Source: a virus (taxonomy: Duplodnaviria > Caudoviricetes). Taken from it: a stretch of DNA of 64,000 nucleotides. The notes under the pieces were generated by a model. It did not search any database. It saw only the letters and a list, made by a program, of their open reading frames with translations, and was not told the DNA's origin. The first letter of the stretch is position 1. Each line of letters begins with the position of its first letter. Positions 1-64,000 of this stretch are shown here, piece by piece. The position numbers and the translations under genes are program-made. The stretch spans positions 29,417-93,416 of the IMG/VR virus record IMGVR_UViG_3300032305_002044; one strand, given 5' to 3'.

Positions 1-292
1 CTGTAACCATAGACATTGGTTTAGGAGGTGGGATACGTCTAGTTTTACGAATAGCACGCCTGTCGCTATCTACGGTACCTCCCCAAATTCCTGTGACATC
101 GTTGTATAGTGCGTATTGCAGGCACTCAATGTTAAACGGACAGGAGTTGCAAATAGACTTTGCTTGTTCTACACATAGGCTATATTGGCGTTTGTCTTCT
201 GAATTAGGTCTTGTAGGCAGCTCGGGAAAAAATACTTCGGGGTCAATTTTCATACAAGGTTGAGTTCCGTCAAAATACGGGGCAGTAGCCAT
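1..292 (-). CDS. whiB: WhiB-family Fe-S transcription factor (3' end runs off the window)
   Basis: Not in the ORF track. Manual translation: MATAPYFDGTQPCMKIDPEVFFPE...AKSICNSCPFNIECLQYALYNDVTGIWGGTVDSDRRAIRK, with 4 conserved Cys, FFP and the GIWGG turn. GGAG RBS upstream. Confidence 0.92.
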   Translation of the reverse strand, partial: MATAPYFDGTQPCMKIDPEVFFPELPTRPNSEDKRQYSLCVEQAKSICNSCPFNIECLQYALYNDVTGIWGGTVDSDRRAIRKTRRIPPPKPMSMVT

Positions 293-321
293 CTAATTCT
301 CCATAAGCTTGTGTAGTAAAA

Positions 322-350
322 ATGTACACCAGAACGCTGACAAAAGCAAG
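322..350 (-). promoter_or_regulatory. sigmaA-like promoter for whiB
   Basis: Minus strand TTGCTT-N17-TACATT. The spacer region contains TTTTGTCAG, also seen before the RHH gene. Confidence 0.5.
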
Positions 351-457
351 TTGTGGCGGACAAAAAAAGCATTTTATGTAAAACTATTAGTAGTGGCTTT
401 ATTCGTACAACCTTACGGACTTGTTTTGTAACTAGTCACCCGTGGGGTACCCAATTT

Positions 458-691
458 ATGTCAACTGACACTCTTAGTTCTATGCTTACTGTATTGCTTG
501 CAGTAATTCAAATATCAGCCATTATTTATGGTGGATTTAAATTTTTTAATAAAATTACCGCTCGTTTAGAAAAATTAGAAGAGCAGTACCGACCAAATGG
601 CGGTTCAAGCATGAGAGATGCTGTTAACCGCATTGAATTAAAACTGAGCAAACTTGAAGGCAAGTTTGAGCAGCACGTAGATGAACAATAA
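458..691 (+). CDS. small membrane protein (one TM + coiled coil), lysis-cassette-like
   Basis: Likely start is ATG 458. N-terminal hydrophobic helix, then RPNGGSSMRDAVNRIE, a motif typical of actinophage holin-adjacent proteins. Confidence 0.55.
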   Translation: MSTDTLSSMLTVLLAVIQISAIIYGGFKFFNKITARLEKLEEQYRPNGGSSMRDAVNRIELKLSKLEGKFEQHVDEQ

Positions 692-709
692 CCTTAGGAA
701 AGGTCCAGA

Positions 710-1042
710 ATGAAAAAAGTAAAAAATATCTCTACAAGAATGATCGCAGTAGTAATTGCAACAGCACTCGGTACAATTGGTGCTGGCTCAATTATAGGTC
801 TTGAAACTTGGAAAACTGCAGCACTTGCTGCAATTATGGCAGTAGCCGTAGTTGCTGAAGACTTAGCTCGTGCCTTCCTTAAAGACGGCAACCTAACTGA
901 TGCTGAAATCAACACAGCGTTTTCTAAGATTAAAGATGAAGAAGTTGAAGCGGTTTCTACAGCAGAACTTGCTGAAAAAGCTGAAGAACTTTTATATGAC
1001 GAAGACGGTCATACAATTACTCCAGACACACATCTTAGCTAA
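710..1042 (+). CDS. putative holin (2 TM helices, acidic tail)
   Basis: Two hydrophobic segments, AGGAAAGG RBS, followed by a terminator. Confidence 0.5.
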   Translation: MKKVKNISTRMIAVVIATALGTIGAGSIIGLETWKTAALAAIMAVAVVAEDLARAFLKDGNLTDAEINTAFSKIKDEEVEAVSTAELAEKAEELLYDEDGHTITPDTHLS

Positions 1043-1052
1043 TACTAGGCTT

Positions 1053-1077
1053 AGGGCGCCCTACGGGGCGCCCTTTT
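1053..1077 (+). terminator. intrinsic terminator
   Basis: GGGCGCCC-TACG-GGGCGCCC-TTTT (UNCG tetraloop). Confidence 0.85.
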
Positions 1078-1091
1078 GCTATTCTTAGACT

Positions 1092-1358
1092 ATGCACGTA
1101 ATTAGAACAATTCAAACATTTCAGGGTCATCCCGTGCCTGATAAGGTACATAATCCTAGAGGTCCATTTCCCGCTGAGTTGTTTATGAACGAACCTATTA
1201 ATTACGAGTACGAGCAAGCTTTTGGCGAAGACGGGGAAAACTTTCCTATGGGAGCCACCGCTCAAAATAACTTTGATCCTCTTAAATGGTATAGATGTTA
1301 CGATTGCCATGAGCGGGTGCGAGAAGACGAATTAGACTTACATGAGTGTGATGAATAA
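1092..1358 (+). CDS. hypothetical protein with C-terminal CxxC...HxC Zn motif
   Basis: ORF. TGC-TATTCT lies 6 nt before the ATG (leaderless-type arrangement). Confidence 0.7.
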   Translation: MHVIRTIQTFQGHPVPDKVHNPRGPFPAELFMNEPINYEYEQAFGEDGENFPMGATAQNNFDPLKWYRCYDCHERVREDELDLHECDE

Positions 1359-1852
1359 TGGCTGTTGTAGACCCTACAGATTTACAAAATGACCTTGATA
1401 TTGATCGCGAGGTTGAAATCATTGAGACTGAAGACTTAAGTTTACCTCCAGCAAAATTAGAATTGCGTAGTACGCAAACCACTAACCCTTCAAGACCACG
1501 AACAATTGCGGCTGGGTATGATGGTAATACCAGGACTCTTACTGTTGTATTTCGCGATGAAACTTGGTACAACTACTACGATGTACCGTCAGATATGTGG
1601 GATCAATTTAAACAAGCCCCTTCAAAAGGAGTTTATTTAAGGGAATCTGGGCTTGATTACTGGCACAGCCGTGGCGAGGCTAACCGTGAGGGTCTAAGTA
1701 GCCGTTCACTTGCTCAATACGATAGTATTGTTAAAGCCTCCAGACGTAAACAAATTATGACTGCGGGTGGGCAATACGAAGGTAACCCACGCTCAAAACT
1801 GTGGGACTTAACTAAGCTTAGATGGAACATGCAAACAGAGGACTATAGTTGA
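1358..1852 (+). CDS. KTSC-domain protein
   Basis: AAGYD..TRTLTVVFRD..WYNYYDVPSDMWDQFKQAPSKGVYL matches the KTSC consensus. Confidence 0.8.
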   Translation: MAVVDPTDLQNDLDIDREVEIIETEDLSLPPAKLELRSTQTTNPSRPRTIAAGYDGNTRTLTVVFRDETWYNYYDVPSDMWDQFKQAPSKGVYLRESGLDYWHSRGEANREGLSSRSLAQYDSIVKASRRKQIMTAGGQYEGNPRSKLWDLTKLRWNMQTEDYS

Positions 1853-2112
1853 TTAATTTTGGACCACTATACGTACAAGTAATTAAATATCCACATAGGG
1901 ACGCTCTGCCAGTTTTTGAAAAAGGCTGGTCTCATGAAATTGAAGAGCCTTACCGTCGAGGCAGTTGCCTAGTCTTTCGTGTACCATTTACCAAGCCAGG
2001 ATTTGTCATAGGAAAATGGGCGGAAGCTCAAACTGAGGATGAAGCTCTTACTGCAGCAATTTGGGGCAGAGAATTAAATGTACCGCTAGAGGAGTTATTA
2101 GAATGGGACTAA
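1849..2112 (+). CDS. hypothetical protein
   Basis: ORF overlapping its neighbours, GAGG RBS. Confidence 0.65.
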   Translation: MINFGPLYVQVIKYPHRDALPVFEKGWSHEIEEPYRRGSCLVFRVPFTKPGFVIGKWAEAQTEDEALTAAIWGRELNVPLEELLEWD

Positions 2113-2354
2113 AGTTTTGGGTTAAAAAAGAAAACTGGGACAAACCTTTTTCTGAGAAAGTAGCCAAAAGAGTAGCAAAGCTAGCTACCGCAGATTTATA
2201 TTTATGGACAGAGCAGGCTATTTCAGAGACTAACCGAGCACTGAGCAGATACCAAAAAAACCCTAACGATGTAGTTAGTTTACAAGATTTAACTTTAGGT
2301 TCTGAAGCTATACACGCTTTGGCCTGCGAGATAAATAAGCGCTCTATGCTATAG
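2103..2354 (+). CDS. hypothetical helical protein (positional candidate for terminase small subunit)
   Basis: ATG 2103 follows a GAGGAG RBS and lies directly upstream of terL. Function inferred from position only. Confidence 0.55.
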   Translation: MGLKFWVKKENWDKPFSEKVAKRVAKLATADLYLWTEQAISETNRALSRYQKNPNDVVSLQDLTLGSEAIHALACEINKRSML

Positions 2355-2361
2355 TAATAAA

Positions 2362-2445
2362 GCCTCACTTCTTTACCTCTCCTAAGGTGGCAACTGGGCT
2401 CTAGCGTGTTTCTTCCTCCTTTCTTACACGCTAGAGCTCTTTTAT
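2362..2445 (+). ncRNA. candidate small RNA/leader: two hairpins with CU-rich loops ending in a U-tract
   Basis: TGC-TATAGT promoter at 2347-2355; 14-bp stem 2396-2409/2426-2439; loop TTCTTCCTCCTTTCTT; then TTTT. Confidence 0.4.
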
Positions 2446-2488
2446 TCCTGTATCCTTTATTTATCGGTTTTATTAGTTTGGAAGATAC

Positions 2489-4084
2489 ATGAGTGAAACT
2501 CAACATCTCTTTTATGAAGAGGGTTCAGAAGAAGAGGAAGAATTCCTTGATGGTACAGCTACTGAGGATTCTTCTGATGAAGAAGAAATGGATGAGCTAT
2601 CCAAAGAGTTTGTAAATAAACTTATTGATAATATGCTTGAGTTTATGGATGCTCTTGTAGGGCACTCCTTACATCCTTACCAGCTTCCTTTAGCACGTCG
2701 TATTATGGAATCGGTAATTATTAATGATGGCGAAGAGGTTACCGCCCTTGCAGCTCGTCAATCTGGAAAATCAGAGACCATTGCTAACACAGTAGCCACA
2801 CTTATGGTTTTACTCCCACGCCTTGCCCAGATGTACCCAGACTTACTTGGGCAGTTTAAAAATGGTATCTGGATTGGTATGTTTGCTCCTGTTGAGGGCC
2901 AGGTAGAAACTTTGTTTGGTAGAACTGTAAATCGACTTACCTCTGAAAGAGCTCAAGAAATATTAGGTGATCCAGAGATTGATGACTCTCTTGGAAAAGT
3001 CCCAGGTATTACACGCCAAATCAAACTTAAAAACTCTGGCAGTAGCCTTATGATGATGACAGCTAACCCTAGAGCAAAGATTGAATCTAAGTCATTCCAC
3101 CTCATTGTTATTGATGAGTGCCAGGGTGCAGATGACTTTATTGTTTCAAAGTCTATTAGCCCTATGCTTGCGTATTACTCGGGAACTATGGTTAAGACTG
3201 GAACACCTACTAATGTTAAGAATAACTTTTATCGGTCTATTCAGTTAAACAAAAGACGCCAAACCAGCCGTGGAAAACGCCAAAATCATTTTCAATGGGA
3301 TTGGCGAGACGTATCTAAAGTTAACCCTAAATACGATAAATTCGTCCGTAAAGAAATGCTTCGCATTGGTGAAGACTCTGATGAGTTCCAGATGTCTTAC
3401 AACTGCAAGTGGATGCTTGAAAAGGGTATGTTTGTTACATCTACTGTTATGGATGAACTTGGAGATACTAGCCAAGAAGTGGTACGTGCTTGGCACCGTA
3501 CGCCTGTGGTAGTTGGCATTGACCCTGCTCGAAAGATGGACAGCACAGTAGTTACCGTTGTCTGGGTAGACTGGGATCGGCCCGATGAGTTTGGTTACTA
3601 CGACCACCGCGTACTTAACTGGCTTGAAATTCAAGGCGACGATTGGGAAGATCAGTACTTTCAAATTGTAAACTTCCTAGCTAACTACAACGTCCTTATT
3701 GTCGGAGTTGATGCAAATGGCGTTGGTGACGCAGTAGCTCAGCGCCTTAAGCTTCTTTTACCAAGAGCAGAAGTTGTTCCGTTAAGCAGTAGCCAGTCTG
3801 AGCAATCAAAGCGTTGGAAGCACCTAAAGGCTCTTATTGACCGTCGTATGATCGGATTTCCAGCCCACGCTAAAACTCGTAGATTGCGTACATATAAACG
3901 TTTTTATCAGCAAATGACTGATTTAGAGACTAAATTTCAAGGACCTAACTTTACGGCGCAAGCGCCAGATGAAGCTCACGCACATGATGACTTTGCTGAT
4001 TCTTTAGCCATTGCATGCTGTTTAACACTAGATATGACCATGCCAGAAGCCGAAGTTTCTTCTTCACCATTTTTCTCTAGGTAG
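2489..4084 (+). CDS. terL: terminase large subunit
   Basis: Walker A ARQSGKS, Walker B LIVIDE, RNase H-like nuclease motifs GIDPA...HDDFADS. Confidence 0.95.
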   Translation: MSETQHLFYEEGSEEEEEFLDGTATEDSSDEEEMDELSKEFVNKLIDNMLEFMDALVGHSLHPYQLPLARRIMESVIINDGEEVTALAARQSGKSETIANTVATLMVLLPRLAQMYPDLLGQFKNGIWIGMFAPVEGQVETLFGRTVNRLTSERAQEILGDPEIDDSLGKVPGITRQIKLKNSGSSLMMMTANPRAKIESKSFHLIVIDECQGADDFIVSKSISPMLAYYSGTMVKTGTPTNVKNNFYRSIQLNKRRQTSRGKRQNHFQWDWRDVSKVNPKYDKFVRKEMLRIGEDSDEFQMSYNCKWMLEKGMFVTSTVMDELGDTSQEVVRAWHRTPVVVGIDPARKMDSTVVTVVWVDWDRPDEFGYYDHRVLNWLEIQGDDWEDQYFQIVNFLANYNVLIVGVDANGVGDAVAQRLKLLLPRAEVVPLSSSQSEQSKRWKHLKALIDRRMIGFPAHAKTRRLRTYKRFYQQMTDLETKFQGPNFTAQAPDEAHAHDDFADSLAIACCLTLDMTMPEAEVSSSPFFSR

Positions 4085-4169
4085 TTTGAGTTTACTCTGA
4101 CTAAAGCCTCATTAACAGGGATAATTTTTAGTGAGGTACCTCAACCTTAACTTTAAGGAGATTCTCCAA

Positions 4170-4574
4170 ATGTCAATGAACATCGCACCTACGCCTCAGT
4201 TCCCTGAGCGTCCAGGTACTGTATACGACCGTACAATAAGCCCTGCCCTTCCAGGACAGCGCGGCCCACTTCGTTTTGAAGAAGGTCTTGCTACGGACAC
4301 TGACGTTCCTATGGAATTCACCAAGGGAGCTATGCAGGGATACATTCCTGCCCCTGGTCGTCCAAACCATAACCAGAACGTTTTTGAAAAATACCCTGAA
4401 GAAACAATGCGCGAACGCGCTCACGTAGGCTCAGCAGCCTGGGTGGAAGCCCCAAGCGTTCTTCAAGATTTTGCAAGCAATGCGTTTGCAGATCATGGAC
4501 AGAACGTATTTGAAGAGGTCTTCCGTGATGGTGGACACCAGTTCCGCCTAAACCCATCTGTCATTCAGGACTAA
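4170..4574 (+). CDS. conserved hypothetical (probable virion protein)
   Basis: AAGGAG RBS before ATG 4170; lies between terL and portal. Confidence 0.7.
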   Translation: MSMNIAPTPQFPERPGTVYDRTISPALPGQRGPLRFEEGLATDTDVPMEFTKGAMQGYIPAPGRPNHNQNVFEKYPEETMRERAHVGSAAWVEAPSVLQDFASNAFADHGQNVFEEVFRDGGHQFRLNPSVIQD

Positions 4575-4591
4575 TCCCGCTACCTGGGAAT

Positions 4592-4618
4592 TGCCCCCCG
4601 CTCACAAGGCGGGGGGCA
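4592..4618 (+). terminator. GC-rich hairpin (terminator or processing site)
   Basis: TGCCCCCCGC-N7-GCGGGGGGCA with a weak U tract. Confidence 0.5.
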
Positions 4619-4631
4619 CTTAGGATTTATT

Positions 4632-4940
4632 ATGGCTCTCATTCAAGGTAAAGCGGTTCAAGAAGGACCAAAACAACTTCCTGCTAACCCTAAATTGTGG
4701 AACATGTATGTTGCACAAGCTAAATCAAGGTTTAGAGTTTACCCGTCACCTGCGGCTGCCCACTGGGTTCATTCACACTACGCGCAAGTGGGTGGAAAGT
4801 TTGTTGATAAGAAAAGCCAAATTGATCCACGATTTAGAGATTACGTGCAAGAACGCATGGATGCTCAAATTGCAGCGAAAAAAGAAAAAGTTTCTAAACC
4901 AGTTGGGCGTAACATCTCTCGTGGAGAACGTTATCGTTAA
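4632..4940 (+). CDS. basic hypothetical protein
   Basis: PANPKLWN...AKSRF..YPS..AAHW...Y...GG motif; AGGA RBS. Confidence 0.7.
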   Translation: MALIQGKAVQEGPKQLPANPKLWNMYVAQAKSRFRVYPSPAAAHWVHSHYAQVGGKFVDKKSQIDPRFRDYVQERMDAQIAAKKEKVSKPVGRNISRGERYR

Positions 4941-4981
4941 TAGTATGCTAATATTTGTTAGATTAGAATTGAGGTAATTAG

Positions 4982-6718
4982 GTGAGTGTTGACTTTTCGC
5001 CCCCCAGTTATAGGGCGGCGTCATCTGACCTTACCATCTCAATTTCTCCTCTTGGTCTTGTGGAGCTTGCAGATGAAGAGTTTGAGGTTCACGGTCCTCG
5101 TTTAAACCGTTATTCCCTTAACTGGGCTATGTATTTAGGCCATCACGCATCTTACCGCCGTCAAGCGGGAGAAACCCAAATGGTGTTTAACTATTACCGA
5201 GCGTTTACTGATTACATTATTAACTTCTCGTTTAGTCATGGTTGCCATTTCCGTAGCCCTAAGCAAACTGAGGGAATTGTTCCTGACCTGCTTGAGCGCG
5301 TGTGGTCACAAGATAACGATAAAGGCACCGTTCTTTGGGAAATGGGCCAGCAAGGCGCAGTTTCAGGCGATTGTTTTGTCAAAGTTGCCTATGAAGAAGC
5401 TTATGAAGATTCCGTAGGACGTGCGCATGCTGGTAAAGTCCGCATTCTTCCCCTTAATGCATCGTTTTGTTTCCCCGAGTTCCATCCGCATGACCGCGAG
5501 CGGTTAATCCGTTTCAAGCTAAAGTACCGTTTCTGGGGCACCTCGCTTGAAGGAACTCGGCAGGTTTTTACATATACTGAAATTCTTACCGATGACATTA
5601 TTGAGGAATATATTAACGATGAACTTATTGACTCACGCCCAAACCCACTCGGAGTTATCCCAGTTATTCACATTCCTAATGTTCGGGTTTCTGGTTCCCC
5701 TTGGGGGCTTTCTGATTGCCATGACATCATTCCTGTTAACCGTACCTATAATGAAGTTTCAACAGATATTGCAGATATCGTTAATTATCATGCTGCTCCT
5801 GTTACTGTCATCATCGGAGCCAAGGCTAATCAACTAGAAAAGGGCGCTAACAAGGTATGGGGCGGTCTTCCTAAAGATGCTCGTGTAGAAAACCTTGAAG
5901 GTGGCGCACAGGGTCTAAAGGGCGCTATGGATTTCCTAGCCCTTATGAAAAAAGCTATGCATGAACTTACTGGCGTTCCAGAAACCGCACTTGGTATGGC
6001 CCAGCCTATTTCTAACACTTCTGGTGTTGCGCTTTCTATTCAGTTCCAGCCATTAATGAACAAGTGGAACCAAAAGATTACTCAGTACTCTCGCGGCATT
6101 CAGCGTATTAATGAACTTATTATTCTTAACCTTGCCATCAAGGAACCTGACACCATGATGTGGAACCCTCTACTTGAGGGCGGGCTTGCTCAGGGCGAAG
6201 CTCAAATGCTTGATATTAATGATCCGTTAACCTATCAAAACTTTGTACACTTCTTGCCACCATTACCTTTGGATAAGTTAATTGTGCTTAACGAAGTACA
6301 GACCAAGATGTCTTTGGGTCTGGAGTCAAAGGCTGGCGCTCTTCGTGCCCTTGGTGAAGAGTTCCCATACGAGAAGCTAGATGAGATTCGTGTTGAACTC
6401 CTAGCTGATGCTAAGGCCGATGGAGCCGTCAAACTGGTACAAACCCAGATTGAAAACACCATTGCTGAACTTACTGGCATGCTTTCTGGCGGCCTTGGCG
6501 GTCAACCAGTTCCTATGGCGCCTGGACAACCTGGCGGTCCTCCAGCAGGAAAAGAAGGCGAAGGATTACCTCCAATGCCTATGCCAATTATTGACCAAGC
6601 AACTATTGCGTCTGAGCAAGCTGAACAGCAGCTCCGCATTGACTTGGTAACAAGAGCTTACGGTACTACTCTGCCAAACAGAAGAGCACCGTCAGGCGAA
6701 GGAAATACTAAATATTAA
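4982..6718 (+). CDS. portal protein (SPP1 gp6-like)
   Basis: Size and position after terL; NPLGVIPVIHIPN...WGLSD and SGVALSIQFQPL motifs. Confidence 0.9.
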   Translation: MSVDFSPPSYRAASSDLTISISPLGLVELADEEFEVHGPRLNRYSLNWAMYLGHHASYRRQAGETQMVFNYYRAFTDYIINFSFSHGCHFRSPKQTEGIVPDLLERVWSQDNDKGTVLWEMGQQGAVSGDCFVKVAYEEAYEDSVGRAHAGKVRILPLNASFCFPEFHPHDRERLIRFKLKYRFWGTSLEGTRQVFTYTEILTDDIIEEYINDELIDSRPNPLGVIPVIHIPNVRVSGSPWGLSDCHDIIPVNRTYNEVSTDIADIVNYHAAPVTVIIGAKANQLEKGANKVWGGLPKDARVENLEGGAQGLKGAMDFLALMKKAMHELTGVPETALGMAQPISNTSGVALSIQFQPLMNKWNQKITQYSRGIQRINELIILNLAIKEPDTMMWNPLLEGGLAQGEAQMLDINDPLTYQNFVHFLPPLPLDKLIVLNEVQTKMSLGLESKAGALRALGEEFPYEKLDEIRVELLADAKADGAVKLVQTQIENTIAELTGMLSGGLGGQPVPMAPGQPGGPPAGKEGEGLPPMPMPIIDQATIASEQAEQQLRIDLVTRAYGTTLPNRRAPSGEGNTKY

Positions 6719-6841
6719 GGGTTTAGTAAGACAAACCCTGTTCTTCGTACAAAAATGAATATATAAACAATTGTTCGGTCATACGTGATACGGGGCTTGC
6801 CCCATTTGGATAACGACCCAGAGAATACTTAAGGAAATAGT

Positions 6842-7633
6842 ATGGAAACATCTGTAAATGCAGATATGGAAGCTTTTACCGCTGAAGCGGAAGCAGTTTC
6901 TAATGTCGCACCTCCAGTAGCAGCAACAACGGGCGTTGACGCACCCGCTGCTACCTCAGAAACAAGGTCAAAGTTCTACACTGAAGATGATTTGGCTAAA
7001 GTTCGAAGTCAAGAAAAAGAAAAGCTCTACCCTCAGATTGATAAGCTCAAGGAAGAACTTGATCTTATTAAGCGCGATCGTGAAGCAGAAATTGCTGCAA
7101 AGCAAGCTGAAGCGGACGCAAAAGCGGCTGAAAAGAAGCTAAAAGCTGAGGAAGAACTTGAAGTCCGCGACCTTCTAAAGGTTAAGGAACAAGAACTAAT
7201 GGAGCAGCTGGACCGTGAGCGCCAAGAGCGCGAACGAGCTTTTGCTCTTCTGGATCGTGAAAGAGCATTCACAGAGTTAACTAACTACCGCAATCAGCGC
7301 GTCGAACAAGAACGGGATGCTATTATTCCTGAACTTGTAGACTTGATTGACGGCAACACGCAAGAAGAAATTGAACAAAGTATCGCGGGACTAAAAGACC
7401 GCTCGTCCCGTATCCTTGAATCAGCACAGCAAGCAATGCAGGCTGCTCGCAGGGATATGACTGGGACGAGGGTAACCACGCCCCCAGATGCTGGACCTAT
7501 GGACGTCAATACGGGCACTAGACAGTTTACGGCTGAAGATATTTCATCCATGTCGTTGAATGATTACGCAAAATACAGAAGCCAGCTATTGAGCCCAGAA
7601 GCTCAAGGTCGGTCAAAGGGCTTGTTCGGTTAA
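6842..7633 (+). CDS. capsid scaffolding protein
   Basis: E/K/R-rich coiled coil between portal and MCP; C-terminal MSLNDYAKYR motif. Confidence 0.85.
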   Translation: METSVNADMEAFTAEAEAVSNVAPPVAATTGVDAPAATSETRSKFYTEDDLAKVRSQEKEKLYPQIDKLKEELDLIKRDREAEIAAKQAEADAKAAEKKLKAEEELEVRDLLKVKEQELMEQLDRERQERERAFALLDRERAFTELTNYRNQRVEQERDAIIPELVDLIDGNTQEEIEQSIAGLKDRSSRILESAQQAMQAARRDMTGTRVTTPPDAGPMDVNTGTRQFTAEDISSMSLNDYAKYRSQLLSPEAQGRSKGLFG

Positions 7634-7675
7634 TACCACCCATAAACCCATAAACAACAAACAAGGAGTCCATTC

Positions 7676-8746
7676 GTGGCTAGCGCACTAACGGGAACAG
7701 GCAATCTTGCCGCATCCCCAACAGCCTATTCAGGCACAAACAGCCAACTGACTCAAGCAATCCAGCAAATCTGGTCGAAGGAAATCCTCTTCCAGGCTAT
7801 GCCGATTCTACGCTTTGAGCAGTTTGCAGTAAAGAAGACCGAACTAGGTGTTGCACCTGGTCTTCAGATCAATTTCATGCGTTACAACAACCTTGGCTTT
7901 GCACAGCCATTGGTTGAAGGCGTTCGCATGACCACAAATGCTTTGACTGCACAGCAGTTCAGCATCACCGTTTCAGAGCATGGCTATGCACTTGCTGTAT
8001 CTGAACTTTTGCTTAATGCTTCTTTTGATGACGTAATGGCTTCTGCCTCACGTCTTCTAGGTCGCAACATGGCAATCTACCTAGACCAGATTTCCCGCGA
8101 TACACTTTACGGTGCTACCTCGGTAATCTACGGTTACGACCGTTCTGGCCTATCAGCAGTTAACAACTGGTACGACAAGGGTACAAAGGGTTCCAGCCGC
8201 GCAGCAATGACTGGTAACTTTGCCCTAACAACCGCAACCGTTAAGGATGCAGTTGAGACCCTAGCAACCAAGAATATCCCAAGATTGGGCGAAACCTACG
8301 TTGCATTCGTACACCCTCACCAGAGCCGTGCTCTTCGTGACAACCCTGAATTCATTGAAGTATCGAAGTATGCCGCTCCTGGTAACTTCATGCTTGGTGA
8401 AATCGGCCGTTTGTTTGACACCGTGTTCATTGAGACCACTCAGGTTCTCAAGGTTCCAGGTGGCGCAGGCACTTCCTACACTGCTGACACTGCAGTTTCA
8501 ACTCCTGTTGTTTCTGCTGGTGGTGGCTACACAACCCCTAACACATTCACTGGCAACGGTGCATCTGACCGCTACAGCGCTATCTTCATTGGAGACAACG
8601 CTTTTGGTCACGCTATCTCACTTCCTGTTGAATTGCGTGATGGTGGTATCCTGGACTTCGGTCGTGAGCATGCATTAGCATGGTACTCAATCTTCGGATT
8701 GGGCCTTATCACCGATCAGGCAATCGTAGTTGCAGAAACCAACTAG
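7676..8746 (+). CDS. major capsid protein (N4 gp56-like, HK97 fold)
   Basis: AAGGAG RBS with GTG start; YVAFVHP...L..NPEF...GEIG motif; followed by a strong terminator. Confidence 0.92.
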   Translation: MASALTGTGNLAASPTAYSGTNSQLTQAIQQIWSKEILFQAMPILRFEQFAVKKTELGVAPGLQINFMRYNNLGFAQPLVEGVRMTTNALTAQQFSITVSEHGYALAVSELLLNASFDDVMASASRLLGRNMAIYLDQISRDTLYGATSVIYGYDRSGLSAVNNWYDKGTKGSSRAAMTGNFALTTATVKDAVETLATKNIPRLGETYVAFVHPHQSRALRDNPEFIEVSKYAAPGNFMLGEIGRLFDTVFIETTQVLKVPGGAGTSYTADTAVSTPVVSAGGGYTTPNTFTGNGASDRYSAIFIGDNAFGHAISLPVELRDGGILDFGREHALAWYSIFGLGLITDQAIVVAETN

Positions 8747-8757
8747 TAAGACCCCTT

Positions 8758-8789
8758 GAGGGGGGCCTTCGGGCCCCCCTCATTCTTTT
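8758..8789 (+). terminator. intrinsic terminator after MCP
   Basis: GAGGGGGGCC-TTCG-GGCCCCCCTC-ATTCTTTT. Confidence 0.85.
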
Positions 8790-8818
8790 AACAGACACTA
8801 ACATTGGAGAAAACAATC

Positions 8819-9190
8819 ATGGCAACAGCAAAAGCAAAGCCTACCGACGCAACTGGTCGTCAGCGTGAAAAGCTAATGAAAGAGAATGAAGAAGCTATTC
8901 AGATCGCTGCAGAAACCACAGCAATGGCAACTGCTCAAAAGCAGAATGCTATTAATAACGATATTATTGATGCAACCAAACCAACTCAAGTAGCAACCGT
9001 CGTAGTTGACGAAGCAACCGTAGTGGCTAAGGGTGACGACACTGTCACCATTCGCGTTGTTGAAACTATTGAAAACATGACTTTTGGAGCGGGAAATATG
9101 TTCACGTTCGTAGCAGGTCAAAAGTACCAGGTCCAAAGAGACCTTGCTCGTCACCTTGAAGAAAAAGGTTACTTAGCTGGAGTTATCTAG
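8819..9190 (+). CDS. hypothetical head-region protein
   Basis: GGAG RBS before ATG 8819. Confidence 0.75.
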   Translation: MATAKAKPTDATGRQREKLMKENEEAIQIAAETTAMATAQKQNAINNDIIDATKPTQVATVVVDEATVVAKGDDTVTIRVVETIENMTFGAGNMFTFVAGQKYQVQRDLARHLEEKGYLAGVI

Positions 9191-9202
9191 CAAGTGTCGG
9201 GG

Positions 9203-9233
9203 GTAGCGGGCTGCGGCCCGCTATTTCTGTTTT
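9203..9233 (+). terminator. intrinsic terminator
   Basis: GTAGCGGGC-TGCG-GCCCGCTAT-TTCTGTTTT. Confidence 0.7.
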
Positions 9234-9297
9234 AGGCAGTAATTGCCTATGAAATAGGGCATTATTTATTAGAGTGTAAATTACCAAGGGAGCATTT

Positions 9298-10875
9298 GTG
9301 GCAGTCCTTTCTGACCTATTGTCTAAAGTTCGCCTAGAACTTGGGGATAACGCAACTCAGTTCACCACTAACTTAACTGGTACTGGCTCCATTAAAGATT
9401 TTTATTTAGACGTTAAACCTGTAGATGCTACTTATCTTGTAGTTACTGTAAATGGCGTAGCTCAAGCTAACCCTACAAATTTCACAGTTGAAGAAAACCT
9501 TGGTGTTATTCACTTTAATTCGGCTTCAACAACCAAAACGGGCTCTGGTGGCGGAGCGGGAACTAGCAGCTTTACGGTAAACAATACAACAGGAATTGTT
9601 GTAGGTATGTCAATAACAGGCACGGGTATTGCTACAACCGCCATGGTTTCTTCTATTACAGGCTCTACTATAGTAAACGTATCTGTGGTTAATACTGGAG
9701 CGGTTTCTGGCACTGTTACATTTACTCAAATTCCAAAAAATGGGGCTCCAATCGTAGTCTCAGGAGTTCATTACCGATACTTTACTAGTGCTGAGCTTAC
9801 TACGTTCCTCAATACAGCCGTTCTGCAGCACACAGACAACCGTACAGACTCTTATGGTAGTAATATTACTATTGCTTCTATTCCTCCCGTAGAAGAGTAC
9901 CCAGTGGCTATTTTGGCTACTGTAGAGGCTCTATGGGCACTTGCTACAGATGCAGCGTTTGACATTAATATTACTGCCCCTGATGGCGTTGTAATCCCCC
10001 GTAATCAGCGTTTTGCCCAATTGTCCATGATCATTCAAGCTCGTAAAGAACAATATCGTGAGCTTTGCGCTGCTCTTAATGTGGGCCTATGGCGTATTGA
10101 AATGGGTATTTTACGCCGCATTTCTCGCACTACTAATAAATTAGTGCCTGTTTATATGCCTCAAGAAATTGATGATAGGACTAAACCAGAACGCGTTTAC
10201 ATTGAAAACAACATGAAGGGGCGTACACCGCCTCCGAGCAATGTTGGCGTTTACGATATTATTCTTACTCAAGGTGATACTTGGAGTACTACTTTTGACT
10301 TCCCACTTAATCTTACTGATTATCTTGTTAAAGCTCAAATACGCACCTATCCAGAATCGCCAGTTCTTTCCGCAGAATTTACTGTTACAACTGTTACCGC
10401 AACAACTGGCGTAGTTACTTTAAGCTTAACCTCAGATCAAACCGAAGACTTACCGCTTAAATCTTTTTGGGATGTTCAAGTTTATAAAGCTGATGGGTCG
10501 TTTAACCAAACTTATGTAAGAGGTTTAGTATTTGCTAACCGCGCAGTTACAGATGAAAACAATGTTGTAAGTACTCCATTAGCTGCTCCTACGTTTATTG
10601 CATCCACCCCACCTGCGGGTACTCGCACTGTAGCGTACTCATATCAATTCCTTGCTACTGGTCCTGATCCTCTATTTTATGTTCAAACAGGTACATTACC
10701 AACAGGTTTAAGCCTGGGTAGTACGGGTCTCTTAAGTGGTATACCTACTACGGCAGGTACGTATAACTTTACAATTCGTGTATATAACTCAGGTTTAGTG
10801 TTTACCACTGCACAATCAACTTTGCCATTAAGTACTTTATTTACTGATTTAGCAGTTTCTGTGGTGATTAGTTAA
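9298..10875 (+). CDS. head-to-tail adaptor with inserted beta module, BppU-like domain and C-terminal Ig (He_PIG-like) domain
   Basis: N-terminal VRLELGD and YFTSAELTTFL adaptor motifs; QGDTW...KAQIR...GVVTLSL...WDVQV; GTLPTGLSLGSTGLLSGIPTTAGTYNFTI. Confidence 0.7.
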   Translation: MAVLSDLLSKVRLELGDNATQFTTNLTGTGSIKDFYLDVKPVDATYLVVTVNGVAQANPTNFTVEENLGVIHFNSASTTKTGSGGGAGTSSFTVNNTTGIVVGMSITGTGIATTAMVSSITGSTIVNVSVVNTGAVSGTVTFTQIPKNGAPIVVSGVHYRYFTSAELTTFLNTAVLQHTDNRTDSYGSNITIASIPPVEEYPVAILATVEALWALATDAAFDINITAPDGVVIPRNQRFAQLSMIIQARKEQYRELCAALNVGLWRIEMGILRRISRTTNKLVPVYMPQEIDDRTKPERVYIENNMKGRTPPPSNVGVYDIILTQGDTWSTTFDFPLNLTDYLVKAQIRTYPESPVLSAEFTVTTVTATTGVVTLSLTSDQTEDLPLKSFWDVQVYKADGSFNQTYVRGLVFANRAVTDENNVVSTPLAAPTFIASTPPAGTRTVAYSYQFLATGPDPLFYVQTGTLPTGLSLGSTGLLSGIPTTAGTYNFTIRVYNSGLVFTTAQSTLPLSTLFTDLAVSVVIS

Positions 10876-12416
10876 TGAGTGAAGAAATAGTTGTAGTTAC
10901 TCCAATTCCTAGTAGTACCGTAGTTGTAAACCCTCCAACAGGTAGTACTAGTGCTAGCACTGTTGTAGATGTAAATGCCGCTTCTGTTGGTCCACAAGGT
11001 CCTACTGGTCCAACTGGTCCTAAAGGAAATTACACTGTTTCAGAGACCGAACCCGTAAACCCAATAGTTGGTGACACTTGGTTTAAATCTTCTACTGCTC
11101 AAATGTATTTAAGATACGATGGTTACTGGGTAGAGACTTCTACAAGTTATTTAGGTCCTGACCAAAAAGCAGCTAAAGTTCTTTATGTGGATACGGATGG
11201 TAGTGACAGTAATGATGGAAAATCTGTCGGTAAAGCAAAACGTACTATTAAATCTGCCTTAGATTACGTAGCTTCGTTAGGTGTTGCAGGTAAAAACTAT
11301 ACTGTCTTTATTAAAAGTGGAGACTATACAGAAATTAACCCAATAACTATTCCAGAAAAAGTTGCACTTGTTGGAGATAGTTTACGAACCGTAACTATTA
11401 GACCACAATACCCTGATAGGGACATTTTTTATGTAAGTGATGGATGTTACATAACTGAGGTAACTTTTAGAGACCATGTACAACCTGCAAATCCAAATCC
11501 AAATGCAGATGGAAGTGGCGGAGCAGCAATTGCCTATAAGCCGCATGTTGGAGACCTTAGCCTCAGACCAGAAATTAGGCAAAGTCCTTATGTTTACAAC
11601 TGCTCATCTATTACAACTACTGGTACAGGTATGCGTATTGATGGAAACCACGTTGGTGGCGGAAAGTCTATGCTTGCTGCTCAATACACTCAAATTAACC
11701 AAAATGGAAAAGGCATACATATTCTAAATAAAGGATATGCGCAGTTAATTGGAATTTACACCATTTGCTGTGATATTGGAATTCTTTGTGAGAGTGGTGG
11801 ATTCTGCTCCCTTATTGGTTCTGACACTAGCTTTGGTAACATAGGTCTTAAAGCATCTGGTGTAAGTAATATTCTTTACACAGGAACAGCTCCTGCAGTT
11901 AGTGTAAACGCCACTAGTGTAACTATTACAAATATTAGAAATTCTGATACAAACGCTCTTCAAATTCCTTATGCTAACAACGTAGTATCTTTTGAGGAAC
12001 CTCGTAGTCCTGATACCCGTAAGTTTTACACAATTAAAAAAATAGAAAATGCGTCAGCAGGGACAGCAAAACTAACTTTTGCTGAAAGAATATCAACTCC
12101 AGTTGCAGCAAGTGCAACCGCATATTTCTATCAATCAAGTAGAATTACGGCTGCTGGTCATACTTTTGAGTACGCTGGCTCAGGAGTCAATTTAACAACA
12201 GCACTTCCTCAGGCAGGTGGAATTCCAAATCAAGAGCTTGAAATTAAAGAAGAATACGGCGGTCAAGTTTACCGAACTAGTACAGACCAACTTGGTGACT
12301 TTAGAATTGGAAATGATCTAGTAATTAACCGAGGCACTGGAGACATTACTGGAGTTGCCTTTGATAGAAGTTTGTTTGCCGTTCTTACCCCTTACATCTT
12401 AGCGCTTGAGAGTTAA
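10875..12416 (+). CDS. fibre/structural protein with collagen-like segment and beta-helix domain
   Basis: GPQGPTGPTGPKG; YVDTDGSDSNDGKS...RTIKSA...VFIKSGDY..GDSLR, a pectin-lyase-like start. Confidence 0.7.
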   Translation: MSEEIVVVTPIPSSTVVVNPPTGSTSASTVVDVNAASVGPQGPTGPTGPKGNYTVSETEPVNPIVGDTWFKSSTAQMYLRYDGYWVETSTSYLGPDQKAAKVLYVDTDGSDSNDGKSVGKAKRTIKSALDYVASLGVAGKNYTVFIKSGDYTEINPITIPEKVALVGDSLRTVTIRPQYPDRDIFYVSDGCYITEVTFRDHVQPANPNPNADGSGGAAIAYKPHVGDLSLRPEIRQSPYVYNCSSITTTGTGMRIDGNHVGGGKSMLAAQYTQINQNGKGIHILNKGYAQLIGIYTICCDIGILCESGGFCSLIGSDTSFGNIGLKASGVSNILYTGTAPAVSVNATSVTITNIRNSDTNALQIPYANNVVSFEEPRSPDTRKFYTIKKIENASAGTAKLTFAERISTPVAASATAYFYQSSRITAAGHTFEYAGSGVNLTTALPQAGGIPNQELEIKEEYGGQVYRTSTDQLGDFRIGNDLVINRGTGDITGVAFDRSLFAVLTPYILALES

Positions 12417-12718
12417 TGATGAAAAAATTTGACCCAGCAACTATGCCAGAAACTACTTCACCCACTGTAAGGGCGCTTAGAACTTTTGTTGAACGATCTA
12501 TTGAAAATGAAATAGATAAAATTACTTTACTTTACGGGGACAAAACAGCAGAGATTGTAGAAAAATCTTTACGTGCAGTTACTTTTCAAATCTTTCACAA
12601 AAATCCAAAAGTACATACTGAAGCTATAGAAGACCCTTGTGCTTTTGATGATGCAATTAAAAAACTGTTTAACATTACTCCAGATGAGTTTTTAATAGAC
12701 CTAGATGTTAAGGAATAA
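12416..12718 (+). CDS. stand-alone glutamyl-tRNA reductase (HemA) dimerisation-domain-like protein
   Basis: PTVRALR..VERSIENEIDK...EIVEKSLRAVTFQIFH.P....AFDDAIKKLFNI follows the GlutR_dimer pattern P.I.ALR....E.E...L..L..KLLH.P......AL..LF.L. Confidence 0.55.
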   Translation: MMKKFDPATMPETTSPTVRALRTFVERSIENEIDKITLLYGDKTAEIVEKSLRAVTFQIFHKNPKVHTEAIEDPCAFDDAIKKLFNITPDEFLIDLDVKE

Positions 12719-12720
12719 CT

Positions 12721-13074
12721 ATGGCACTAAATACATTTAAGACTAGAACTTTGGCACTATCAACGACTTCTACACTAGTGTACACTGCTCCTGAAAACTA
12801 CACTTCCATTATTATTATGGCGCAGGTTAGCAACGTAAACGTATCTGGCTCTGCAGTTAGCGTAACTGTATCTCACCGTAACGTTTCAGATGACCTTGTG
12901 CCTGTTACAACTGACACTCAGTTGGTACAAGGTTTTAGCATTCCAGTAAATGACTCGGCATCTGTAATAACAGGTAAATTAGTATTAGAACAAAAACAAT
13001 CTGTGGTGGCCTCAGCAAGCGCAACTAATTCTGCAAAAATAATCCTTAGCATATTGGAGACCTTGAATGGCTAG
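12721..13074 (+). CDS. small beta-rich virion protein
   Basis: MALNTFKT...VYTAP...AQVSN...GKLVLE...LSILE pattern resembles small myovirus structural proteins. Confidence 0.65.
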   Translation: MALNTFKTRTLALSTTSTLVYTAPENYTSIIIMAQVSNVNVSGSAVSVTVSHRNVSDDLVPVTTDTQLVQGFSIPVNDSASVITGKLVLEQKQSVVASASATNSAKIILSILETLNG

Positions 13075-14860
13075 TCTTCTATCGGGAAAGATTGTTACGC
13101 CTGGCAAAGTTGCTAATAGTGCTACTACAGCTACAAGTGCAAACACTGCTTCCGCAATCGTTGCTCGGGATGCGTCAGGCAATTTTAGCGCTGGCGCAGT
13201 TACTGTTTCCTCTATTATTGGTGGTACAACAGCAACGGCATTTGCTACTACAGAAAATTTAAGTATTGGTAGAACTTCTGGTTACGATTCCCGCGGTTAT
13301 ATTACTAATAATGTTATGAGTGGTGGCAATCAAATTGATACTTACATTACTGATAATTATTCTGTAAGACAGGTACGTGCAAGTGACGAAGAGGATGTTC
13401 TTCTAGAAGTAAACATTGCAGATGGTAGCAGGTATGCAACAGGTAGTGGCATTGCTAGAACTAACGTAAACATTGCAACTGGTGCTTCAGAAGGTGCTGG
13501 CGGAAGCACTATTAAAATTGGTTCATTTAACGGCAATTCAACCACAGATATTCGTGGAACAGTGACTCTACCAAGTACCACTTCAATTGGTAACGTTGAC
13601 TCTACCGAACTTAGTTACCTAAATGGAGTAACTTCTTCAATACAAGCACAGTTAGATAGTAAGACTTCAAATGTAAATCCAGTATATGCATCTCCAGAAT
13701 TTACTGGAACAGTGACTCTACCAAGTACCACCTCAATTGGTAACGTTGATTCTACGGAAATTAGTTATCTAAACGGGGTAACTTCTTCAATACAGACGCA
13801 GTTAAACGCTAAAGCCCCAACTGCTAATCCTACATTTACTGGCACTGTAACCCTTCCAGCTGGAACTATTGTTAATGCTGACATTAAATCAGATGCTGCT
13901 ATTGATTGGACTAAACTAGCAATATCTTCAACTGTTAGTTCTACAGAAATTGGATACGTTGATGGTGTTACATCTGCCATTCAAACACAGTTAAATTCTA
14001 AGGTTTCAAATGTAGACCCAACATTTACAGCAAATGGTTTAACTATTAGTGCAACAGAACTTGGTTATCTTGATGGCTTAGAGAGCAACATTCAAGCACA
14101 GTTAAACTCTAAGGTTTCAAGTGTAAGCCCCACCTTTACGGGAACTGTTGGATTAGGAACATCTGCTGTTTTCTCTGTTGAAGGTTCTAGTAATGACGAT
14201 AATGAAACTACACTTACCGTTGCTAACCCAACTGCAGATAGAACAATTACACTTCCTGACGCTGATGGGATCGTTGCTTTAACTACAAGTCCTGCGTTTA
14301 TAGGTACCCCAACAGCACCAACGGCATCCGCAGGTACAAACACAACACAAATTGCAACTACCGCTTTCGTTCAATCGAATTCAGAAAGATTAGTTGCAAA
14401 ACTTTTATCTGCTACGGCTGCTATTGGAAATACTGAAACAGTAATTCTTAGTTTTACCGCACCTCAAGACAGTATTGCTGTTGGGGATACATTTAGATTT
14501 ACTGGTTTTGCAACTCGCGCTGGTACTGGTAACGTTGCTCCAACATTTCGCATCAGAATAGGTACAGCAACCCTTACTGGTGCGGAGGTTTCTGTTTTAA
14601 CCCCACCAGCCACAGCTACTGTTGCACCATTTAAATTTGAAGCAATAGTTACTTGCCGTAGTATTGTTGGCTCCTCTGCACAAATTGGCGGTGCAGCAAG
14701 TGCGCTTTATTCAACAGGAAGTGGGGGAAATAGTATTACTGCTCCAGTAACTGTAAACACAGGAGTAAATAATCTTATTGAAGCTACAATTGATTCAAAT
14801 AGTGTCAGTGGAAACACTTATAAATTTGAGCACGCTATTCTAGAAAAGTTGCCAGCATAA
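13067..14860 (+). CDS. tail-fibre-like protein with internal repeats
   Basis: ASAIVARDASGNFSAG; four ELxYL/VDGVTSxIQxQL repeats; PTADRTITLPD; SPAFIGTPTAPT...NTTQIATTAFV. Confidence 0.8.
   Translation: MASLLSGKIVTPGKVANSATTATSANTASAIVARDASGNFSAGAVTVSSIIGGTTATAFATTENLSIGRTSGYDSRGYITNNVMSGGNQIDTYITDNYSVRQVRASDEEDVLLEVNIADGSRYATGSGIARTNVNIATGASEGAGGSTIKIGSFNGNSTTDIRGTVTLPSTTSIGNVDSTELSYLNGVTSSIQAQLDSKTSNVNPVYASPEFTGTVTLPSTTSIGNVDSTEISYLNGVTSSIQTQLNAKAPTANPTFTGTVTLPAGTIVNADIKSDAAIDWTKLAISSTVSSTEIGYVDGVTSAIQTQLNSKVSNVDPTFTANGLTISATELGYLDGLESNIQAQLNSKVSSVSPTFTGTVGLGTSAVFSVEGSSNDDNETTLTVANPTADRTITLPDADGIVALTTSPAFIGTPTAPTASAGTNTTQIATTAFVQSNSERLVAKLLSATAAIGNTETVILSFTAPQDSIAVGDTFRFTGFATRAGTGNVAPTFRIRIGTATLTGAEVSVLTPPATATVAPFKFEAIVTCRSIVGSSAQIGGAASALYSTGSGGNSITAPVTVNTGVNNLIEATIDSNSVSGNTYKFEHAILEKLPA
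13555..13810 (+). repeat. near-identical ~105-bp direct repeat, period 150 bp
   Basis: ggaacagtgactctaccaagtaccac[t/c]tcaattggtaacgttga... occurs at ~13556 and ~13706. Confidence 0.85.
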
Positions 14861-14910
14861 TGGCTTGTAAACCAGGATGTCCTACTAAGGACTGTGAATT
14901 ACGGCGATGA
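14860..14910 (+). pseudogene. frameshifted remnant of the MACRTGCPT microprotein
   Basis: MACKPGCPTKDCE, then TACGGCGA (YG.) out of frame; paralog of 19295-19396. Confidence 0.6.
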
Positions 14911-14980
14911 AATTGTCTATCTTTACTATTAAAGCGTCTAAACATTTTGATAGCATTAAAGTCTACAGAATAGTAATGTA

Positions 14981-15328
14981 ATGCCAGCGATTGATTTTCC
15001 AAATTCACCTCAGGTAAACAGCACGTTTACTGTAGGCGAGCGTACCTGGAAATGGACTGGTACCACTTGGGATGTAGTTGTAGTAACCCAGATTACGGGA
15101 CCTACGGGACCTACGGGACCTCAAGGTGCTTCTGGTGGATCATTTGTATTTACCCAAGCTTCCCCAGCTAGCACTTGGACTATTGCTCATAACCTTGGGT
15201 ACAGACCAAACATATCTGTTGTTGATTCCGCTGGTTCTCAGGTAGAGGGAAACACCGTTTGGACTGACAACAATAACTTAACTATCACTTTTAGTGGCGC
15301 TTTTAGCGGCGTAGCGTACCTATCGTAG
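14981..15328 (+). CDS. small fibre-associated protein with collagen-like repeat
   Basis: IDFPNSP..WKWTGTTW; GPTGPTGPQG; WTIAHNLG..P..SVVD. Confidence 0.75.
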   Translation: MPAIDFPNSPQVNSTFTVGERTWKWTGTTWDVVVVTQITGPTGPTGPQGASGGSFVFTQASPASTWTIAHNLGYRPNISVVDSAGSQVEGNTVWTDNNNLTITFSGAFSGVAYLS

Positions 15329-15337
15329 GAGATGTAA

Positions 15338-17272
15338 ATGGCACGTAAATTTTTAACCCCCATAGACCTGGGTAAGAACGAGCTTCAAAATGCCCGTATT
15401 CAAAACCTTGCGGGCTCTCCTGCATCCCCTGTTGCTGGTCAGGTTTACTACGACAGTACGGCTAACACGCTGTATTTCTACAATGGCACGGGCTGGGTTA
15501 GTGCTGGAGGTATGTCTGCTGGAGTACTTTCTGCTCGTCCTTCAGCGGGTGCAGGAAACGTAGGTACTTTCTTTTACGCTACAGATAACACACTTATCTA
15601 CTACTCAAACGGTTCTACTTGGACTCAAACTGATGCGTTTGGTTCTCCAACTAATCTTGCTGCTACGGCTGCCGATGGCTCCGCACTTACTTATGCTCGT
15701 TCTGACCACGTTCACCGCCATGCTGGAACAGACCACTCAGCGATCAAGTTAAGCGACCTCAGCAACTCCCTAAGTGCCAACGTTGACTTCAGCGCTTCTG
15801 GCTATACCATTCGCGCTACTGCTCCTGTAAACGCTCTTGATGTGGTTAACAAGAGTTATGTAGATAACATTTCTGCAGGTCTTAATCCACACGATGCTGT
15901 GGAAGCTTGTACAACTGGAACGCTTGCCGCTACTTATACCGCTGGTTCTGCCGATGCTTCTGGCGGTACAGGTATTGGGGCGTACATCCAAGCTTCTTCT
16001 AACGGTTTTCTTAGCATTGACGCTGTTAGCACTACCAGTAGTCCGATTTCTCTAACCACTGGTTCTCGTATTCTTGTTAAAGATGGTGTCACTGCTGCTG
16101 CAGGTGCTGAGTCTATTACTAACGGTGTTTACTATGTTGCTGCCGCTGGTGATATTGGCTCTGGCTCAACCCCTTGGAAATTAACTCGCGCAACTGACAT
16201 GGACAATAGTCCAGCAGGCGAGTTTATCTCTGGTGACTTTGTATTCGTATTAGGCGGTACACAGCACGCTAATCAGGGCTTTGTAATGAACTCCCCTGGA
16301 ACAGGTACTCCAACAAACGCTATTAAAATTGGCACTGACCCTGTTAAGTGGACTCAGTTCTCTGGTGGCGGAACACTTACAGGCTCCTCTCCAATTAGCG
16401 TTTCTAATAACATTATTTCTGTAGGTCTTGCTTCTACATCTGCATTAGGTGTTGCGTCATTCCCAACCGCTCAGTTTAGTGTTGCATCTGGCGCGGTATC
16501 TATTTCCGAGCTTGCTGGCTCGTTAATCTCTGGAAATATTACAGGTAATGCTGCTAACGTAACTGGCACGGTTGCTATTGCTAACGGTGGTACAAACGCT
16601 ACTACTGCTCCTTTAGCACGAGCTAACCTTAGCGCTGCCGCTTCTGGTGCTAATACAGACATCACAAGTCTTGGCGGGTTAACTACTGCGTTGTCTATTG
16701 CTCAAGGTGGAACAAGCGCCACTACAGCCCCACTTGCCCGAACAGCACTATCCGCCGCATCTTCAGGTGCTAACAGCGACATTACTAGCCTTAGTGGACT
16801 TACTAGTGCACTTACTGTAGCTCAGGGTGGTACTGGTGCAACTACAGCCCCACTTGCTCGCACAGCATTATCTGCCGCGGCTTCGGGAGCTAACAGCGAC
16901 ATTACTAGCCTATCTGGTTTAACTACAGCGTTATCAGTTGCTCAGGGCGGTACAGGTAACTCAGTTACGGCTACCAATAACTACATTGCGGTTGGCGATG
17001 GTACTAAGTATGTACCTACTTCAACTACTAATGTACGTACGCTTTTAGGTATTGGAACATCTACATCAAAGGCAACGGGATCGCTGTCTTTTTCATCCAC
17101 AACGACAGTGCCTGTGACTCACGCTCTGGCTACTACTGCGGTTCTAGTACAAACGTTTGATTCGGGAGGCGTTTTGGTAGACATGGATGTAACGGTTACT
17201 AACTCAACAACCGTTACATTTGTGGTAGCAACTACTACAGCAACTTCGTACTCTTACGTAATTATAGGGTAA
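15338..17272 (+). CDS. tail fibre protein
   Basis: [21 protein letters not shown]...NGVY...W.LTRATD motifs; [24 protein letters not shown] repeats. Confidence 0.85.
16570..16955 (+). repeat. three tandem 39-aa (117-bp) fibre repeats
   Basis: [38 protein letters not shown] x3. Confidence 0.85.
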
Positions 17273-17281
17273 ACTAGTATT

Positions 17282-17485
17282 ATGCCTAGAGGTTTTCTTA
17301 ACGGTATTACCGCCACTACAGTTACAGCTACATCTGTTGTAGCTACTAGTATTAGCGGAAGTTTAACAGTTCCCCTTAACGGAACTACTCAGCTTAGTGG
17401 ATTAACTATTGGAACTAAAAAAGTTTTTGTTGGTTCTACTACCCCGACTGGTATGGCTGCTGGAGATATCTGGATTCAGGTATAG
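17282..17485 (+). CDS. small fibre-associated protein
   Basis: C-terminal FVGSTTPT...GDIWIQ motif. Confidence 0.7.
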   Translation: MPRGFLNGITATTVTATSVVATSISGSLTVPLNGTTQLSGLTIGTKKVFVGSTTPTGMAAGDIWIQV

Positions 17486-17487
17486 CA

Positions 17488-17769
17488 ATGTTACAAATTT
17501 TTTATTGCAAAACTTGTTACAATCCACAAACAGAGTACTTGTGCCATTCATACAATGGTTTATGCTGCACTAATTGCTGTCCCTGCACCGATAAAGTTAA
17601 TGGCGATGGCCTTGTCACACTTGATAACAATGGTGGTATTTGGAATCTAACTCATCAAATTGCATCAGAAATCTTTATTCCTGTTGAAATTCCAGATGAG
17701 CCACTTGAGATTGTTTTAGAGGATATTATTAACGACCCAAATTCCCCTAACTACATTGGGGATTTGTAA
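17488..17769 (+). CDS. Cys-rich hypothetical protein
   Basis: CxxC-x8-C-x6-CCxxCCxC followed by an acidic tail; coupled to neighbours. Confidence 0.6.
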   Translation: MLQIFYCKTCYNPQTEYLCHSYNGLCCTNCCPCTDKVNGDGLVTLDNNGGIWNLTHQIASEIFIPVEIPDEPLEIVLEDIINDPNSPNYIGDL

Positions 17770-19292
17770 TGGCAACATTAACTATTGGTACAGCAAGCGG
17801 TGGCTATTTTAACTCGCGTGGAACAAACTCTGCTCCATACGCTATGGGCTCATCAGTTGTTATCCAGAATACTGGCGGTAACATAAATACAACTGGTGGC
17901 TATGAAGGTGTTGTATTTAGCCAATTAACGTTTCAATGTTCTGGTAATGCTGGAACTTCAACCCTTTATGGGAACATCTGGAACAGCGTTGGAACTTCTA
18001 TAACCGCATCCCCTGGTGTATCAGCAGCAGCAGATTCCACCGCCCCTTTTACCTCTAAAACGTTTAATCTTTCCGACCAGTACTTTGCTACACCGCAAAC
18101 AATATACGTTGGATACTCTAGAGCAGCAGCACAAGGAACTGCTTGGGATGTTGTAGATGGAAATAACACAACAAGAATTGGAAATACCGCTGGCTCTGCT
18201 CCAAATGGTTTGACTGGCACTGGTACTGGAACTGTTTATAGACGACTAGTTGGAACAGCAACTTACACGCTTTATGATGCTGGAAACATTTCTCAATCTG
18301 CATCTCAACCATCTAACCTTGCTATTACATTAACTTTTGCTGGAACTAGCCCTACTTACGGCAAAAACATAAGTATTAACTGGGGAGACGGAACTACTAC
18401 TGACTTTTCAGTTGCGGCTGGTGCAGTCCCAACAGATCAAACAAAAACTTATGCCTCTGCTGGTGCAAAAACTATTACTACAACGTTGTCTCATGCTTCA
18501 TCATCTGTTGGTATTCCAAACATAACTTTAACTAGCAGCCCTACTGTTTATACAACTCCAAGCGCTCCGCAATTTCTTAGCGCTAGTCCTGGAAATGGAA
18601 GTGTGGCGTTATCCTGGGCGGCCCCGTCTTACGTTGGTTCTGGAACCGTCACGTATCATATCTACATTGGCGGTTCATTTCGCGGCAGTACTACTGGACT
18701 TAGTTTTACAGATACTGGTTTAGCAAACGGAACTGCTTATACACATACTGTTTATGCATTAAATACTTGGGGTACAGGCGGTTCAGCTTCCGTTAGCTCA
18801 ACTCCGTTCACTGTTCCTGGTGCTCCTTTTTCAAGTACTTACGCTGTTAGCACTTTTTCTTCAGGTTTAAGTTCTACGTTTAGCGTAACTCTGTATGTAA
18901 GTCCTAATGGAACTGGCGGTAGCGCAATTACTGACTATCAATACTCCCTTGATAATACAAACTGGACTTCACTCGGGTTACCCGTAGGGGGAACACGCAC
19001 AGTATCTGGGTTGACTAAAACTACTTATTACACTGTCTATGTAAGAGCAGTAAATGCGGCTGGGAATAGTTCTTCTACAGCAACAACTTGGACATCGTAT
19101 GACCCAACTACTGGGGGTCAGTACAATACAACCTCATTTACTCATGGAGGTAGGTACAAAACCTACGTTGATTCAGAATCTTATGGACAAGAGTGGGCTC
19201 CATTTTACGTAAAAAGATATAATGGAACTGCTTGGGTTGACGCACCAATACAGATATATAATGGAACTGCTTGGGGATATTCGGATGCTTAA
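17769..19292 (+). CDS. virion protein with PKD-like and two fibronectin type III domains
   Basis: INWGDGTT...KTYASAG (PKD); PSAPQ.LSASPGNGSVALSWAAP...GLANGTAYTHTVYALN; GLTKTTYYTVYVRAVNAAG (FN3). Confidence 0.8.
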   Translation: MATLTIGTASGGYFNSRGTNSAPYAMGSSVVIQNTGGNINTTGGYEGVVFSQLTFQCSGNAGTSTLYGNIWNSVGTSITASPGVSAAADSTAPFTSKTFNLSDQYFATPQTIYVGYSRAAAQGTAWDVVDGNNTTRIGNTAGSAPNGLTGTGTGTVYRRLVGTATYTLYDAGNISQSASQPSNLAITLTFAGTSPTYGKNISINWGDGTTTDFSVAAGAVPTDQTKTYASAGAKTITTTLSHASSSVGIPNITLTSSPTVYTTPSAPQFLSASPGNGSVALSWAAPSYVGSGTVTYHIYIGGSFRGSTTGLSFTDTGLANGTAYTHTVYALNTWGTGGSASVSSTPFTVPGAPFSSTYAVSTFSSGLSSTFSVTLYVSPNGTGGSAITDYQYSLDNTNWTSLGLPVGGTRTVSGLTKTTYYTVYVRAVNAAGNSSSTATTWTSYDPTTGGQYNTTSFTHGGRYKTYVDSESYGQEWAPFYVKRYNGTAWVDAPIQIYNGTAWGYSDA

Positions 19293-19294
19293 TT

Positions 19295-19396
19295 ATGGCT
19301 TGTAGAACAGGGTGTCCAACTCAAGATCACGCTGACTATGGCGAGTGCTTATTTGCTGCTCGTATTAATATAGATAAGAGTAGTTTGAGGCCTTAA
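19295..19396 (+). CDS. 33-aa Cys/His microprotein
   Basis: MACRTGCPTQDHADYGECLFAARINIDKSSLRP. Below the ORF-track cut-off; TAATG-coupled to the next gene. Confidence 0.7.
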   Translation: MACRTGCPTQDHADYGECLFAARINIDKSSLRP

Positions 19397-19911
19397 TGAG
19401 TAGAGCGTTTACACCTGGCGGTAGGTTTGATACCGATTTTGAGCATTCCGAAATACACGATGCCATTACCAAAGACCTAACTAACCCAGTAGGTACTGAG
19501 GTTTTGTGGTACAGATTTAATGCTGCGGCTACCGTAGTTGACCCAATTTATGACGTTGGCAGTAGCGCTGGCGTAGGCCGTCAATGGTATTCCCCAGTTA
19601 CCCTACCTGTTATTAGGGCGGTTATTAAGCATGGAACTGTGGAGCACAGCCACGAGGGTTTCTACAACGCTGACGCTGTACACCTTACTATTGATAAAGA
19701 AGAACTTTCTAGACTACTTCCGACAGTATTTAATAACCCTGACCCATTAAATCGTGACCGTATTATTTGGCAAAACCAGGTTTACCGACCACTTTTGTCT
19801 CAGCTACGTGGTATTGTATTAGAGAAGTTTACCGTGGTCTCTTTGGATTGTCGTCAGATTATGCCCGAAGAAATGGTCAACGACTCTCAATTTCAAGCTT
19901 ACGCAAACTAG
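19396..19911 (+). CDS. putative head closure/neck protein
   Basis: Position; DPIYDVG...W..P..LPV; DRIIWQNQVY beta-barrel pattern. Confidence 0.6.
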   Translation: MSRAFTPGGRFDTDFEHSEIHDAITKDLTNPVGTEVLWYRFNAAATVVDPIYDVGSSAGVGRQWYSPVTLPVIRAVIKHGTVEHSHEGFYNADAVHLTIDKEELSRLLPTVFNNPDPLNRDRIIWQNQVYRPLLSQLRGIVLEKFTVVSLDCRQIMPEEMVNDSQFQAYAN

Positions 19912-19919
19912 GAGTTATT

Positions 19920-20090
19920 ATGTGCGCACCGTGTGGATGTGGAAAGAAAAAAGGCGAGCCTGGTTACGGCAAAGGTAAGGGAGCAGCAAAGAAGCTATCC
20001 CCAAAGCAAAGCAAGATTGCTGGAAAAGCTGGTAACCCAAATAAAATTGAGGCTGCTGATTTAGCCGCACTACGAAAGAAGAAAAAGTAA
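19920..20090 (+). CDS. small Lys-rich protein with MCxxCGC start
   Basis: AGGAG RBS before ATG 19920; MCAPCGCGKKK...LRKKKK. Confidence 0.75.
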   Translation: MCAPCGCGKKKGEPGYGKGKGAAKKLSPKQSKIAGKAGNPNKIEAADLAALRKKKK

Positions 20091-20206
20091 TGTGCGCAAC
20101 CTGTGGCTGTGGCGCCCCAAAGAACAAGCACGGTGAAAAAACACTAGCCGCTGCTAATAAAAAATTTGCTAAGAAAACTACTACTAAGAAAGCTGGTAAG
20201 AAATAA
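20090..20206 (+). CDS. 38-aa Lys-rich protein with MCxxCGC start
   Basis: MCATCGCGAPKNKHGEKTLAAANKKFAKKTTTKKAGKK; TAATG-coupled at both ends; not in the track. Confidence 0.75.
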   Translation: MCATCGCGAPKNKHGEKTLAAANKKFAKKTTTKKAGKK

Positions 20207-20418
20207 TGTGTAAAAAATGCGGTAAGGCAAAGTGTGCATGCGGTCCAATGAAGGCTGCTGACAAGAAGCAAGATGCCAAAGCAATGAAGGGCATGTCCCC
20301 AGCTCAAAAAGCTAAGTTTGAAAAAGAAGATAAGAAAATGGACAAGAAGCCAATGTCTCGTAAAGAAGACACTAAGAAAGACAGCGCTCTTGCCAAGAAG
20401 ATTAAGGGTAAGAAGTAA
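20206..20418 (+). CDS. small Lys-rich protein with MCxxC start
   Basis: MCKKCGKAKCACG...; TAATG-coupled. Confidence 0.75.
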   Translation: MCKKCGKAKCACGPMKAADKKQDAKAMKGMSPAQKAKFEKEDKKMDKKPMSRKEDTKKDSALAKKIKGKK

Positions 20419-20708
20419 TGGCAATTGTATGTGCAGCATTTACTGTAGCAACTACGCCTACTTTAATTGCAGAAATTCCTGAGGGAAACCCAAGCACCGC
20501 AGTTCAAATATCTAATACCGATTCAGCCGCTCTATTTTTAGGTACTAATTTAGTAGACCATAGTACAACTGCTAACAGAGGCGTTAGAATGAACCAAAGT
20601 ACTAACCTGCAACTTTGGTTAAACGCGGGAGACAAACTTTACGCTATATCGGGCGCTGGCACTTCTACTAACGCTGTTAGTGTTTTGTTTTCTAAAATTG
20701 TTGGCTAA
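20418..20708 (+). CDS. small beta-sandwich virion protein
   Basis: VQISN...LFLG...G......L.L..GDKLYAI pattern. Confidence 0.65.
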   Translation: MAIVCAAFTVATTPTLIAEIPEGNPSTAVQISNTDSAALFLGTNLVDHSTTANRGVRMNQSTNLQLWLNAGDKLYAISGAGTSTNAVSVLFSKIVG

Positions 20709-20962
20709 TGGCTAAAACAGAAGGGTATTTTGATACCAACCCGTATCGTAATTCAAAGTGCCCGTCTTGTAGTAAAAGACGGAATAGCTTTGGCAGGTGC
20801 ACAGACGATAGCTGCAGTAAAGACTATGTAAAGGCTTCTTGCGGGGGCTGCGGTCGGGATAAGATGCAGTCTTACCATAAGGCGGACTCTACTTTTCCTA
20901 AGCCAGACCTGGACATGCGCCCTTGCAGAGTGTGTAACTCTAGAGAAGTTACGTATAACTAA
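20708..20962 (+). CDS. Zn-finger hypothetical protein
   Basis: CPSC, CxxxxC, CGGC and CRVC pairs. Confidence 0.65.
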   Translation: MAKTEGYFDTNPYRNSKCPSCSKRRNSFGRCTDDSCSKDYVKASCGGCGRDKMQSYHKADSTFPKPDLDMRPCRVCNSREVTYN

Positions 20963-20971
20963 GACTGATTT

Positions 20972-20993
20972 AGCGGGCGAAAGCCCGCTTTTT
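20972..20993 (+). terminator. intrinsic terminator
   Basis: AGCGGGC-GAAA-GCCCGCT-TTTT (GNRA loop). Confidence 0.85.
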
Positions 20994-21077
20994 CATTTAT
21001 CCTTATAAGTAGTTCCACTGCAGGAACTGAACTACCCACTGCGAATACCCCTGCTACTCCTACAAGGAGATTTACCA

Positions 21078-21206
21078 ATGGCTAATGAGAACATATCTCA
21101 AGGCTCTTTCTCTGATTTTTATCAGGGGGCAGTTTCAGGCGATTCCACAATGGTAAATATGTTAGCTTATTACTTGGGTGTTCTACGCGGTGGGGGAATG
21201 CGTTAA
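21078..21206 (+). CDS. 42-aa hypothetical protein
   Basis: AAGGAG RBS; MANENISQGSFSDFYQGAVSGDSTMVNMLAYYLGVLRGGGMR; TAATG-coupled to the next gene. Confidence 0.65.
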   Translation: MANENISQGSFSDFYQGAVSGDSTMVNMLAYYLGVLRGGGMR

Positions 21207-21832
21207 TGTTTTTATTAGCTGAGGACGCTGCTCTTAAATCTTATTTATCAGGCATTACGGTTGCCGATGAAAAAAACCCAACCCGCTCAGTAGGTGTATG
21301 GTTTGGCTACCCTGATGTAGAAATTCGTGAGCAAACCTATCCTTTTATTACTCTTGATTTACTTTCTGTGCGCAACGCTGTTGAGCGCCAGATGTCTGGG
21401 GAAATCTATGATGGCAATTACGCAGGCACAATAGCCCCTGTAAATAATAGGTTTTATAAGTATGAAGTACCAGTTGCTTATGATTTATTGTATCAAGTAA
21501 CCTCTTACTCCAGACACCCGCGGCATGATCGCGCTATAATTTTTCAGTTAAGCCAAAAATTTCCTGGCATGCGTGGGCACTTACCTGTTCCAGATGACTT
21601 GGGAACATCCATAGCTTATCGCCATATGTTCCTTGAGAACACAATGAAAAGCGATAAAGCCGAGGGTGAGAACGGAAATAAAAGACTTTTACGTAATATT
21701 TATACCATCAGAGTGATGAGTGAAATGACTCCTCCAACCGCTGCCCCTACTTATATTCCTGGTGTAACAACCGTTTTGGTGAACCGACAGAATACTCCTA
21801 CAGTTCCCGCAAATAAAACAATCGTTAAATAA
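21206..21832 (+). CDS. tail terminator/completion protein
   Basis: Directly before the sheath; YPFITLDL and PVAYDLLYQVTSYSR motifs. Confidence 0.7.
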   Translation: MFLLAEDAALKSYLSGITVADEKNPTRSVGVWFGYPDVEIREQTYPFITLDLLSVRNAVERQMSGEIYDGNYAGTIAPVNNRFYKYEVPVAYDLLYQVTSYSRHPRHDRAIIFQLSQKFPGMRGHLPVPDDLGTSIAYRHMFLENTMKSDKAEGENGNKRLLRNIYTIRVMSEMTPPTAAPTYIPGVTTVLVNRQNTPTVPANKTIVK

Positions 21833-21858
21833 CTATTAACCCTTTCTAAGGAGAAATT

Positions 21859-24039
21859 ATGGCTTACAATAAGCCTGGCGTGTACGTCGAAGAGACACTT
21901 ACACCTAACGTGCCTGTTGCCCCAACGGTTGCTGACTCAGTAGCAGCTTTTATTGGTAGAGCAGACCGTGGACCTACTGAAGTTGTAGGCGGTAACGTTG
22001 TTGGTATCCCTACTTTTGTTAACAGCTGGTCTGACTTTGTTAACAATTTTAGCTTTGGATCATCTCTTAACACTTTTAGTGGTGCAGGACTTGGCGTTAC
22101 AACTTCAGCAACTTCCGCTGCCTATGTAGCCAATACCCCTAACTCCGTAATTACTGTAGCTGCAACTACTAACGTAGTTGTTGGTATGACTGTTTCAGGA
22201 ACTGGTATTGAACCAACCGCAACGGTAACAAGTATTTCTGGAACAGATGTTACTTTGTCTCTACCAATTACAGCAACTGTTTCTGGAAATGTTAACTTTG
22301 CTAATAACTCCTTAAAATACGCAGTAAAGTCTTTTTTTGATAATGGTGGCGGTGGCGCTTATGTTCTTCGAGAAGTTAATACTGATGCGGTACGAGCCTC
22401 AGTTTCTTTTCGCGACAGTAGTGGCGCTATTACCCAAGCTTACAGCTGGCAGTTTGAAGCTATTTCTGCTAGTAAAGTAGTTAGAATTACTAGCGCTACT
22501 GCTGGTCAATTTACTGGCGCTCTTGTTGGTGACTCCGTTTCATTCTCAGGAGTTACTCTTACTAACTATCTTTTCCTTAATAGTAACCGCTGGGTTATTG
22601 CTGCTGTAGATGGCACTGGAACTACTTTAGACATTGTTTACAACGGCGCTAGCTTTGCTCAAGCATCTCAAGCTCTTGGTACCGCAATTGTTATTACTAA
22701 TGCTGTGGTTAGCGCTACTGCTTCTTTAACAGTTACGGCTAAAGATCACGGCGCATGGGGAAATAATGTATGGGTAGGTATTTACCCTAATAATAACGCT
22801 GGTTACTTTGACCTGCATGTTTTCTACTCAACTACTGCTACTACATCAACCGCACTTACTGATGTTAACCGAGTTGAACGATTTGTTAAGCTAAGCATGG
22901 ACACCACAGACGCTCGGTACGTAATTAATAACGTATCTTCTAAATGGATTACTGTTACAGATGCAGGCTCTGCCGCAACTGGATACGCGGACCTTCCTGC
23001 GTTTACAGGTACTTGGTCAACTTCACCAACAGCCGTAAGTATTAATAGCACTTCTGGAGCACTAAATTGGAACTCAATAGGCTTTGATACTAGTGTTGTT
23101 AGCGCCGCTCGTCTAGGCGTTACTAGTACTACCAATAATACTTTAGCTGGTACTGCTGGAGCTTCAGGTATTGCAACCCCAGTTGCTGCTACTACAACAA
23201 TTCCACGCCTTGATAGCTTGACGTTCCCGCTTATCCTTAATTTCCCTGCTAGGACTGATGCTACAACAGTTAATGCGTTAACCACATATGCAGCAACTCG
23301 TACAGATTCATTTGTAGTTATTGATACAAAAAATGATACTGTAACTAACACGCTTGCAGCAATTGCTGGATACACTACTAATCAAAATTATGGTGCTGTT
23401 TACTACCCTAATATTGTTATTGCTGAACCAGCTTCAACCACTGGGCAGACTAGGTTAATCCCGTCTGGTGGTGCAGTTGCGGCCCTGTACACAATTACAG
23501 ATACTTCTCGCGGCGTGTTTAAAGCGCCTGCTGGGTCTCAGACTCGAATATCCTCAGCGGTATCTGTGCAAGCATTAACTAGTGATGAGTTTAACCGAGT
23601 TGGAGGAACTACTCCAAACTTAAACATTATTCGTTTTGTTCCTGGAGCGGGTATCTGTGTTATGGGCGCTCGCACGCTTAAGAGTAACTCTTCAGATATT
23701 TATGTACCAGTTCGTCGCTCATTAAACTATCTATCGTATAACTTGCGTAGTATCACCCAATTTGCAGTGTTTGAACCTAATGATGCAAACCTTTGGTCTC
23801 GTGTAAATGCTGTAGTTACTGGTTTCTTGGATGACTTCTGGCGTGCAGGCGGATTGGCTGGGGCTTCTTCAAGCGCAGCCTATTTTGTTAAGTGCGATGA
23901 AACAATTAATACTCCTGCAGTAGTTAACGCTGGAGAACTTCGAATTGAGGTTGGTGTAGCTTTACAACGCCCAGCAGAGTTCGTAATTATTACAATTGGT
24001 CAAATTGATGGTGGCGCAACAGTCACCACTTCTATTTAA
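21859..24039 (+). CDS. tail sheath protein
   Basis: PGVYVEE, AAFIG...GP, GVFKAPAG, YVPVRR, FAVFEPN, AYFVKCDE..N, PAEFVII. Confidence 0.97.
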   Translation: MAYNKPGVYVEETLTPNVPVAPTVADSVAAFIGRADRGPTEVVGGNVVGIPTFVNSWSDFVNNFSFGSSLNTFSGAGLGVTTSATSAAYVANTPNSVITVAATTNVVVGMTVSGTGIEPTATVTSISGTDVTLSLPITATVSGNVNFANNSLKYAVKSFFDNGGGGAYVLREVNTDAVRASVSFRDSSGAITQAYSWQFEAISASKVVRITSATAGQFTGALVGDSVSFSGVTLTNYLFLNSNRWVIAAVDGTGTTLDIVYNGASFAQASQALGTAIVITNAVVSATASLTVTAKDHGAWGNNVWVGIYPNNNAGYFDLHVFYSTTATTSTALTDVNRVERFVKLSMDTTDARYVINNVSSKWITVTDAGSAATGYADLPAFTGTWSTSPTAVSINSTSGALNWNSIGFDTSVVSAARLGVTSTTNNTLAGTAGASGIATPVAATTTIPRLDSLTFPLILNFPARTDATTVNALTTYAATRTDSFVVIDTKNDTVTNTLAAIAGYTTNQNYGAVYYPNIVIAEPASTTGQTRLIPSGGAVAALYTITDTSRGVFKAPAGSQTRISSAVSVQALTSDEFNRVGGTTPNLNIIRFVPGAGICVMGARTLKSNSSDIYVPVRRSLNYLSYNLRSITQFAVFEPNDANLWSRVNAVVTGFLDDFWRAGGLAGASSSAAYFVKCDETINTPAVVNAGELRIEVGVALQRPAEFVIITIGQIDGGATVTTSI

Positions 24040-24052
24040 GGAAATATGAACA

Positions 24053-24712
24053 ATGGCTGAAACAACTAAAGTAGTTAACGTTATTGATAGCAGGTCTACA
24101 ATTGGCTCTGACCCTTTACGCAGGTTTAGGTTCCGCGCTGTATTTTCTCCTGCGCCTTCTGGAGGCACTGCTATTGGCACTGCGTTTGATCCTCGAATCA
24201 CGTCTTTTAGCGGTGGGTTTAATGCCATAAATGGCCTAGGTATTAAAGTAAATCCTATTGAATACCGTGAGGGTGGGTATAACACTACTACGCATAAGAT
24301 TCCTGGTCAGGCAACTTTTGATGATATTACGTTTTCTCGTGGCGCTTTATACGGCAATGACGGTGCTATTACTTGGATGCGCGGTTTATTTGCTGCTGCT
24401 TCTGGTGATGGAATTGGGTTAACAGCAGCAAATGGTGGAGGATTTAGATGCAACATTTCTGTGTTTTTAATGGACCATCCAAGCTCCGCGGCACTTACAA
24501 ACACTCCTCGTATAGGGTTTTTCATTCACAATGCTTGGATTAATACTCTTACATACAGCGGCCTTGATGCTGGTTCTAACGATCTTTTGTTTGAAGGTAT
24601 GACTCTTTCACACGAAGGTATCTCAATAGCAATGGTAGATGTTTCTTCAACTGGAACTATTTCAGCCTCAGCAGGCAACAAGATTCCTGCGGGATTCCCT
24701 GGTGCTACCTAA
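24053..24712 (+). CDS. tail tube protein (T4 gp19-like)
   Basis: DPLRRFRF...GF..INGL....IEYREGG....KIPG...ITFSRG...NAW. Confidence 0.92.
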   Translation: MAETTKVVNVIDSRSTIGSDPLRRFRFRAVFSPAPSGGTAIGTAFDPRITSFSGGFNAINGLGIKVNPIEYREGGYNTTTHKIPGQATFDDITFSRGALYGNDGAITWMRGLFAAASGDGIGLTAANGGGFRCNISVFLMDHPSSAALTNTPRIGFFIHNAWINTLTYSGLDAGSNDLLFEGMTLSHEGISIAMVDVSSTGTISASAGNKIPAGFPGAT

Positions 24713-24751
24713 AATATAGTACAATAAACAAAACAATAATAAGGAGTATTA

Positions 24752-25552
24752 ATGGAATTTAGCGATCCAAATGCTATAGCTGCACTAGCTAAAGAATTTG
24801 AAAGCGCATCATTGGATGACACTAAAGTAGAAATTATTACCGAGGCGCCTTCAAGCAATGTGGTTAATTTGCCAGGAGGGTTTGTACTTAAAGACGGAAC
24901 TCTTGTCAAAAACGTTGAGATTAAAGAACTAAACGGGTTTGATGAAGAGGCTCTTGTTAAAACTACAACTTCTAATCGACTACTTCACACTGCGTTTACT
25001 AGAGGACTAGTTAGTGTTGGCAACGTACCAGTATTTGATGTGGATTTAGACACTATGCTTTCGGGCGATAGGGACGCTATTCTTCTTGGAATTCGTATTG
25101 CTACCTTCGGTAAAGATGTTGAGTACTCAGCTTCTTGTCCAAAGTGCTTAGAGTCCCAAACTTTTGTTATTGATTTAACTACAGATGTTGAAACCAGACA
25201 GCTTACCGAACCTATTAGTGACAGAGTTTTTTCGGTTAAACTTAAAAACGGTGAAGCAATAGTAACGCTTCCTAACGGCATTACTAATAAAAAACTATTA
25301 GACGCGGACGATAAGTCCACATCTGAATTAGTAACTATTGTGCTATCAGGATGCATAGTCAGTATTGATGGGATGCCATCTTTAGGGGTACAAACTGCCC
25401 TTAATCTTGGTATTTTAGATAGAGAAGCTATTGTCTCTGCTATATACAAAAGAACCCCAGGCCCACGCCTTGGGGAGGTGACAAAGGCTTGCAAGGCATG
25501 TGATAATGAAGTTCCATTACCACTAAGTCTGGCTAGTTTATTTCAATTATAA
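24752..25552 (+). CDS. tail assembly chaperone / baseplate hub assembly protein (T4 gp26-like)
   Basis: VEIKELNG.DEE, GDRDAILLGIR, CPKC and CKAC; lies between tube and tape measure. Confidence 0.8.
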   Translation: MEFSDPNAIAALAKEFESASLDDTKVEIITEAPSSNVVNLPGGFVLKDGTLVKNVEIKELNGFDEEALVKTTTSNRLLHTAFTRGLVSVGNVPVFDVDLDTMLSGDRDAILLGIRIATFGKDVEYSASCPKCLESQTFVIDLTTDVETRQLTEPISDRVFSVKLKNGEAIVTLPNGITNKKLLDADDKSTSELVTIVLSGCIVSIDGMPSLGVQTALNLGILDREAIVSAIYKRTPGPRLGEVTKACKACDNEVPLPLSLASLFQL

Positions 25553-25574
25553 AATTGAACATTACGTTGATTTA

Positions 25575-25685
25575 ATGGACTCCTACGAAATAATAATCCG
25601 AGCATTTACTGGTTGGAGCCTCAGCGATGTGCGCTCTCTTTCCTACAGGGAAAGAAAAAACTGGCTATTACGAGCTACTAGATAA
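25575..25685 (+). CDS. chaperone C-terminal extension (probably made by +1 frameshift)
   Basis: MDSYEIIIRAFTGWSLSDVRSLSYRERKNWL; frame is open back to 25527 and overlaps the end of the upstream gene in +1. Confidence 0.7.
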   Translation: MDSYEIIIRAFTGWSLSDVRSLSYRERKNWLLRATR

Positions 25686-25693
25686 GGATTATC

Positions 25694-27178
25694 ATGGCAG
25701 ATAGTGAAGAGATTATTGAACGGCGGGCAAGTAATGCTGCCATGGCGCGGTTAGAACGTGCTATAACTTCTTTAACAAGTCAATTTGCCTCAAGTAACAG
25801 CTCTCCGTCTAGCAGCGGTGGTGGTGTTAGCGCAGCTGCTCCATCTTTTGGTACTGCGGGCGGAGCTCCTAGCCCTCCTCGTTTTACTAACTATACTGAC
25901 CGTCAAAACTTTACTAAGATATTAACTTCTTTTGGTAATGGCGCGCTTGGCCTTGCTGGCGCGGTGTCTATGGCCTTACCTACTACTCAAGAAGCGGTAG
26001 ATGTCCAAGCACTAGCTAATCGTATGCGGTTCTATGGAGGAACTAACTACAGTACTGAAGCCAAAGCAATGAAGGCTCAGCTACAAACTTCTCTTATGGG
26101 CACTGCGACTAGCCCTGAAGATTCCGCTCTTGCATCTAATTATGCATCACAAAGAGGCTTAATGCCTGGGTTAGCAAACTTTGGTGTGGGCAAAAACTAT
26201 ACAGGTATTATGGGAGGCGCTGCCCTTGCGTCTAACTTAACTCCAGGTCTTGGTATTACAGGTGGCGTAGGGGTTATGGCAGGCCTTAACGATCCTAAAC
26301 TAGTTAACATGTCACGCATGTTTGGTATCCAAACGCGTAATAAAGAGGGCACTGGCATGGTAGATTTGCCACAAATTATTAAACAACTTTACGATATTTT
26401 AGCTAAAGCAGGACCTGTTACTCCAGAGAATATAGCTATTTCTGCTATGCCAGGTAACGCTCTTGATAGCATTCTTAATCAGTACTTTGGATTAGACCCT
26501 AATGTTAGAAGCACAGTACTTGCTGGTATTACCCAGTTAGCTAAAAACAAAGGTTCAGTTAGCTCTTTAACTAGCAAAGCAGCTCTTACAACGTCAGGCG
26601 CATCTACTGATGCTATTGCCTCTACTGGATATAGAGCCTCAACTGAATTAAGTTTGCTTCAAGCATATGCTGGTCGCACAACAACAAACCTCATTGGCAC
26701 TAACAATATTCTTAATGATATTTATAAAGGCGTAGCCAAGACTGCAACTGGTAAGGGCGTTGAAGATAAAGCAGTACAAATGATTTCAAACCTTTCAACT
26801 ATCCTTGAAACATTTGGCGGTGCAAGAAATGGCGCTGGGCAACTACTTGTTGACACTATGTTTGATCTTACTGGAGATGCTGCAACAGGAGCATTTAAAG
26901 GCCTACAAAGCGGAAAATTTTTGGGCAAAGCTCTTACAGTTGGTGGCATTGGATTAGGGGCGTATGGTGGGTACAAGCTTAATCAAAAATTTAGCAATAG
27001 TTTTGCTGACGGCACCGTAAGAAATCCACTTGGTATAGGGACCGAGACTGGGGTACAGCCAACAAATCCAGGCCAACTATTTACTGGCGCAATCACCATT
27101 AACGTGTCAGCTCCTTTAGGTCAAGACCCATACGCGTTTGCTTCGGCAATTACTAAGTCATTAAGCGCGGCGATGTAG
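25694..27178 (+). CDS. tape measure protein (short)
   Basis: Position after the chaperones; Ala/Gly-rich helical; C-terminal ITINV. Confidence 0.75.
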   Translation: MADSEEIIERRASNAAMARLERAITSLTSQFASSNSSPSSSGGGVSAAAPSFGTAGGAPSPPRFTNYTDRQNFTKILTSFGNGALGLAGAVSMALPTTQEAVDVQALANRMRFYGGTNYSTEAKAMKAQLQTSLMGTATSPEDSALASNYASQRGLMPGLANFGVGKNYTGIMGGAALASNLTPGLGITGGVGVMAGLNDPKLVNMSRMFGIQTRNKEGTGMVDLPQIIKQLYDILAKAGPVTPENIAISAMPGNALDSILNQYFGLDPNVRSTVLAGITQLAKNKGSVSSLTSKAALTTSGASTDAIASTGYRASTELSLLQAYAGRTTTNLIGTNNILNDIYKGVAKTATGKGVEDKAVQMISNLSTILETFGGARNGAGQLLVDTMFDLTGDAATGAFKGLQSGKFLGKALTVGGIGLGAYGGYKLNQKFSNSFADGTVRNPLGIGTETGVQPTNPGQLFTGAITINVSAPLGQDPYAFASAITKSLSAAM

Positions 27179-27179
27179 C

Positions 27180-28217
27180 ATGGCTATACCACCCCCAGGC
27201 GGATTTGAAGGTTACAGAAACCCAGGTGTTACGGGTACGGGTGCTATAGGCGACGAAAAAAACCCAGGCGGTACAGGCACTTCAAAAGTAATTAATGCGG
27301 CTGCCTCTCCATGGATTGGGGCAGATGCTAAAACAAGTACACAAAGCGGTCTTGGTTTAAATGGCTACCAATGGAACTTACCTCCACATAAATGGAGTCT
27401 TCCTGTAGAACCCTCTTTAGATGACATGGTTATAGACCCTGCTACTAGAGCAATTGGAGCCACTCATAAGTACCGCCGTGGTCGCATTTATTGGTATGCA
27501 CGCGTTGATAACACGTACGTTAACAGCAATAATTATAATTACGGTGGCAAAGACGATCCTAGATACGGATTTCAATTTATGTGGAACCCTACTGAGTTTA
27601 ATACTTCAGTAGCAGTTAACATGAGTGTTACGCCTACGTTTGCTGATAAATTTGCTACTGTAGTTGGCGCATTCCCTAGCGGTCAAGCTTTAAGTTTACA
27701 GATAGCTCTTGATAGAACTAATGACTTTGCGTGCTTAAACTCTTTAAACCTTAACGCTAGTGATTTACAATCAATTAGTTCACTAAACAACCCTACGGCA
27801 TTTAATGCTAAAGATAATAAAGCTATTACTGAAGCCGCAACTACATTTGCCTCAAGTACATTTGCGTCTACTTTGGGATACACACCTGGTCACTCTTTTG
27901 ATCAGGGGTTTGCAGAAACTCTTATTAGTAAAGTATTAAATTTAGCTAGATACGGAACTACTGCAGATATTGAATATATCTACAAAGCCATTAATGGTCC
28001 TGGTTGGACAAACGTAGCTACAGGTAGGGAGTCTTCTGAAATTGGATTTCTTCGCCCTACACTTTTACGCATTGATTTAGGGCCATTAAGTTACTTAGGA
28101 TACGTCAGCGCTATGAATGTAAGCCATACCAAATTTACTAAAGGAATGATACCTATGGCATCTACTATTGATTTGCAGTTTAACCTTATGGCTACTGCAG
28201 GATTGTCGAGTCAATAA
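27180..28217 (+). CDS. tail tube initiator / baseplate-tube cap protein
   Basis: YGFQFMWNPT...; YLGYVSAMNVSHTKFT..MIP...IDLQF, a contractile-tail initiator motif. Confidence 0.75.
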   Translation: MAIPPPGGFEGYRNPGVTGTGAIGDEKNPGGTGTSKVINAAASPWIGADAKTSTQSGLGLNGYQWNLPPHKWSLPVEPSLDDMVIDPATRAIGATHKYRRGRIYWYARVDNTYVNSNNYNYGGKDDPRYGFQFMWNPTEFNTSVAVNMSVTPTFADKFATVVGAFPSGQALSLQIALDRTNDFACLNSLNLNASDLQSISSLNNPTAFNAKDNKAITEAATTFASSTFASTLGYTPGHSFDQGFAETLISKVLNLARYGTTADIEYIYKAINGPGWTNVATGRESSEIGFLRPTLLRIDLGPLSYLGYVSAMNVSHTKFTKGMIPMASTIDLQFNLMATAGLSSQ

Positions 28218-28498
28218 TGGCTATCCGCGCAGGCTCCAGATACGAAACTTCGGTTGTAGATTATTTTAGAAAAGTAGAGAACGGTCAAACGTTTCCAATT
28301 GTGTTTTACAATTTTGATTACTTAAACTCAATATCTTTTGTTCCTCATACTTTTGTTGAAGGTGAAACATTAACAGGGTTATCTTGGAGATACTTTAACC
28401 GCCCAGATTTATGGTGGGCTATTGCCGAGTACAACCCAGAAATTAAAGATTTTATTAATATTCCTGGTGGAACGGTATTAAGAATCCCTAATGTTTAA
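28217..28498 (+). CDS. LysM-like baseplate protein (gp53/tail X-like)
   Basis: GETL..LSWRYF..PDLWWAIAEYNP.......PGGTVLRIP. Confidence 0.85.
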   Translation: MAIRAGSRYETSVVDYFRKVENGQTFPIVFYNFDYLNSISFVPHTFVEGETLTGLSWRYFNRPDLWWAIAEYNPEIKDFINIPGGTVLRIPNV

Positions 28499-29810
28499 TT
28501 ATATATCTGTATCGTTTCCGTTATCTCAAAATGCACCTCAACGAGTAAGCTCGTTTACTTTAAGCCAAGAACGCTACGCTCACGAAATGGCTACTATTAA
28601 GTTTAGAGATTGGGGAATTTCCTATACTAGTGTGCGCCCAGGCGACCCTGTAAAATGTGTGCTTAGAGGTAAGGACAGCTCTAGAGAGTTTGTAGGGTAC
28701 GTGCACGAGATTAAACCCAATATTACTCCTGGGTCCAACTTTGTAGAAGTTACTGTTATTGGCGCATCTTACCGTTTAAAGCAGGCCAGGCAAAAAGTAT
28801 ATGAAAACGTAACTGCCACAGATGTTATTAAAAGTATTGCTAATAAATATGGGTTCTCTACGTCTAATGTCCAACAACACGGGCGAGTATACGAACAGGT
28901 AGTACAAGCTGGACACACAGAACTTCAGCTAATGAGCAGGCTAGCAAAACAATGTGGTTATTCACTACGTATTGAGAACACTAATATTTACTTTGAGCCT
29001 TTAACTTTTAACTACGAAGAAAGTAGGGTTAACGCTCAAACGTATACAATGCGTGAAGCCAATGACCCTGCTGGTTCGACTCTATATTCTTTTAATTTAA
29101 CGTTAGGAGATAGTGTTGCATACAAGGACTCTTACAAGTCTGCGGTGCAAATAGGTGGCGTTGACCCTAATACTATATCTTCAAGTCTTGTAACTAACCA
29201 ACGTCAGAACACGCTTAACGAGACCCAAGCTACTGAGTTTTTTGATAGTTTTGCTACTAATACGGTTGCTCCATCGTTTACGATTGCTGCGTATGAGGCA
29301 AAGGCAGCTGATGAACGAAACCGCTTTCCTTACCGTGCACGTATTCAAGTTATTGGTACGCCTGAAATTAAACCTGACCAGCCCATTTACCTAGAGGGCA
29401 TTGGCCCTAATTACTCAGGGTATTGGATCGTACTCTACGCTGAACATTTTATAGTAGAGGAATCTCCTAATATTTTAAAGTATGTAACTGTCCTTGACGT
29501 AGGTGCTGATTCTATTGGGCAAGCCCAGTCTTGGAAAGGTAATGTAGTTACTTCTCCAGGTAGTTTTAGAGTACGCAAACTAGTACCCGATACACGAAAT
29601 GTACCGCCAATCTCATCATCAGTGTTGACTGAGGGAACAGGCACTTACAACAATGCTGGGTTTACCGAAGTAACAAATCGCGAAACTGCCTCTAATGTTA
29701 AACCTTACGTTTGGGTAACAGTAGGGGTTGGGGAAGTTTCTACTACAATTGATGTAAGAAACCGACCTGAAACAGTGGTTAAGAGATTGGAGAACAAAGG
29801 TGTACTCTGA
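28491..29810 (+). CDS. baseplate hub protein (gpD/gp27-like)
   Basis: FVGYV, TATDVIKSIA..YG, Q...TELQLMSRLA..CGY, GTPEIKP...I.LEGIG..YSGYW. Confidence 0.85.
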   Translation: MFNYISVSFPLSQNAPQRVSSFTLSQERYAHEMATIKFRDWGISYTSVRPGDPVKCVLRGKDSSREFVGYVHEIKPNITPGSNFVEVTVIGASYRLKQARQKVYENVTATDVIKSIANKYGFSTSNVQQHGRVYEQVVQAGHTELQLMSRLAKQCGYSLRIENTNIYFEPLTFNYEESRVNAQTYTMREANDPAGSTLYSFNLTLGDSVAYKDSYKSAVQIGGVDPNTISSSLVTNQRQNTLNETQATEFFDSFATNTVAPSFTIAAYEAKAADERNRFPYRARIQVIGTPEIKPDQPIYLEGIGPNYSGYWIVLYAEHFIVEESPNILKYVTVLDVGADSIGQAQSWKGNVVTSPGSFRVRKLVPDTRNVPPISSSVLTEGTGTYNNAGFTEVTNRETASNVKPYVWVTVGVGEVSTTIDVRNRPETVVKRLENKGVL

Positions 29811-30069
29811 TTTATTTACAGGTGACCTATCTGATAAAAGGTTTTACGGCGTTTACCGCGGTATTGTGCAAGAAACTAACGACCCCCTTAACTTAAAACG
29901 TATTAAAATGCAAGTTCCTCAAATTTTAGGAACCGCCGTTACAGGTTGGGCTTGGGGTGTGCAGCCATCAATAGCTTCCGCTTTGGTTGTGCCAGATCCT
30001 GGTATGGGCGTCTGGGTAATGTTTGAAGGCGGAGACCCTAATTTCCCACTATGGCTAGGAGTTTTCTAA
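29800..30069 (+). CDS. baseplate spike, gp5/VgrG OB-fold only
   Basis: YGVYRGIV..TNDPLNLKRIK..VPQ...WA...P..G.GVWVMFEGGDPNFPLWLG. Confidence 0.9.
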   Translation: MYSDLFTGDLSDKRFYGVYRGIVQETNDPLNLKRIKMQVPQILGTAVTGWAWGVQPSIASALVVPDPGMGVWVMFEGGDPNFPLWLGVF

Positions 30070-30070
30070 A

Positions 30071-30502
30071 ATGGCAACTATTCCAAGTAGCATCTTGGCT
30101 ACATCTACCTACTCGGTTTCACTACCTTTTAATATATCTGCTAATGGCAAGATTGGTATTGTACCTGATTCGTCCCCTAAAGCTTGGCGTGATCGCGTAT
30201 TAACCCTGTTATCAACAGGAATTAACGAAAGAATTTGGTACTATAATTACGGAGCTAGTTTAGACGGATTACTATATGAAACCGCAGGCAGTGCTATTGA
30301 GCTAGGTAGGCGAGCAATTACGGAGATGTTTGCTTCGTGGATTCCTCAACTTTCTTTATTGGATGTAGTACCTGGCTATGACAGCGGTACAGCGACCCTT
30401 GAGCTTACTATTATATATAAACTTCCCAATGGGGAAAACGATTCTGTTACAATATCTACAGCATCTTTAACTGCTGCAGGCGAAACAATTAAGGGTTCAT
30501 AA
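30071..30502 (+). CDS. baseplate wedge protein, gp25-like
   Basis: LLST..NER....YG..L..LLYE...W.P motif. Confidence 0.85.
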   Translation: MATIPSSILATSTYSVSLPFNISANGKIGIVPDSSPKAWRDRVLTLLSTGINERIWYYNYGASLDGLLYETAGSAIELGRRAITEMFASWIPQLSLLDVVPGYDSGTATLELTIIYKLPNGENDSVTISTASLTAAGETIKGS

Positions 30503-32217
30503 TGGCTGATAATCTGTACCTTCCTCAGGTTGATTACACTTCACGAGACTACGTCTCTATCCGTGATGATTTAATTGCGCTTATTCCTAACTTTACCCCT
30601 CAGTGGACATCTCGCGACTCTAATGATTTTGGCATTATCCTTCTTGAGTTGTTTTCTTACCTAGGGGATTTGCTTAATTACCAAATTGACCGTGCCGCAA
30701 ATGAAAGCTACCTCAACACATCTACTCAACGCGACACTGTTATTGCTATTGCTAAACTTCTTAACTACATTCCTAATGATATTAGTCCTGCTACTGGCAC
30801 TGTTACTTTCTCTAATTCAGGCGTTAATCCTACCACTGTACCTGCGGGAACTTTGGTGTCTACCGTTTCTGACGGCATTAGTCCTTCAATCACATTTACT
30901 ACTACGGCTGATGTGCCACTTAACGCTATTGTAGGAACTACTCCTGGAACAGGCTCAGTAGTTGTAACTCAAGGACAGTCTTTAACTGAAACTGTAGGTA
31001 CATCAAACGGTACTATTAACCAAAGATTTGCACTTACTACTCCAGGCGTCATTACTAGTGGAGCACTTGTAGTTACTGTAGGGTCATTAGCATATACCAA
31101 AGTTTCATACATTATTGATTACGCGGCTGACGATCCTGTATTTTCAACTTTTACTGATGGTACGGGAACTACGTATTTGCAGTTTGGTGACGGAATATCT
31201 GGACGAATTCCGCCAACAGGATCAACTATAACTGCAACATACACTTACTCATCTACATCTGGAGCACTAGGAAACGTAGCTGCTGGAACGGTTACTACCC
31301 TTCAAAGTAATGATTCTTTTGTAAATGCTTGGGTTGATGTAACTAACGCCGCAGCGTTTAGCGGTGGAGCAGACCCTGAGTCAACGGACTCAATCAGAGT
31401 CAATGCACCCGCTAATTTACGTAGCCTTAACCGCGCCGTATCCCTTGCAGACTATGGTCAAATTGCTTTAGGTGTTAATGGTGTTTCTAAAGCCATCGCT
31501 ATGGCTACTAGTAAAAGTGCTGTAGTTTTATACATTGCTGCTTCAGGCGCTGCAGCATCTACTGGTGCATTTAAAACCATTGTAAGCGAATTTTTTACTG
31601 ATAAAATGCCTCCAGGAACTACGCTTAAAGTTTTGGACTTTACCCCAGCATATCCTTACTTGAACGCTACGGTTAACGTACTTCCTCGGTATAACGCTGC
31701 TAATGTAGGCTCCGCTGTCCAGTCTGCTTTATATAGTTTATTTGCTTTTGATAACGTTACTTTTAATGACAACATCGCAATAGGAGATGTTCAAGCCGCT
31801 ATTAAAGCAGTTGACGGTGTTAACTCTGTTACTTTAAACGATTACGAAAAACTTCCTGCGTTGTACTCACAGTCTGGTACAACCTCTACGGCTTCAACTA
31901 CCTCTACCTCTACTACTACTTCAGTGCCTGTCTCTAGTTCTGCAGGTTTATGGGTGGGCGCCGCTATTAACTCTATTACTAACAGCAGTGGCACAGTATT
32001 GTACTCATACACTACGCCTGTTACTACTATTACAAGCATTCCTGATGCTACTAGCATAGTTATTAGCACTACTCCAACAGCTATTACAATTCCAGCTAGC
32101 TCTGTAATTACTGTTAGAGGTAACGGAGGAACTACGGATTTTGTATGCGCTGTTAATGAAGTTCCAATCCTTAATTCTAATTACATCTATGTTGATACTA
32201 CGGGTGGTACAACGTAA
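30502..32217 (+). CDS. baseplate wedge protein (gp6/baseplate J-like)
   Basis: DYTSRDY, WT....NDFG, FGDG..GRIP, GGADPES, RAVSLADY. Confidence 0.92.
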   Translation: MADNLYLPQVDYTSRDYVSIRDDLIALIPNFTPQWTSRDSNDFGIILLELFSYLGDLLNYQIDRAANESYLNTSTQRDTVIAIAKLLNYIPNDISPATGTVTFSNSGVNPTTVPAGTLVSTVSDGISPSITFTTTADVPLNAIVGTTPGTGSVVVTQGQSLTETVGTSNGTINQRFALTTPGVITSGALVVTVGSLAYTKVSYIIDYAADDPVFSTFTDGTGTTYLQFGDGISGRIPPTGSTITATYTYSSTSGALGNVAAGTVTTLQSNDSFVNAWVDVTNAAAFSGGADPESTDSIRVNAPANLRSLNRAVSLADYGQIALGVNGVSKAIAMATSKSAVVLYIAASGAAASTGAFKTIVSEFFTDKMPPGTTLKVLDFTPAYPYLNATVNVLPRYNAANVGSAVQSALYSLFAFDNVTFNDNIAIGDVQAAIKAVDGVNSVTLNDYEKLPALYSQSGTTSTASTTSTSTTTSVPVSSSAGLWVGAAINSITNSSGTVLYSYTTPVTTITSIPDATSIVISTTPTAITIPASSVITVRGNGGTTDFVCAVNEVPILNSNYIYVDTTGGTT

Positions 32218-35200
32218 TGGCTCAAGTATCGGTTACAGCACCTCTGTTTACAGTTAATGCCGACGCAAGACCCTCTAACTATTTAATTAATCACGTTAGC
32301 TGGTCAGCTCCAAATGAAAAAATTAACTGGTCAGAAGTTAGGGTTATTCGTAGTACTACTGGTTATCCTATGAACATCAATGACGGTGTTCAAATATTTT
32401 TAGAGCAACCTTATTCTGTTATTGGTACCGTAGGAACGGTATACACATCTAGTTCGGTTTCTGCTATTACGCATACGGGTGGCGGTACATATGGTTCAGG
32501 TAATACGTATGATTACTACTATGCAATAACTGGCACCGCAAGTGCGTCTGGCACAGGTGCATCATTTAATATTGTGCGGTCTAAAGACGTACTTGGAGCT
32601 ATTAGTTCAGTAACTATTAACTCTGCTGGCGGTGATTATGCTGTCGGTGAAACTATTACTATTGATAAAAATAAAATTGGTTTTTTAAAATTAGACGGAG
32701 TAACAGCTGATCCAGCAGGAACTTTAGTAACTGACTTAGTTATTACTGTGGGCGCCGTTAGTGCTGGAACTTCTGGCATTAAAACCATAACCCTTACTCA
32801 GCCTACTTTACAAGACGTGTCAAATACCACTACTGTTTACTCTAATGTAGCGGCTGTTTCTACCGATAATTCTATTGGCAGCGGAGTTACTTTTGACGTA
32901 TCTCGTGCAGGCAATGGTACTGTTGCTACCACTACTACAACGCTTAGAGCTACTGGGGTCAACTATAAAGTTGGTGACATTGTTCGTGTTCCTGGGTACA
33001 GCATCGGCGGTCGCGTTAGTGATCTTCAATTAGGAATTGATACAAATTATCATATTTATGATAAAGGTAATAGTACAGCTGTTACTACTAACCCTGGGTA
33101 TGGAGTAACGGGTACCGACCTACGTGCTTCAAAATATTATTACTCTATTTTTATTAAATACGTAGTTAACGGAGAAACCCTTCCACGGTGGAAACGAGTA
33201 GCTGCTGTGTCTAGCTTTGCAGTAAAAGATAGCGGAGCGCTAAATGTTATCTTAAATCATATCCCTTTGTTTTATCGTAAAGACTACCAAGGTAAAGATA
33301 ATAAAGATTTAAAAGACTTTATTAGATTATTTGCATTTCATTATGATATGTACTTAATTCAAAGTAACGCTGTGTTTACGGCTAGTGATCCTAACAATAT
33401 TGATGATAAATTACTAGCTTTAGCTCTAAAACAATTTGGATTTGATATAAATGATGTTGCTAGCATCACACAAGCTAAAGTAGCTCTTAGTCAATTAGTA
33501 AAGGCATACCAAACTTCAGGTTCTACTGAAGGATTTAAAAATCATATCCAAGTTATCTCTGGGTATGATGCAAATATTAATGCTGGTAGAAACTTGTTAA
33601 CTGACTACAACGCCTCTTCATTTATTGAAGGAACTGACTCGTGGTATTTAGACCCTGCTTTTTACACGGCTACTACTTACGTAGCCACTTTAAGTTTAGC
33701 TGGGCCAATTGCCACGGGAACTTCAACTATTGGATCATACACTAACACCAACGGCGTTACTATGACCAGCGCTAGCTCTTCTGGATATGTTATTACTGTA
33801 CCAAGTACTGAAGGGCTTAAGTCTGGCTCTGCCGTAACAGTTACCGCGGGTACTGGCCTTTTTGCTCCAGGAACTGTAGTGACATCTATTGATAGTACAA
33901 CTAAGTTTAAAGTTAATATTATTCCAACAACTACTTTGAGTGGAGCTACGGTTGTATCCTCAAGTATTCTTACTTCAGGTATGGGTAAAATAACAGTTAC
34001 AGGAACTACCTCTGTACCAACGTTTAAGCTTGGTTTGAAAAACACTATTACCGCAACTAACTCAGCAATCAATACCAATACTATTACTATCAAGCCAATT
34101 ATTGCTGAAGTTGGCGACTACGTTATTGCTAGTACTACTATCGCTACTACGGGTGCCACACTTAACTATATTCCTAATAACACAGTAGTTGCTGCAGTTA
34201 GTACTGCAGGAGTAGTCACCCTTTCAAAAAATATTACATCAGCCCTTGCTACTGGAACTTCCGTATTATTTAGTACGCCACCAGCTTCTGATAAAATTGG
34301 TGCACTTACCTCTACAATGTTTGTTGATCCAGACAAACCGTATGCGTTTAGTATTAAAGCTAACCGCGCTGGTACTACTGCTGTAGCCGTTACTGCTTCG
34401 ATTAACTGGCTTGATAAAAACGGTACTGCAATCTCTAGCACTACGGGAACTTTAAGCACTGGTGCTCAGAGCTCTGGTACAACTTGGTACACCGCTCAAA
34501 TTAGTGGTTCCGCCCCATCCAATGCTATATATGCTCAACCTTCATTTTCCGCCGCTAACAACTATTTTGTAGATGCTGCTCAATTTGAAGGCGGAATTAC
34601 GGTAAGCACAGCCCAGATTGCAAGCGATGTTGCTACTCTTGGTACAGACATTGAACATGGGTTTACTACAGGCAACTCAGTAACTGTATACGGATTAGGC
34701 GTCCCATTTGACGGAACATATAGTATTTCTACGACACCTACTACAACTACGTTTAGTTACGTTAAGACTGCTGCGGACCAAACGTTAAACGCCCCAGGGC
34801 TTGCTGCCTCAGCTTCTACGTTCCAAGATGCACGCAATACTACTATCCAAGTTCTTGCTGACCGCCGTAACCTTATTCTTAATCCGAGTTTTGCTACAGC
34901 AACAACTAGTTGGTCAGTAAGCACATCGGCAGTTACAATAGCTTCAACTACAGCTCAACAAATTTTTGGAACAACCTCAGCAAAAGTAGATGATACAAAC
35001 GCTACTGCTAATGCATTTATGTACAACACTAATCGTATTGCAATAACTCCTAGTACCCCATACACTTTTTCGGTTTATGCTAAGTGGGGATCAGGGGCTG
35101 GAGTCACTTATAACGTAGAAATTGATTGGTACGTAGCAGCTACGGGAGCAACGCCAGCAATTACCACTTCTGTAGGAGCTTCGTATTACAACTCAGCAGG

Positions 35201-35549
35201 TACCTTAGTATCTACCGCACCCGTACCAATGTCATCAGCCACTGGTTGGAACCGTCTTTTTGTATCTGCCCTATCTCCAGATAATGCTAATTTTGCTGTA
35301 GTTAAAGTTGTCAGAAAAGATACTACAGGTAATGCATCAACTATCTACGTAGACTCTTGTTTATTCGAACCTGTGTCCGTGCTTAAACATTATTTTGATG
35401 GATCATATGATGGGCAAAACTATTCTTCTGATCGAGATTCAATTTGGGAAGGCACCGCCGATAATAGTGTCAGCCATTTGTACTATAATAGATTATTCAA
35501 CATTGGAAAAATTGATTCTTTAATTTTAGAGGGTATGTATTATGCCTAG
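32217..35549 (+). CDS. baseplate wedge (gp7/tail I-like) with accessory beta and carbohydrate-binding-like domains
   Basis: HIPLFY...LKDFIRLFAF...LL..ALKQFG...YQTSGS..G core; RNLILNPSF and YTFSVY CBM-like segments. Confidence 0.75.
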   Translation: MAQVSVTAPLFTVNADARPSNYLINHVSWSAPNEKINWSEVRVIRSTTGYPMNINDGVQIFLEQPYSVIGTVGTVYTSSSVSAITHTGGGTYGSGNTYDYYYAITGTASASGTGASFNIVRSKDVLGAISSVTINSAGGDYAVGETITIDKNKIGFLKLDGVTADPAGTLVTDLVITVGAVSAGTSGIKTITLTQPTLQDVSNTTTVYSNVAAVSTDNSIGSGVTFDVSRAGNGTVATTTTTLRATGVNYKVGDIVRVPGYSIGGRVSDLQLGIDTNYHIYDKGNSTAVTTNPGYGVTGTDLRASKYYYSIFIKYVVNGETLPRWKRVAAVSSFAVKDSGALNVILNHIPLFYRKDYQGKDNKDLKDFIRLFAFHYDMYLIQSNAVFTASDPNNIDDKLLALALKQFGFDINDVASITQAKVALSQLVKAYQTSGSTEGFKNHIQVISGYDANINAGRNLLTDYNASSFIEGTDSWYLDPAFYTATTYVATLSLAGPIATGTSTIGSYTNTNGVTMTSASSSGYVITVPSTEGLKSGSAVTVTAGTGLFAPGTVVTSIDSTTKFKVNIIPTTTLSGATVVSSSILTSGMGKITVTGTTSVPTFKLGLKNTITATNSAINTNTITIKPIIAEVGDYVIASTTIATTGATLNYIPNNTVVAAVSTAGVVTLSKNITSALATGTSVLFSTPPASDKIGALTSTMFVDPDKPYAFSIKANRAGTTAVAVTASINWLDKNGTAISSTTGTLSTGAQSSGTTWYTAQISGSAPSNAIYAQPSFSAANNYFVDAAQFEGGITVSTAQIASDVATLGTDIEHGFTTGNSVTVYGLGVPFDGTYSISTTPTTTTFSYVKTAADQTLNAPGLAASASTFQDARNTTIQVLADRRNLILNPSFATATTSWSVSTSAVTIASTTAQQIFGTTSAKVDDTNATANAFMYNTNRIAITPSTPYTFSVYAKWGSGAGVTYNVEIDWYVAATGATPAITTSVGASYYNSAGTLVSTAPVPMSSATGWNRLFVSALSPDNANFAVVKVVRKDTTGNASTIYVDSCLFEPVSVLKHYFDGSYDGQNYSSDRDSIWEGTADNSVSHLYYNRLFNIGKIDSLILEGMYYA

Positions 35550-38500
35550 AAAAACCAGTTTAAATAATCTTGCTGCTAGCATTACGGGTGCTACAGTAGC
35601 GCTTTCTAAAACAGATGAAAACACGGCAGTAATTACATTTACTACATTAGATGTGCATAATCTTTACCCTGGAGCTAAAGTAATTACTACGGGCCTTACC
35701 AGTTCAGATGGTAATTTTAGCCCTAATCTTGTAAGCCAATTAGTTTATAAAATTGATTCTCCTACATCTTTTAGCGCAAATGTTCCATGGACATACACGA
35801 CTGTTCCTACAATTAGTCTTACAGGTGGTGCAGGTGTTTACGGCACTATGTACTCTTCAAATGGCGCACTTAATGCTGTCGCACCTAAGTACGGACTCCC
35901 TGTAGTTATTCCTAGACCTAAGTTTTACAACTACACATACCCAACACTTACTGCTGTTGGTTGGGGAACTGGTGTAAAACTTAATTGGACTGCTATTGGA
36001 ATTGCTAACCCAGCAGTAACTTCTGTAAAAGTTGAGCGGTTAGTTAATGGGTCTGTTGTTGCAACCGTGTCTACCTCGGCTACTGGAGTAAACGTAATAG
36101 ACCCAAGTTTAGCTAGCACTGGTGTAGCTAATCCATTTACTTACCGTGTTACAGCTCTTAATACAGTTCAAGCAAATATTATAAGCGAAACTGTGGATAC
36201 TTTATGGCTTGGCTCACTTGGTACGGCTATAGCTGCAGCCACCTCAGGAACCTCAAGTAGCATTACTATTTCTTGGCCTACACCAACTAGTGGTAACGCT
36301 TCTATTACTAACCTTGAACTTGAAAGAGCAACCAACAGTGGTTTCACTGTTGGGGCAACTACCCTTAGCACGGCGTTATCCGCTTCTGCTACCTCTTACA
36401 CAGATGCAACTGTTGCTACCAACTCTAGTTATTTTTATCGTGTTCGTTCCCGTGCAGATTACGCAGCGGCTACTTCGGTGTACAGCGTGTATTCAACTAC
36501 GGGTTCAGCAACTAACCCATATTACATTACTGCCCCAGCTTCAGTTACAGTTGTACCAACAGCTGCTACTGCTAATCAGCTCAGCCTTAGTTGGAGCGCA
36601 GTGTCTACTGCTAACCCAGCTGTTAACTCATACAGTGTACAAGAAGCCTACTCAATTGATGGCGGAACAACTTTTAGTGCTTGGGAAACTATTTTTACTG
36701 GGAACACTACTAGCTCACCAGTAGAAGCTTTGTCGGGGTACCAATACAAGTACCGAGTTCAAGCAAGTAATACTCAATTAATCAGTGCGTATACCACTAG
36801 TACTGCCACCGCACCATATTACTTAGCTGATCCACTTACTGCTCCTGGAGTTAATAACGCGGCATCCACTAATTCTAATTTAGTAGTTAGCGGTTCTTAC
36901 AATGCTAATCCAAGTGCTTTAACTTACAATATTAGGCGTTCTTCTGATGGCGGGTCTACTTGGTCTAACGTTGGTGTTACTGACTTTACAATCACGTTGC
37001 CGTACACAGATACAACAACTGCTTCAGGAGTTAGTTACGTATACGCAGTTAAAGCTAAAAACGCACAACTTACTAACTCAAACTGGTCTGCAACTAGTGC
37101 ATCTAAACTAACTTATAACGTTCCGACATTCCCAACAGGAGTTACCGCCACAGCCACAGCTTACAACACGATTAACTTGGGTTGGACCGCTGGAACAGTT
37201 AACTCAACTGCTACCCCAATTATTGACTACAAGATTGAACGCGCAACTAATAGTGGGTTTACTATTAATGCAACAACATTGTCTACCACAACTACCGCTA
37301 TAACATACTCAGATTCTACTGCTTCCGAACTTACTACTTATTACTATCGGATAAGCGCTAGAAACGGTATTGGATATTCACCAGTATCTTCTGTTGCTGT
37401 AGCGACTACACCTGCCCAAGCTATTAACACTACGCTTAACGTCAGCGCAATCTCTCCTGTTACTTATCCAACAGGAGCAACGGTTAGTGGTTCTATTTCA
37501 CCTAACCCAGCAGGTGGAACGGTTGCTATTACTGAAGGCGGTGCACCTCGTGCAACTGCAACAGTTTCAGGCGCAGGGTCTTACTCAGTAACTTTACCTA
37601 CCGCAAATAGTGGTGGTCATAATTTAGCCTTGTCTTATAGCGGTAACGGAATTTACCAACCTTCAACTGCTACAGCAAGTTACACGGTTAATGCTGCTTC
37701 GTCTAGCATTACAATTTCTGGACCTACAAGTACCTATTACACAGATACTCAGGCTTTCTCCGCTACAGTATCACCAGCAGTTAGTGGTCGCTCAGTTACG
37801 TTCTACAGAGCAGGTAGCCCAGTAGCAACAAGTACAACAAACGCTTCTGGTACTGCAACCTACAACAGAGTTACTTCAACCACAGAGTCAAGCATTTCAT
37901 GGACGGCTTCTGTTGCTGCAGATAACTACGCTACTGCTACCACTGCTACTGGAGTCACGTCGTCTGTAGTTGCTATGCCTTTGTACATTACTGCTACTAT
38001 TTCGGGCGCTACTGACGGCGGTTTCTACGTAGGAACTGGCGCTAATGCAACAACTAGGACTGTGGCAATGTCAGCTACTGCAACGGACATTAACGGTAAC
38101 GCTGTTGCTATTACTCCTACGTATTACTACAAGCAATTTGGAGGAAGCCCGACTACTTGGAGCGGTGCAGCTACTTCGCGCAATCAGTCTACTATGTTCT
38201 ACGCTACAGCAACCAAAGCTGGGTACGCGGTTGAAGACGGATCAGGATATGGCAATGGTAGTGACCTCTTGTATGTTTACATTGCACAAGAACAAACAGC
38301 AGCGGCATCAGATTTGGGTGACTACGCTGGTCCAACTGCTGTGTTTGGTAACAATGCTAGATACTCAACAACATCTATGCACCAAGGGTATTTCAGCTCT
38401 AACCAAGGTGATTACCAATCAGCTGCTTGGTTTGCAACGCTTAACTGGCCTAGTATTTACCAGTCAGTATCCCCAACAGCAACCAGCGGCGAAGGCATTA

Positions 38501-38853
38501 TTGCAGCTAGGTTAACCATTGATAGACTTGCTGGAGTAGGTGACAATGCTGCTAGGGCTTTATGGATTGGAGCTCATGGAAATACGCTATCTAGTCCGCC
38601 TTCGTCCTACACATCTATTACACCTAGGTCTATTAATTTAGATAAAACGCATACCATGTCAGCTGGAACAACAGCTACTAAAACATTAAACCTCGCAATT
38701 AGGCAATACTGGTGGGACAACGCGTCTACTAATGGTGGCGTTACTTTTGGTAGGCAAGGCGTAACCAGTGTTCAGTCAGGAACTAACAACATCTACATGG
38801 AATTAGATAATCCTTCGCTTGAAGTAGTTTGGTACGCCGACCCTACCATTTAA
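35542..38853 (+). CDS. tail fibre/receptor-binding protein with multiple FN3 and Ig-like domains
   Basis: Repeated W...Y.IER.T....YTD.T....YYYRV.A.N FN3 units; last gene of the tail module. Confidence 0.8.
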   Translation: MPRKTSLNNLAASITGATVALSKTDENTAVITFTTLDVHNLYPGAKVITTGLTSSDGNFSPNLVSQLVYKIDSPTSFSANVPWTYTTVPTISLTGGAGVYGTMYSSNGALNAVAPKYGLPVVIPRPKFYNYTYPTLTAVGWGTGVKLNWTAIGIANPAVTSVKVERLVNGSVVATVSTSATGVNVIDPSLASTGVANPFTYRVTALNTVQANIISETVDTLWLGSLGTAIAAATSGTSSSITISWPTPTSGNASITNLELERATNSGFTVGATTLSTALSASATSYTDATVATNSSYFYRVRSRADYAAATSVYSVYSTTGSATNPYYITAPASVTVVPTAATANQLSLSWSAVSTANPAVNSYSVQEAYSIDGGTTFSAWETIFTGNTTSSPVEALSGYQYKYRVQASNTQLISAYTTSTATAPYYLADPLTAPGVNNAASTNSNLVVSGSYNANPSALTYNIRRSSDGGSTWSNVGVTDFTITLPYTDTTTASGVSYVYAVKAKNAQLTNSNWSATSASKLTYNVPTFPTGVTATATAYNTINLGWTAGTVNSTATPIIDYKIERATNSGFTINATTLSTTTTAITYSDSTASELTTYYYRISARNGIGYSPVSSVAVATTPAQAINTTLNVSAISPVTYPTGATVSGSISPNPAGGTVAITEGGAPRATATVSGAGSYSVTLPTANSGGHNLALSYSGNGIYQPSTATASYTVNAASSSITISGPTSTYYTDTQAFSATVSPAVSGRSVTFYRAGSPVATSTTNASGTATYNRVTSTTESSISWTASVAADNYATATTATGVTSSVVAMPLYITATISGATDGGFYVGTGANATTRTVAMSATATDINGNAVAITPTYYYKQFGGSPTTWSGAATSRNQSTMFYATATKAGYAVEDGSGYGNGSDLLYVYIAQEQTAAASDLGDYAGPTAVFGNNARYSTTSMHQGYFSSNQGDYQSAAWFATLNWPSIYQSVSPTATSGEGIIAARLTIDRLAGVGDNAARALWIGAHGNTLSSPPSSYTSITPRSINLDKTHTMSAGTTATKTLNLAIRQYWWDNASTNGGVTFGRQGVTSVQSGTNNIYMELDNPSLEVVWYADPTI

Positions 38854-38876
38854 AAATATGATTATATTAAGAGTTC

Positions 38877-38904
38877 TTGCGTATTCTTAAGTTGCGTGTA
38901 TAGT
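38877..38904 (+). promoter_or_regulatory. sigmaA-like promoter of the replication operon
   Basis: TTGCGT-N16-TATAGT upstream of an AAGGAG RBS. Confidence 0.55.
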
Positions 38905-38930
38905 AGTTCTCCTACCACTAAGGAGACTTT

Positions 38931-39467
38931 ATGTACGACCACATCATAGTTACGGGAAATGGTAAAACTAGCCGTGCAAATGTTGAGGCTTTAGTAGATG
39001 ATTACATCCACGCTAATCCAAAAATTAAATTCACATTAGCCAACCCAGTTAGGCTTTCTGAAGGTCAGGTATGGCTTAAGCAATACCTTACTGATAAAGA
39101 GATTGAGTTTGCTGTAGAGCTTTCAAACCCTGAAAACATACAGGAAAACTCAGCTATGTTTATCCTTTGGGATGACGATGATCCTGAATCTCTATCAAGT
39201 CTTGCTATTGCTAAGGAAAATAGAATCCCAGCGTTTGACTTAACTGAGGGACTTAACAAGCTAGTGCCTCAAGACTCAATTAAATCCGTTGCGGCACCTG
39301 TTATTCCTGAACAGGAGCAGATGACCGAGGAGGAAATTGAGGCTGATGTTGACGATGAAGAGGCTGCAGAGGAATTTGAAGACCCACTATACGAAGCCGT
39401 TCGTATTATTGCTGACATTTTTGCCGAGGCTATTGGTAAAGAATTAAAGCGGGTACTAAAGAAATGA
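38931..39467 (+). CDS. hypothetical protein (Rossmann-like N-terminus, acidic tail)
   Basis: AAGGAG RBS; IIVTGNG start. Confidence 0.75.
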   Translation: MYDHIIVTGNGKTSRANVEALVDDYIHANPKIKFTLANPVRLSEGQVWLKQYLTDKEIEFAVELSNPENIQENSAMFILWDDDDPESLSSLAIAKENRIPAFDLTEGLNKLVPQDSIKSVAAPVIPEQEQMTEEEIEADVDDEEAAEEFEDPLYEAVRIIADIFAEAIGKELKRVLKK

Positions 39468-40411
39468 TAAGCACGTTATCGCCTAAGGCACTAGTTGCCC
39501 TTATGGCAGGAGCCACAGGTAAGGTCCGCATGACCGCTCCTGGGCTCACAGAAGCGTTTCCAGGGTCTGGCAGGGACTACTGGGGAGGGGCTCTAAAAGA
39601 ACTTGAGAACGCTGGCATGCTTGTTAGAGGCAGGTACCAGGCAGGCCCTAACAAGCAATGGAATCACTATCAAGACATTACAGATTTAGGGTGGATGTAC
39701 GTTAGGGACTGGTTACCACAGTCGGAAAAACCGACTATGGAGTGGGTAGCCAGAGACGGATTAGCCGTATGCGGCAAACCCGTAGTTCTTTTAAGTGAGA
39801 ACCAGCTAATTAATCCTAATAATATAACTAGTATAACTAGTAAAGAAGTTACGAGGGAGGACCCTCGTAACAAAAACAAGACGTTTAACATCTCGGTAGA
39901 GGAGAAAGAAATGCCGTATCAGTTTTTTAACGCAAATGAGTCAGAAGACGAATACACTCAGGATGCTAAAGAAGCACGGCGTAAATACCGAGATGCCAAA
40001 ATGAAAGATTCTCAGGTCACTTTTACATCTACGAAGCGGACTAAGCTAGGTTCTCGCCACGATCTTGAAATTGAAAAGTGGGGTAGTAACGAAATTGCGT
40101 ATGAATTTATGGATCGGTTAACTCGGTATTTTCATATTAAAAACAACATCACCATACGCAGGATTACAGGTGCATTTGCTAAAATGCGAATGGTGCACCA
40201 GACTAACGGTGAAACTGAATACAAGATGTTAGACCTATTTTTTGAAACTACAAAGTTTGAAAAATATGATGACGGAGAGCATATGTGGAAACTGTTTATT
40301 ACTCGTTCACCCGAACTTGCGGTACAGGCAAAACGTATGGTACAAACACCAGAAGAAAAAGAAACATCAGCTTTACAAGCTGCTAAGTCACAGGAGTGGT
40401 TAAGTGAGTAA
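39464..40411 (+). CDS. putative replication initiator (N-terminal wHTH, low-complexity linker)
   Basis: GRDYW..ALKELENAG.L wHTH; central AT-rich linker; lies upstream of dnaC/dnaB. Confidence 0.6.
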   Translation: MISTLSPKALVALMAGATGKVRMTAPGLTEAFPGSGRDYWGGALKELENAGMLVRGRYQAGPNKQWNHYQDITDLGWMYVRDWLPQSEKPTMEWVARDGLAVCGKPVVLLSENQLINPNNITSITSKEVTREDPRNKNKTFNISVEEKEMPYQFFNANESEDEYTQDAKEARRKYRDAKMKDSQVTFTSTKRTKLGSRHDLEIEKWGSNEIAYEFMDRLTRYFHIKNNITIRRITGAFAKMRMVHQTNGETEYKMLDLFFETTKFEKYDDGEHMWKLFITRSPELAVQAKRMVQTPEEKETSALQAAKSQEWLSE

Positions 40412-40412
40412 T

Positions 40413-40580
40413 ATGAAACGTGCTTTTGAAGAAAGTCTTGAACGCGACTATCGTCAAGCAGGCCTAACCGCAGAAACCGTTCAGCGCATAACTGAGTGGA
40501 TTCAAAAGGCGGAGAAGTCTAACCCAGAATGTAAGTGCACTAACTGCAGTTGCGGTAAGTCAGAGGAAGCAAATGATTAA
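40413..40580 (+). CDS. 55-aa hypothetical with CxCxxCxC
   Basis: MKRAFEESLERDYRQ...ECKCTNCSCGKSEEAND; fills the gap; not in the track. Confidence 0.6.
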   Translation: MKRAFEESLERDYRQAGLTAETVQRITEWIQKAEKSNPECKCTNCSCGKSEEAND

Positions 40581-41268
40581 TGTTAGCGAGTTACCTGTAC
40601 GGCGTAAGTCGTGGTTAACGATTGCTAATGTTCCTGCAAACCGCAGGGGCTGGGAGTTATCAGACTGCAAAGAGGTATCTGCGCAAGACTTAAAGCTTGT
40701 ATCCAATTGGATACGTAAGGTTAAGTCTGGTGATGTGATTCGTGCAGATGGTAAACCTATTTGTGGCAAAGGCCTGCTACTTGTTGGAGAGCCAGGTCAC
40801 GGAAAAACTACACTTTCTTTGGCAGTTATCCAAGAGATGATGCGGACATTTGATCTAGAAGACTTTTCCGTAAACAACGGCAGGGTTCTTGTAAAGCCAT
40901 GTCACTTTGCTACCTACAACGACATTATTGAACTTAAGGGTGCATTAATGAGTCCAGATAAAACCGATGAGCAAGAACGTTTGTTTTTAGGTATGCATGG
41001 GGAGTGTGAAGATGATGCTTACAACATTCGAGTACTAGTCATTGACGACGTGGGCAAAGAGCATGTATCAGGCAGTGGTTGGAACAAAAACTTGCTTCAT
41101 CATATTTTGCGTACCAGATTTAACCTAGGACTTCCCACCATAGTTACCACAAATCTTCCTATAGATGCCTGGTCTGCTGCTTATGGCGAAGCAACTGGAT
41201 CGTTTATACACGAAGCTTTTGCCACAATTGAACTAAAATCTACTAAGGGAGACTTACGAAAAAAATGA
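40573..41268 (+). CDS. dnaC: DnaC/IstB-like helicase loader
   Basis: GEPGHGKT, LVIDDVGKE, R.....PTIVTTN. Confidence 0.9.
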   Translation: MINVSELPVRRKSWLTIANVPANRRGWELSDCKEVSAQDLKLVSNWIRKVKSGDVIRADGKPICGKGLLLVGEPGHGKTTLSLAVIQEMMRTFDLEDFSVNNGRVLVKPCHFATYNDIIELKGALMSPDKTDEQERLFLGMHGECEDDAYNIRVLVIDDVGKEHVSGSGWNKNLLHHILRTRFNLGLPTIVTTNLPIDAWSAAYGEATGSFIHEAFATIELKSTKGDLRKK

Positions 41269-41576
41269 GCGAGGGAGTTATGGAAGACACCAAGTTAGTT
41301 CAAATTTTTTTAGGCGGTTCGGGAACCCCAGGTCCAGGTATCTTTGAAGTAAGCATAGACAGAGATAAAAACTTTATTTGTACTTGCCCAGGATACGCTG
41401 GACGCGGAGTATGTAAGCACACTAAGTTTGTAAACTCACGCGTTAAACAAAATCATGGGACTTATCCATTACAAATTTCTACCACTGTAACCAATGAGGA
41501 TACAGACAAAGCTCACGAGTCCTCAGACGAACTGCGAAAGTTCATTATTAAATTTGGAAAAATAGAGGTTTGTTAA
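41265..41576 (+). CDS. SWIM zinc-finger protein
   Basis: CTCPG.....CKH. Confidence 0.8.
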   Translation: MSEGVMEDTKLVQIFLGGSGTPGPGIFEVSIDRDKNFICTCPGYAGRGVCKHTKFVNSRVKQNHGTYPLQISTTVTNEDTDKAHESSDELRKFIIKFGKIEVC

Positions 41577-41579
41577 ACC

Positions 41580-41975
41580 ATGTATAAAGGGGACATCAGC
41601 AACGACATGCCACGGCGTGTACTTGTGAATGCTAATCTGATATTCATTAAGGTACCTGTTGTAGAAAAGAAGTTAAAAATATTTAATGTTAAGTCTGAGG
41701 AAATTGGATTTGACAAATTCCTTTTAAACAAGTTTTACTTGTACACTACTCGCGCAGGAGTAACACTTGAGCTAGTCTCATTTGAATACAAAGACCCTGA
41801 ACTTGAAATCTTGTTTAACAAAATTGATAGGGCAGGCAACAATCCATTCAGGTATTACAACCACTATGCTTCTCCTAAGAAGTTAGTTGCAGACCTACCA
41901 TATAGACCAGAAGTAATCGGCGTAATTGACCCAGAGCACCAACTAATGTATGGTCGCTTAGGATTGGACTTTTAA
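41580..41975 (+). CDS. conserved hypothetical protein
   Basis: ORF in operon; LPYRPEV..VID. Confidence 0.7.
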   Translation: MYKGDISNDMPRRVLVNANLIFIKVPVVEKKLKIFNVKSEEIGFDKFLLNKFYLYTTRAGVTLELVSFEYKDPELEILFNKIDRAGNNPFRYYNHYASPKKLVADLPYRPEVIGVIDPEHQLMYGRLGLDF

Positions 41976-41984
41976 GGGGACTAG

Positions 41985-43214
41985 ATGAACTACGAAAACC
42001 TACTACTAAACCGAGCACTAAACGAAAGAAGCATTAGTTTTCTGCTTGAACGTGGTGTGTCCGAGCCTTGGTTTTCAAACAATGAGGATCGAAGAGTCTG
42101 GTCTTTTATTAGAAACCATTACACTAACTACAACGAGGTTCCCAGCACGGAAGTTATTAAAGATAACTTTCCTACATATGTTTTTGTTGAAGTTAGTGAC
42201 TCTCTTGATTTTTTAGTAGATGAAGTAGTTAAAGCTCAACGTAAAGCTATTGTTAATAACTCTCTCAGAAAAGCCATTGAAGAAATTGAGAAGTTTGGCA
42301 ATCACGAAAACGCTGTGTCTATTTTACAGAGTGGGTTTTCTACACTTGACGATAACGGCTTTCACGCGGTTAGCGACATTGACATTACCCAGAACACCGA
42401 TCAGCGTTGGGAAGAATACCTTGAACGTAAGAACCTTCCAGGAGGTCTTCGTGGAATGGCAACAGGGTTTAGTACTATTGACCAAGCAACCAGCGGTCTA
42501 CAGCCAGGTCAGCTGATTGTAATTGTTGCGCCACCTAAAACTGGTAAGTCAACCCTTGCATTACAGATGGCTCATAACATTCATAGTGGTGGAAAGGTTC
42601 CTGTTTTTCAATCATTTGAAATGAGTAACCAAGAACAAATTACTCGTTACGATGCTATGCGTGCTCGTATTTCACACCACCGTTTAACTACAGGAACTCT
42701 TACTTCAGAAGAAGAGGCGCGTTACCAAGCAAAACTTCGTGGTATGACTATGTTGCAACATAAGTTCTGGCTTACGGATTCTGCAGGAGCTTCCGTAATT
42801 TCTGGAATATCAAATAAGATTCAGCAATTGCAGCCTAACGTTTTATTTATTGACGGTGTGTACTTGATGATGGATGAGCAGTCTGGAGAAGCAAACACTG
42901 CGCTAGCTCTCACCAACATCACACGTAGTCTTAAGCGTCTGGCACAAAAGCACCAGATTCCAATTGTTGTTACTACGCAGGCTTTGGGATGGAAAATGCG
43001 TAAGGGAAATGTAACAGTAGACTCTATTGGTTACTCTTCCTCATTCTTTCAAGATGCTGACGTTGTATTTGGTTTGCAACGTGAAGACGAAAACGTAGAC
43101 GACACTAGATTGCTAAAGGTTATGGCTAGTCGTAACTGTGGCCCTTTAGAGGTATCACTAGTATGGGATTGGAACACAGGTGAGTTCCGTGAGATTAGCA
43201 GTGATGACATGTGA
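41985..43214 (+). CDS. dnaB: DnaB-like replicative helicase
   Basis: TGF..ID..TSGLQPGQL, APPKTGKS, SFEMS, FIDGVYLM, QDAD. Confidence 0.95.
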   Translation: MNYENLLLNRALNERSISFLLERGVSEPWFSNNEDRRVWSFIRNHYTNYNEVPSTEVIKDNFPTYVFVEVSDSLDFLVDEVVKAQRKAIVNNSLRKAIEEIEKFGNHENAVSILQSGFSTLDDNGFHAVSDIDITQNTDQRWEEYLERKNLPGGLRGMATGFSTIDQATSGLQPGQLIVIVAPPKTGKSTLALQMAHNIHSGGKVPVFQSFEMSNQEQITRYDAMRARISHHRLTTGTLTSEEEARYQAKLRGMTMLQHKFWLTDSAGASVISGISNKIQQLQPNVLFIDGVYLMMDEQSGEANTALALTNITRSLKRLAQKHQIPIVVTTQALGWKMRKGNVTVDSIGYSSSFFQDADVVFGLQREDENVDDTRLLKVMASRNCGPLEVSLVWDWNTGEFREISSDDM

Positions 43215-44137
43215 ACGTAGAAGAGATGGAACGTGTCTTAGAAGACCTAGGTGTTGAATACGTAAGTTCTCGTGGGGATGAGATACAAGGCTTTTGCCCT
43301 ATGCACGAACAACGCACAGGTAAGAAAGATCGCAACCCTTCTTGGTACATAAATGCCGAGACTGGAGCTCATATATGTTTCTCGTGCGAGTACCGCGGCA
43401 ACATCATTTCCCTTACAGCAACTTTGCGTGAGTTAGACTACGACGATGCTAAGGCTTGGTTGTCTAGTGGCGGGGAACTTATGGATGCTTTTGAACGAGC
43501 AATTAGTAAACCTAAAGAAGTGTTTGAAGAGCTAGTCTACATATCTGAGGCCTCTCTAGCAGCTTTTACAGACCCTCCAGAGTATGCTCTAAAGGCACGC
43601 GGACTGACGCTAGCTGCTGCTCAGCACTTTGGTTTACGGTGGGAGCGTTCTACTGAGAGTTGGATCATCCCAATTAGAGACCCACATACAGGTAACTTAC
43701 AAGGCTGGCAGGTCAAGGCTTTTAACGGTAGGCACTTTCGCAATTACCCCGTGGGGGTAAAAAAATCCAACGGATTATTTGGCTTTCAACAATACACAGG
43801 TGGCGACATGATAGTTGTAGAGTCCCCACTAGACGTTGTACGACTTGCGTCTATAGGGATACTTGGTGGGGTAGCCGTTTATGGGGCATTAATTTCAGAC
43901 GTTCAACTGAAATACATACGTTCCGCTGATAGAATTGTAATGGCATTAGATTCCGATGAGGCTGGAACATCAGCTTCTTTTAAATTGGCTCAATTAACTA
44001 AAACTCAAAACTTTGAAGCTTGGTTTTTTGATTACTCTAATACTGACATGAAAGACGTGGGTGGTATGAGCAAGGCCGAGGTATTACTTGGCCTAGACTC
44101 CGCTAAACACTCTATTCGATATAAAACTAGTCTTTAA
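43211..44137 (+). CDS. dnaG: DNA primase (CHC2 Zn finger + TOPRIM)
   Basis: CPMH...CFSC; VVESPLD; ALDSDEAG; KDVG. Confidence 0.93.
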   Translation: MNVEEMERVLEDLGVEYVSSRGDEIQGFCPMHEQRTGKKDRNPSWYINAETGAHICFSCEYRGNIISLTATLRELDYDDAKAWLSSGGELMDAFERAISKPKEVFEELVYISEASLAAFTDPPEYALKARGLTLAAAQHFGLRWERSTESWIIPIRDPHTGNLQGWQVKAFNGRHFRNYPVGVKKSNGLFGFQQYTGGDMIVVESPLDVVRLASIGILGGVAVYGALISDVQLKYIRSADRIVMALDSDEAGTSASFKLAQLTKTQNFEAWFFDYSNTDMKDVGGMSKAEVLLGLDSAKHSIRYKTSL

Positions 44138-44146
44138 GGAGAGAAC

Positions 44147-44551
44147 ATGGCATCACCGATGCAGGATAAAAAGTATAAGGTCACGACGCCCTGGGGTATT
44201 GCGGGGAAACGCTGGTCCAGCGGAAAGCATGAAGGAGTGGACTACGCTGCTCCAGTAGGTGCTGTAGTAGTTGCTCCTGTAGCTGGCGAAGTAGTTAAAG
44301 TTGGTCAGTGCTGGGGTGCCGCTTTTGGTCAGCACTCGGTACTAATGAAAGTTAAAGGTGGACATCTCCTATTTGCTCACCTATCTTCCAACAGCGTTAA
44401 GGTTGGTCAAGACTTAAAAGTTGGAGATGTCATCGGTAAAGTTGGATCAGAAGGCAATGTCACAGGTCCACACTTACACATGGAGCTTCAGAAGGGTCCA
44501 GGTTGGGTTCGTGGAGGCGGGCTTAACCCACAGGCAATTCTAGACGCATAG
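44147..44551 (+). CDS. M23 family peptidase
   Basis: HEGVD...AHL...GNVTGPHLHME. Confidence 0.92.
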   Translation: MASPMQDKKYKVTTPWGIAGKRWSSGKHEGVDYAAPVGAVVVAPVAGEVVKVGQCWGAAFGQHSVLMKVKGGHLLFAHLSSNSVKVGQDLKVGDVIGKVGSEGNVTGPHLHMELQKGPGWVRGGGLNPQAILDA

Positions 44552-44565
44552 TTTTTACTGAAGAT

Positions 44566-44595
44566 GACCCACCCTAAGGGGTGGGTTTTCTTTTT
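44566..44595 (+). terminator. intrinsic terminator
   Basis: GACCCACCC-TAAG-GGGTGGGTT-TTCTTTTT. Confidence 0.8.
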
Positions 44596-44620
44596 GTTTA
44601 GCGTGGTGTAGTATTTTTAT

Positions 44621-46204
44621 ATGTCATTTACTGGAACACTTTTACCGTATCAAGTAAACGCCGTAGACCGTATGTGTGAGCAAGGCTCCATGTTAGTTGC
44701 TTATGATTTAGGTTTAGGTAAAACCGTATTAACTATTGCAGCTGTTGAACGGTTAATGGATGAAGACAAAATTTATGAACCTGGATTAATAGTTTGCTTG
44801 TCTAGTCTTAAATATCAGTGGGCTAACTCCATTACAAAATTCAGTAATTCTACCTCATTAGTAATTGACGGCACTCCTAAACAACGACAAGCTCAATACG
44901 CCGAAGCAATGAACTGGGAGAATTCAGGGGTGGACTACATAATCATGAACTACGAACAGGTAGTTAATGATTGGGATTACGTATCTAAATTACCTCGCGG
45001 GTTTGTTGTTTTAGACGAAGCCACCGCTATTAAATCTTTTAAGTCTAAACGAGCTAAGCAAGTAAAAAAGTTAGCTAATGCTCCTTTTAAATTTGCTCTT
45101 ACTGGTACGCCAATTGAAAATGGTAAGCCTGAAGAGTTGTATTCAATCATGCAATTTGTAGATCAAAAAGTGCTGGGACGTTTTGATATTTTTGATTCAA
45201 CATTTATTGTTCGTAATACCTGGGGCGGTGTTGATAGATACAGAAATCTACCTACTTTACATACAAAAATGAAAGAGGCTTCCGTAAGGAAATCACAAAA
45301 AGACCCAGACGTTGCGCCATACTTACCTGACTCAATTCATAAAGAACCTATTCTTGTTTACTTTGACAGGAAAGCTGCAAAGTTGTACAGAAAAATTGTT
45401 GATGATCTAATTCAAGAATTAGACAATGCCAAAGATTTATTTGGCGGTTCTTTTAATATGCTTTCTCATTACGGGTATGCTGATAAGACAGGTAATAGAG
45501 CAGATGAGATACGCGGCAGAATTATGTCTAAAGTAGGTTGCCTTAAAATGCTTTGCTCCCATCCAGACTTAGTTAGGTTGAGCGCAGAAAGATTTCAAGA
45601 AATAGGGGACACAGGTTCTGAGTATGCTAACTACCTTCTTTTAGAAGGTTTATTAGATGGCGTTACCGCAGCCCCTAAACTAGATGCGCTAATTGAATAC
45701 GTACAAGACTTCTTAGGGCAAAGGCCAGACAATAAAGTTGTTATTTTTGCTACGTATGTAGATATGGTAAGCATGATTAAAGATAAGCTAGGAGAAGACA
45801 TTTGTCGGACCTACACAGGGCAGCTTGATGCAAAATCTAAAGAAGATAATAAAGTTGAATTTAACACTAACCCTGATGTGCGTGTTCTTATTAGTAGTGA
45901 CGCTGGGGGTTATGGTGTTGACTTGCCTGCTGCCAATTTACTGGTTAATTATGACATGCCATGGTCGTCTGGCCTTGCGACGCAAAGAAACGGTCGAATA
46001 AAAAGAGCGTCTTCTACTTGGGAGACTATTGTTATCCAAGATTTTTTAGTATCTGGGTCTATTGAAGTACGCCAGCATGAAGCTCTACAACAGAAAAACT
46101 CAATAGCCAATGCTGTTATGGACGGTGAAGGTATTGATGATAAGGGTGGAGTAGACCTAACTTTAGGGTCTTTAAAGTCATTTATTCAAGGAACATCTGT
46201 TTAA
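44621..46204 (+). CDS. SNF2-family helicase
   Basis: LLPYQ, DLGLGKT, LDEA, LTGTPIEN, GGYGVDL, QRNGRI.R. Confidence 0.93.
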   Translation: MSFTGTLLPYQVNAVDRMCEQGSMLVAYDLGLGKTVLTIAAVERLMDEDKIYEPGLIVCLSSLKYQWANSITKFSNSTSLVIDGTPKQRQAQYAEAMNWENSGVDYIIMNYEQVVNDWDYVSKLPRGFVVLDEATAIKSFKSKRAKQVKKLANAPFKFALTGTPIENGKPEELYSIMQFVDQKVLGRFDIFDSTFIVRNTWGGVDRYRNLPTLHTKMKEASVRKSQKDPDVAPYLPDSIHKEPILVYFDRKAAKLYRKIVDDLIQELDNAKDLFGGSFNMLSHYGYADKTGNRADEIRGRIMSKVGCLKMLCSHPDLVRLSAERFQEIGDTGSEYANYLLLEGLLDGVTAAPKLDALIEYVQDFLGQRPDNKVVIFATYVDMVSMIKDKLGEDICRTYTGQLDAKSKEDNKVEFNTNPDVRVLISSDAGGYGVDLPAANLLVNYDMPWSSGLATQRNGRIKRASSTWETIVIQDFLVSGSIEVRQHEALQQKNSIANAVMDGEGIDDKGGVDLTLGSLKSFIQGTSV

Positions 46205-46259
46205 GTAATACACCTTGTCTATCTGAACCTTAACTTTTTTTATGTTAGGGTGGAAATGT

Positions 46260-46733
46260 ATGTTAGACAGAACCAAACGTCTGACCACCGCTATTGCGCT
46301 TCTTACAAGTTTACTTGTATCGCTACCAGTAGCCCAGGGTCAGGCTAATGCTAATGAAATGCAGACAAAAATCGAAACAAAAGTTGCGGTTAAATCGATC
46401 GTAGCTATTGCTAAACAATATATCGGAACCCCGTACTGTCGGGGTGGGCACACTTCCAGATGCTTTGACTGCTCTGGATTCACACAATACGTATATAACC
46501 AACAGGGCATTAAGTTGCCACCGATTGTACACAGTCAGTATCGTATTGCTACAAAAATTACTGCGGCAAAAGCAAAGCCAGGAGACCTAGTGTTTTTTAT
46601 AACTAGGCAGGGTTACGCTTACCATGTAGGAATCTATGTAGGTAATGGAAAGGTTATACATTCCCCTAAACGTGGTCATCACGTTCGAATAGAAAGTATC
46701 TGGACGTCTAACGTCCGCTATGGTAGAGTTTAA
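46260..46733 (+). CDS. secreted NlpC/P60 cell-wall peptidase
   Basis: Signal peptide; YIGTPY..GG....FDCSG, PGDLVFF, HVGIY, IHS. Confidence 0.93.
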   Translation: MLDRTKRLTTAIALLTSLLVSLPVAQGQANANEMQTKIETKVAVKSIVAIAKQYIGTPYCRGGHTSRCFDCSGFTQYVYNQQGIKLPPIVHSQYRIATKITAAKAKPGDLVFFITRQGYAYHVGIYVGNGKVIHSPKRGHHVRIESIWTSNVRYGRV

Positions 46734-46742
46734 TTTCTACCA

Positions 46743-46821
46743 GGGGCAGATTTGGTATCGACTAGCATTAACTCCGCACGTCGGAAGTGTTAGGAATCGA
46801 GTTCGACTCTCGACTGCTCCA
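46743..46821 (+). ncRNA. ssrA: minimal tmRNA (ssrA-like): tRNA-like domain only
   Basis: Acceptor GGGGCAG/CTGCTCC with G3-U70 and A73; stemless D-loop ATTTGGTATCGA; P2 CTAGCATT/AGTGTTAG capped by TCCG-CACGT-CGGA; GAA linker; T-arm TCGAG-TTCGACT-CTCGA. CCA is not fully encoded. Confidence 0.85.
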
Positions 46822-46900
46822 CTTGCAAGTAGAAGCAAGACCAGACATAGCAACTTTCTTTAGGTAAACTTAATACGTTGCCTTTAGGAGAGAACTGGCA

Positions 46901-48331
46901 TTGAAACCCTTTAAAATTTTTGCTGCCTTAGTGTTTGCATTTGCTTTTCCATTAAGCGCTATGCCCGCACAGGCTGCAGTTGATGTGCCTTGCGATACTT
47001 ATTCTTGGACTGGTGAAGACGACACTGCACACCAGATGGCTTTGCCATTTTCATTACCTATAGGTGATACTACATACGACACTACGTATGTGACTACTAA
47101 TGGAACGCTTACCTTTGGAACCGCTGATGCTAACTTTAGCTCGTATCCAAATACCCCATCCATTTCTTTAGCGGGGTATGATTGTGTAACTTTTGGTGAG
47201 GGTGACAGTTTAAGTTATGGCGTTAACAGCACAGGTTTTTGTGTGCTTTGGAAGGTTCGTCCTTACCCACAATCAATTGGGGCAATAACTGAAATTAAGT
47301 TAACTGTAGACATAGCCAGGTACCCTTCATGGTCAGGAACTGTAGAGACCACGGGTTGGCTACCTGCAGATTTACGGCGGGGTATTCGATTTGCCCCTAA
47401 CACAGACGTAGTAACCATCTCTGAAGCCTTTACGGTTAACGGTGGGCGCCCTGTAGAGATGCAGTCATGCTGGGATGGGTCTGTTATTCCTTTGACCTCT
47501 ACGTGCCCTCCAGAGCCTCCTCCAGGCCAATGCTGGGACGGTACTACCGTAGCTTGGAATCAAACTTGCCCGCCTGTACCGCCTGATACACAGTGTTGGG
47601 ATGGATCATGGATTACTTGGAGTCAGACTTGTCCCGTGGAACCTACTCCCACCCCAACACCAGAGCCAACACTAACACCCACGCCAGAGCCAACACTAAG
47701 CCCTGAACCAACGCCATCCCCAGAACCAACCCCAGAGCCGTCCCCAAGCCCTTCAGAAACTTCTTCACCTACACCAACTCCTGAGCCAACGCCCACAGAT
47801 ATAGCAACCCCACTACCAGAACCCACACCCGAAGAAACACTTACACCAACTCCAGAGCCAACTCTAGAACCTGTGCCAAGTCTTAGCCCTGATCCAGTCG
47901 AAAACGTTGAACCAACTCTGGACCCAGAGCCAACGCCAATACCTGAACCTACTCAAAACGTGACACCTGAGCCTCCGACTACGGTAACTGAATTACTTAC
48001 TCAGTATACCCCTGATGAAGCTATTCCTTTTGATGTGCTTATGGCTTCGGGTATTGATTACAGTGAGTTGCCGCCAGATCAACCCGTTACTTTAGAAAAC
48101 GGTGTAGTACTTACCGCTGCAGTAGCGGATGCACTTCAAATTTTTGAAGACCCCTCTGAATTGCTGGCAACAGTATTCACAGACCCAGGAAAAGCTCTTA
48201 AAGCTATTTCCAACGTAGGCGCAGATTTACCTGCGGATGTACGTAAAACCGCTCAACAAGGCACAGTAGCTGTGGTTCTTGTTGGTCAAGTCATTGTTGG
48301 CGGAGTTACCGCCCAATTAATTAGGAGATAA
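46901..48331 (+). CDS. membrane-anchored surface protein: signal peptide, NIDO-like domain, 3x CWDG repeats, P/T/E stalk, C-terminal TM
   Basis: AGGAG RBS with TTG start; DD.....LPF...GDTTY...YVTTNG.LTFG; CWDGx8CP x3; (PTPEPT)n. Confidence 0.75.
   Translation: MKPFKIFAALVFAFAFPLSAMPAQAAVDVPCDTYSWTGEDDTAHQMALPFSLPIGDTTYDTTYVTTNGTLTFGTADANFSSYPNTPSISLAGYDCVTFGEGDSLSYGVNSTGFCVLWKVRPYPQSIGAITEIKLTVDIARYPSWSGTVETTGWLPADLRRGIRFAPNTDVVTISEAFTVNGGRPVEMQSCWDGSVIPLTSTCPPEPPPGQCWDGTTVAWNQTCPPVPPDTQCWDGSWITWSQTCPVEPTPTPTPEPTLTPTPEPTLSPEPTPSPEPTPEPSPSPSETSSPTPTPEPTPTDIATPLPEPTPEETLTPTPEPTLEPVPSLSPDPVENVEPTLDPEPTPIPEPTQNVTPEPPTTVTELLTQYTPDEAIPFDVLMASGIDYSELPPDQPVTLENGVVLTAAVADALQIFEDPSELLATVFTDPGKALKAISNVGADLPADVRKTAQQGTVAVVLVGQVIVGGVTAQLIRR
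47640..47980 (+). repeat. Pro-Thr-Glu low-complexity coding repeat
   Basis: Repeated ccagagccaac units encoding PEPT. Confidence 0.85.
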
Positions 48332-48332
48332 A

Positions 48333-48515
48333 ATGCGCTGGTTAAAAGACGCAATCATTGAATCATTGAACCAGGGATACACACTCCTTGGATTCTTTGT
48401 AGCCTGGTTACTGTTGGAGGGTAGCGCCCGTACGGTTGTGGGCTACTCAATCCTATTAGTAACCCTTATACACCTAGTCACCATTCGGATTCGTGAAGAC
48501 AAGGATGACGAATAG
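48333..48515 (+). CDS. small 2-TM membrane protein
   Basis: AGGAG RBS; two hydrophobic helices. Confidence 0.75.
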   Translation: MRWLKDAIIESLNQGYTLLGFFVAWLLLEGSARTVVGYSILLVTLIHLVTIRIREDKDDE

Positions 48516-48532
48516 TTTAACTATTTGGGGCA

Positions 48533-48557
48533 TTTTGTCAGTACATTTTGGTACAAT
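48533..48557 (+). promoter_or_regulatory. extended -10 promoter (leaderless) with TTTTGTCAG box
   Basis: TGG-TACAAT, 6 nt before ATG 48564. Confidence 0.65.
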
Positions 48558-48563
48558 ATAGGT

Positions 48564-48737
48564 ATGCCTAACGCACCTAAGACGCCAACTCGCACCCTAC
48601 GGGTAGATGATGAGCTTTGGCTTGCTGTTCAAGACCAGGCCCGAATTGACGGGGTCACGGTAACTAGTATTATTATTGACGGATTGTACTCGTATTTAAA
48701 AAGCGCCCGTGCACGTCAGGTTGATGTGCTAGAGTAA
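48564..48737 (+). CDS. ribbon-helix-helix DNA-binding protein
   Basis: TPTRTLRVDDELW...A...GVTVTSII...L. Confidence 0.8.
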   Translation: MPNAPKTPTRTLRVDDELWLAVQDQARIDGVTVTSIIIDGLYSYLKSARARQVDVLE

Positions 48738-48761
48738 TTTTTACCTAAGAAGGGGGTTCAC

Positions 48762-49169
48762 ATGAACATAGAAGATATGTTAGACCTTGTCCGTCAAAAC
48801 GCTACGCTTAAAGATCGTATTGATAGCACAGTTGCAATTCAAAATGATGTTAAAGAAAAACTACGCAACGGTTTAAAAGAGCTAGGTGAAGTTGATGACC
48901 GAGGACATGTTGTAGTAGAAATTAATGACGACGTAACAGGAATTAAAAGAGTACTCAATCAGCGAAAAGTTTCTAAGTCTTTAGACATGGACATTGCTGA
49001 GGATATTTTAAAAGAAAAAGGTTTGCACGAACGTTGCGTTACAATGATTCCTGTTCTAGATGAGGAAGCCATTATGGCTGCATATTACGAAGGTTTAGTT
49101 ACTGAAGAAGACATTGACAAGATGTTCCCAGCTAAAATAACTTGGGCGTTAGTGATGTCAAAGAGTTAA
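48762..49169 (+). CDS. hypothetical protein (coiled coil + beta domain)
   Basis: AGGGGG RBS; full ORF. Confidence 0.75.
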   Translation: MNIEDMLDLVRQNATLKDRIDSTVAIQNDVKEKLRNGLKELGEVDDRGHVVVEINDDVTGIKRVLNQRKVSKSLDMDIAEDILKEKGLHERCVTMIPVLDEEAIMAAYYEGLVTEEDIDKMFPAKITWALVMSKS

Positions 49170-49170
49170 C

Positions 49171-49665
49171 ATGGAAGACTTAATTGATGAAATGTTTTCT
49201 GCCATTGACCAGTACTACCCAGGCAGTAAACGTAAAAGAAAATTAATTAAAGAAGAAAAGCCCAAAGTAATTGTAGAAAAGACTTGGGACGCACGCCCTT
49301 TTGTAAAGACTTTGCCAAGCGGCATTGACGTAGAAATGTTTACGCTCGGTGCTTTGGCACAGGCTCTAGGTAGACCGATTATTACGGTACGAACCTGGGG
49401 TATGTTAGGATATTTACCTAACGCACCATATAGACTACCTGATGTAGTTGATAAAAATGGTGACACAAGAAGAGGTCGAAAGCTGTACAGCCGTGCTATG
49501 GTAGAGGCAGCTGTCGATCTATTTGACAAGCACGGACTATTAGGTTTAGATAGAATCGAGTGGTCCGAATACCAGCAAGTTCCTCAAGAACTTGCTGAGA
49601 TGTGGGAACACATTAAGATGCAAGAAACAACCAACAATGCCGATAACGCAGAAAAAGAGAAATAA
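49171..49665 (+). CDS. MerR-like HTH DNA-binding protein
   Basis: FTLGALAQALGR...TVRTW...GYLP...R.LYS. Confidence 0.7.
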   Translation: MEDLIDEMFSAIDQYYPGSKRKRKLIKEEKPKVIVEKTWDARPFVKTLPSGIDVEMFTLGALAQALGRPIITVRTWGMLGYLPNAPYRLPDVVDKNGDTRRGRKLYSRAMVEAAVDLFDKHGLLGLDRIEWSEYQQVPQELAEMWEHIKMQETTNNADNAEKEK

Positions 49666-49667
49666 AA

Positions 49668-50351
49668 ATGCCAGTTAACCGTTCGATAGAAGAAGAGAAG
49701 TACTCCGTAGCAGATAGCTTTGGTGAAGACTTCGATGTAAACGCCCGCCCTGAGCAAGCAAGTAGCGGTGCAGTTAAGTCAGGCTGGGATGCAGCCGAAA
49801 GCATGACTACCCCATCAGGTAGTTTTCCAATTGACTTCAAAGCAAGTGAAGCCTTGCAGGTAGTCAAGTTCTTGGATGAAGGTGGTCCATTTGCTACCTA
49901 CAAGCAACACTTCCTAACTAACAAGCCAGGCAAAAAGTCATACATTTGCCTTAAGCCAAGTGGTCAGCCTTGCCCATTGTGCACAGTTTTAGACCACCGT
50001 CCAGATGACAAGCGTGGGTTCACGATTGTTAACCTAAGCGCAGAAGGTGGCCCACAGCGCCAAATCCTTACTGCAACCCCTCCTTTGTTCCGCACTTTGT
50101 TGCAGGCAAACAGCTCCCCACAGGGTCCAATTAATAAGAACTACTGGGCGATTAGTCGCACAGGAGAAAAGGCTGGTACTACTTACCATGTCAACGCTAT
50201 TAAGGCACGCGACCTAGATGAGGACTGGGGAATTAATCAGGCAGAAGCAGAAGCTTACATTGCAACTGTAGAGGTTTATACTGATGCAGTAATTCGTGAG
50301 ACACCTTACGATCAATTGCTTGAAATTGCTGAAAGCCTTCGTAATTCCTAA
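49668..50351 (+). CDS. single-stranded DNA-binding protein (gp32-like)
   Basis: VKFLD....YKQH....SYIC......CPLC Zn motif; ISRTG....TTY; lies next to polA. Confidence 0.7.
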   Translation: MPVNRSIEEEKYSVADSFGEDFDVNARPEQASSGAVKSGWDAAESMTTPSGSFPIDFKASEALQVVKFLDEGGPFATYKQHFLTNKPGKKSYICLKPSGQPCPLCTVLDHRPDDKRGFTIVNLSAEGGPQRQILTATPPLFRTLLQANSSPQGPINKNYWAISRTGEKAGTTYHVNAIKARDLDEDWGINQAEAEAYIATVEVYTDAVIRETPYDQLLEIAESLRNS

Positions 50352-50365
50352 ATAACACACAGACC

Positions 50366-50416
50366 GCCACTGGCGGTAGGTTCCCCCCTTTCCTACCGCT
50401 AGTGGCTCTTAAGGGG
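50366..50416 (+). promoter_or_regulatory. 15-bp hairpin whose loop is complementary to the polA SD (possible pseudoknot operator)
   Basis: Stem 50366-50380/50392-50406; loop TTCCCCCCTTT; SD AAGGGG at 50411-50416. Confidence 0.55.
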
Positions 50417-50422
50417 CATGCT

Positions 50423-52402
50423 ATGAATATTATTACTACACTTGACCAGTTAAATGAAATGGTCGCACATTATTTAACGCAAGATGCTTTTGCATTTGAC
50501 GTAGAAACCGTTGGCGATAACCGTGGGGTCACTCCAATTAACGAAGTTTTATGGATTACTTTTGCTACCCACGGTCGGTGCGATGTAATCCCAATGGGCC
50601 ACCCTAACGGTGACTTTGTAGAGGAAGTGTTTCCACTTACAGGCCAAGGTGAGAAGCGAGTAGAAGCAGGTCTTACCGCTCGTCCTAGTGATTATTCACG
50701 GGATAAGAAAAAAGCCACTAAAAAGTTTGGTCCTCCTCCATCCCAGCTGTATCCTAACGAGGTTTTTAAGGCTTTGCGCCCTATTCTATTTAATAGTAAC
50801 CTTCTTACAATAGGTCATAACCTAATCTTTGATTTGACATCTATCGCAAAATACTATAAAGGAGAAGTTCCCACAGGCCCATACTTTGACACTATGATTG
50901 CGTCTTTTATTAGCGACAACCGTAATAAAAATAAGTGTGGCCTTGATGCTTGTCTTAAGCGTGAGTTTGGATACGAGATGGTTAAAGGCGTAGGTAAAGA
51001 AGTAGAGAAGTATTCGTTTACCGAAGTTGCTAAGTATGCTTTTCTTGATGCTAAATACACTTTCTTATTGTGGAAAGCCCTAGCCCCGAAAATTAAAGAG
51101 TCAGACCTTGACGTTATTATGAGTTTAGAAATGGACGTGCTTCAAGTTTTATGTGCTATGAAGCTTGAGGGTGCCCCAATAGATGTAGCTGAGTTAGAGG
51201 CTCTTGATGCGCAATTACGTATTGACATTGAAACCGCTAGGGCAGAGATATTTCGTATTGCTGAACGCCCGTTTAATATTAACTCTAACCAAGAGAAGCA
51301 GCTATTACTGTATGGTTCTAAGGATGAGGGCGGACGTGGTCTTAAGCCTAAGATTCTTACTACCGCTGGAAACCGTAAAGCTGAACAAGGTCTAGAACTT
51401 ACTTACGCAGATTACTCCGTATCAGCCGAGGCTTTAGAGGCCTACAAACTTGCTGACCCTTTAGTAGATGCTATGCTTACCTATGCTGATCTTAACAAGT
51501 TAAGTACTACATATGTAGTGCCATACTTAGGCGGAGAAGTAGTTCGAACTACAGGAGGAAAGGAAAAACGTGAACATAAAGACTCCTTACTCATTAATGG
51601 GCGTATACACTGTGACTTCATCCAGCATGGCGCGGAGACTGGTCGCTTTAGTAGCCGTAACCCTAATCTACAAAATGTTCCTGCCCCTCACACGGCTCAC
51701 GGTAAAGCGATTAGGAACCTCTTTTATGCACCGCCAGGTTTTTCGTTGGTCGTGGCGGACTACTCTCAAATTGAACCGCGTGTTATTGCGTCAATGTCAA
51801 AAGACCCTATTATGATGGAGAACTATCTACGGGGTGGAGATATCTATACCACTGTAGGTGACACTATGGGGGTAGATCGTAAAGCAGGTAAGGTGCTGGT
51901 TCTTGCTATGGCTTACGGCGTGGGTCCAGATAAAATCTCCCGTCAGATTGGGTGCTCTATTAATGAAGCCCGCGACTTACTTTCTAGATTTGGCTCTGAA
52001 TTCTCATCCGTAAGTTCTTATAGGATAAAAGTTATTGGGGCAACTAAAGTTAACACCCCGCCTTATGTAACCACGGTACTAGGCCGCAAACGGTACCTTC
52101 CAGAGATTTTATCTAGTGATCCATTCTTAAGGTCTGCTGCAGAGCGCCAGTCTTTTAACACCCGTATTCAAGGCTCCGCTGCTGACATTATTAAGTTGGC
52201 TATGGTGCGTGCGTACAAAAGATTGCCAGAGGGTGCTAAGCTCCTCTTGACAGTGCACGACGAGTTGGTTACGCTGACTCCAGATGATAAGGTTGATGAC
52301 ACCGTGTCAGCAATCCGTGAGGCAATGGAAGGTATTGATTTGTTATCTATACCTTTAGTAGCTGACATAAAAGTAGTAGACCGTTGGGGAGAAGCAAAAT
52401 GA
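50423..52402 (+). CDS. polA: family A DNA polymerase (3'-5' exo + pol)
   Basis: FDVET, HN..FD, YA..DA, TGRFSSRNPNLQN, DYSQIE, K...L...YG, QGSAAD, VHDE. Confidence 0.97.
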   Translation: MNIITTLDQLNEMVAHYLTQDAFAFDVETVGDNRGVTPINEVLWITFATHGRCDVIPMGHPNGDFVEEVFPLTGQGEKRVEAGLTARPSDYSRDKKKATKKFGPPPSQLYPNEVFKALRPILFNSNLLTIGHNLIFDLTSIAKYYKGEVPTGPYFDTMIASFISDNRNKNKCGLDACLKREFGYEMVKGVGKEVEKYSFTEVAKYAFLDAKYTFLLWKALAPKIKESDLDVIMSLEMDVLQVLCAMKLEGAPIDVAELEALDAQLRIDIETARAEIFRIAERPFNINSNQEKQLLLYGSKDEGGRGLKPKILTTAGNRKAEQGLELTYADYSVSAEALEAYKLADPLVDAMLTYADLNKLSTTYVVPYLGGEVVRTTGGKEKREHKDSLLINGRIHCDFIQHGAETGRFSSRNPNLQNVPAPHTAHGKAIRNLFYAPPGFSLVVADYSQIEPRVIASMSKDPIMMENYLRGGDIYTTVGDTMGVDRKAGKVLVLAMAYGVGPDKISRQIGCSINEARDLLSRFGSEFSSVSSYRIKVIGATKVNTPPYVTTVLGRKRYLPEILSSDPFLRSAAERQSFNTRIQGSAADIIKLAMVRAYKRLPEGAKLLLTVHDELVTLTPDDKVDDTVSAIREAMEGIDLLSIPLVADIKVVDRWGEAK

Positions 52403-52860
52403 ATTGGAAATTCTGGGAAAGACAAGAACCAACTTGGGAAGTTGATACAACAGAGGTCCCTGCAACAACTCTGTACAGGTGGTTTTTATACGATAGTGGT
52501 ATTGATAACCCTAACAAGTACGCAATAACAGCTGGGTTCTCTCCTGTAAGTCAAGAGGGAGACGAGATGGAACGCAAAGAAAGCCTTGAGAGACTGCTTA
52601 GGGTTATGCCATATAAAGCTTTTGTTGACATGATGTCTTCTATGAACGGACAAGTTTTAGCAGAGACTCTTACTACAACGTTAAAAGAAGATGGCGTTAT
52701 TAGTGACGACTCAAGCCTTGCGGAAGACATGGAATTGATGGCTGAGATTTATACACGGGTGTCCGCGGCAGTTCTTATTCCAGCCCTTGCGGCTGCTTTA
52801 GAGCTAGGTATTTTGGTAAACCCAGGCTCATTTGTATCAGGAGAATTTTATGAGCGGTAA
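52399..52860 (+). CDS. hypothetical protein
   Basis: ATGA overlap with the polA stop; GGAG RBS. Confidence 0.75.
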   Translation: MNWKFWERQEPTWEVDTTEVPATTLYRWFLYDSGIDNPNKYAITAGFSPVSQEGDEMERKESLERLLRVMPYKAFVDMMSSMNGQVLAETLTTTLKEDGVISDDSSLAEDMELMAEIYTRVSAAVLIPALAAALELGILVNPGSFVSGEFYER

Positions 52861-53233
52861 TTGGTGGGCCGACAAATTGGGCGCTCCAGTTCCAGCAAGC
52901 AGGCCTTCTCCTACGCCTCCGTACACGCCTCCAGCGCCTGTTCCTTACAACCCTGTACCCCAACCTCAGATGCCTCCTCAAGAGGCTCCTAGGCTGCCTC
53001 AGAGCGCTACAACAGCTAGTAGGTGCCCTGGTTGCAGTAGCGGGAATTATGGCTCAGTAACTCCTGAGTCCAAGGCTAGATGTTATGACTGTGGTTATCC
53101 AGTAGTTCAATCAGGCAGTGGTATGGGTAAGGGTGTTTCCCAGCAAGGTGGCGGAGGACCAGCTACTCCAGCTAGACAAATTAGTACTGCTAATAATTTT
53201 AACCCGCAAACTATCATTGGAAAGATTGAATAA
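52850..53233 (+). CDS. Pro-rich Zn-ribbon protein
   Basis: AGGAG RBS; CPGC...CYDCG. Confidence 0.75.
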   Translation: MSGNWWADKLGAPVPASRPSPTPPYTPPAPVPYNPVPQPQMPPQEAPRLPQSATTASRCPGCSSGNYGSVTPESKARCYDCGYPVVQSGSGMGKGVSQQGGGGPATPARQISTANNFNPQTIIGKIE

Positions 53234-54291
53234 TGGACTTAGACCTTGCTAAAGCAATTGCTAAACTAAATAAAAAATTTGGCTCAGAGATGATCGTCCT
53301 TGGTACAGATATTAAAGATGATGTATTAGGACGCATGACTACAGGATCACTTGCAGTAGACATGATTCTTGGTGGAGGTTTTCCTGTTAACCAATGGCAC
53401 GAAATTGTAGGCGAAGCGTCTAATGGTAAGACAGCACTTGCCCTTAAAACCGTAGCCGCTAATCAGGCTCGCGACCCAGAGTTCACCACAGTTTGGGTAG
53501 CCGCGGAAACTTGGGTACCACAATATGCGCAAATGTGTGGTATAGACCTATCTCGTGTGTATGTAGTTGCTACTAACGTTATGGAAGAAGCCTATGAAGC
53601 CGTCATTGAATTAGTAGAAACTAAATCTATTGACTGCGTTGTAATTGATTCCCTTCCAGCTTTAGTCCCTATGGCAGAAGATGACAAGAACATGGATGAG
53701 GCTACTGTTGGTCGTGGTGCGTTACTTACAGGTAAGTTTTTCCGTAAGGTTGGTAAAGCATCGCGCCGTTCACTTACTGAGTCCGAACGTCCTTTTATTG
53801 GAATCATCATTAACCAGTACCGCATGAAAATTGGCGTTATGTATGGTGATCCTCGCACCACCCCAGGTGGAGAGGCCAAGAACTACGCATTCTTTACTCG
53901 TCTAGAGGTTAAGCGTGACGAATGGATTGAGGCTGGTACAGGACAGGAAAAACGTAAGGTTGGTCAGACTATTAAGGTACGTACCATTAAGAACAAGTCA
54001 GCCCCACCAGCACAGGTAGCGTATGTAGACTTCTACTTTAGTGACGGCGGAAATTGCTACGCAGGTGAATTTGACTACGCTAAAGAGATTGTTGCTCTTG
54101 GCATTATCTACAAGATTATTACCCGTGCAGGTGCCTATTACAGTTACGGTGATCGTAAGTGGCTAGGTGGAGATGCTGTGGTAAACTCTATTAGGGAAGA
54201 GGTTGACCTCAAAGAGGCTCTAGATCGAGATGTACGCAGAGTTGTACGTCCAGAAGCTAGCGCAACTTACGAGGTGGCTGATGCGCTCTGA
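53233..54291 (+). CDS. recA: RecA recombinase
   Basis: TGSLAVD..LGGG, GEASNGKT, VVIDS, INQ.R.KIGVMYGDP.TTPGG. Confidence 0.96.
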   Translation: MDLDLAKAIAKLNKKFGSEMIVLGTDIKDDVLGRMTTGSLAVDMILGGGFPVNQWHEIVGEASNGKTALALKTVAANQARDPEFTTVWVAAETWVPQYAQMCGIDLSRVYVVATNVMEEAYEAVIELVETKSIDCVVIDSLPALVPMAEDDKNMDEATVGRGALLTGKFFRKVGKASRRSLTESERPFIGIIINQYRMKIGVMYGDPRTTPGGEAKNYAFFTRLEVKRDEWIEAGTGQEKRKVGQTIKVRTIKNKSAPPAQVAYVDFYFSDGGNCYAGEFDYAKEIVALGIIYKIITRAGAYYSYGDRKWLGGDAVVNSIREEVDLKEALDRDVRRVVRPEASATYEVADAL

Positions 54292-54613
54292 AGGGCAAAA
54301 GCAGTCTAAGAAGCACGAGAACAGACTAGCTAAAGCAGTTGGCGGTAGTACCGTAGCTGCTAGTGGAGCCTTTTGGAGCCGCAAGGGTGATGTCAGGTCT
54401 AGTGATCTACTTATTGAACATAAGTGGACAGGCAAGCAACAGGTAACCGTTAAAGCGGGGGTCCTGGAAAAGATCGTTAAGGAAGCTATCCTTGACGGTA
54501 GGATGCCTGTCCTAGGTTTCCATCTTAATGGCGAGAATTACGTCATGCTAGATGAAAACGATTTCCTGGAGCTTCGCCAAAAGCTCCAGGAGTGTTCGTG
54601 CGAGACCCCTTAG
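54281..54613 (+). CDS. PD-(D/E)XK Holliday-junction-resolvase-like nuclease
   Basis: HE..LAK..GG....SGA....KGDV....LIEHK; GAGG RBS before ATG 54281. Confidence 0.75.
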   Translation: MRSEGQKQSKKHENRLAKAVGGSTVAASGAFWSRKGDVRSSDLLIEHKWTGKQQVTVKAGVLEKIVKEAILDGRMPVLGFHLNGENYVMLDENDFLELRQKLQECSCETP

Positions 54614-54915
54614 ACGTAGAGAACTGGCGTGCAGACGCTAAGTGTAAAGGTATGGATACGGAGCTATGGTTCCCTCCCAGAGAAAAAGAACTTTACAAAT
54701 CTATTGCGGATGTTTCTAAAGGAATATGTTTTGGTAGAGACGGTCGTCCAGAATGCCCTGTTCGTAAAGAGTGCCTGATGTACTCAGAAACTATGAACGA
54801 GCAGTATGGTATCTGGGGCGGCTTAAGTCATAGAGAAAGAAATGCGTTAAAGCGTAAGGCTGAACGTAACGGAATGACCCTAAAAGAATGGGTAGAAAGC
54901 GGTAGAAAAAAATGA
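54592..54915 (+). CDS. whiB: WhiB-family transcription factor
   Basis: WR.DAKC....ELWFP...C.G......CPVRKEC.......YGIWGG.S..ER. Confidence 0.92.
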   Translation: MFVRDPLDVENWRADAKCKGMDTELWFPPREKELYKSIADVSKGICFGRDGRPECPVRKECLMYSETMNEQYGIWGGLSHRERNALKRKAERNGMTLKEWVESGRKK

Positions 54916-55163
54916 CATACGAACCGTTTAAATGTCCTGACTGTAGTGTATGGTGGCGTGGAGAGACGCACAAATGCATAGTTGCAAAACCGAATACAGA
55001 TTTTCAACGCAAGGGTACAGACCCTCAACGCAAGGGCTGGATATCTTGTCCAATGTGTGGTAAGAATGTAACTAAGTATGACTGGCATTCCTGCAATGAT
55101 TACCATAAACCAAATAAGAAGGACCCACATGACCCAAATCACCCGCCCATTAGGTACTCTTAA
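54912..55163 (+). CDS. small double Zn-ribbon protein
   Basis: CPDC...H.C and CPMC...H.C. Confidence 0.6.
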   Translation: MTYEPFKCPDCSVWWRGETHKCIVAKPNTDFQRKGTDPQRKGWISCPMCGKNVTKYDWHSCNDYHKPNKKDPHDPNHPPIRYS

Positions 55164-56004
55164 AAAATTGGTAGACGTTGGAAAAAAAGAATCCAGAGTA
55201 ATTGGTTCTGTAGAGCGTTGGATTCTTGCACGACCAGCTGACAAAAGCCGCGCTACTAATGTAATTCATCCTTCGGCTATGATTAAACCAGACTGGTGCC
55301 ACCGAGCCGAGTACTACCACTTACAAGGCGCAGAGCCCGCTCCTCCTAAATATCGTTCCAGCATGAAGACTCATCTTACTTTTGAAGAGGGTCACCGTAT
55401 CCATGCTAGATGGCAAAACTGGTTTAGAGATATGGGCAATCTTTATGGTCAGTGGAAGTGCTTAAACTGTGGCCTTAAAGAATGGGGTTTATCGGCTGAA
55501 ATGGAGCCGCACATTGATGGTTGTGGACCAGTGGTATACAACGAGGTTCCTGTGTCCAGTTCAGTTCATGGTATCTCAGGCCATGCTGATGGATGGCTTA
55601 AAAACTTTGGGGATGACTTACTACTTGAGATCAAGTCTGTAGGCGAAGGTACTTTTGCTTGGGAAGACCGAATGGGTTGGCAAGCCCACGGAGAAGACTT
55701 TAAGAAAGCTTGGTCTAGTTTAAAGTCTCCGTTTTATACTCACATTATGCAGGCCCAGGTATACATGAAACTGTTAGAACTTATGGACCCAAATAATTAC
55801 CCTAAAGAAGCAGTATTTATTTATGAAGCTAAGCCTAATCAAGAAGTTAAAGAGTTTATTATTCCTAAAAATGATTTTGGGGTAACACCTTTGTTTGAAG
55901 CCGCTACTATGATTATGGCTGCAATTGACAAACAACAGCCTCCTGGGTGTAATATATCTCCAACAGGTAACTGTTCTAAATGTGAGGTGTTTAATGTCAA
56001 TTAA
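55129..56004 (+). CDS. Cas4-like PD-(D/E)XK exonuclease
   Basis: IHPS...WC.R, G..IH, GHADG, LEIKS, QAQVY; C-terminal C...C..C Fe-S-type cysteines. Confidence 0.85.
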   Translation: MTQITRPLGTLKKLVDVGKKESRVIGSVERWILARPADKSRATNVIHPSAMIKPDWCHRAEYYHLQGAEPAPPKYRSSMKTHLTFEEGHRIHARWQNWFRDMGNLYGQWKCLNCGLKEWGLSAEMEPHIDGCGPVVYNEVPVSSSVHGISGHADGWLKNFGDDLLLEIKSVGEGTFAWEDRMGWQAHGEDFKKAWSSLKSPFYTHIMQAQVYMKLLELMDPNNYPKEAVFIYEAKPNQEVKEFIIPKNDFGVTPLFEAATMIMAAIDKQQPPGCNISPTGNCSKCEVFNVN

Positions 56005-56482
56005 ACTTAAGGCTGAGGAAAGCCAACGTACCATTGATACAATTCGTGCTCAAGGGTTTACCTTTGACTCAGAATTTACTGGAATTAATCCAACAATGCC
56101 AGCTGATATTACAGACCTAGATGACCTAGGTGCTATGAGATTGTTCCAAGAGTACAACGCATTTTTGTCTTTTGTAACTGCTCAAATGGCATGTGCACAG
56201 ATTGATGAATCCAATGCTAAAAAACGTTTGGATTATGCTGAAGCCTCAGCCATGGAAGATTATACTCAGCCTAAGATGACCGTTTCGGCTATCAAAGCTA
56301 AAGTTATGGCTGACCCTAACGTACTTAAACTGGCTCAAGCACACGCAGAAGCCAGTGCTTACCGCAAAGGTATGGAAATGATGCACTCTAACGTAGAGCG
56401 TGATTGTGCGTTTATTAGCCGCGATCTTACCCGTCGTACTTCTTCTGGATTTACTAACCGAGCCAGTAAGTTTACAACTTAA
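55994..56482 (+). CDS. helical protein, possibly a UvsY-like recombination mediator
   Basis: Coiled-coil pattern ending ISRDLTRR; located in the recombination module. Confidence 0.55.
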   Translation: MSIKLKAEESQRTIDTIRAQGFTFDSEFTGINPTMPADITDLDDLGAMRLFQEYNAFLSFVTAQMACAQIDESNAKKRLDYAEASAMEDYTQPKMTVSAIKAKVMADPNVLKLAQAHAEASAYRKGMEMMHSNVERDCAFISRDLTRRTSSGFTNRASKFTT

Positions 56483-56607
56483 TGTGCAATAAAACTGAGG
56501 ATATGATGCGAATGTATAACCAAGAACACCGTTGTTCTTATTGTGAGTCCACGTTTGTCGAGGTTTTAGACCTCATAGCTCACCTTAAAGAAAAGCACGG
56601 AAAATAG
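56482..56607 (+). CDS. 41-aa C2H2 zinc-finger microprotein
   Basis: HRCSYCESTFVEVLDLIAHLKEKH = C-x2-C-x3-F-x5-L-x2-H-x4-H; coupled to both neighbours; not in the track. Confidence 0.75.
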   Translation: MCNKTEDMMRMYNQEHRCSYCESTFVEVLDLIAHLKEKHGK

Positions 56608-57149
56608 TGGCTAAGAAAATTTTTGGCAAGCCTAATCTGCGAGGAGCAGTAGCCGTGGGCATTGACCAGTCTTATAGCGGGTTTGCTATAACTGCTATTG
56701 ACAAAAATCTTAACTATTACACTGAGGTGTATAAACCAGAAGGAACTGGTGTAGAAAGACTTTCAAATCTACGTAACTATACTGAAGACTTTTTAGCTAA
56801 TTACGATGTGCAAAAAACTTGCATTGAGGGCTATGCTTTTGGATCACAAATGGCTAACATGGCAGGTGAATTAGGCGGGATGCTTAGGTTACTAATGTAC
56901 GACTTGTACCCAGCGGTCCCTCAGGCGCGGTTTCCTTTAGTAGTGCCTCCAACTAGTTTAAAGAAATATGTGGCTGGAAAAGGTACTGGAATAAGTAAAA
57001 GCCAGATGCTTTTAGCTGTATACAAGAAGTGGGGCGTTGATTTTACTGACGATAACGCAGCAGATTCCTATGGATTAGCCCGTATTGTGATGAATAAACA
57101 TGATTTTGAGTATGAAAAAGAAGTGTACGATAAGTTAACTTCACCCTGA
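56607..57149 (+). CDS. ruvC: RuvC-like Holliday junction resolvase
   Basis: GIDQS, IEGY, ELGG, P..LKKY..GKG...K, DDNAADS. Confidence 0.9.
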   Translation: MAKKIFGKPNLRGAVAVGIDQSYSGFAITAIDKNLNYYTEVYKPEGTGVERLSNLRNYTEDFLANYDVQKTCIEGYAFGSQMANMAGELGGMLRLLMYDLYPAVPQARFPLVVPPTSLKKYVAGKGTGISKSQMLLAVYKKWGVDFTDDNAADSYGLARIVMNKHDFEYEKEVYDKLTSP

Positions 57150-57207
57150 AAACGTAGGTGTAATACCTCATAATTGATAGAACACTACTACAATACGAGG
57201 TACAAAA

Positions 57208-57486
57208 ATGTCTGAAATACAAGACGAGCAAATTTTAAAGGTAAGTGCTGGTTCTAACCCACAATCTGTAGCGGCAGCTATTGCCCACAGTATTTATGAA
57301 AACCATTCTTGCAAGCTTCGTGCCGTTGGTGCGGGCGCTGTTAACCAGGCTGTTAAAGCTATTGCTATTGCCCGTGGTTACACTGCGCCTAGAGGTCTAG
57401 ACCTTAAATGCATTCCAGGGTTTGCCAGCATTGAAAGTCATGATGGTCAGATCAGCGCTATTGTTTTTACAATTGTTTCTGATTAA
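57208..57486 (+). CDS. spoVS: SpoVS family protein (Alba-like fold)
   Basis: ILKVSAGSNPQSVAAAIA...RAVGAGAVNQAVKAIAIARGY.AP.G.DL.CIPGF. Confidence 0.93.
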   Translation: MSEIQDEQILKVSAGSNPQSVAAAIAHSIYENHSCKLRAVGAGAVNQAVKAIAIARGYTAPRGLDLKCIPGFASIESHDGQISAIVFTIVSD

Positions 57487-57551
57487 GCCTGAATATTAAA
57501 GAAAACCCCTTTATCCTTTAATAAGGATATCCCACTCTTAAAGAGGTTTAA

Positions 57552-57881
57552 ATGGCTAAAAATATTGCCCCTGTTCCAGCAGACGGTTCAGCCCCTATGG
57601 GCGCTGGTGCTGTTGTGAACGCATCAGGTGCGCCATCAAAGAACACAACGTTAATGCCTAAACATCACAGCAAGTCTGTAGACCCATATGCAGGTCCTGC
57701 AGGTCCTGCGTACGCATACGCCCCAAAAGAACGTTGCGGAGCTTGCTACGGAGTGCAGGTTGGCTTTGAGGCTCACACTGCTCCAGAAGCTGGTATGACT
57801 CAGGCTAACGGACGCCTATTCCAGCATGCTATTCAACGCAGTGCCCCTAACTTCCTTGCAGGAATGTACAGCGTTAACTAA
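57552..57881 (+). CDS. hypothetical Ala/Pro/Gly-rich protein
   Basis: GAGG RBS; flanked by its own promoter-like motif and a terminator. Confidence 0.75.
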   Translation: MAKNIAPVPADGSAPMGAGAVVNASGAPSKNTTLMPKHHSKSVDPYAGPAGPAYAYAPKERCGACYGVQVGFEAHTAPEAGMTQANGRLFQHAIQRSAPNFLAGMYSVN

Positions 57882-57913
57882 TTAGACTACCGTGGACTAC
57901 GGTAGACTTTCAA

Positions 57914-57945
57914 AAAACCCCAGCTGAAATTTCAGCTGGGGTTTT
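57914..57945. terminator. bidirectional-type terminator, preceded by a second hairpin (57883-57909)
   Basis: AAAACCCCAGCTGAA-AT-TTCAGCTGGGGTTTT. Confidence 0.8.
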
Positions 57946-58006
57946 GCTGTTTCTAGACTTATGTGTATGCTAGTCTGAATGGACAACGAAATTCCAAGGA
58001 GGAATC

Positions 58007-58246
58007 GTGTTTAGTGACATCATTAAGCAGCACTTAAACGCTGCGGATGCTAAGTGTAGTTTTGGCGCTTGGCTAGATAAACAAAATAAAGAAGATCAAG
58101 AAGGTTTTGCATTATTAATGCAGAAACAATCAATCAATGTAGCTAGTTTATACCGATCTATGACTTCGGTTTTAGAAGACCTTCCATTCAAATCAACCAC
58201 TTTTAAATCGCATGTGCGAGGGGACTGTAAATGTCAAACACAATAG
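58007..58246 (+). CDS. hypothetical protein
   Basis: AAGGAGG RBS with GTG start; C...H.RG.C.C motif. Confidence 0.7.
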   Translation: MFSDIIKQHLNAADAKCSFGAWLDKQNKEDQEGFALLMQKQSINVASLYRSMTSVLEDLPFKSTTFKSHVRGDCKCQTQ

Positions 58247-59259
58247 AGTTTATCGACATCATTATGGCTGCGTTAAACGAGCCACAGGTAGATGAACCTA
58301 CAACTTTAAAGCCAGTAAATGCCGCTAAATTGCCTAAAACCACAAAGACTAAAAACAAAAAAGGCAAAACTGATTGGAAATTGGCAGTTTTATTGCCAGA
58401 TACTCAAATTGGATACCGTCGTTATGAAGACGGTTCTTTAGACCCATTCCACGATATAAACGCTATTAACGTTGCCATGCAAGTAACGGCTACTTTAGAA
58501 GAAGAATACGGCATTGACCAGATTATTAATCTTGGAGACACTATTGACTTACCTATGTTTGGTAAGTATGCCCAAGAGAATGCCTTCTTTAACACGGTTA
58601 ATGAATCTTTAAAAGCTGGGCATGATTATATTGCTGGTCAGAGAGCAATTTCCCCTAATGCAGAAATTGTGTTTATTGAAGGAAACCATGATTGCCGTCT
58701 TGTAAAATACGTTGGCCTAAATGCAATGGCTAGTTCACGTATGAAACAAATTGGTAGTGATAATCCAGTTATGAGCATTCCTCATTTGCTCAGGTTTGAT
58801 GATATTGGTGTAACTTATGTAGACGGATACCCAGCGGATAAGTTTTGGATTAACGATCGTCTTGTAGCACGCCATGGCGTAACTGCTAACTCTAACGGCT
58901 CCACAGCGGCAAAGTATGTAAATAAAGAACCTATGTACACTACTGTTTACGGTCATTCACACCGCATGGACTTGCATTACAAGACTCACGATACGCTTGC
59001 AGGCCCAATTCAAAATGGCGCGTACAGTCCAGGTTGCCTATGTCGTATTGACGGTGCAGTTCCATCTGTTAAAGGTGGAATTAAAGCCGATGAGCGTCCA
59101 GTATTGCAGTATGAAGACTGGCAACAAGGTATGGGTCTAGTTTGGTACAAATCATCAGGTGACTTCAAGGGCGCCAATGATTTCAGTATTGAGAACATTC
59201 ATATCATGGATGGCTGGGCAGTTTACGCAGGTACTGAGTTTAGGTCAACAGCAAGGTAA
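58231..59259 (+). CDS. calcineurin-like metallophosphoesterase
   Basis: PDTQ, NLGD..D, EGNHD, RHG, GHSHR, WQQG. Confidence 0.9.
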   Translation: MSNTIEFIDIIMAALNEPQVDEPTTLKPVNAAKLPKTTKTKNKKGKTDWKLAVLLPDTQIGYRRYEDGSLDPFHDINAINVAMQVTATLEEEYGIDQIINLGDTIDLPMFGKYAQENAFFNTVNESLKAGHDYIAGQRAISPNAEIVFIEGNHDCRLVKYVGLNAMASSRMKQIGSDNPVMSIPHLLRFDDIGVTYVDGYPADKFWINDRLVARHGVTANSNGSTAAKYVNKEPMYTTVYGHSHRMDLHYKTHDTLAGPIQNGAYSPGCLCRIDGAVPSVKGGIKADERPVLQYEDWQQGMGLVWYKSSGDFKGANDFSIENIHIMDGWAVYAGTEFRSTAR

Positions 59260-59279
59260 TTTACCCGTAAAATTAGGGT

Positions 59280-59819
59280 ATGCCTCAAGCCCACCAGAAT
59301 ATTCAAAGTCTAGGCGCCAACGGTCTATACGGCACTAACACCACATATGGTGGTGGTGGCGTACCCGTAGCTCGCGGAGAGCTTGATTTCTTGCGCCTTG
59401 GTGTAGGTAGGGTTCCATCTGCTGAATACCCTGATGGCTATTTAGGAACTATTCGTTCCCGCCGTGATGACCGAGGTCGTCCTTCTAGCACTTCAGACAC
59501 AGTTCTGAATAGCATGAAGCAACGCCTCGGTCAACGCGGTTATCAACGAGGCGTTCACCGTGGTGAACGTATTGATCCGTCTGATTATTACTACCCAACT
59601 GAATTAGACCCAGCCCGTGGGGTTAAGCGTCAAATGAAAGCTAAATTTGACGGTAATACTTACATGGTGCCTCGTCACGTTGAAAACCAAAAACTTGTTC
59701 CAGCTCCTCATTTACCTAACGATGGCAAGGCTGGCCCTAATGTAAGAAGCGATTCGCCTTACAATATTGATGCAAAACGAGCCTCCCAGCTTCGTAACAT
59801 GCGCCCAAGCTGGAGATAA
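59280..59819 (+). CDS. conserved hypothetical, Arg/Pro-rich
   Basis: TAAAAT 6 nt before the ATG; AEYPDGYLGTI motif. Confidence 0.75.
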   Translation: MPQAHQNIQSLGANGLYGTNTTYGGGGVPVARGELDFLRLGVGRVPSAEYPDGYLGTIRSRRDDRGRPSSTSDTVLNSMKQRLGQRGYQRGVHRGERIDPSDYYYPTELDPARGVKRQMKAKFDGNTYMVPRHVENQKLVPAPHLPNDGKAGPNVRSDSPYNIDAKRASQLRNMRPSWR

Positions 59820-59821
59820 TT

Positions 59822-60295
59822 GTGGCTGAAGTTCCTCCAGATAAAAGTTCTGATTCAAACCGTACACCTAACCTTAACCCTGAAGACTTTGGTATTAGTC
59901 AACGTGAATCTCGTGAAATGCAAGGACGTGCCATTGGTGAACACTTGTTTGAAGGTTTAGAAATGGCAATGACGGGGGAAAAGGGCGGGTTTAAAGCCGC
60001 TGTAGATGCGCATAATCTGTACAAAATGAGATCGTTTCCACCTCATATGGTTAAAACTGATGAAGATAACTCACCTTATGTTGAGCATTCAAGTGGCCCT
60101 TGGAAATCAACATGGAGTGGCGGCATTTATATTGACCATACCCATGCTAAGCACGGAACGTTAGACGTTACTAACATTAGTCACCCTGACCCCAACGTTA
60201 TGGGCCCAGTTGATATGGACCCAAAGAAATTTATTCAAGCCCATAAAGAACATTTGCAACGGGTTAAAGATGTTTATCCTAAGGAATATCAATAA
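59822..60295 (+). CDS. hypothetical protein
   Basis: GGAG RBS with GTG start. Confidence 0.7.
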   Translation: MAEVPPDKSSDSNRTPNLNPEDFGISQRESREMQGRAIGEHLFEGLEMAMTGEKGGFKAAVDAHNLYKMRSFPPHMVKTDEDNSPYVEHSSGPWKSTWSGGIYIDHTHAKHGTLDVTNISHPDPNVMGPVDMDPKKFIQAHKEHLQRVKDVYPKEYQ

Positions 60296-60642
60296 TGCCT
60301 AATTTAACTAGCGGTGTCTATTCTAATCGCCCCTGGATTGCTCCACCAGAAGCCGCGTACCCTCCACAAGCGTACATTGGCCCATTTGCCAGTAACCAAG
60401 AGCAGAATTTATCCCAAGCTATGGCATCTTTGACTATGTCCAGCGAGGACATTCAACAGTACGTCCGTCCTAACCTGCCGCAGATTCAATTATTTCCCCC
60501 AAGATTCGGGTACGAGACCCGTGAATACGGAATTGACGATATGATAGACCTTAACGTTCCAATGACCGAACGCGTTGATACCGCTAAACCAGCGGCTCAA
60601 GCAGAACCAAGTTCTCGAAATACTTTAGGAGGCGGAGTTTAA
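60295..60642 (+). CDS. hypothetical protein
   Basis: TAATG-coupled ORF. Confidence 0.7.
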   Translation: MPNLTSGVYSNRPWIAPPEAAYPPQAYIGPFASNQEQNLSQAMASLTMSSEDIQQYVRPNLPQIQLFPPRFGYETREYGIDDMIDLNVPMTERVDTAKPAAQAEPSSRNTLGGGV

Positions 60643-61337
60643 TGGCCCTAACAGGTAAAGCCCTAGAAGACTGGAAAAAAAAGAATTATAACAACAATAT
60701 TACTGTTGATCAAAGTCAGATTGATGCGCTTAACTCACGCAAGACTCCACAAGGTAATTTTGATTACTACAAAAAAAACGGCGCCAATGAAATGGAAGTT
60801 GAGTCTTTAAACCGTTTCTACGGTAAAGACAAAGTAGCCGCCGCAGGTATTGGCGTTAAACCTGCTACTCCTTCAAGCCCTAACCCTGATCGACCAAATA
60901 CACGTGAAGACCGTCTTCAGCCTACTCCTGGTCGACCAAACGACCGTGAAGACCGCGGCCCTAAACCTACGCCAGCACCTAGCCCTGGTTTCCGTAATCA
61001 GTACCCACCTTCTGGGCCTTCTACGCCAAAACCAACACCAGCTCCACGTCCTGCTAATCCAGGTTTTCGTAATCAATATCCACCGTTTGGTCCTTCTACT
61101 CCACCAGACCGTGCACAGAGCCCAGACCGTGTTCCTCCTGCTAGCCCTGGTTTCCGTAACCAATACCCACCATTTGGTCCTACAACTCCAACACCTACAC
61201 CGACTCCAAGTCCCGCTGGACCTGGTTTCCGCGATAGTACACCAAACCCTATGCGTCCTCCACGTGCAAATCCTGGCACTCCACCACCTAACTCAAATAC
61301 ACGTGAAGGCCGCTCTACGCCAACACTAAAGGCTTAA
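60642..61337 (+). CDS. Pro-rich disordered protein with PGFRNQYPP repeats
   Basis: PGFRNQYPPxGPxTP x3 plus PGFRD; NT/DRExR x3. Confidence 0.75.
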   Translation: MALTGKALEDWKKKNYNNNITVDQSQIDALNSRKTPQGNFDYYKKNGANEMEVESLNRFYGKDKVAAAGIGVKPATPSSPNPDRPNTREDRLQPTPGRPNDREDRGPKPTPAPSPGFRNQYPPSGPSTPKPTPAPRPANPGFRNQYPPFGPSTPPDRAQSPDRVPPASPGFRNQYPPFGPTTPTPTPTPSPAGPGFRDSTPNPMRPPRANPGTPPPNSNTREGRSTPTLKA

Positions 61338-61338
61338 C

Positions 61339-61572
61339 ATGGCAATTGATCCAGGGTTAATGACAGACGCTACAGGTGAGGGTATGGCGGGAGCCACAGA
61401 TGTTTCCTTAGTTACCCAGAAAAACCTTGAGAATACGTACTACAATAATAGTAAGCCTTGTTTAGAATGCGGTCTTAACTTAGACCCATACCGTGCATTG
61501 CATAATCAATATTGTGCAGGGTGTAGTAACCGCAAGTCTTATAACCACGTGAAGAACGGAATGGTGTCCTAA
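61339..61572 (+). CDS. small Zn-finger hypothetical
   Basis: CLECG...CAGC. Confidence 0.7.
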   Translation: MAIDPGLMTDATGEGMAGATDVSLVTQKNLENTYYNNSKPCLECGLNLDPYRALHNQYCAGCSNRKSYNHVKNGMVS

Positions 61573-61778
61573 TGACCGTACCATATCGCCGCTCGCCTAA
61601 TGCAGAGCTTAATGAAGGGTCTACCGATGGAAAGTACCGAAAGCGTCGCCCAAATACAACAGTTGCTGCTGGAATGGGTGACCAGTCTGTTGTAGCCAAC
61701 CGTGCTGGTTTACATCCTTACATGAATTATGGTTTTATTAACTCCGAGGAACCACAAAAAGTAAACCCAGGGGCCTAA
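61572..61778 (+). CDS. hypothetical protein
   Basis: TAATG-coupled; DGKYRKRRP. Confidence 0.7.
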   Translation: MTVPYRRSPNAELNEGSTDGKYRKRRPNTTVAAGMGDQSVVANRAGLHPYMNYGFINSEEPQKVNPGA

Positions 61779-62195
61779 ATGTCACGCGGAGATAACGATA
61801 ACCCTAATGATTTTAGTTACACTTCTGAGTGGCAAGATGAGCACGCTGAAGCTCATGCCCCAGAAGATCGTGGAGACCATCCTGCTCGTCGCCCAGGTGC
61901 ATACGAGCAAGCTCGCAGATTTATGGAGCAAATGGACCCTAACGATGTTAGAGAAGACGAAGCGGATAGAGAAGCTGGATACGCAGGTTTAGCTGACGCT
62001 ACTAGTTACGCACGCCATGCCAAGTCTGAGCGCGTTACTCGTGGCGGTAAATACGATGAGCCAGTAAACATGCCATTAAAACCTATAGAAGGCAAAAATC
62101 GCTACTACCCAGAATTTTCAGCTATGGGTGGAAAACACGGCAAATCTTATAAAGGCGAAGACATTCCTGAAGAAAATAGATACGATAGGCATTAA
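61779..62195 (+). CDS. acidic disordered hypothetical protein
   Basis: ORF abutting its neighbours. Confidence 0.65.
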   Translation: MSRGDNDNPNDFSYTSEWQDEHAEAHAPEDRGDHPARRPGAYEQARRFMEQMDPNDVREDEADREAGYAGLADATSYARHAKSERVTRGGKYDEPVNMPLKPIEGKNRYYPEFSAMGGKHGKSYKGEDIPEENRYDRH

Positions 62196-62197
62196 TT

Positions 62198-63184
62198 ATG
62201 GCTAGAAAAAAATTAGATGAAGACTACGATAGTATTGTAGATTTTCCTGGTTCCCGTCGTATTTACAGGGGCAAAGGCGGAGAAACTCAACCTAAAAAGG
62301 GAAGAGGTGGAGGCGCTTGGCTTGGGGCTAACGCAGCTCCTGAAGACGCTATAAAAGGTAAAGGTCTAGACCCAGAAGAAGTTATAAAAAGTAGGGATAA
62401 GGACGTAATTGGCGCACCATCAGCTCCAATTGACACCAAAGGCTTACCTAAGCTAGAAAATGAGCGCAAAACACCTGTCAAAAAATTTGAAGGTGAGCCT
62501 ACTAGAACAGTAATACCTAGAAAAGCTGAAAGTGCAAAGCCAGATTCAAAAAAGAAAAAAGCAAAAAAAGCTGAAGTAAAGAAAACTATACGATTTGCAG
62601 AAGATGGCGGTATAGAGTCTGGTCTTTTGACTGAAAACATGAGCGTGCCTAAAGACCCAGAGCCAACCCGTACTGGCGGTAACCGCGGTGTTACAGGAAC
62701 TCCAGAAAGAGGCGAACTTCCCCCAGAAAGTTCTGCAGCAAAGCCTTTAATTGGTCGCAGTAACCGCAATGCTCCAGCAAGACAAGCACAAGCAGATATT
62801 CTTGCAACAGGCACTGCAGATGAATACTGGAAGCATGCTATTGGTACAGAGCGCTTAGATAAAAGTACAAACACTGTAGTGGTTGATAAAGCGGCTGGAA
62901 TGTTTACTGATTTAGGGGCAACTCGTGATGGAAAGCCTGCTGGAGGATTTTGCACCAATTGCGATACTTCAATACCAGGACCAGAAGCCGCTATTCCATT
63001 ACCTCGTAAAGGACCTGGTGGAATTACGCGATTTGCGCAGTCTGCTAGCGGTAGACAAGGCTCATACGGAACTCCTAGTGAAGATACGTTATGCGCAACT
63101 TGTACTCCTGTAGCCAGTTCTGTTACATCCTCAGGTCAACAGGCCTTAGCAGAGAAATTTAACGTCCAACGTCCACGAGGATAA
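62198..63184 (+). CDS. disordered hypothetical protein with two CxxC
   Basis: Lys/Pro/Gly-rich; CTNC...CATC. Confidence 0.7.
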   Translation: MARKKLDEDYDSIVDFPGSRRIYRGKGGETQPKKGRGGGAWLGANAAPEDAIKGKGLDPEEVIKSRDKDVIGAPSAPIDTKGLPKLENERKTPVKKFEGEPTRTVIPRKAESAKPDSKKKKAKKAEVKKTIRFAEDGGIESGLLTENMSVPKDPEPTRTGGNRGVTGTPERGELPPESSAAKPLIGRSNRNAPARQAQADILATGTADEYWKHAIGTERLDKSTNTVVVDKAAGMFTDLGATRDGKPAGGFCTNCDTSIPGPEAAIPLPRKGPGGITRFAQSASGRQGSYGTPSEDTLCATCTPVASSVTSSGQQALAEKFNVQRPRG

Positions 63185-63210
63185 TTAGCCTCCTGTGGTA
63201 AAATTGGGGC

Positions 63211-63777
63211 ATGGATTTTAATGGAGCAAAAGACTTAAGTCAAGCCAACAAAGACGAACCAATGATTCGTGTATTGGTATGCCGTAATTGTAAGACTATT
63301 GAGGAACTGCCAGATTATGATGGCGACCCAGCTACTGACACTTTATTAAATATATTAGTATCTAAGCACCAAAAGCCTGTAGAGCATATCGGTTTGCTTA
63401 TGAAGTTTCCGTTTAAATACTGGGCAGTGCCTAAAATCCAAAAAGAGATCATTAAGCAAATTCGTGGCGGCTCTGAAGGTTTAGATGTATTCCAGACTAA
63501 ATTTTATGAGACCAAAAACCAATTTGCTGAAGACGCCATGGCTTGCTATTCAGATCATTTGCGCCCCAAAGGTCAGTGTCCAGACTACAAGTCAGAGAAG
63601 AAATTGCTTAAACCTGACACAGATGCTGACCGTAAAGAGGCTGGCCTTGAAAAGGCGGGCAAAACTGGCCCTAAAGTATACTTATGTGACTTCTGCCCCG
63701 TAAAATCCTTTAATATGCAGAAGTCTAACGCCGAGATACAAATCTTCATCGAAACGAATAGTATTTGTCATAGTTAA
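63211..63777 (+). CDS. conserved Cys-containing hypothetical protein (C-terminus probably chimeric)
   Basis: TGG-TAAAAT 6 nt before the ATG; CRNC...YLCDFCPV; the last ~13 codons fall in AT-rich foreign sequence. Confidence 0.7.
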   Translation: MDFNGAKDLSQANKDEPMIRVLVCRNCKTIEELPDYDGDPATDTLLNILVSKHQKPVEHIGLLMKFPFKYWAVPKIQKEIIKQIRGGSEGLDVFQTKFYETKNQFAEDAMACYSDHLRPKGQCPDYKSEKKLLKPDTDADRKEAGLEKAGKTGPKVYLCDFCPVKSFNMQKSNAEIQIFIETNSICHS

Positions 63778-64000
63778 GATATGTGTCATATTATTGACAC
63801 AATCTGTAGTTATAACACCATCTGAAATTTTATTAAATAAAGGGTTTAAATCTAAATCAAATATAAATCTTGAGTGTCCTGAAGACGAAATAGAGTCTAA
63901 AGAACTACCAAAATAGATATCCGTAATTGGGTTTCTACCCGTATTAACAAATTTATTGCTAATAATAGTGTTATTTTTGCTAAAATATGACCTATGTGTT
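63737..64000 (-). other. AT-rich foreign segment carrying a fragment of a minus-strand ORF
   Basis: Abrupt GC drop; open frame THRSYFSKNNTIISNKFVNTGRNPITDIYFG...SRFIFDLDL...THILTMTNTIRFDEDL, opposite in orientation to the phage genes. Confidence 0.65.

What the first reader, a model, noticed from the sequence alone, without database searches (positions are those of the whole stretch)
12416..12718. Free-standing HemA (GluTR) dimerisation-domain mimic among virion genes
Seen: a 100-aa helical ORF, compositionally unlike the Thr/Ser/Gly-rich fibre genes around it. Its pattern PTVRALR...E.EIDK...EIVEKSLRAV..QIFH.P...AFDDAIKKLFNI matches the C-terminal dimerisation domain of actinobacterial glutamyl-tRNA reductase. 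No catalytic or NADPH domain is present. Established: GluTR is a dimer via this domain and diverts Glu-tRNA(Glu) into tetrapyrrole synthesis. Inference: a dominant-negative heterodimeriser expressed late could spare Glu-tRNA for phage translation or cut haem synthesis. Alternatively it is a captured host domain reused as a fibre chaperone.
Basis: partly seen in the sequence, partly recalled or inferred. Interest (0 to 1): 0.75.

Follow-up and report, generated by a model that had tools for sequence, protein, structure and literature searches.

The report
Phage copy of HemA pairing domain
An uncultured freshwater phage of actinobacteria keeps, inside its tail-fibre operon, a 100-residue gene that is only the pairing (dimerisation) end of the bacterial enzyme that starts heme synthesis; it cannot be an enzyme, and whether it latches onto the host enzyme or has been re-used in virion assembly is untested.

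Summary
Window 12416-12718 (+) encodes a 100-aa helical protein that is a true homologue of the C-terminal dimerisation domain (DD) of glutamyl-tRNA reductase (GluTR/HemA).

- **Homology:** alone it scores 22.7 bits against Pfam GlutR_dimer (cut-off 22.9). A profile of its 22-member family hits the last ~85 residues of full-length actinobacterial GluTRs at E 4.9e-10 among 1.8 billion proteins. It is 37% identical to the best one.
- **No enzyme parts:** no catalytic or NADPH domain exists anywhere in the 93-kb phage.
- **Host group:** the phage is an actinophage, with two WhiB genes and a capsid protein 70-73% identical to Streptomyces myophages.
- **Selection and context:** dN/dS is 0.2-0.3. 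The gene has no promoter or terminator of its own and is translationally coupled. In all six related loci it lies next to a beta-helix fibre gene, a small jelly-roll structural gene, or both.
- **Second family:** another phage DD-only family lies in a replication-type region instead.
- **Donor clade:** the closest cellular GluTRs come from heme-making members of a streamlined freshwater order in which most sampled genomes gave no GluTR-type match.

The mechanism is unresolved: host-GluTR-directed pairing or decoy (about 0.4) versus a virion-assembly role (about 0.35). This scan has noted stand-alone GluTR DDs in at least 10 other phage genomes. I found no paper describing them.

The parts
12416..12718 (+). 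Free-standing GluTR (HemA) C-terminal dimerisation-domain gene, 100 aa (P0001). The first ATG overlaps the upstream stop codon (TAATG). The probable homologous start is the second ATG at 12419. Residues 13-86 match Pfam GlutR_dimer positions 21-98 of 99. The conserved N-terminal extension MKKFDPxxMP and the disordered acidic tail (residues 92-100) lie outside the homologous core.
10875..12416 (+). Upstream fibre/spike gene w513, with a collagen-like GPQGPTGPTGPKG stretch and PHROG tail-fibre and baseplate-wedge matches. It is conserved directly upstream of the DD gene in L003, L011 and L014. Its last codons carry the GAGAG Shine-Dalgarno-like site (12408-12412) for the DD gene.
12721..13074 (+). 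Downstream gene w117 (phrog_1276), an eight-stranded jelly-roll virion protein. Its best structural match is the trimeric cement protein of Helicobacter phage KHP40. It is conserved directly downstream in L002, L003, L011, L012 and L013. Its Shine-Dalgarno site AAGGA (12710-12714) lies in the last codons of the DD gene.
13067..14860 (+). Next fibre gene, w597. Only its N-terminal ~46 residues are conserved in relatives, and the rest is variable (a 1078+ aa fibre takes its place in L003).
8757..8782 (+). Strong terminator-like hairpin (11 pairs, 9 G-C, then a T-run) after the major capsid gene. It marks the start of the fibre operon that contains the DD gene. No promoter-like or terminator-like site brackets the DD gene itself.

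Best explanation
The gene encodes a host-derived 'microprotein': only the three-helix pairing domain of actinobacterial glutamyl-tRNA reductase. It was captured once by the ancestor of this freshwater actinophage lineage and has been kept under purifying selection since. It has no catalytic or NADPH domain, so it can only act by binding. The most likely mode is through the ancestral helical-bundle surface. Either it pairs with a host GluTR monomer, giving a one-armed enzyme that cannot form the V-shaped dimer into which GSA aminomutase is proposed to dock (recalled, not re-read). Or it competes for a host factor that docks on this domain, as FLU does in plants. Either way it would retune the first committed step of heme synthesis during infection. 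Shown here: homology, domain boundaries, absence of enzyme domains, selection, phage and actinobacterial affiliation, and a second phage family with the same architecture. Inferred: any binding to GluTR, the direction of the effect, and that the host has GluTR at all.
For: Homology to the GluTR DD is specific and covers the whole domain. Predicted-structure neighbours are all GluTRs, mostly Actinomycetota, with TM 0.54-0.62. The isolated DD of a real GluTR is a stable unit that folds on its own, and it is a regulator-docking site (PDB 4YVQ; PMC4726326; profile hit to 4yvq_A). The phage protein begins exactly at the domain boundary and keeps the residues shared by all GluTR DDs: P16, R22, E32, H61, L84 and F85 are invariant across phage and cellular sequences. 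dN/dS is 0.2-0.3. A second phage-borne DD-only family (P0039/P0082) is 43-49% identical to GluTRs of the same bacterial order and lies among small ORFs near RNR, a glycosyltransferase, an HNH endonuclease and DUF932, not near fibres. So the DD-only design recurs independently of a fibre context. The closest cellular DDs belong to heme-prototrophic genomes; G001 has a full hem cluster, and 15 of 201 genomes of that order match. No fusion of this family to fibre proteins exists in 1.8 billion representatives. Phages are known to carry tetrapyrrole genes (vAlaS, PMC11480375). Scan notes report DD-only genes in at least 10 other phage genomes in early or heme-related contexts (unchecked by me).
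Against: No interaction was or could be tested, because no multimer prediction was available. The gene is embedded in the late fibre operon with overlapping or 0-3-nt junctions, no promoter or terminator of its own, and GC3 equal to its neighbours. Late synthesis fits poorly with poisoning pre-formed host dimers. Identity to the best host-type DD is only 29-37%, on a long stem branch. The family has invariant residues of its own (M10, T17, T23, F24, N63, V66, H67, D78) and a conserved N-terminal extension, which suggest a new partner surface. The host is unknown, and most sampled genomes of the order holding the closest GluTRs gave no GluTR-type match (Kim et al. bioRxiv 10.1101/2021.01.11.426183). 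The phage carries no other tetrapyrrole gene detected by three models.
Confidence: 0.4

Rival explanations
1. The captured helical pairing domain has been domesticated for the virion. It would act as a small dimeric helical assembly factor or adaptor for the neighbouring beta-helix fibre (w513) and/or the jelly-roll protein (w117), comparable in role but not ancestry to T4 gp57A. It would no longer have anything to do with heme.
For: The order w513 - DD - w117 holds wherever a flank is available in the six related loci, down to 54-60% identity of the DD protein. The stop-start junctions overlap or are 0-3 nt apart, and each upstream gene's last codons supply the next gene's Shine-Dalgarno site. 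There is no promoter or terminator of its own, and GC3 is 0.188 against 0.204 and 0.194 in the flanking fibre genes. The family has its own invariant residues and a conserved N-terminal extension absent from GluTRs. Both neighbours are structural, and none has a recognisable chaperone fold, so that role is unfilled. Most sampled genomes of the order holding the closest GluTRs gave no GluTR-type match.
Against: There is no similarity to any known fibre chaperone or any PHROG or to viral structures. No fused fibre-DD forms exist anywhere. The cultured Streptomyces relatives, which share a 70-73% identical capsid, build their tails without it. Family 2 has the same architecture in a non-structural region. 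All six syntenic loci belong to one phage lineage, so synteny may be plain vertical inheritance.
Confidence: 0.35
2. It is a homodimeric helical scaffold that has acquired an unrelated new partner, either a host factor other than the GluTR system or another phage protein. It could for example be a packaged or ejected protein acting at the next infection.
For: Family-specific invariant surface residues, a conserved N-terminal MKKFDPxxMP motif and a long stem branch. Location in a structural operon is compatible with packaging.
Against: There is no positive evidence for any particular partner. The explanation is not parsimonious, given the retention of the residues shared with GluTR DDs and the second DD-only phage family.
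Confidence: 0.15
3. It is a decaying relic of a once complete phage-borne hemA gene, or a chance ORF.
For: The single-protein Pfam score is just under the curated cut-off.
Against: dN/dS is 0.2-0.3. There are 24 homologues with 25 invariant positions among the 22 aligned. Length and boundaries are conserved. No flanking GluTR remnants exist.
Confidence: 0.03

Closest known systems
C-terminal dimerisation domain of glutamyl-tRNA reductase (HemA/GtrR; Pfam PF00745; Arabidopsis GluTR1 structures 4N7R, 5CHE; isolated domain 4YVQ)
   Same: Homologous over the whole three-helix domain. It shares the invariant P, R, E, H and LF positions. The predicted fold resembles GluTR C-termini. The isolated plant domain is known to fold on its own and to be a protein-docking site.
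   Different: It is free-standing (100 aa) with no spinal helix, catalytic domain or NADPH domain. It is phage-encoded in a fibre operon. It has an SP instead of the DP cap, a one-residue insertion in the FHK(N)P turn, its own invariant residues and an extra conserved N-terminal motif. Identity to the best cellular domain is 29-37%.
Phage tetrapyrrole auxiliary metabolic genes (vAlaS, heme oxygenase, PcyA/PebS; PMC11480375)
   Same: They are phage genes derived from the host tetrapyrrole pathway, presumably tuning heme or bilin metabolism during infection.
   Different: Those are complete, active enzymes. This is a non-catalytic binding domain. No such enzyme gene was found in this phage.
Virus-encoded domain-only decoys or small host-derived regulators, such as poxvirus K3L (eIF2-alpha S1-domain mimic) and cyanophage CP12 (from my own knowledge, not tested here)
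   Same: The concept is the same: a small viral protein that copies one interaction domain or regulator of a host protein and acts purely by binding.
   Different: There is no sequence relationship. The target and effect here are hypothetical.
T4 gp57A-type small helical tail-fibre assembly chaperones (from my own knowledge)
   Same: A small, acidic, all-helical, probably oligomeric protein encoded with fibre genes.
   Different: No homology was detected (no PHROG hit). The ancestry is clearly from GluTR.

Membership tests
Pfam PF00745 GlutR_dimer (homology to the GluTR dimerisation domain) | Score at or above the curated gathering cut-off (22.9 bits) for this protein alone | tested here: not met
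   P0001 scores 22.7 bits, E 1.3e-4, 0.2 bits short, and 22.1 bits in the six-frame search. Five of the 24 homologues carry a precomputed PF00745 hit.
Pfam PF00745 GlutR_dimer (homology to the GluTR dimerisation domain) | Family-level reciprocal profile match to the C-terminal domain of bona fide GluTRs | tested here: met
   PF00745 is the top family for 22 of 22 members, best E 9.1e-6. The A1 profile finds 404-487-aa proteins at their C-terminal 80-90 residues, best E 4.9e-10. Seven full-length hits checked (412-434 aa) carry GlutR_N + Shikimate_DH + GlutR_dimer. BLASTP gives 37% over 81 aa, E 2e-13. PDB hits are 4n7r_A and 4yvq_A.
Pfam PF00745 GlutR_dimer (homology to the GluTR dimerisation domain) | Three-helix fold like the solved domain | tested here: inconclusive
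   AF2 pLDDT is 80 and the model is helical. Foldseek against the PDB gave nothing significant (5che_A at rank 12, TMq 0.45). VIA gave 4yvq_A Z 4.8, rmsd 3.6, 74 residues aligned, 20% identity, tied with generic helical hairpins. ESM Atlas structure rows were 10 of 10 GluTR, TM 0.54-0.62.
Pfam PF00745 GlutR_dimer (homology to the GluTR dimerisation domain) | Forms a dimer through a helical bundle (six-helix in my recollection of the GluTR structures) | not testable with these tools
   No multimer prediction or experiment was available.
Glutamyl-tRNA reductase enzyme (EC 1.2.1.70) | N-terminal catalytic domain (GlutR_N) and NADPH-binding domain | tested here: not met
   The ORF is 100 aa, bounded by a fibre gene and a jelly-roll gene. 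PF05201 and PF01488 give no match at E <= 1 in the whole 93-kb genome.
Tail-fibre assembly chaperones (T4 gp57A, Tfa families) | Sequence or structural similarity to a known chaperone family | tested here: not met
   No PHROG hit at E <= 0.01. No BFVD match.
Tail-fibre assembly chaperones (T4 gp57A, Tfa families) | Small gene co-transcribed and conserved with a fibre gene | tested here: met
   Conserved synteny in six loci and coupled junctions.
Tail-fibre assembly chaperones (T4 gp57A, Tfa families) | Required for fibre folding or assembly | not testable with these tools
   This needs genetics or biochemistry.
Moron / recently acquired auxiliary gene cassette | Own promoter and/or terminator, and composition deviating from neighbours | tested here: not met
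   No bracketing promoter-like or terminator-like sites. GC3 is 0.188 against 0.204 and 0.194 in the flanks. The family forms one clade on a long stem, meaning an old capture.

The most novel reading that the evidence does not exclude
Phages of several lineages carry 'subunit-poison or decoy' microproteins copied from the pairing domain of GluTR, giving them protein-level control over the committed step of heme synthesis. In this actinophage lineage the gene was captured from heme-making members of a streamlined freshwater order (probably non-acI Nanopelagicales) in which most lineages have lost heme synthesis. It is expressed with the tail fibres.
Probability: 0.35. Interest if true: 0.75.

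Novelty: new variant of a known kind. Interest (0 to 1): 0.55.

Why it matters
Phage control of host tetrapyrrole metabolism is so far known only through complete enzymes (ALA synthase, heme oxygenase, bilin reductases). A non-catalytic copy of the GluTR pairing domain would be a different principle: regulation of the rate-limiting, tRNA-consuming first step by subunit capture or decoy. It would also be a ready-made natural tool for probing whether GluTR dimerisation and GluTR-GSAM channelling matter in vivo. The actinophage case adds two twists. The gene sits inside a fibre operon, so it may instead be a rare example of a metabolic-enzyme domain exapted into virion assembly. And its closest cellular relatives lie in an abundant freshwater order where heme auxotrophy is common, so the gene could also help assign hosts. 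No paper describing such proteins was found.

Tried and rejected
- **GenBank phage searches:** megablast of the region and tblastn of P0001, P0082 and an Acidithiobacillia DD against 50,697 phage records gave no match. The cultured Streptomyces relatives therefore lack the gene.
- **Structure searches of the DD model:** Foldseek against the PDB and BFVD gave nothing significant. VIA-wide placed the GluTR DD chains 4yvq_A and 4n7r_A within a crowd of generic helical hairpins, so structure alone does not prove the fold.
- **Search for longer (fused) relatives:** the word-indexed search found none (weak evidence). The exhaustive search found no fused forms except GluTR itself.
- **P0033:** this 2308-aa Burkholderia protein is a summed tandem-repeat artefact, each repeat scoring under 8 bits.
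- **Other short GlutR_dimer hits:** P0040, P0095, P0097, P0098, P0104 and P0110 look like truncated or mis-called real GluTR genes (ordinary LLHTPSVRA motif, tiny contigs, and no viral contigs for the two scanned, P0097 and P0104). I rejected them as additional free-standing families.
- **One or two captures:** the tree is unresolved, and the AU test does not reject a single origin of families 1 and 2 (p 0.425).
- **Broad DD alignment:** A2 was too diverse for a viral-contig pattern scan.
- **Host assignment:** there are no tRNAs in the genome. The tools gave no taxonomy below class for G001. 'Nanopelagicales' is my inference from genome sizes, the GluTR presence/absence pattern and Kim et al.
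- **Other tetrapyrrole genes in the phage:** none found with PF01126, PF11775 or PF00155.
Full report
**What is there.** Window 12416-12718 (+) is an open frame of 100 codons. Its first ATG overlaps the TAA of the upstream 513-aa fibre gene (TAATG). A second ATG at 12419 corresponds to the start used in relatives (MKKFDP...). Its own TAA is followed two bases later by the ATG of a 117-aa gene, whose Shine-Dalgarno site (AAGGA, 12710-12714) lies in the last codons of our gene. The protein is rich in charged residues: 33% D/E/K/R and 14% S/T/G, against 11-17% and 29-37% in the four nearest fibre-module genes. It is predicted to be helical (AF2 with a 22-sequence alignment, mean pLDDT 80; helices 16-40, 42-61, 64-72 and 78-85; the tail 92-100 is disordered).

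**Is it really a GluTR dimerisation domain?** Yes, by sequence.
- Alone, the protein hits only Pfam GlutR_dimer (PF00745): E 1.3e-4, 22.7 bits against a curated cut-off of 22.9. Residues 13-86 align to profile positions 21-98 of 99.
- It has 24 homologues of 91-100 aa in metagenomes, several of which have PF00745 hits on record. I aligned 22 of them (A1), which share 25 invariant positions. PF00745 is the top family for 22 of 22.
- A profile of A1, scored against 1.84 billion representative proteins, finds five short family representatives. After them come proteins of 404-487 aa matched only over their last 80-90 residues, the best at E 4.9e-10.
- Seven full-length hits checked (412-434 aa) carry GlutR_N + Shikimate_DH + GlutR_dimer, so they are complete GluTRs. 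P0001 against the best one (P0030) gives 37% identity over 81 residues, E 2e-13, aligned to residues 329-408 of 412.
- The same profile finds Arabidopsis GluTR1 (4n7r_A) and its isolated dimerisation domain (4yvq_A) in the PDB.
- In a joint alignment, P16, R22, E32, H61, L84 and F85 are invariant across phage and cellular sequences.

Structure comparison is consistent but not decisive. Foldseek found nothing significant. VIA-align put 4yvq_A at Z 4.8 (rmsd 3.6, 74 residues, 20% identity) among many generic hairpins. The ESM Atlas gave 30 of 30 feature neighbours and 10 of 10 structure neighbours as GluTR or GlutR_dimer, mostly Actinomycetota, with TM 0.54-0.62 over residues 11-93. No GlutR_N or NADPH-domain match exists anywhere in the 93,416-bp virus record.

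**"Actinobacterial" is also right.** The named top GluTR hits are Micrococcales bacterium 31B, Propionimicrobium lymphophilum, Aquiluna borgnonia and a Microbacteriaceae MAG. The best hit, P0030, is 87% identical to the GluTR of an Actinomycetes MAG (G001).

**What genome is this?** G000 is an IMG/VR virus record estimated 98% complete. It has terminase, portal, major capsid, tail sheath and baseplate genes, and DnaB, primase, SNF2 helicase, PolA and RecA. It carries two WhiB genes, a hallmark of actinobacterial phages. Its capsid protein is 70-73% identical to those of Streptomyces phages LuckySocke, Alone3, pSt2308, GiJojo and BRock. Those cultured relatives have no counterpart of the gene. 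GC is 43.8% and there are no tRNAs.

**Family anatomy and evolution.**
- The gene order w513 (fibre/beta-helix) - DD - w117 holds wherever a flank is available in the six related loci: the fibre upstream in L003, L011 and L014, and w117 downstream in L002, L003, L011, L012 and L013. This holds even at 54-60% identity of the DD protein, and the junctions are always 0-3 nt.
- Unsaturated pairs give dN/dS of 0.20-0.30.
- No promoter-like or terminator-like site brackets the gene. Its GC3 (0.188) equals that of the flanking fibre genes. It is therefore an old, integrated part of the late operon, not a recent moron.
- In a maximum-likelihood tree of C-terminal domains, family 1 is one clade (100/99) on a long stem (1.41 changes per site), inside an unresolved set of actinobacterial GluTRs.
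- The downstream partner w117 folds as a jelly roll (pLDDT 83). It is most like the trimeric capsid cement protein of Helicobacter phages KHP40 and KHP30 (E 1.3e-4, TMq 0.63). The neighbours are therefore structural proteins.

**A second phage family.** P0039/P0081/P0082 (90-103 aa) have the same design and pass PF00745 (E 1.1e-7). They lie on a viral contig of 36% GC among small ORFs, near a class II RNR, a glycosyltransferase, an HNH-NUMOD4 endonuclease and DUF932. That is a replication or early-type region, not a fibre module. They are 43-49% identical to GluTRs of the G001 order but only 26-40% identical to family 1. The AU test does not reject a single origin (p 0.425). Other short hits are probably truncated real genes.

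**The host question.**
- In the order containing G001, 15 of 201 sampled genomes (1.4-2.2 Mb) match the phage profile. Twelve matches lie in open frames of 415-439 aa, three in frames of 491 or 524 aa, and one in a 174-aa frame. The other 186 genomes have no match; those listed are 1.3-1.5 Mb.
- GlutR_N was not found in any of the 18 nearest small genomes searched, but was found in 10 of 12 more distant genomes searched.
- G001's hemA lies in a full coproporphyrin-type cluster: ferrochelatase, a ChdC-family gene, UroD, and hemA-C-D-B.
- This matches the published picture. In GTDB, acI corresponds to Nanopelagicaceae, which lack heme synthesis, while other Nanopelagicales retain it (Kim et al., bioRxiv 10.1101/2021.01.11.426183; PMC12817590). 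That the order is Nanopelagicales is my inference, because the tools gave no taxonomy below class.
- Across the phylum, 228 of 301 genomes have GlutR_dimer, and 146 of the 150 listed matches lie in open frames of 419-776 aa.
- The tallies include unpublished genomes (G025; G495, G309, G245, G229, G466, G275, G401, G375, G315, G453, G347). Only counts rest on them, and no sequence from them is used.

**How it most likely works.** It cannot be an enzyme. The only known activities of this domain are pairing of GluTR subunits and docking of a regulator (FLU in plants). The isolated plant domain is a stable protein (PMC4726326).

I therefore favour, at about 0.4, a host-GluTR-directed binding role: a subunit poison, or a decoy for a DD-binding factor. 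The evidence for this is the recurrence of DD-only genes in a second phage family outside any fibre context, the absence of fibre-DD fusions, and the affinity to GluTRs of heme-making members of the likely host order.

Against it stand the late, translationally coupled fibre-operon position, the family-specific invariant residues and N-terminal motif, the modest identity to cellular domains, and the unknown host. These features support the main rival, at about 0.35: a captured pairing domain re-used as a fibre or virion assembly factor.

**Relation to earlier scan notes and the literature.** This scan has noted stand-alone GluTR dimerisation domains in at least 10 other phage genomes, including T4-like aquatic phages, a giant lake phage, early operons, and sites next to heme-to-bilin genes. 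I could not verify those. tblastn of three DD types against GenBank phages found nothing. However, the ESM Atlas does show several clusters of 88-99-aa GlutR_dimer-only proteins, one mostly Uroviricota. Full-text searches found no paper on such proteins. The nearest published topic is phage ALA synthase (PMC11480375).

**Verdict.** This is a new variant within phage manipulation of tetrapyrrole metabolism, or alternatively an unusual exaptation. The mechanism is open and can be tested directly.

Noticed in passing
window 12721-13074: The conserved 117-aa gene after the DD gene (phrog_1276, 'unknown function') folds as an eight-stranded jelly roll (pLDDT 83). It is most like the trimeric capsid cement protein of Helicobacter phages KHP40 and KHP30, and like Bacillus Ena endospore-appendage subunits. 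This is a possible functional annotation for that PHROG.
   Followed up: partly
L017:1543-1815 (IMGVR_UViG_3300032319_000532) and L030: A second phage-borne DD-only family (P0039/P0081/P0082, 90-103 aa) lies on a 36%-GC viral contig among small ORFs, near a class II RNR, a glycosyltransferase, an HNH-NUMOD4 endonuclease and DUF932. It is 43-49% identical to GluTRs of the G001 order.
   Followed up: partly
L006 (G001, Actinomycetes MAG GL72_UP) and genomes G002-G228: In the order containing G001, only 15 of 201 sampled genomes have a GluTR-type match, and none of the 18 nearest small genomes searched has GlutR_N. G001 itself has a full coproporphyrin-type heme cluster and a second GlutR_N/GlutR_dimer match on another contig. 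This fits the published heme auxotrophy of acI with retention in sister lineages.
   Followed up: partly
window 54592-54915 and window 50-259 (- strand; G000:C1:29466-29675): There are two WhiB-family genes in the phage (58.7 and 51.9 bits).
   Followed up: no
window 10875-12416 and 14981-15328: Collagen-like GPxGPTGPTGP stretches occur in the N-terminal part of the w513 fibre and in the 115-aa protein. The N-terminal ~46 residues of the next fibre (w597) are conserved in relatives, while the rest is swapped for unrelated fibre sequence.
   Followed up: no
window 8757-8782: A very strong terminator-like hairpin (11 pairs, 9 G-C, then a T-run) lies directly after the major capsid gene.
   Followed up: no
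P0033 (Burkholderia territorii, 2308 aa): A giant protein with about 48-aa tandem repeats (AFDRQAEPQAVANSLNALKTFIEKGVV) reached E 1.4e-6 against the phage-family profile only by summing many weak repeats. This is a false positive worth remembering for profile searches.
   Followed up: yes

Follow-up and report, generated by a model that had tools for sequence, protein, structure and literature searches.

The question raised by this locus is whether a phage can carry, as a working gene, a tmRNA cut down to its tRNA-like domain (TLD), and what such an RNA might do to its host. Bacteria rescue their ribosomes mainly by trans-translation, which in mycobacteria is also a drug target, and a natural, virus-encoded RNA of 79 nt that engages this pathway would be a compact genetic tool and would offer a way into how phages deal with the quality control of their hosts. 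In the searchable literature (open-access papers and preprints), the phage TLD-only tmRNA is treated as a single curiosity, that of mycobacteriophage DS6A. An earlier note, drawn up from the letters alone, had proposed an element of this type in a 64,000-nt stretch of an IMG/VR virus record; this whole stretch is called the window below, and coordinates are those of the window unless another record is named. Here, we describe a large, covarying and almost exclusively viral family, in which the inner module is conserved and alanine identity does not vary and of which the window instance is a clean example in a freshwater actinophage.

The Rfam tmRNA model (RF00023) matches positions 46743–46824 (+) with 56.7 bits (gathering score 47, E 1.3e-19), the sole Rfam match within the 64-kb window, and the alignment runs end to end through the model (positions 1–374), with 308 internal positions reduced to 16 nt. 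R1, a covariance model made from family sequences with DS6A left out of its building, gives the element 79.3 bits. Together with the fold, both models place the mini-tmRNA (TLD-only tmRNA) gene at 46743..46821 on the plus strand, 79 nt from G1 to discriminator A79, and the features that the earlier note had described for this interval agree with the minimum-free-energy fold. The acceptor stem of 7 bp (element positions 1–7/72–78) is formed by GGGGCAG (46743..46749, +) and CUGCUCC, which together with the discriminator A occupies 46814..46821 (+; fold and family alignment); G3 (46745) pairs with U at 46818, making G3-U76 of the element the equivalent of G3-U70. The D-loop (AUUUGGUAUCGA, 46750..46761, +) is 12 nt long, has no D-stem and carries the tmRNA-type GG...UCGA motif in the RF00023 alignment, the fold and the family alignment alike. 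It is followed by the P2 module (46762..46793, +; fold and family covariation), in which an 8-bp helix (46762–46769 with 46786–46793, element positions 20–27/44–51) encloses an AAC bulge (46770–46772) and a hairpin with a 4-bp stem (46773–46776 with 46782–46785, element positions 31–34/40–43) and a CACGU loop (46777–46781), all on the plus strand. The 3-nt linker GAA (46794..46796, +; GAC in the consensus of the family alignment) makes up, with G51 (46793), the conserved GGA(C) core 5′ of the T-arm (46797..46813, +), itself a 5-bp stem (element positions 55–59/67–71) with a 7-nt UUCGACU loop. After the discriminator at 46821 comes CUU, and CCA is not encoded.

Both the 5′ and the 3′ half of the TLD are present with perfect pairing. 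The features of alanine identity (7-bp acceptor stem, G3-U70, discriminator A73) stand beside those of the TLD core, namely the stemless D-loop (GG...UCGAC), P2a, the GGA(C) linker and a T-arm with a GUUCGAnUC loop, and the model match and the fold thereby confirm the proposal of a phage-encoded TLD-only tmRNA with alanine identity elements. What is absent is the mRNA-like domain with its resume codon, tag reading frame and stop codon, where 16 nt take the place of 308 model positions, and pseudoknots PK1–PK4, in whose stead the fold has a single 4-bp hairpin; the P2 module stands in for PK1–4 and the tag reading frame together. Throughout the family, P2 comprises 6–9 bp followed by a 3–4-nt A-rich 5′ bulge (AAAG, AAG, AAA, AAC) and an inner hairpin with a 3–4-bp helix and a 4–5-nt loop (CACG, CAUG, CAAG), a pattern of which the window module (8 bp, AAC, 4 bp, CACGU) is typical; its hairpin also resembles that of DS6A. 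The 16-nt segment with a 4-bp hairpin that the earlier note had seen in place of pseudoknots and tag ORF is present, and judged by the family alignment it is a conserved module of A-rich bulge plus short hairpin and not filler. A sub-group of mini-tmRNAs of 93–95 nt (L010:4730-4824, L042:9512-9606, L044:13747-13839) has a longer inner hairpin, in which a CAUCAUCAU-type repeat replaces the usual 4-bp hairpin.

Gene finders differ in what they make of the element. ARAGORN never called it, be it in the window, in the whole phage or at 67 loci of the family, reported no tag peptide at it and found no tRNA in either window or phage, while Infernal with Rfam passes the curated threshold, so that the expectation that standard finders may miss the element held for the first tool and failed for the second. 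With the element and its flanks as query, blastn matched none of 50,697 phage records. Two other identities were considered and rejected: a tRNA-Ala, since the fold has no anticodon arm and no D-stem and ARAGORN calls no tRNA, and a mitochondrial tmRNA (RF02544), since the record is viral and RF00023 is the match kept by Rfam clan competition. The E-value and the membership in a covarying family take the element beyond chance, and we regard its identity as almost certain: a phage gene, in our reading a functional one, for a tmRNA cut down to its tRNA-like domain.

Close relatives of the phage show how the element fares when the surrounding sequence changes. In L031 (87.5 kb, ~90% identical, same gene order), the element differs by A22-to-G and G45-to-A in stems, where the pair is kept in both cases, and by C37-to-T in the hairpin loop. 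In L023, neighbouring genes are down to ~71% identity versus 96.7% over the element, whose changes are confined to the hairpin loop. Contigs of 22–52 kb that other studies obtained from metagenomes of freshwater and lake water are ~92–95% alike over this region, and their only variants within the element are at one bulge position (46772) and two loop positions (46779 and 46781). Both L031 and L023 have a tRNA-Asn (GUU) directly 3′ of the mini-tmRNA (L031:5226-5317, L023:93-196), which is deleted in the window: alignment with the relatives marks 46822..46853 (+) as a trailer plus deletion scar at the site of this tRNA, of which the last few bases are left next to an intact mini-tmRNA in a phage with no tRNA gene. 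At the same spot, X5 has a joint of 103 extra letters and X7 a loose end, and the extra sequence of both is consistent with a tRNA-Asn there. Covariation in the family (see below), the conservation of 96.7% against ~71% and the retention of the element despite loss of the tRNA-Asn together indicate purifying selection, in line with the earlier view that the intact pairing reflects selection and not decay.

The source record (93,416 bp, ~43% GC) is an IMG/VR virus with a CheckV completeness of 98%. Its first 100 bases recur at 93050 (only those 100 bases were compared), which implies a terminal direct repeat of ~367 bp, at 63634–64000 of the window (93050–93416 of the record) and at 1–367 of the record; IMG/VR classes the same record as linear without end repeats. 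The element sits in the replication module, with a DnaC-like loader (40573–41268), DnaB (41985–43214), a primase (43211–44137), an SNF2 helicase (44621–46204) and an NlpC/P60 peptidase of 163 aa (46242..46733, +; Pfam PF00877, E 1.2e-27) on one side and an unannotated 476-aa ORF (46901–48331), PolA (50402–52402) and RecA (53233–54291) on the other. The 476-aa ORF has a hydrophobic, signal-peptide-like N-terminus and no Pfam or PHROG match; its counterpart has 564 aa in L031 and is missing in L023, which makes the slot 3′ of the element a variable one. The nearest cultured phages are the Streptomyces phages BRock, LuckySocke and Alone3, with 37–40% amino-acid identity and the same gene order, and none of the three has an annotated RNA gene at the position of the element.

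Regarding the host, the phage has two WhiB genes (54625–54849, +, and 50–259, −; 58.7 and 51.9 bits), and among 14 control genomes WhiB was found in the actinobacterial one only, which identifies the host as an actinobacterium. Taken together with the ~43% GC and the close lake and freshwater contigs, a low-GC freshwater actinobacterium is a reasonable inference. A search with the NlpC/P60 protein against 401 Actinomycetota genomes, some of them unpublished, found homologues in 277 at no more than 53% identity, which does not resolve the host further. With a host that is probably of the low-GC freshwater type, Mycobacterium smegmatis, which had been suggested as the test host, would be a mere surrogate.

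The NlpC/P60 stop codon lies at 46731–46733, which leaves 9 nt to the element and not the 10 nt given before. The 9-nt leader (46734..46742, +; alignment with the relatives) is presumed to be an RNase P substrate leader, and its last 8 nt (TTCTACCA) are identical in L031 and L023. There is no promoter or terminator between the stop codon and the element, a sigma-70 promoter scan round the element found fewer sites than in shuffled controls and no dedicated promoter or terminator, and the peptidase gene and the element are probably co-transcribed. Such an arrangement would also suit a pure processing signal, where cleavage of the polycistronic transcript by RNase P and RNase Z, 9 nt 3′ of the NlpC/P60 stop, would release a functionless RNA, as the t-elements of plant mitochondria are tRNA-shaped processing signals of like kind; the short distance to the stop codon with nothing between, the conserved leader and the position of many family members within tRNA arrays speak for it. 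For that purpose an acceptor and T-arm minihelix would suffice, yet the D-loop motif, GGA(C), P2 and G3-U/A73 are all conserved, and the element is found in unrelated gene contexts, so that we consider this explanation highly improbable.

The size of the family was assessed with two sequence patterns. Pattern 1 specifies 21 bases, taken from the 5′ strand of the acceptor, the motif of the D-loop and the T-loop, 25–55 nt apart; against our own estimate of ~1–2 chance matches, it matched 46 IMG/VR contigs. Pattern 2, in which CUCCA is fixed and the 5′ part relaxed, matched at least 119 contigs, and all 64 of the new loci that were tested scored 49–80 bits with R1. With one strict pattern matching no fewer than 119 IMG/VR contigs, the statement of the earlier note that TLD-only forms are rare does not hold for phages. 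In 596 Gb of bacterial and archaeal genomes, by comparison, pattern 1 had 21 matches; R1 upholds just 4 as real, each from a short MAG contig (4–20 kb), from which it follows that the class is essentially viral. In one MAG of the Ilumatobacteraceae (G001), a full-length tmRNA (C100:5745-6130, 86 bits) occurs next to a mini-tmRNA (C42:7537-7616, 61 bits), the latter on a 17-kb contig that is probably a phage contig binned with its host. This is the one case that allows comparison, and a recent origin of the mini form from host ssrA finds no support in it, as the two differ in acceptor stem, D-loop and T-arm.

The 37 distinct sequences matched by pattern 1 align well, and RNAalifold recovers the acceptor, P2 and T-arm helices with compensatory changes at 12 of the 19 pairs, an outcome in favour of the element in the covariation check that the earlier note had proposed for its relatives. 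In a model-based alignment (n = 38), 96.9% of the cells are paired, versus 44–54% with the 3′ partners slid, and the covariation score is 0.706 versus at most 0.11 when slid; none of 500 shuffles matched the observed values for pairing or covariation. Covariation extends to 6 of the 7 modelled P2 pairs and 4 of the 5 T-arm pairs, the latter with 100% of cells paired. The G3-U pair and CUCCA are each found in 38/38 sequences, the 3′ acceptor strand and the discriminator lying outside pattern 1, and G51 and A53 of the linker are invariant although they, too, are outside the search pattern.

Among 89 distinct sequences, the most frequent length up to the discriminator is 79 nt, which is that of the window element; GC ranges from 29 to 67% between loci, CCA is encoded in 31, and about a fifth (18) have a tRNA gene on the same strand within 300 nt. 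The mini form is the sole tmRNA-like gene in 15 larger family records. WhiB is present in 12 of 36 family records at E ≤0.001 and in 10 above the curated cut-off. Some members have unusual company. The 133-kb carrier G423 encodes a tRNA with a CUA anticodon (L029:1859-1932 and L037:1365-1438), an amber suppressor type that ARAGORN labels tRNA-Pyl, and its integrase match has an in-frame TAG inside; this phage may read TAG as a sense codon. L024 has a second, weaker TLD- or tRNA-like element (L024:4049-4119, 33 bits with R1) ~500 nt 3′ of its mini-tmRNA and straight after a tRNA-Asp gene, again with no ARAGORN call.

The same data bear on whether the element could be a non-functional relic, either an attP/ssrA fragment left by imprecise excision or a decaying pseudogene of a phage tmRNA. 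The ssrA gene is a common integration site of prophages, in which ssrA fragments occur (PMC9004378), and an attP remnant had been named beforehand as a way in which the proposal could fail. A search of this phage gave no match for a tyrosine integrase or serine recombinase, in a genome that is 98% complete with terminal repeats; an excised ssrA 3′ fragment is also at odds with the presence of both TLD halves, perfectly paired, and with the near-absence of the family from cellular chromosomes. In the family, a tyrosine integrase match occurs in only 2 of 36 records, separated from the element by over 10 kb in the one that is complete (G428), and the mini copy of the Ilumatobacteraceae MAG differs from the full-length tmRNA of that same MAG. 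With strong covariation and conservation in addition, the relic reading is effectively refuted and retains only the slightest probability.

As to function, the mini-tmRNA family probably subverts the ribosome-rescue and protein-tagging system of the host, and it is quite likely that the RNA acts on the SmpB/trans-translation pathway. The phage has no match for SmpB, peptidyl-tRNA hydrolase (Pth), RF-1/ArfB or a CCA-adding enzyme, and neither SmpB nor RF-1 was matched in any of 36 family records, which are mostly fragments; lacking an SmpB or release factor of its own, the phage must have the RNA act via host proteins. All that a TLD requires for processing by RNase P, for alanylation and for binding SmpB is retained in its sequence. 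Having no resume codon, tag frame or stop codon, the RNA cannot complete trans-translation. In the mechanism that we favour, the element would be transcribed together with the upstream helicase and NlpC/P60 genes, cut by RNase P at G1, trimmed at its 3′ end and provided with CCA by a host enzyme. The G3-U pair and discriminator A would then be recognised by host AlaRS, and the D-loop/P2/T-arm core would bind host SmpB. The mini-tmRNA would be a rival of host tmRNA in binding SmpB and, in its charged state, also in access to EF-Tu and empty A sites; during infection, this would suppress tagging by SsrA, proteolysis and the non-stop mRNA decay linked to them. We infer each of these stages, from expression and processing through charging and SmpB binding to the inhibitory effect.

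That the net effect is inhibition, with an Ala-chargeable competitor for host SmpB blocking tmRNA tagging, is the reading that we prefer, if tentatively. The idea of an SmpB decoy is not new, as it is in the literature for DS6A: according to the summaries in PMC4131195 and PMC11915505, Mao et al. (2009) found that a DS6A-like TLD-only RNA strongly inhibits E. coli tmRNA, perhaps by SmpB titration, and according to the first of these, the inhibition in E. coli was independent of chargeability. If inhibition can do without charging, as that summary has it, the invariance of G3-U/A73 is not explained by simple titration of SmpB, and it points towards a role that depends on aminoacylation. The A-rich bulge and hairpin are likewise conserved, yet have no role in the inhibition model. 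Against inhibition it also counts that several phages benefit from host trans-translation, so that blocking it is not obviously advantageous.

A different outcome on the same pathway is also conceivable, which we think somewhat less probable. The charged mini-tmRNA would enter stalled ribosomes with host SmpB and EF-Tu and take over the nascent chain, adding one Ala, or several in repeated rounds, before the ribosome is freed by ArfB or by drop-off and Pth; the phage might gain rescue capacity without the SsrA degron, for instance when host RNases cut mRNAs, or it might gain Ala-tails. The strict conservation of alanine identity across at least 119 phage contigs is what suggests such a charged, ribosome-entering RNA as opposed to a passive SmpB sponge; with host SmpB, this RNA would turn trans-translation into tag-less rescue or template-free Ala-tailing of stalled nascent chains, and the bulge and hairpin would form part of that activity. 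Charging does seem to matter, given that all 38 sequences share the AlaRS identity set (G3-U, A73), which the search left unconstrained. Peptidyl transfer to a TLD-only fragment has been observed in vitro (PMC3895274), SmpB plus a TLD fragment yields poly-alanine without mRNA (Shimizu and Ueda 2006, in the account given by PMC3929946), and jakobid TLD-only tmRNAs occur with SmpB and are thought to aid with incomplete mRNAs (PMC11915505). On the other side, release would depend wholly on the host, with no release factor, ArfB or Pth in the phage and no RF-1 match in the 36 family records, and the only in vivo test reported in the sources cited, that of the DS6A type in E. coli, resulted in inhibition and not in rescue. 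If the ribosome-entering reading were true, the phage would reprogramme host protein quality control. The family-level picture makes the choice between decoy and tag-less rescuer answerable by ordinary assays.

It is improbable, by contrast, that the RNA is a decoy for a protein other than SmpB, such as a host RNase (e.g., RNase R) or a defence nuclease or sensor directed at tRNA-like RNAs. RNase R is regulated through tmRNA and SmpB, and the conserved A-rich bulge and hairpin could be a putative protein-binding site. In staphylococcal phage infection, TLD-containing tmRNA fragments co-purify with an anti-CRISPR protein and bind RNase R and Cas10-Csm (PMC11662646). The conserved positions, however, are those by which the canonical TLD is recognised by AlaRS and SmpB, which goes beyond the needs of a generic structured decoy, and the element has no conserved protein neighbour across lineages: clustering of the ORFs within 3 kb of 37 family members gave no protein family common to more than 4 lineages.

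Among known systems, the canonical one-piece tmRNA (SsrA, RF00023) has the alanine acceptor, the stemless D-loop, P2a, the GGAC linker and the T-arm in common with the window element, which differs from it in being without the ~270–300 nt of PK1–4, resume codon, tag reading frame and stop codon and hence can neither template a degron nor terminate translation. The precedents that the earlier note had named for such a reduction, in some mitochondria and one mycobacteriophage, are on record as jakobid mitochondria and DS6A (PMC4131195, PMC11915505). The 2025 tmRNA database paper (PMC11915505) lists CDS-less tmRNAs for jakobid mitochondria and two plastids besides DS6A and notes that the jakobid forms co-occur with SmpB. 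The jakobid tmRNA (RF02544; Jacob et al. 2004) and the ~65-bp plastid forms of the Mallomonadaceae (PMC11915505) have the same TLD-only reduction as the window element; they are, however, organellar genes that replace the resident tmRNA, whereas the window form is supplied by a virus beside the full-length tmRNA of the host, which makes competition possible. Nearly identical in architecture are the engineered TLD fragments, such as that of T. thermophilus (5′ 25 nt and 3′ 34 nt joined by a UUCG loop, PDB 2CZJ). By the account in PMC3929946, TLD fragments bind SmpB, are alanylated, accept the peptide and support poly-Ala synthesis in vitro. The phage version differs from them in being natural and selected, and in its longer P2 with the conserved A-rich bulge.

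The closest counterpart is the element of DS6A (JN698994 28478-28560; tmRNA Website tmID 11587 / Phage__Mycobacterium.9), a phage listed as "TLD only" by Hudson, Lau and Williams (2014, PMC4131195); among the open-access papers and preprints searched, none describes TLD-only tmRNA as a widespread phage family. Both elements are phage-encoded and ~80 nt long, with a complete TLD, a GGGG...CUCCA acceptor with G3-U and discriminator A, no tag frame, and a P2 that ends in an A-rich bulge and a short hairpin of the CCGCACG type; both phages infect Actinobacteria, and neither element is annotated in its own record, that of DS6A being the GenBank one. DS6A is a 60.6-kb phage of M. tuberculosis from an unrelated lineage with an element of 69% GC, whereas the window phage is a freshwater phage of 93 kb and 43% GC whose replication module resembles that of Streptomyces phage BRock; the two elements differ in D-loop spacing and in acceptor pairs 5–7, and the Rfam gathering score is reached by the window element and not by that of DS6A. 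R1, which was built without DS6A, nonetheless scores the DS6A element at 65.9 bits, which places both in one kind, and the window element fits the corresponding size class of phage-borne RNAs of ~65–95 nt with the TLD halves joined by a short hairpin. It is a further member of the known but barely described DS6A kind.
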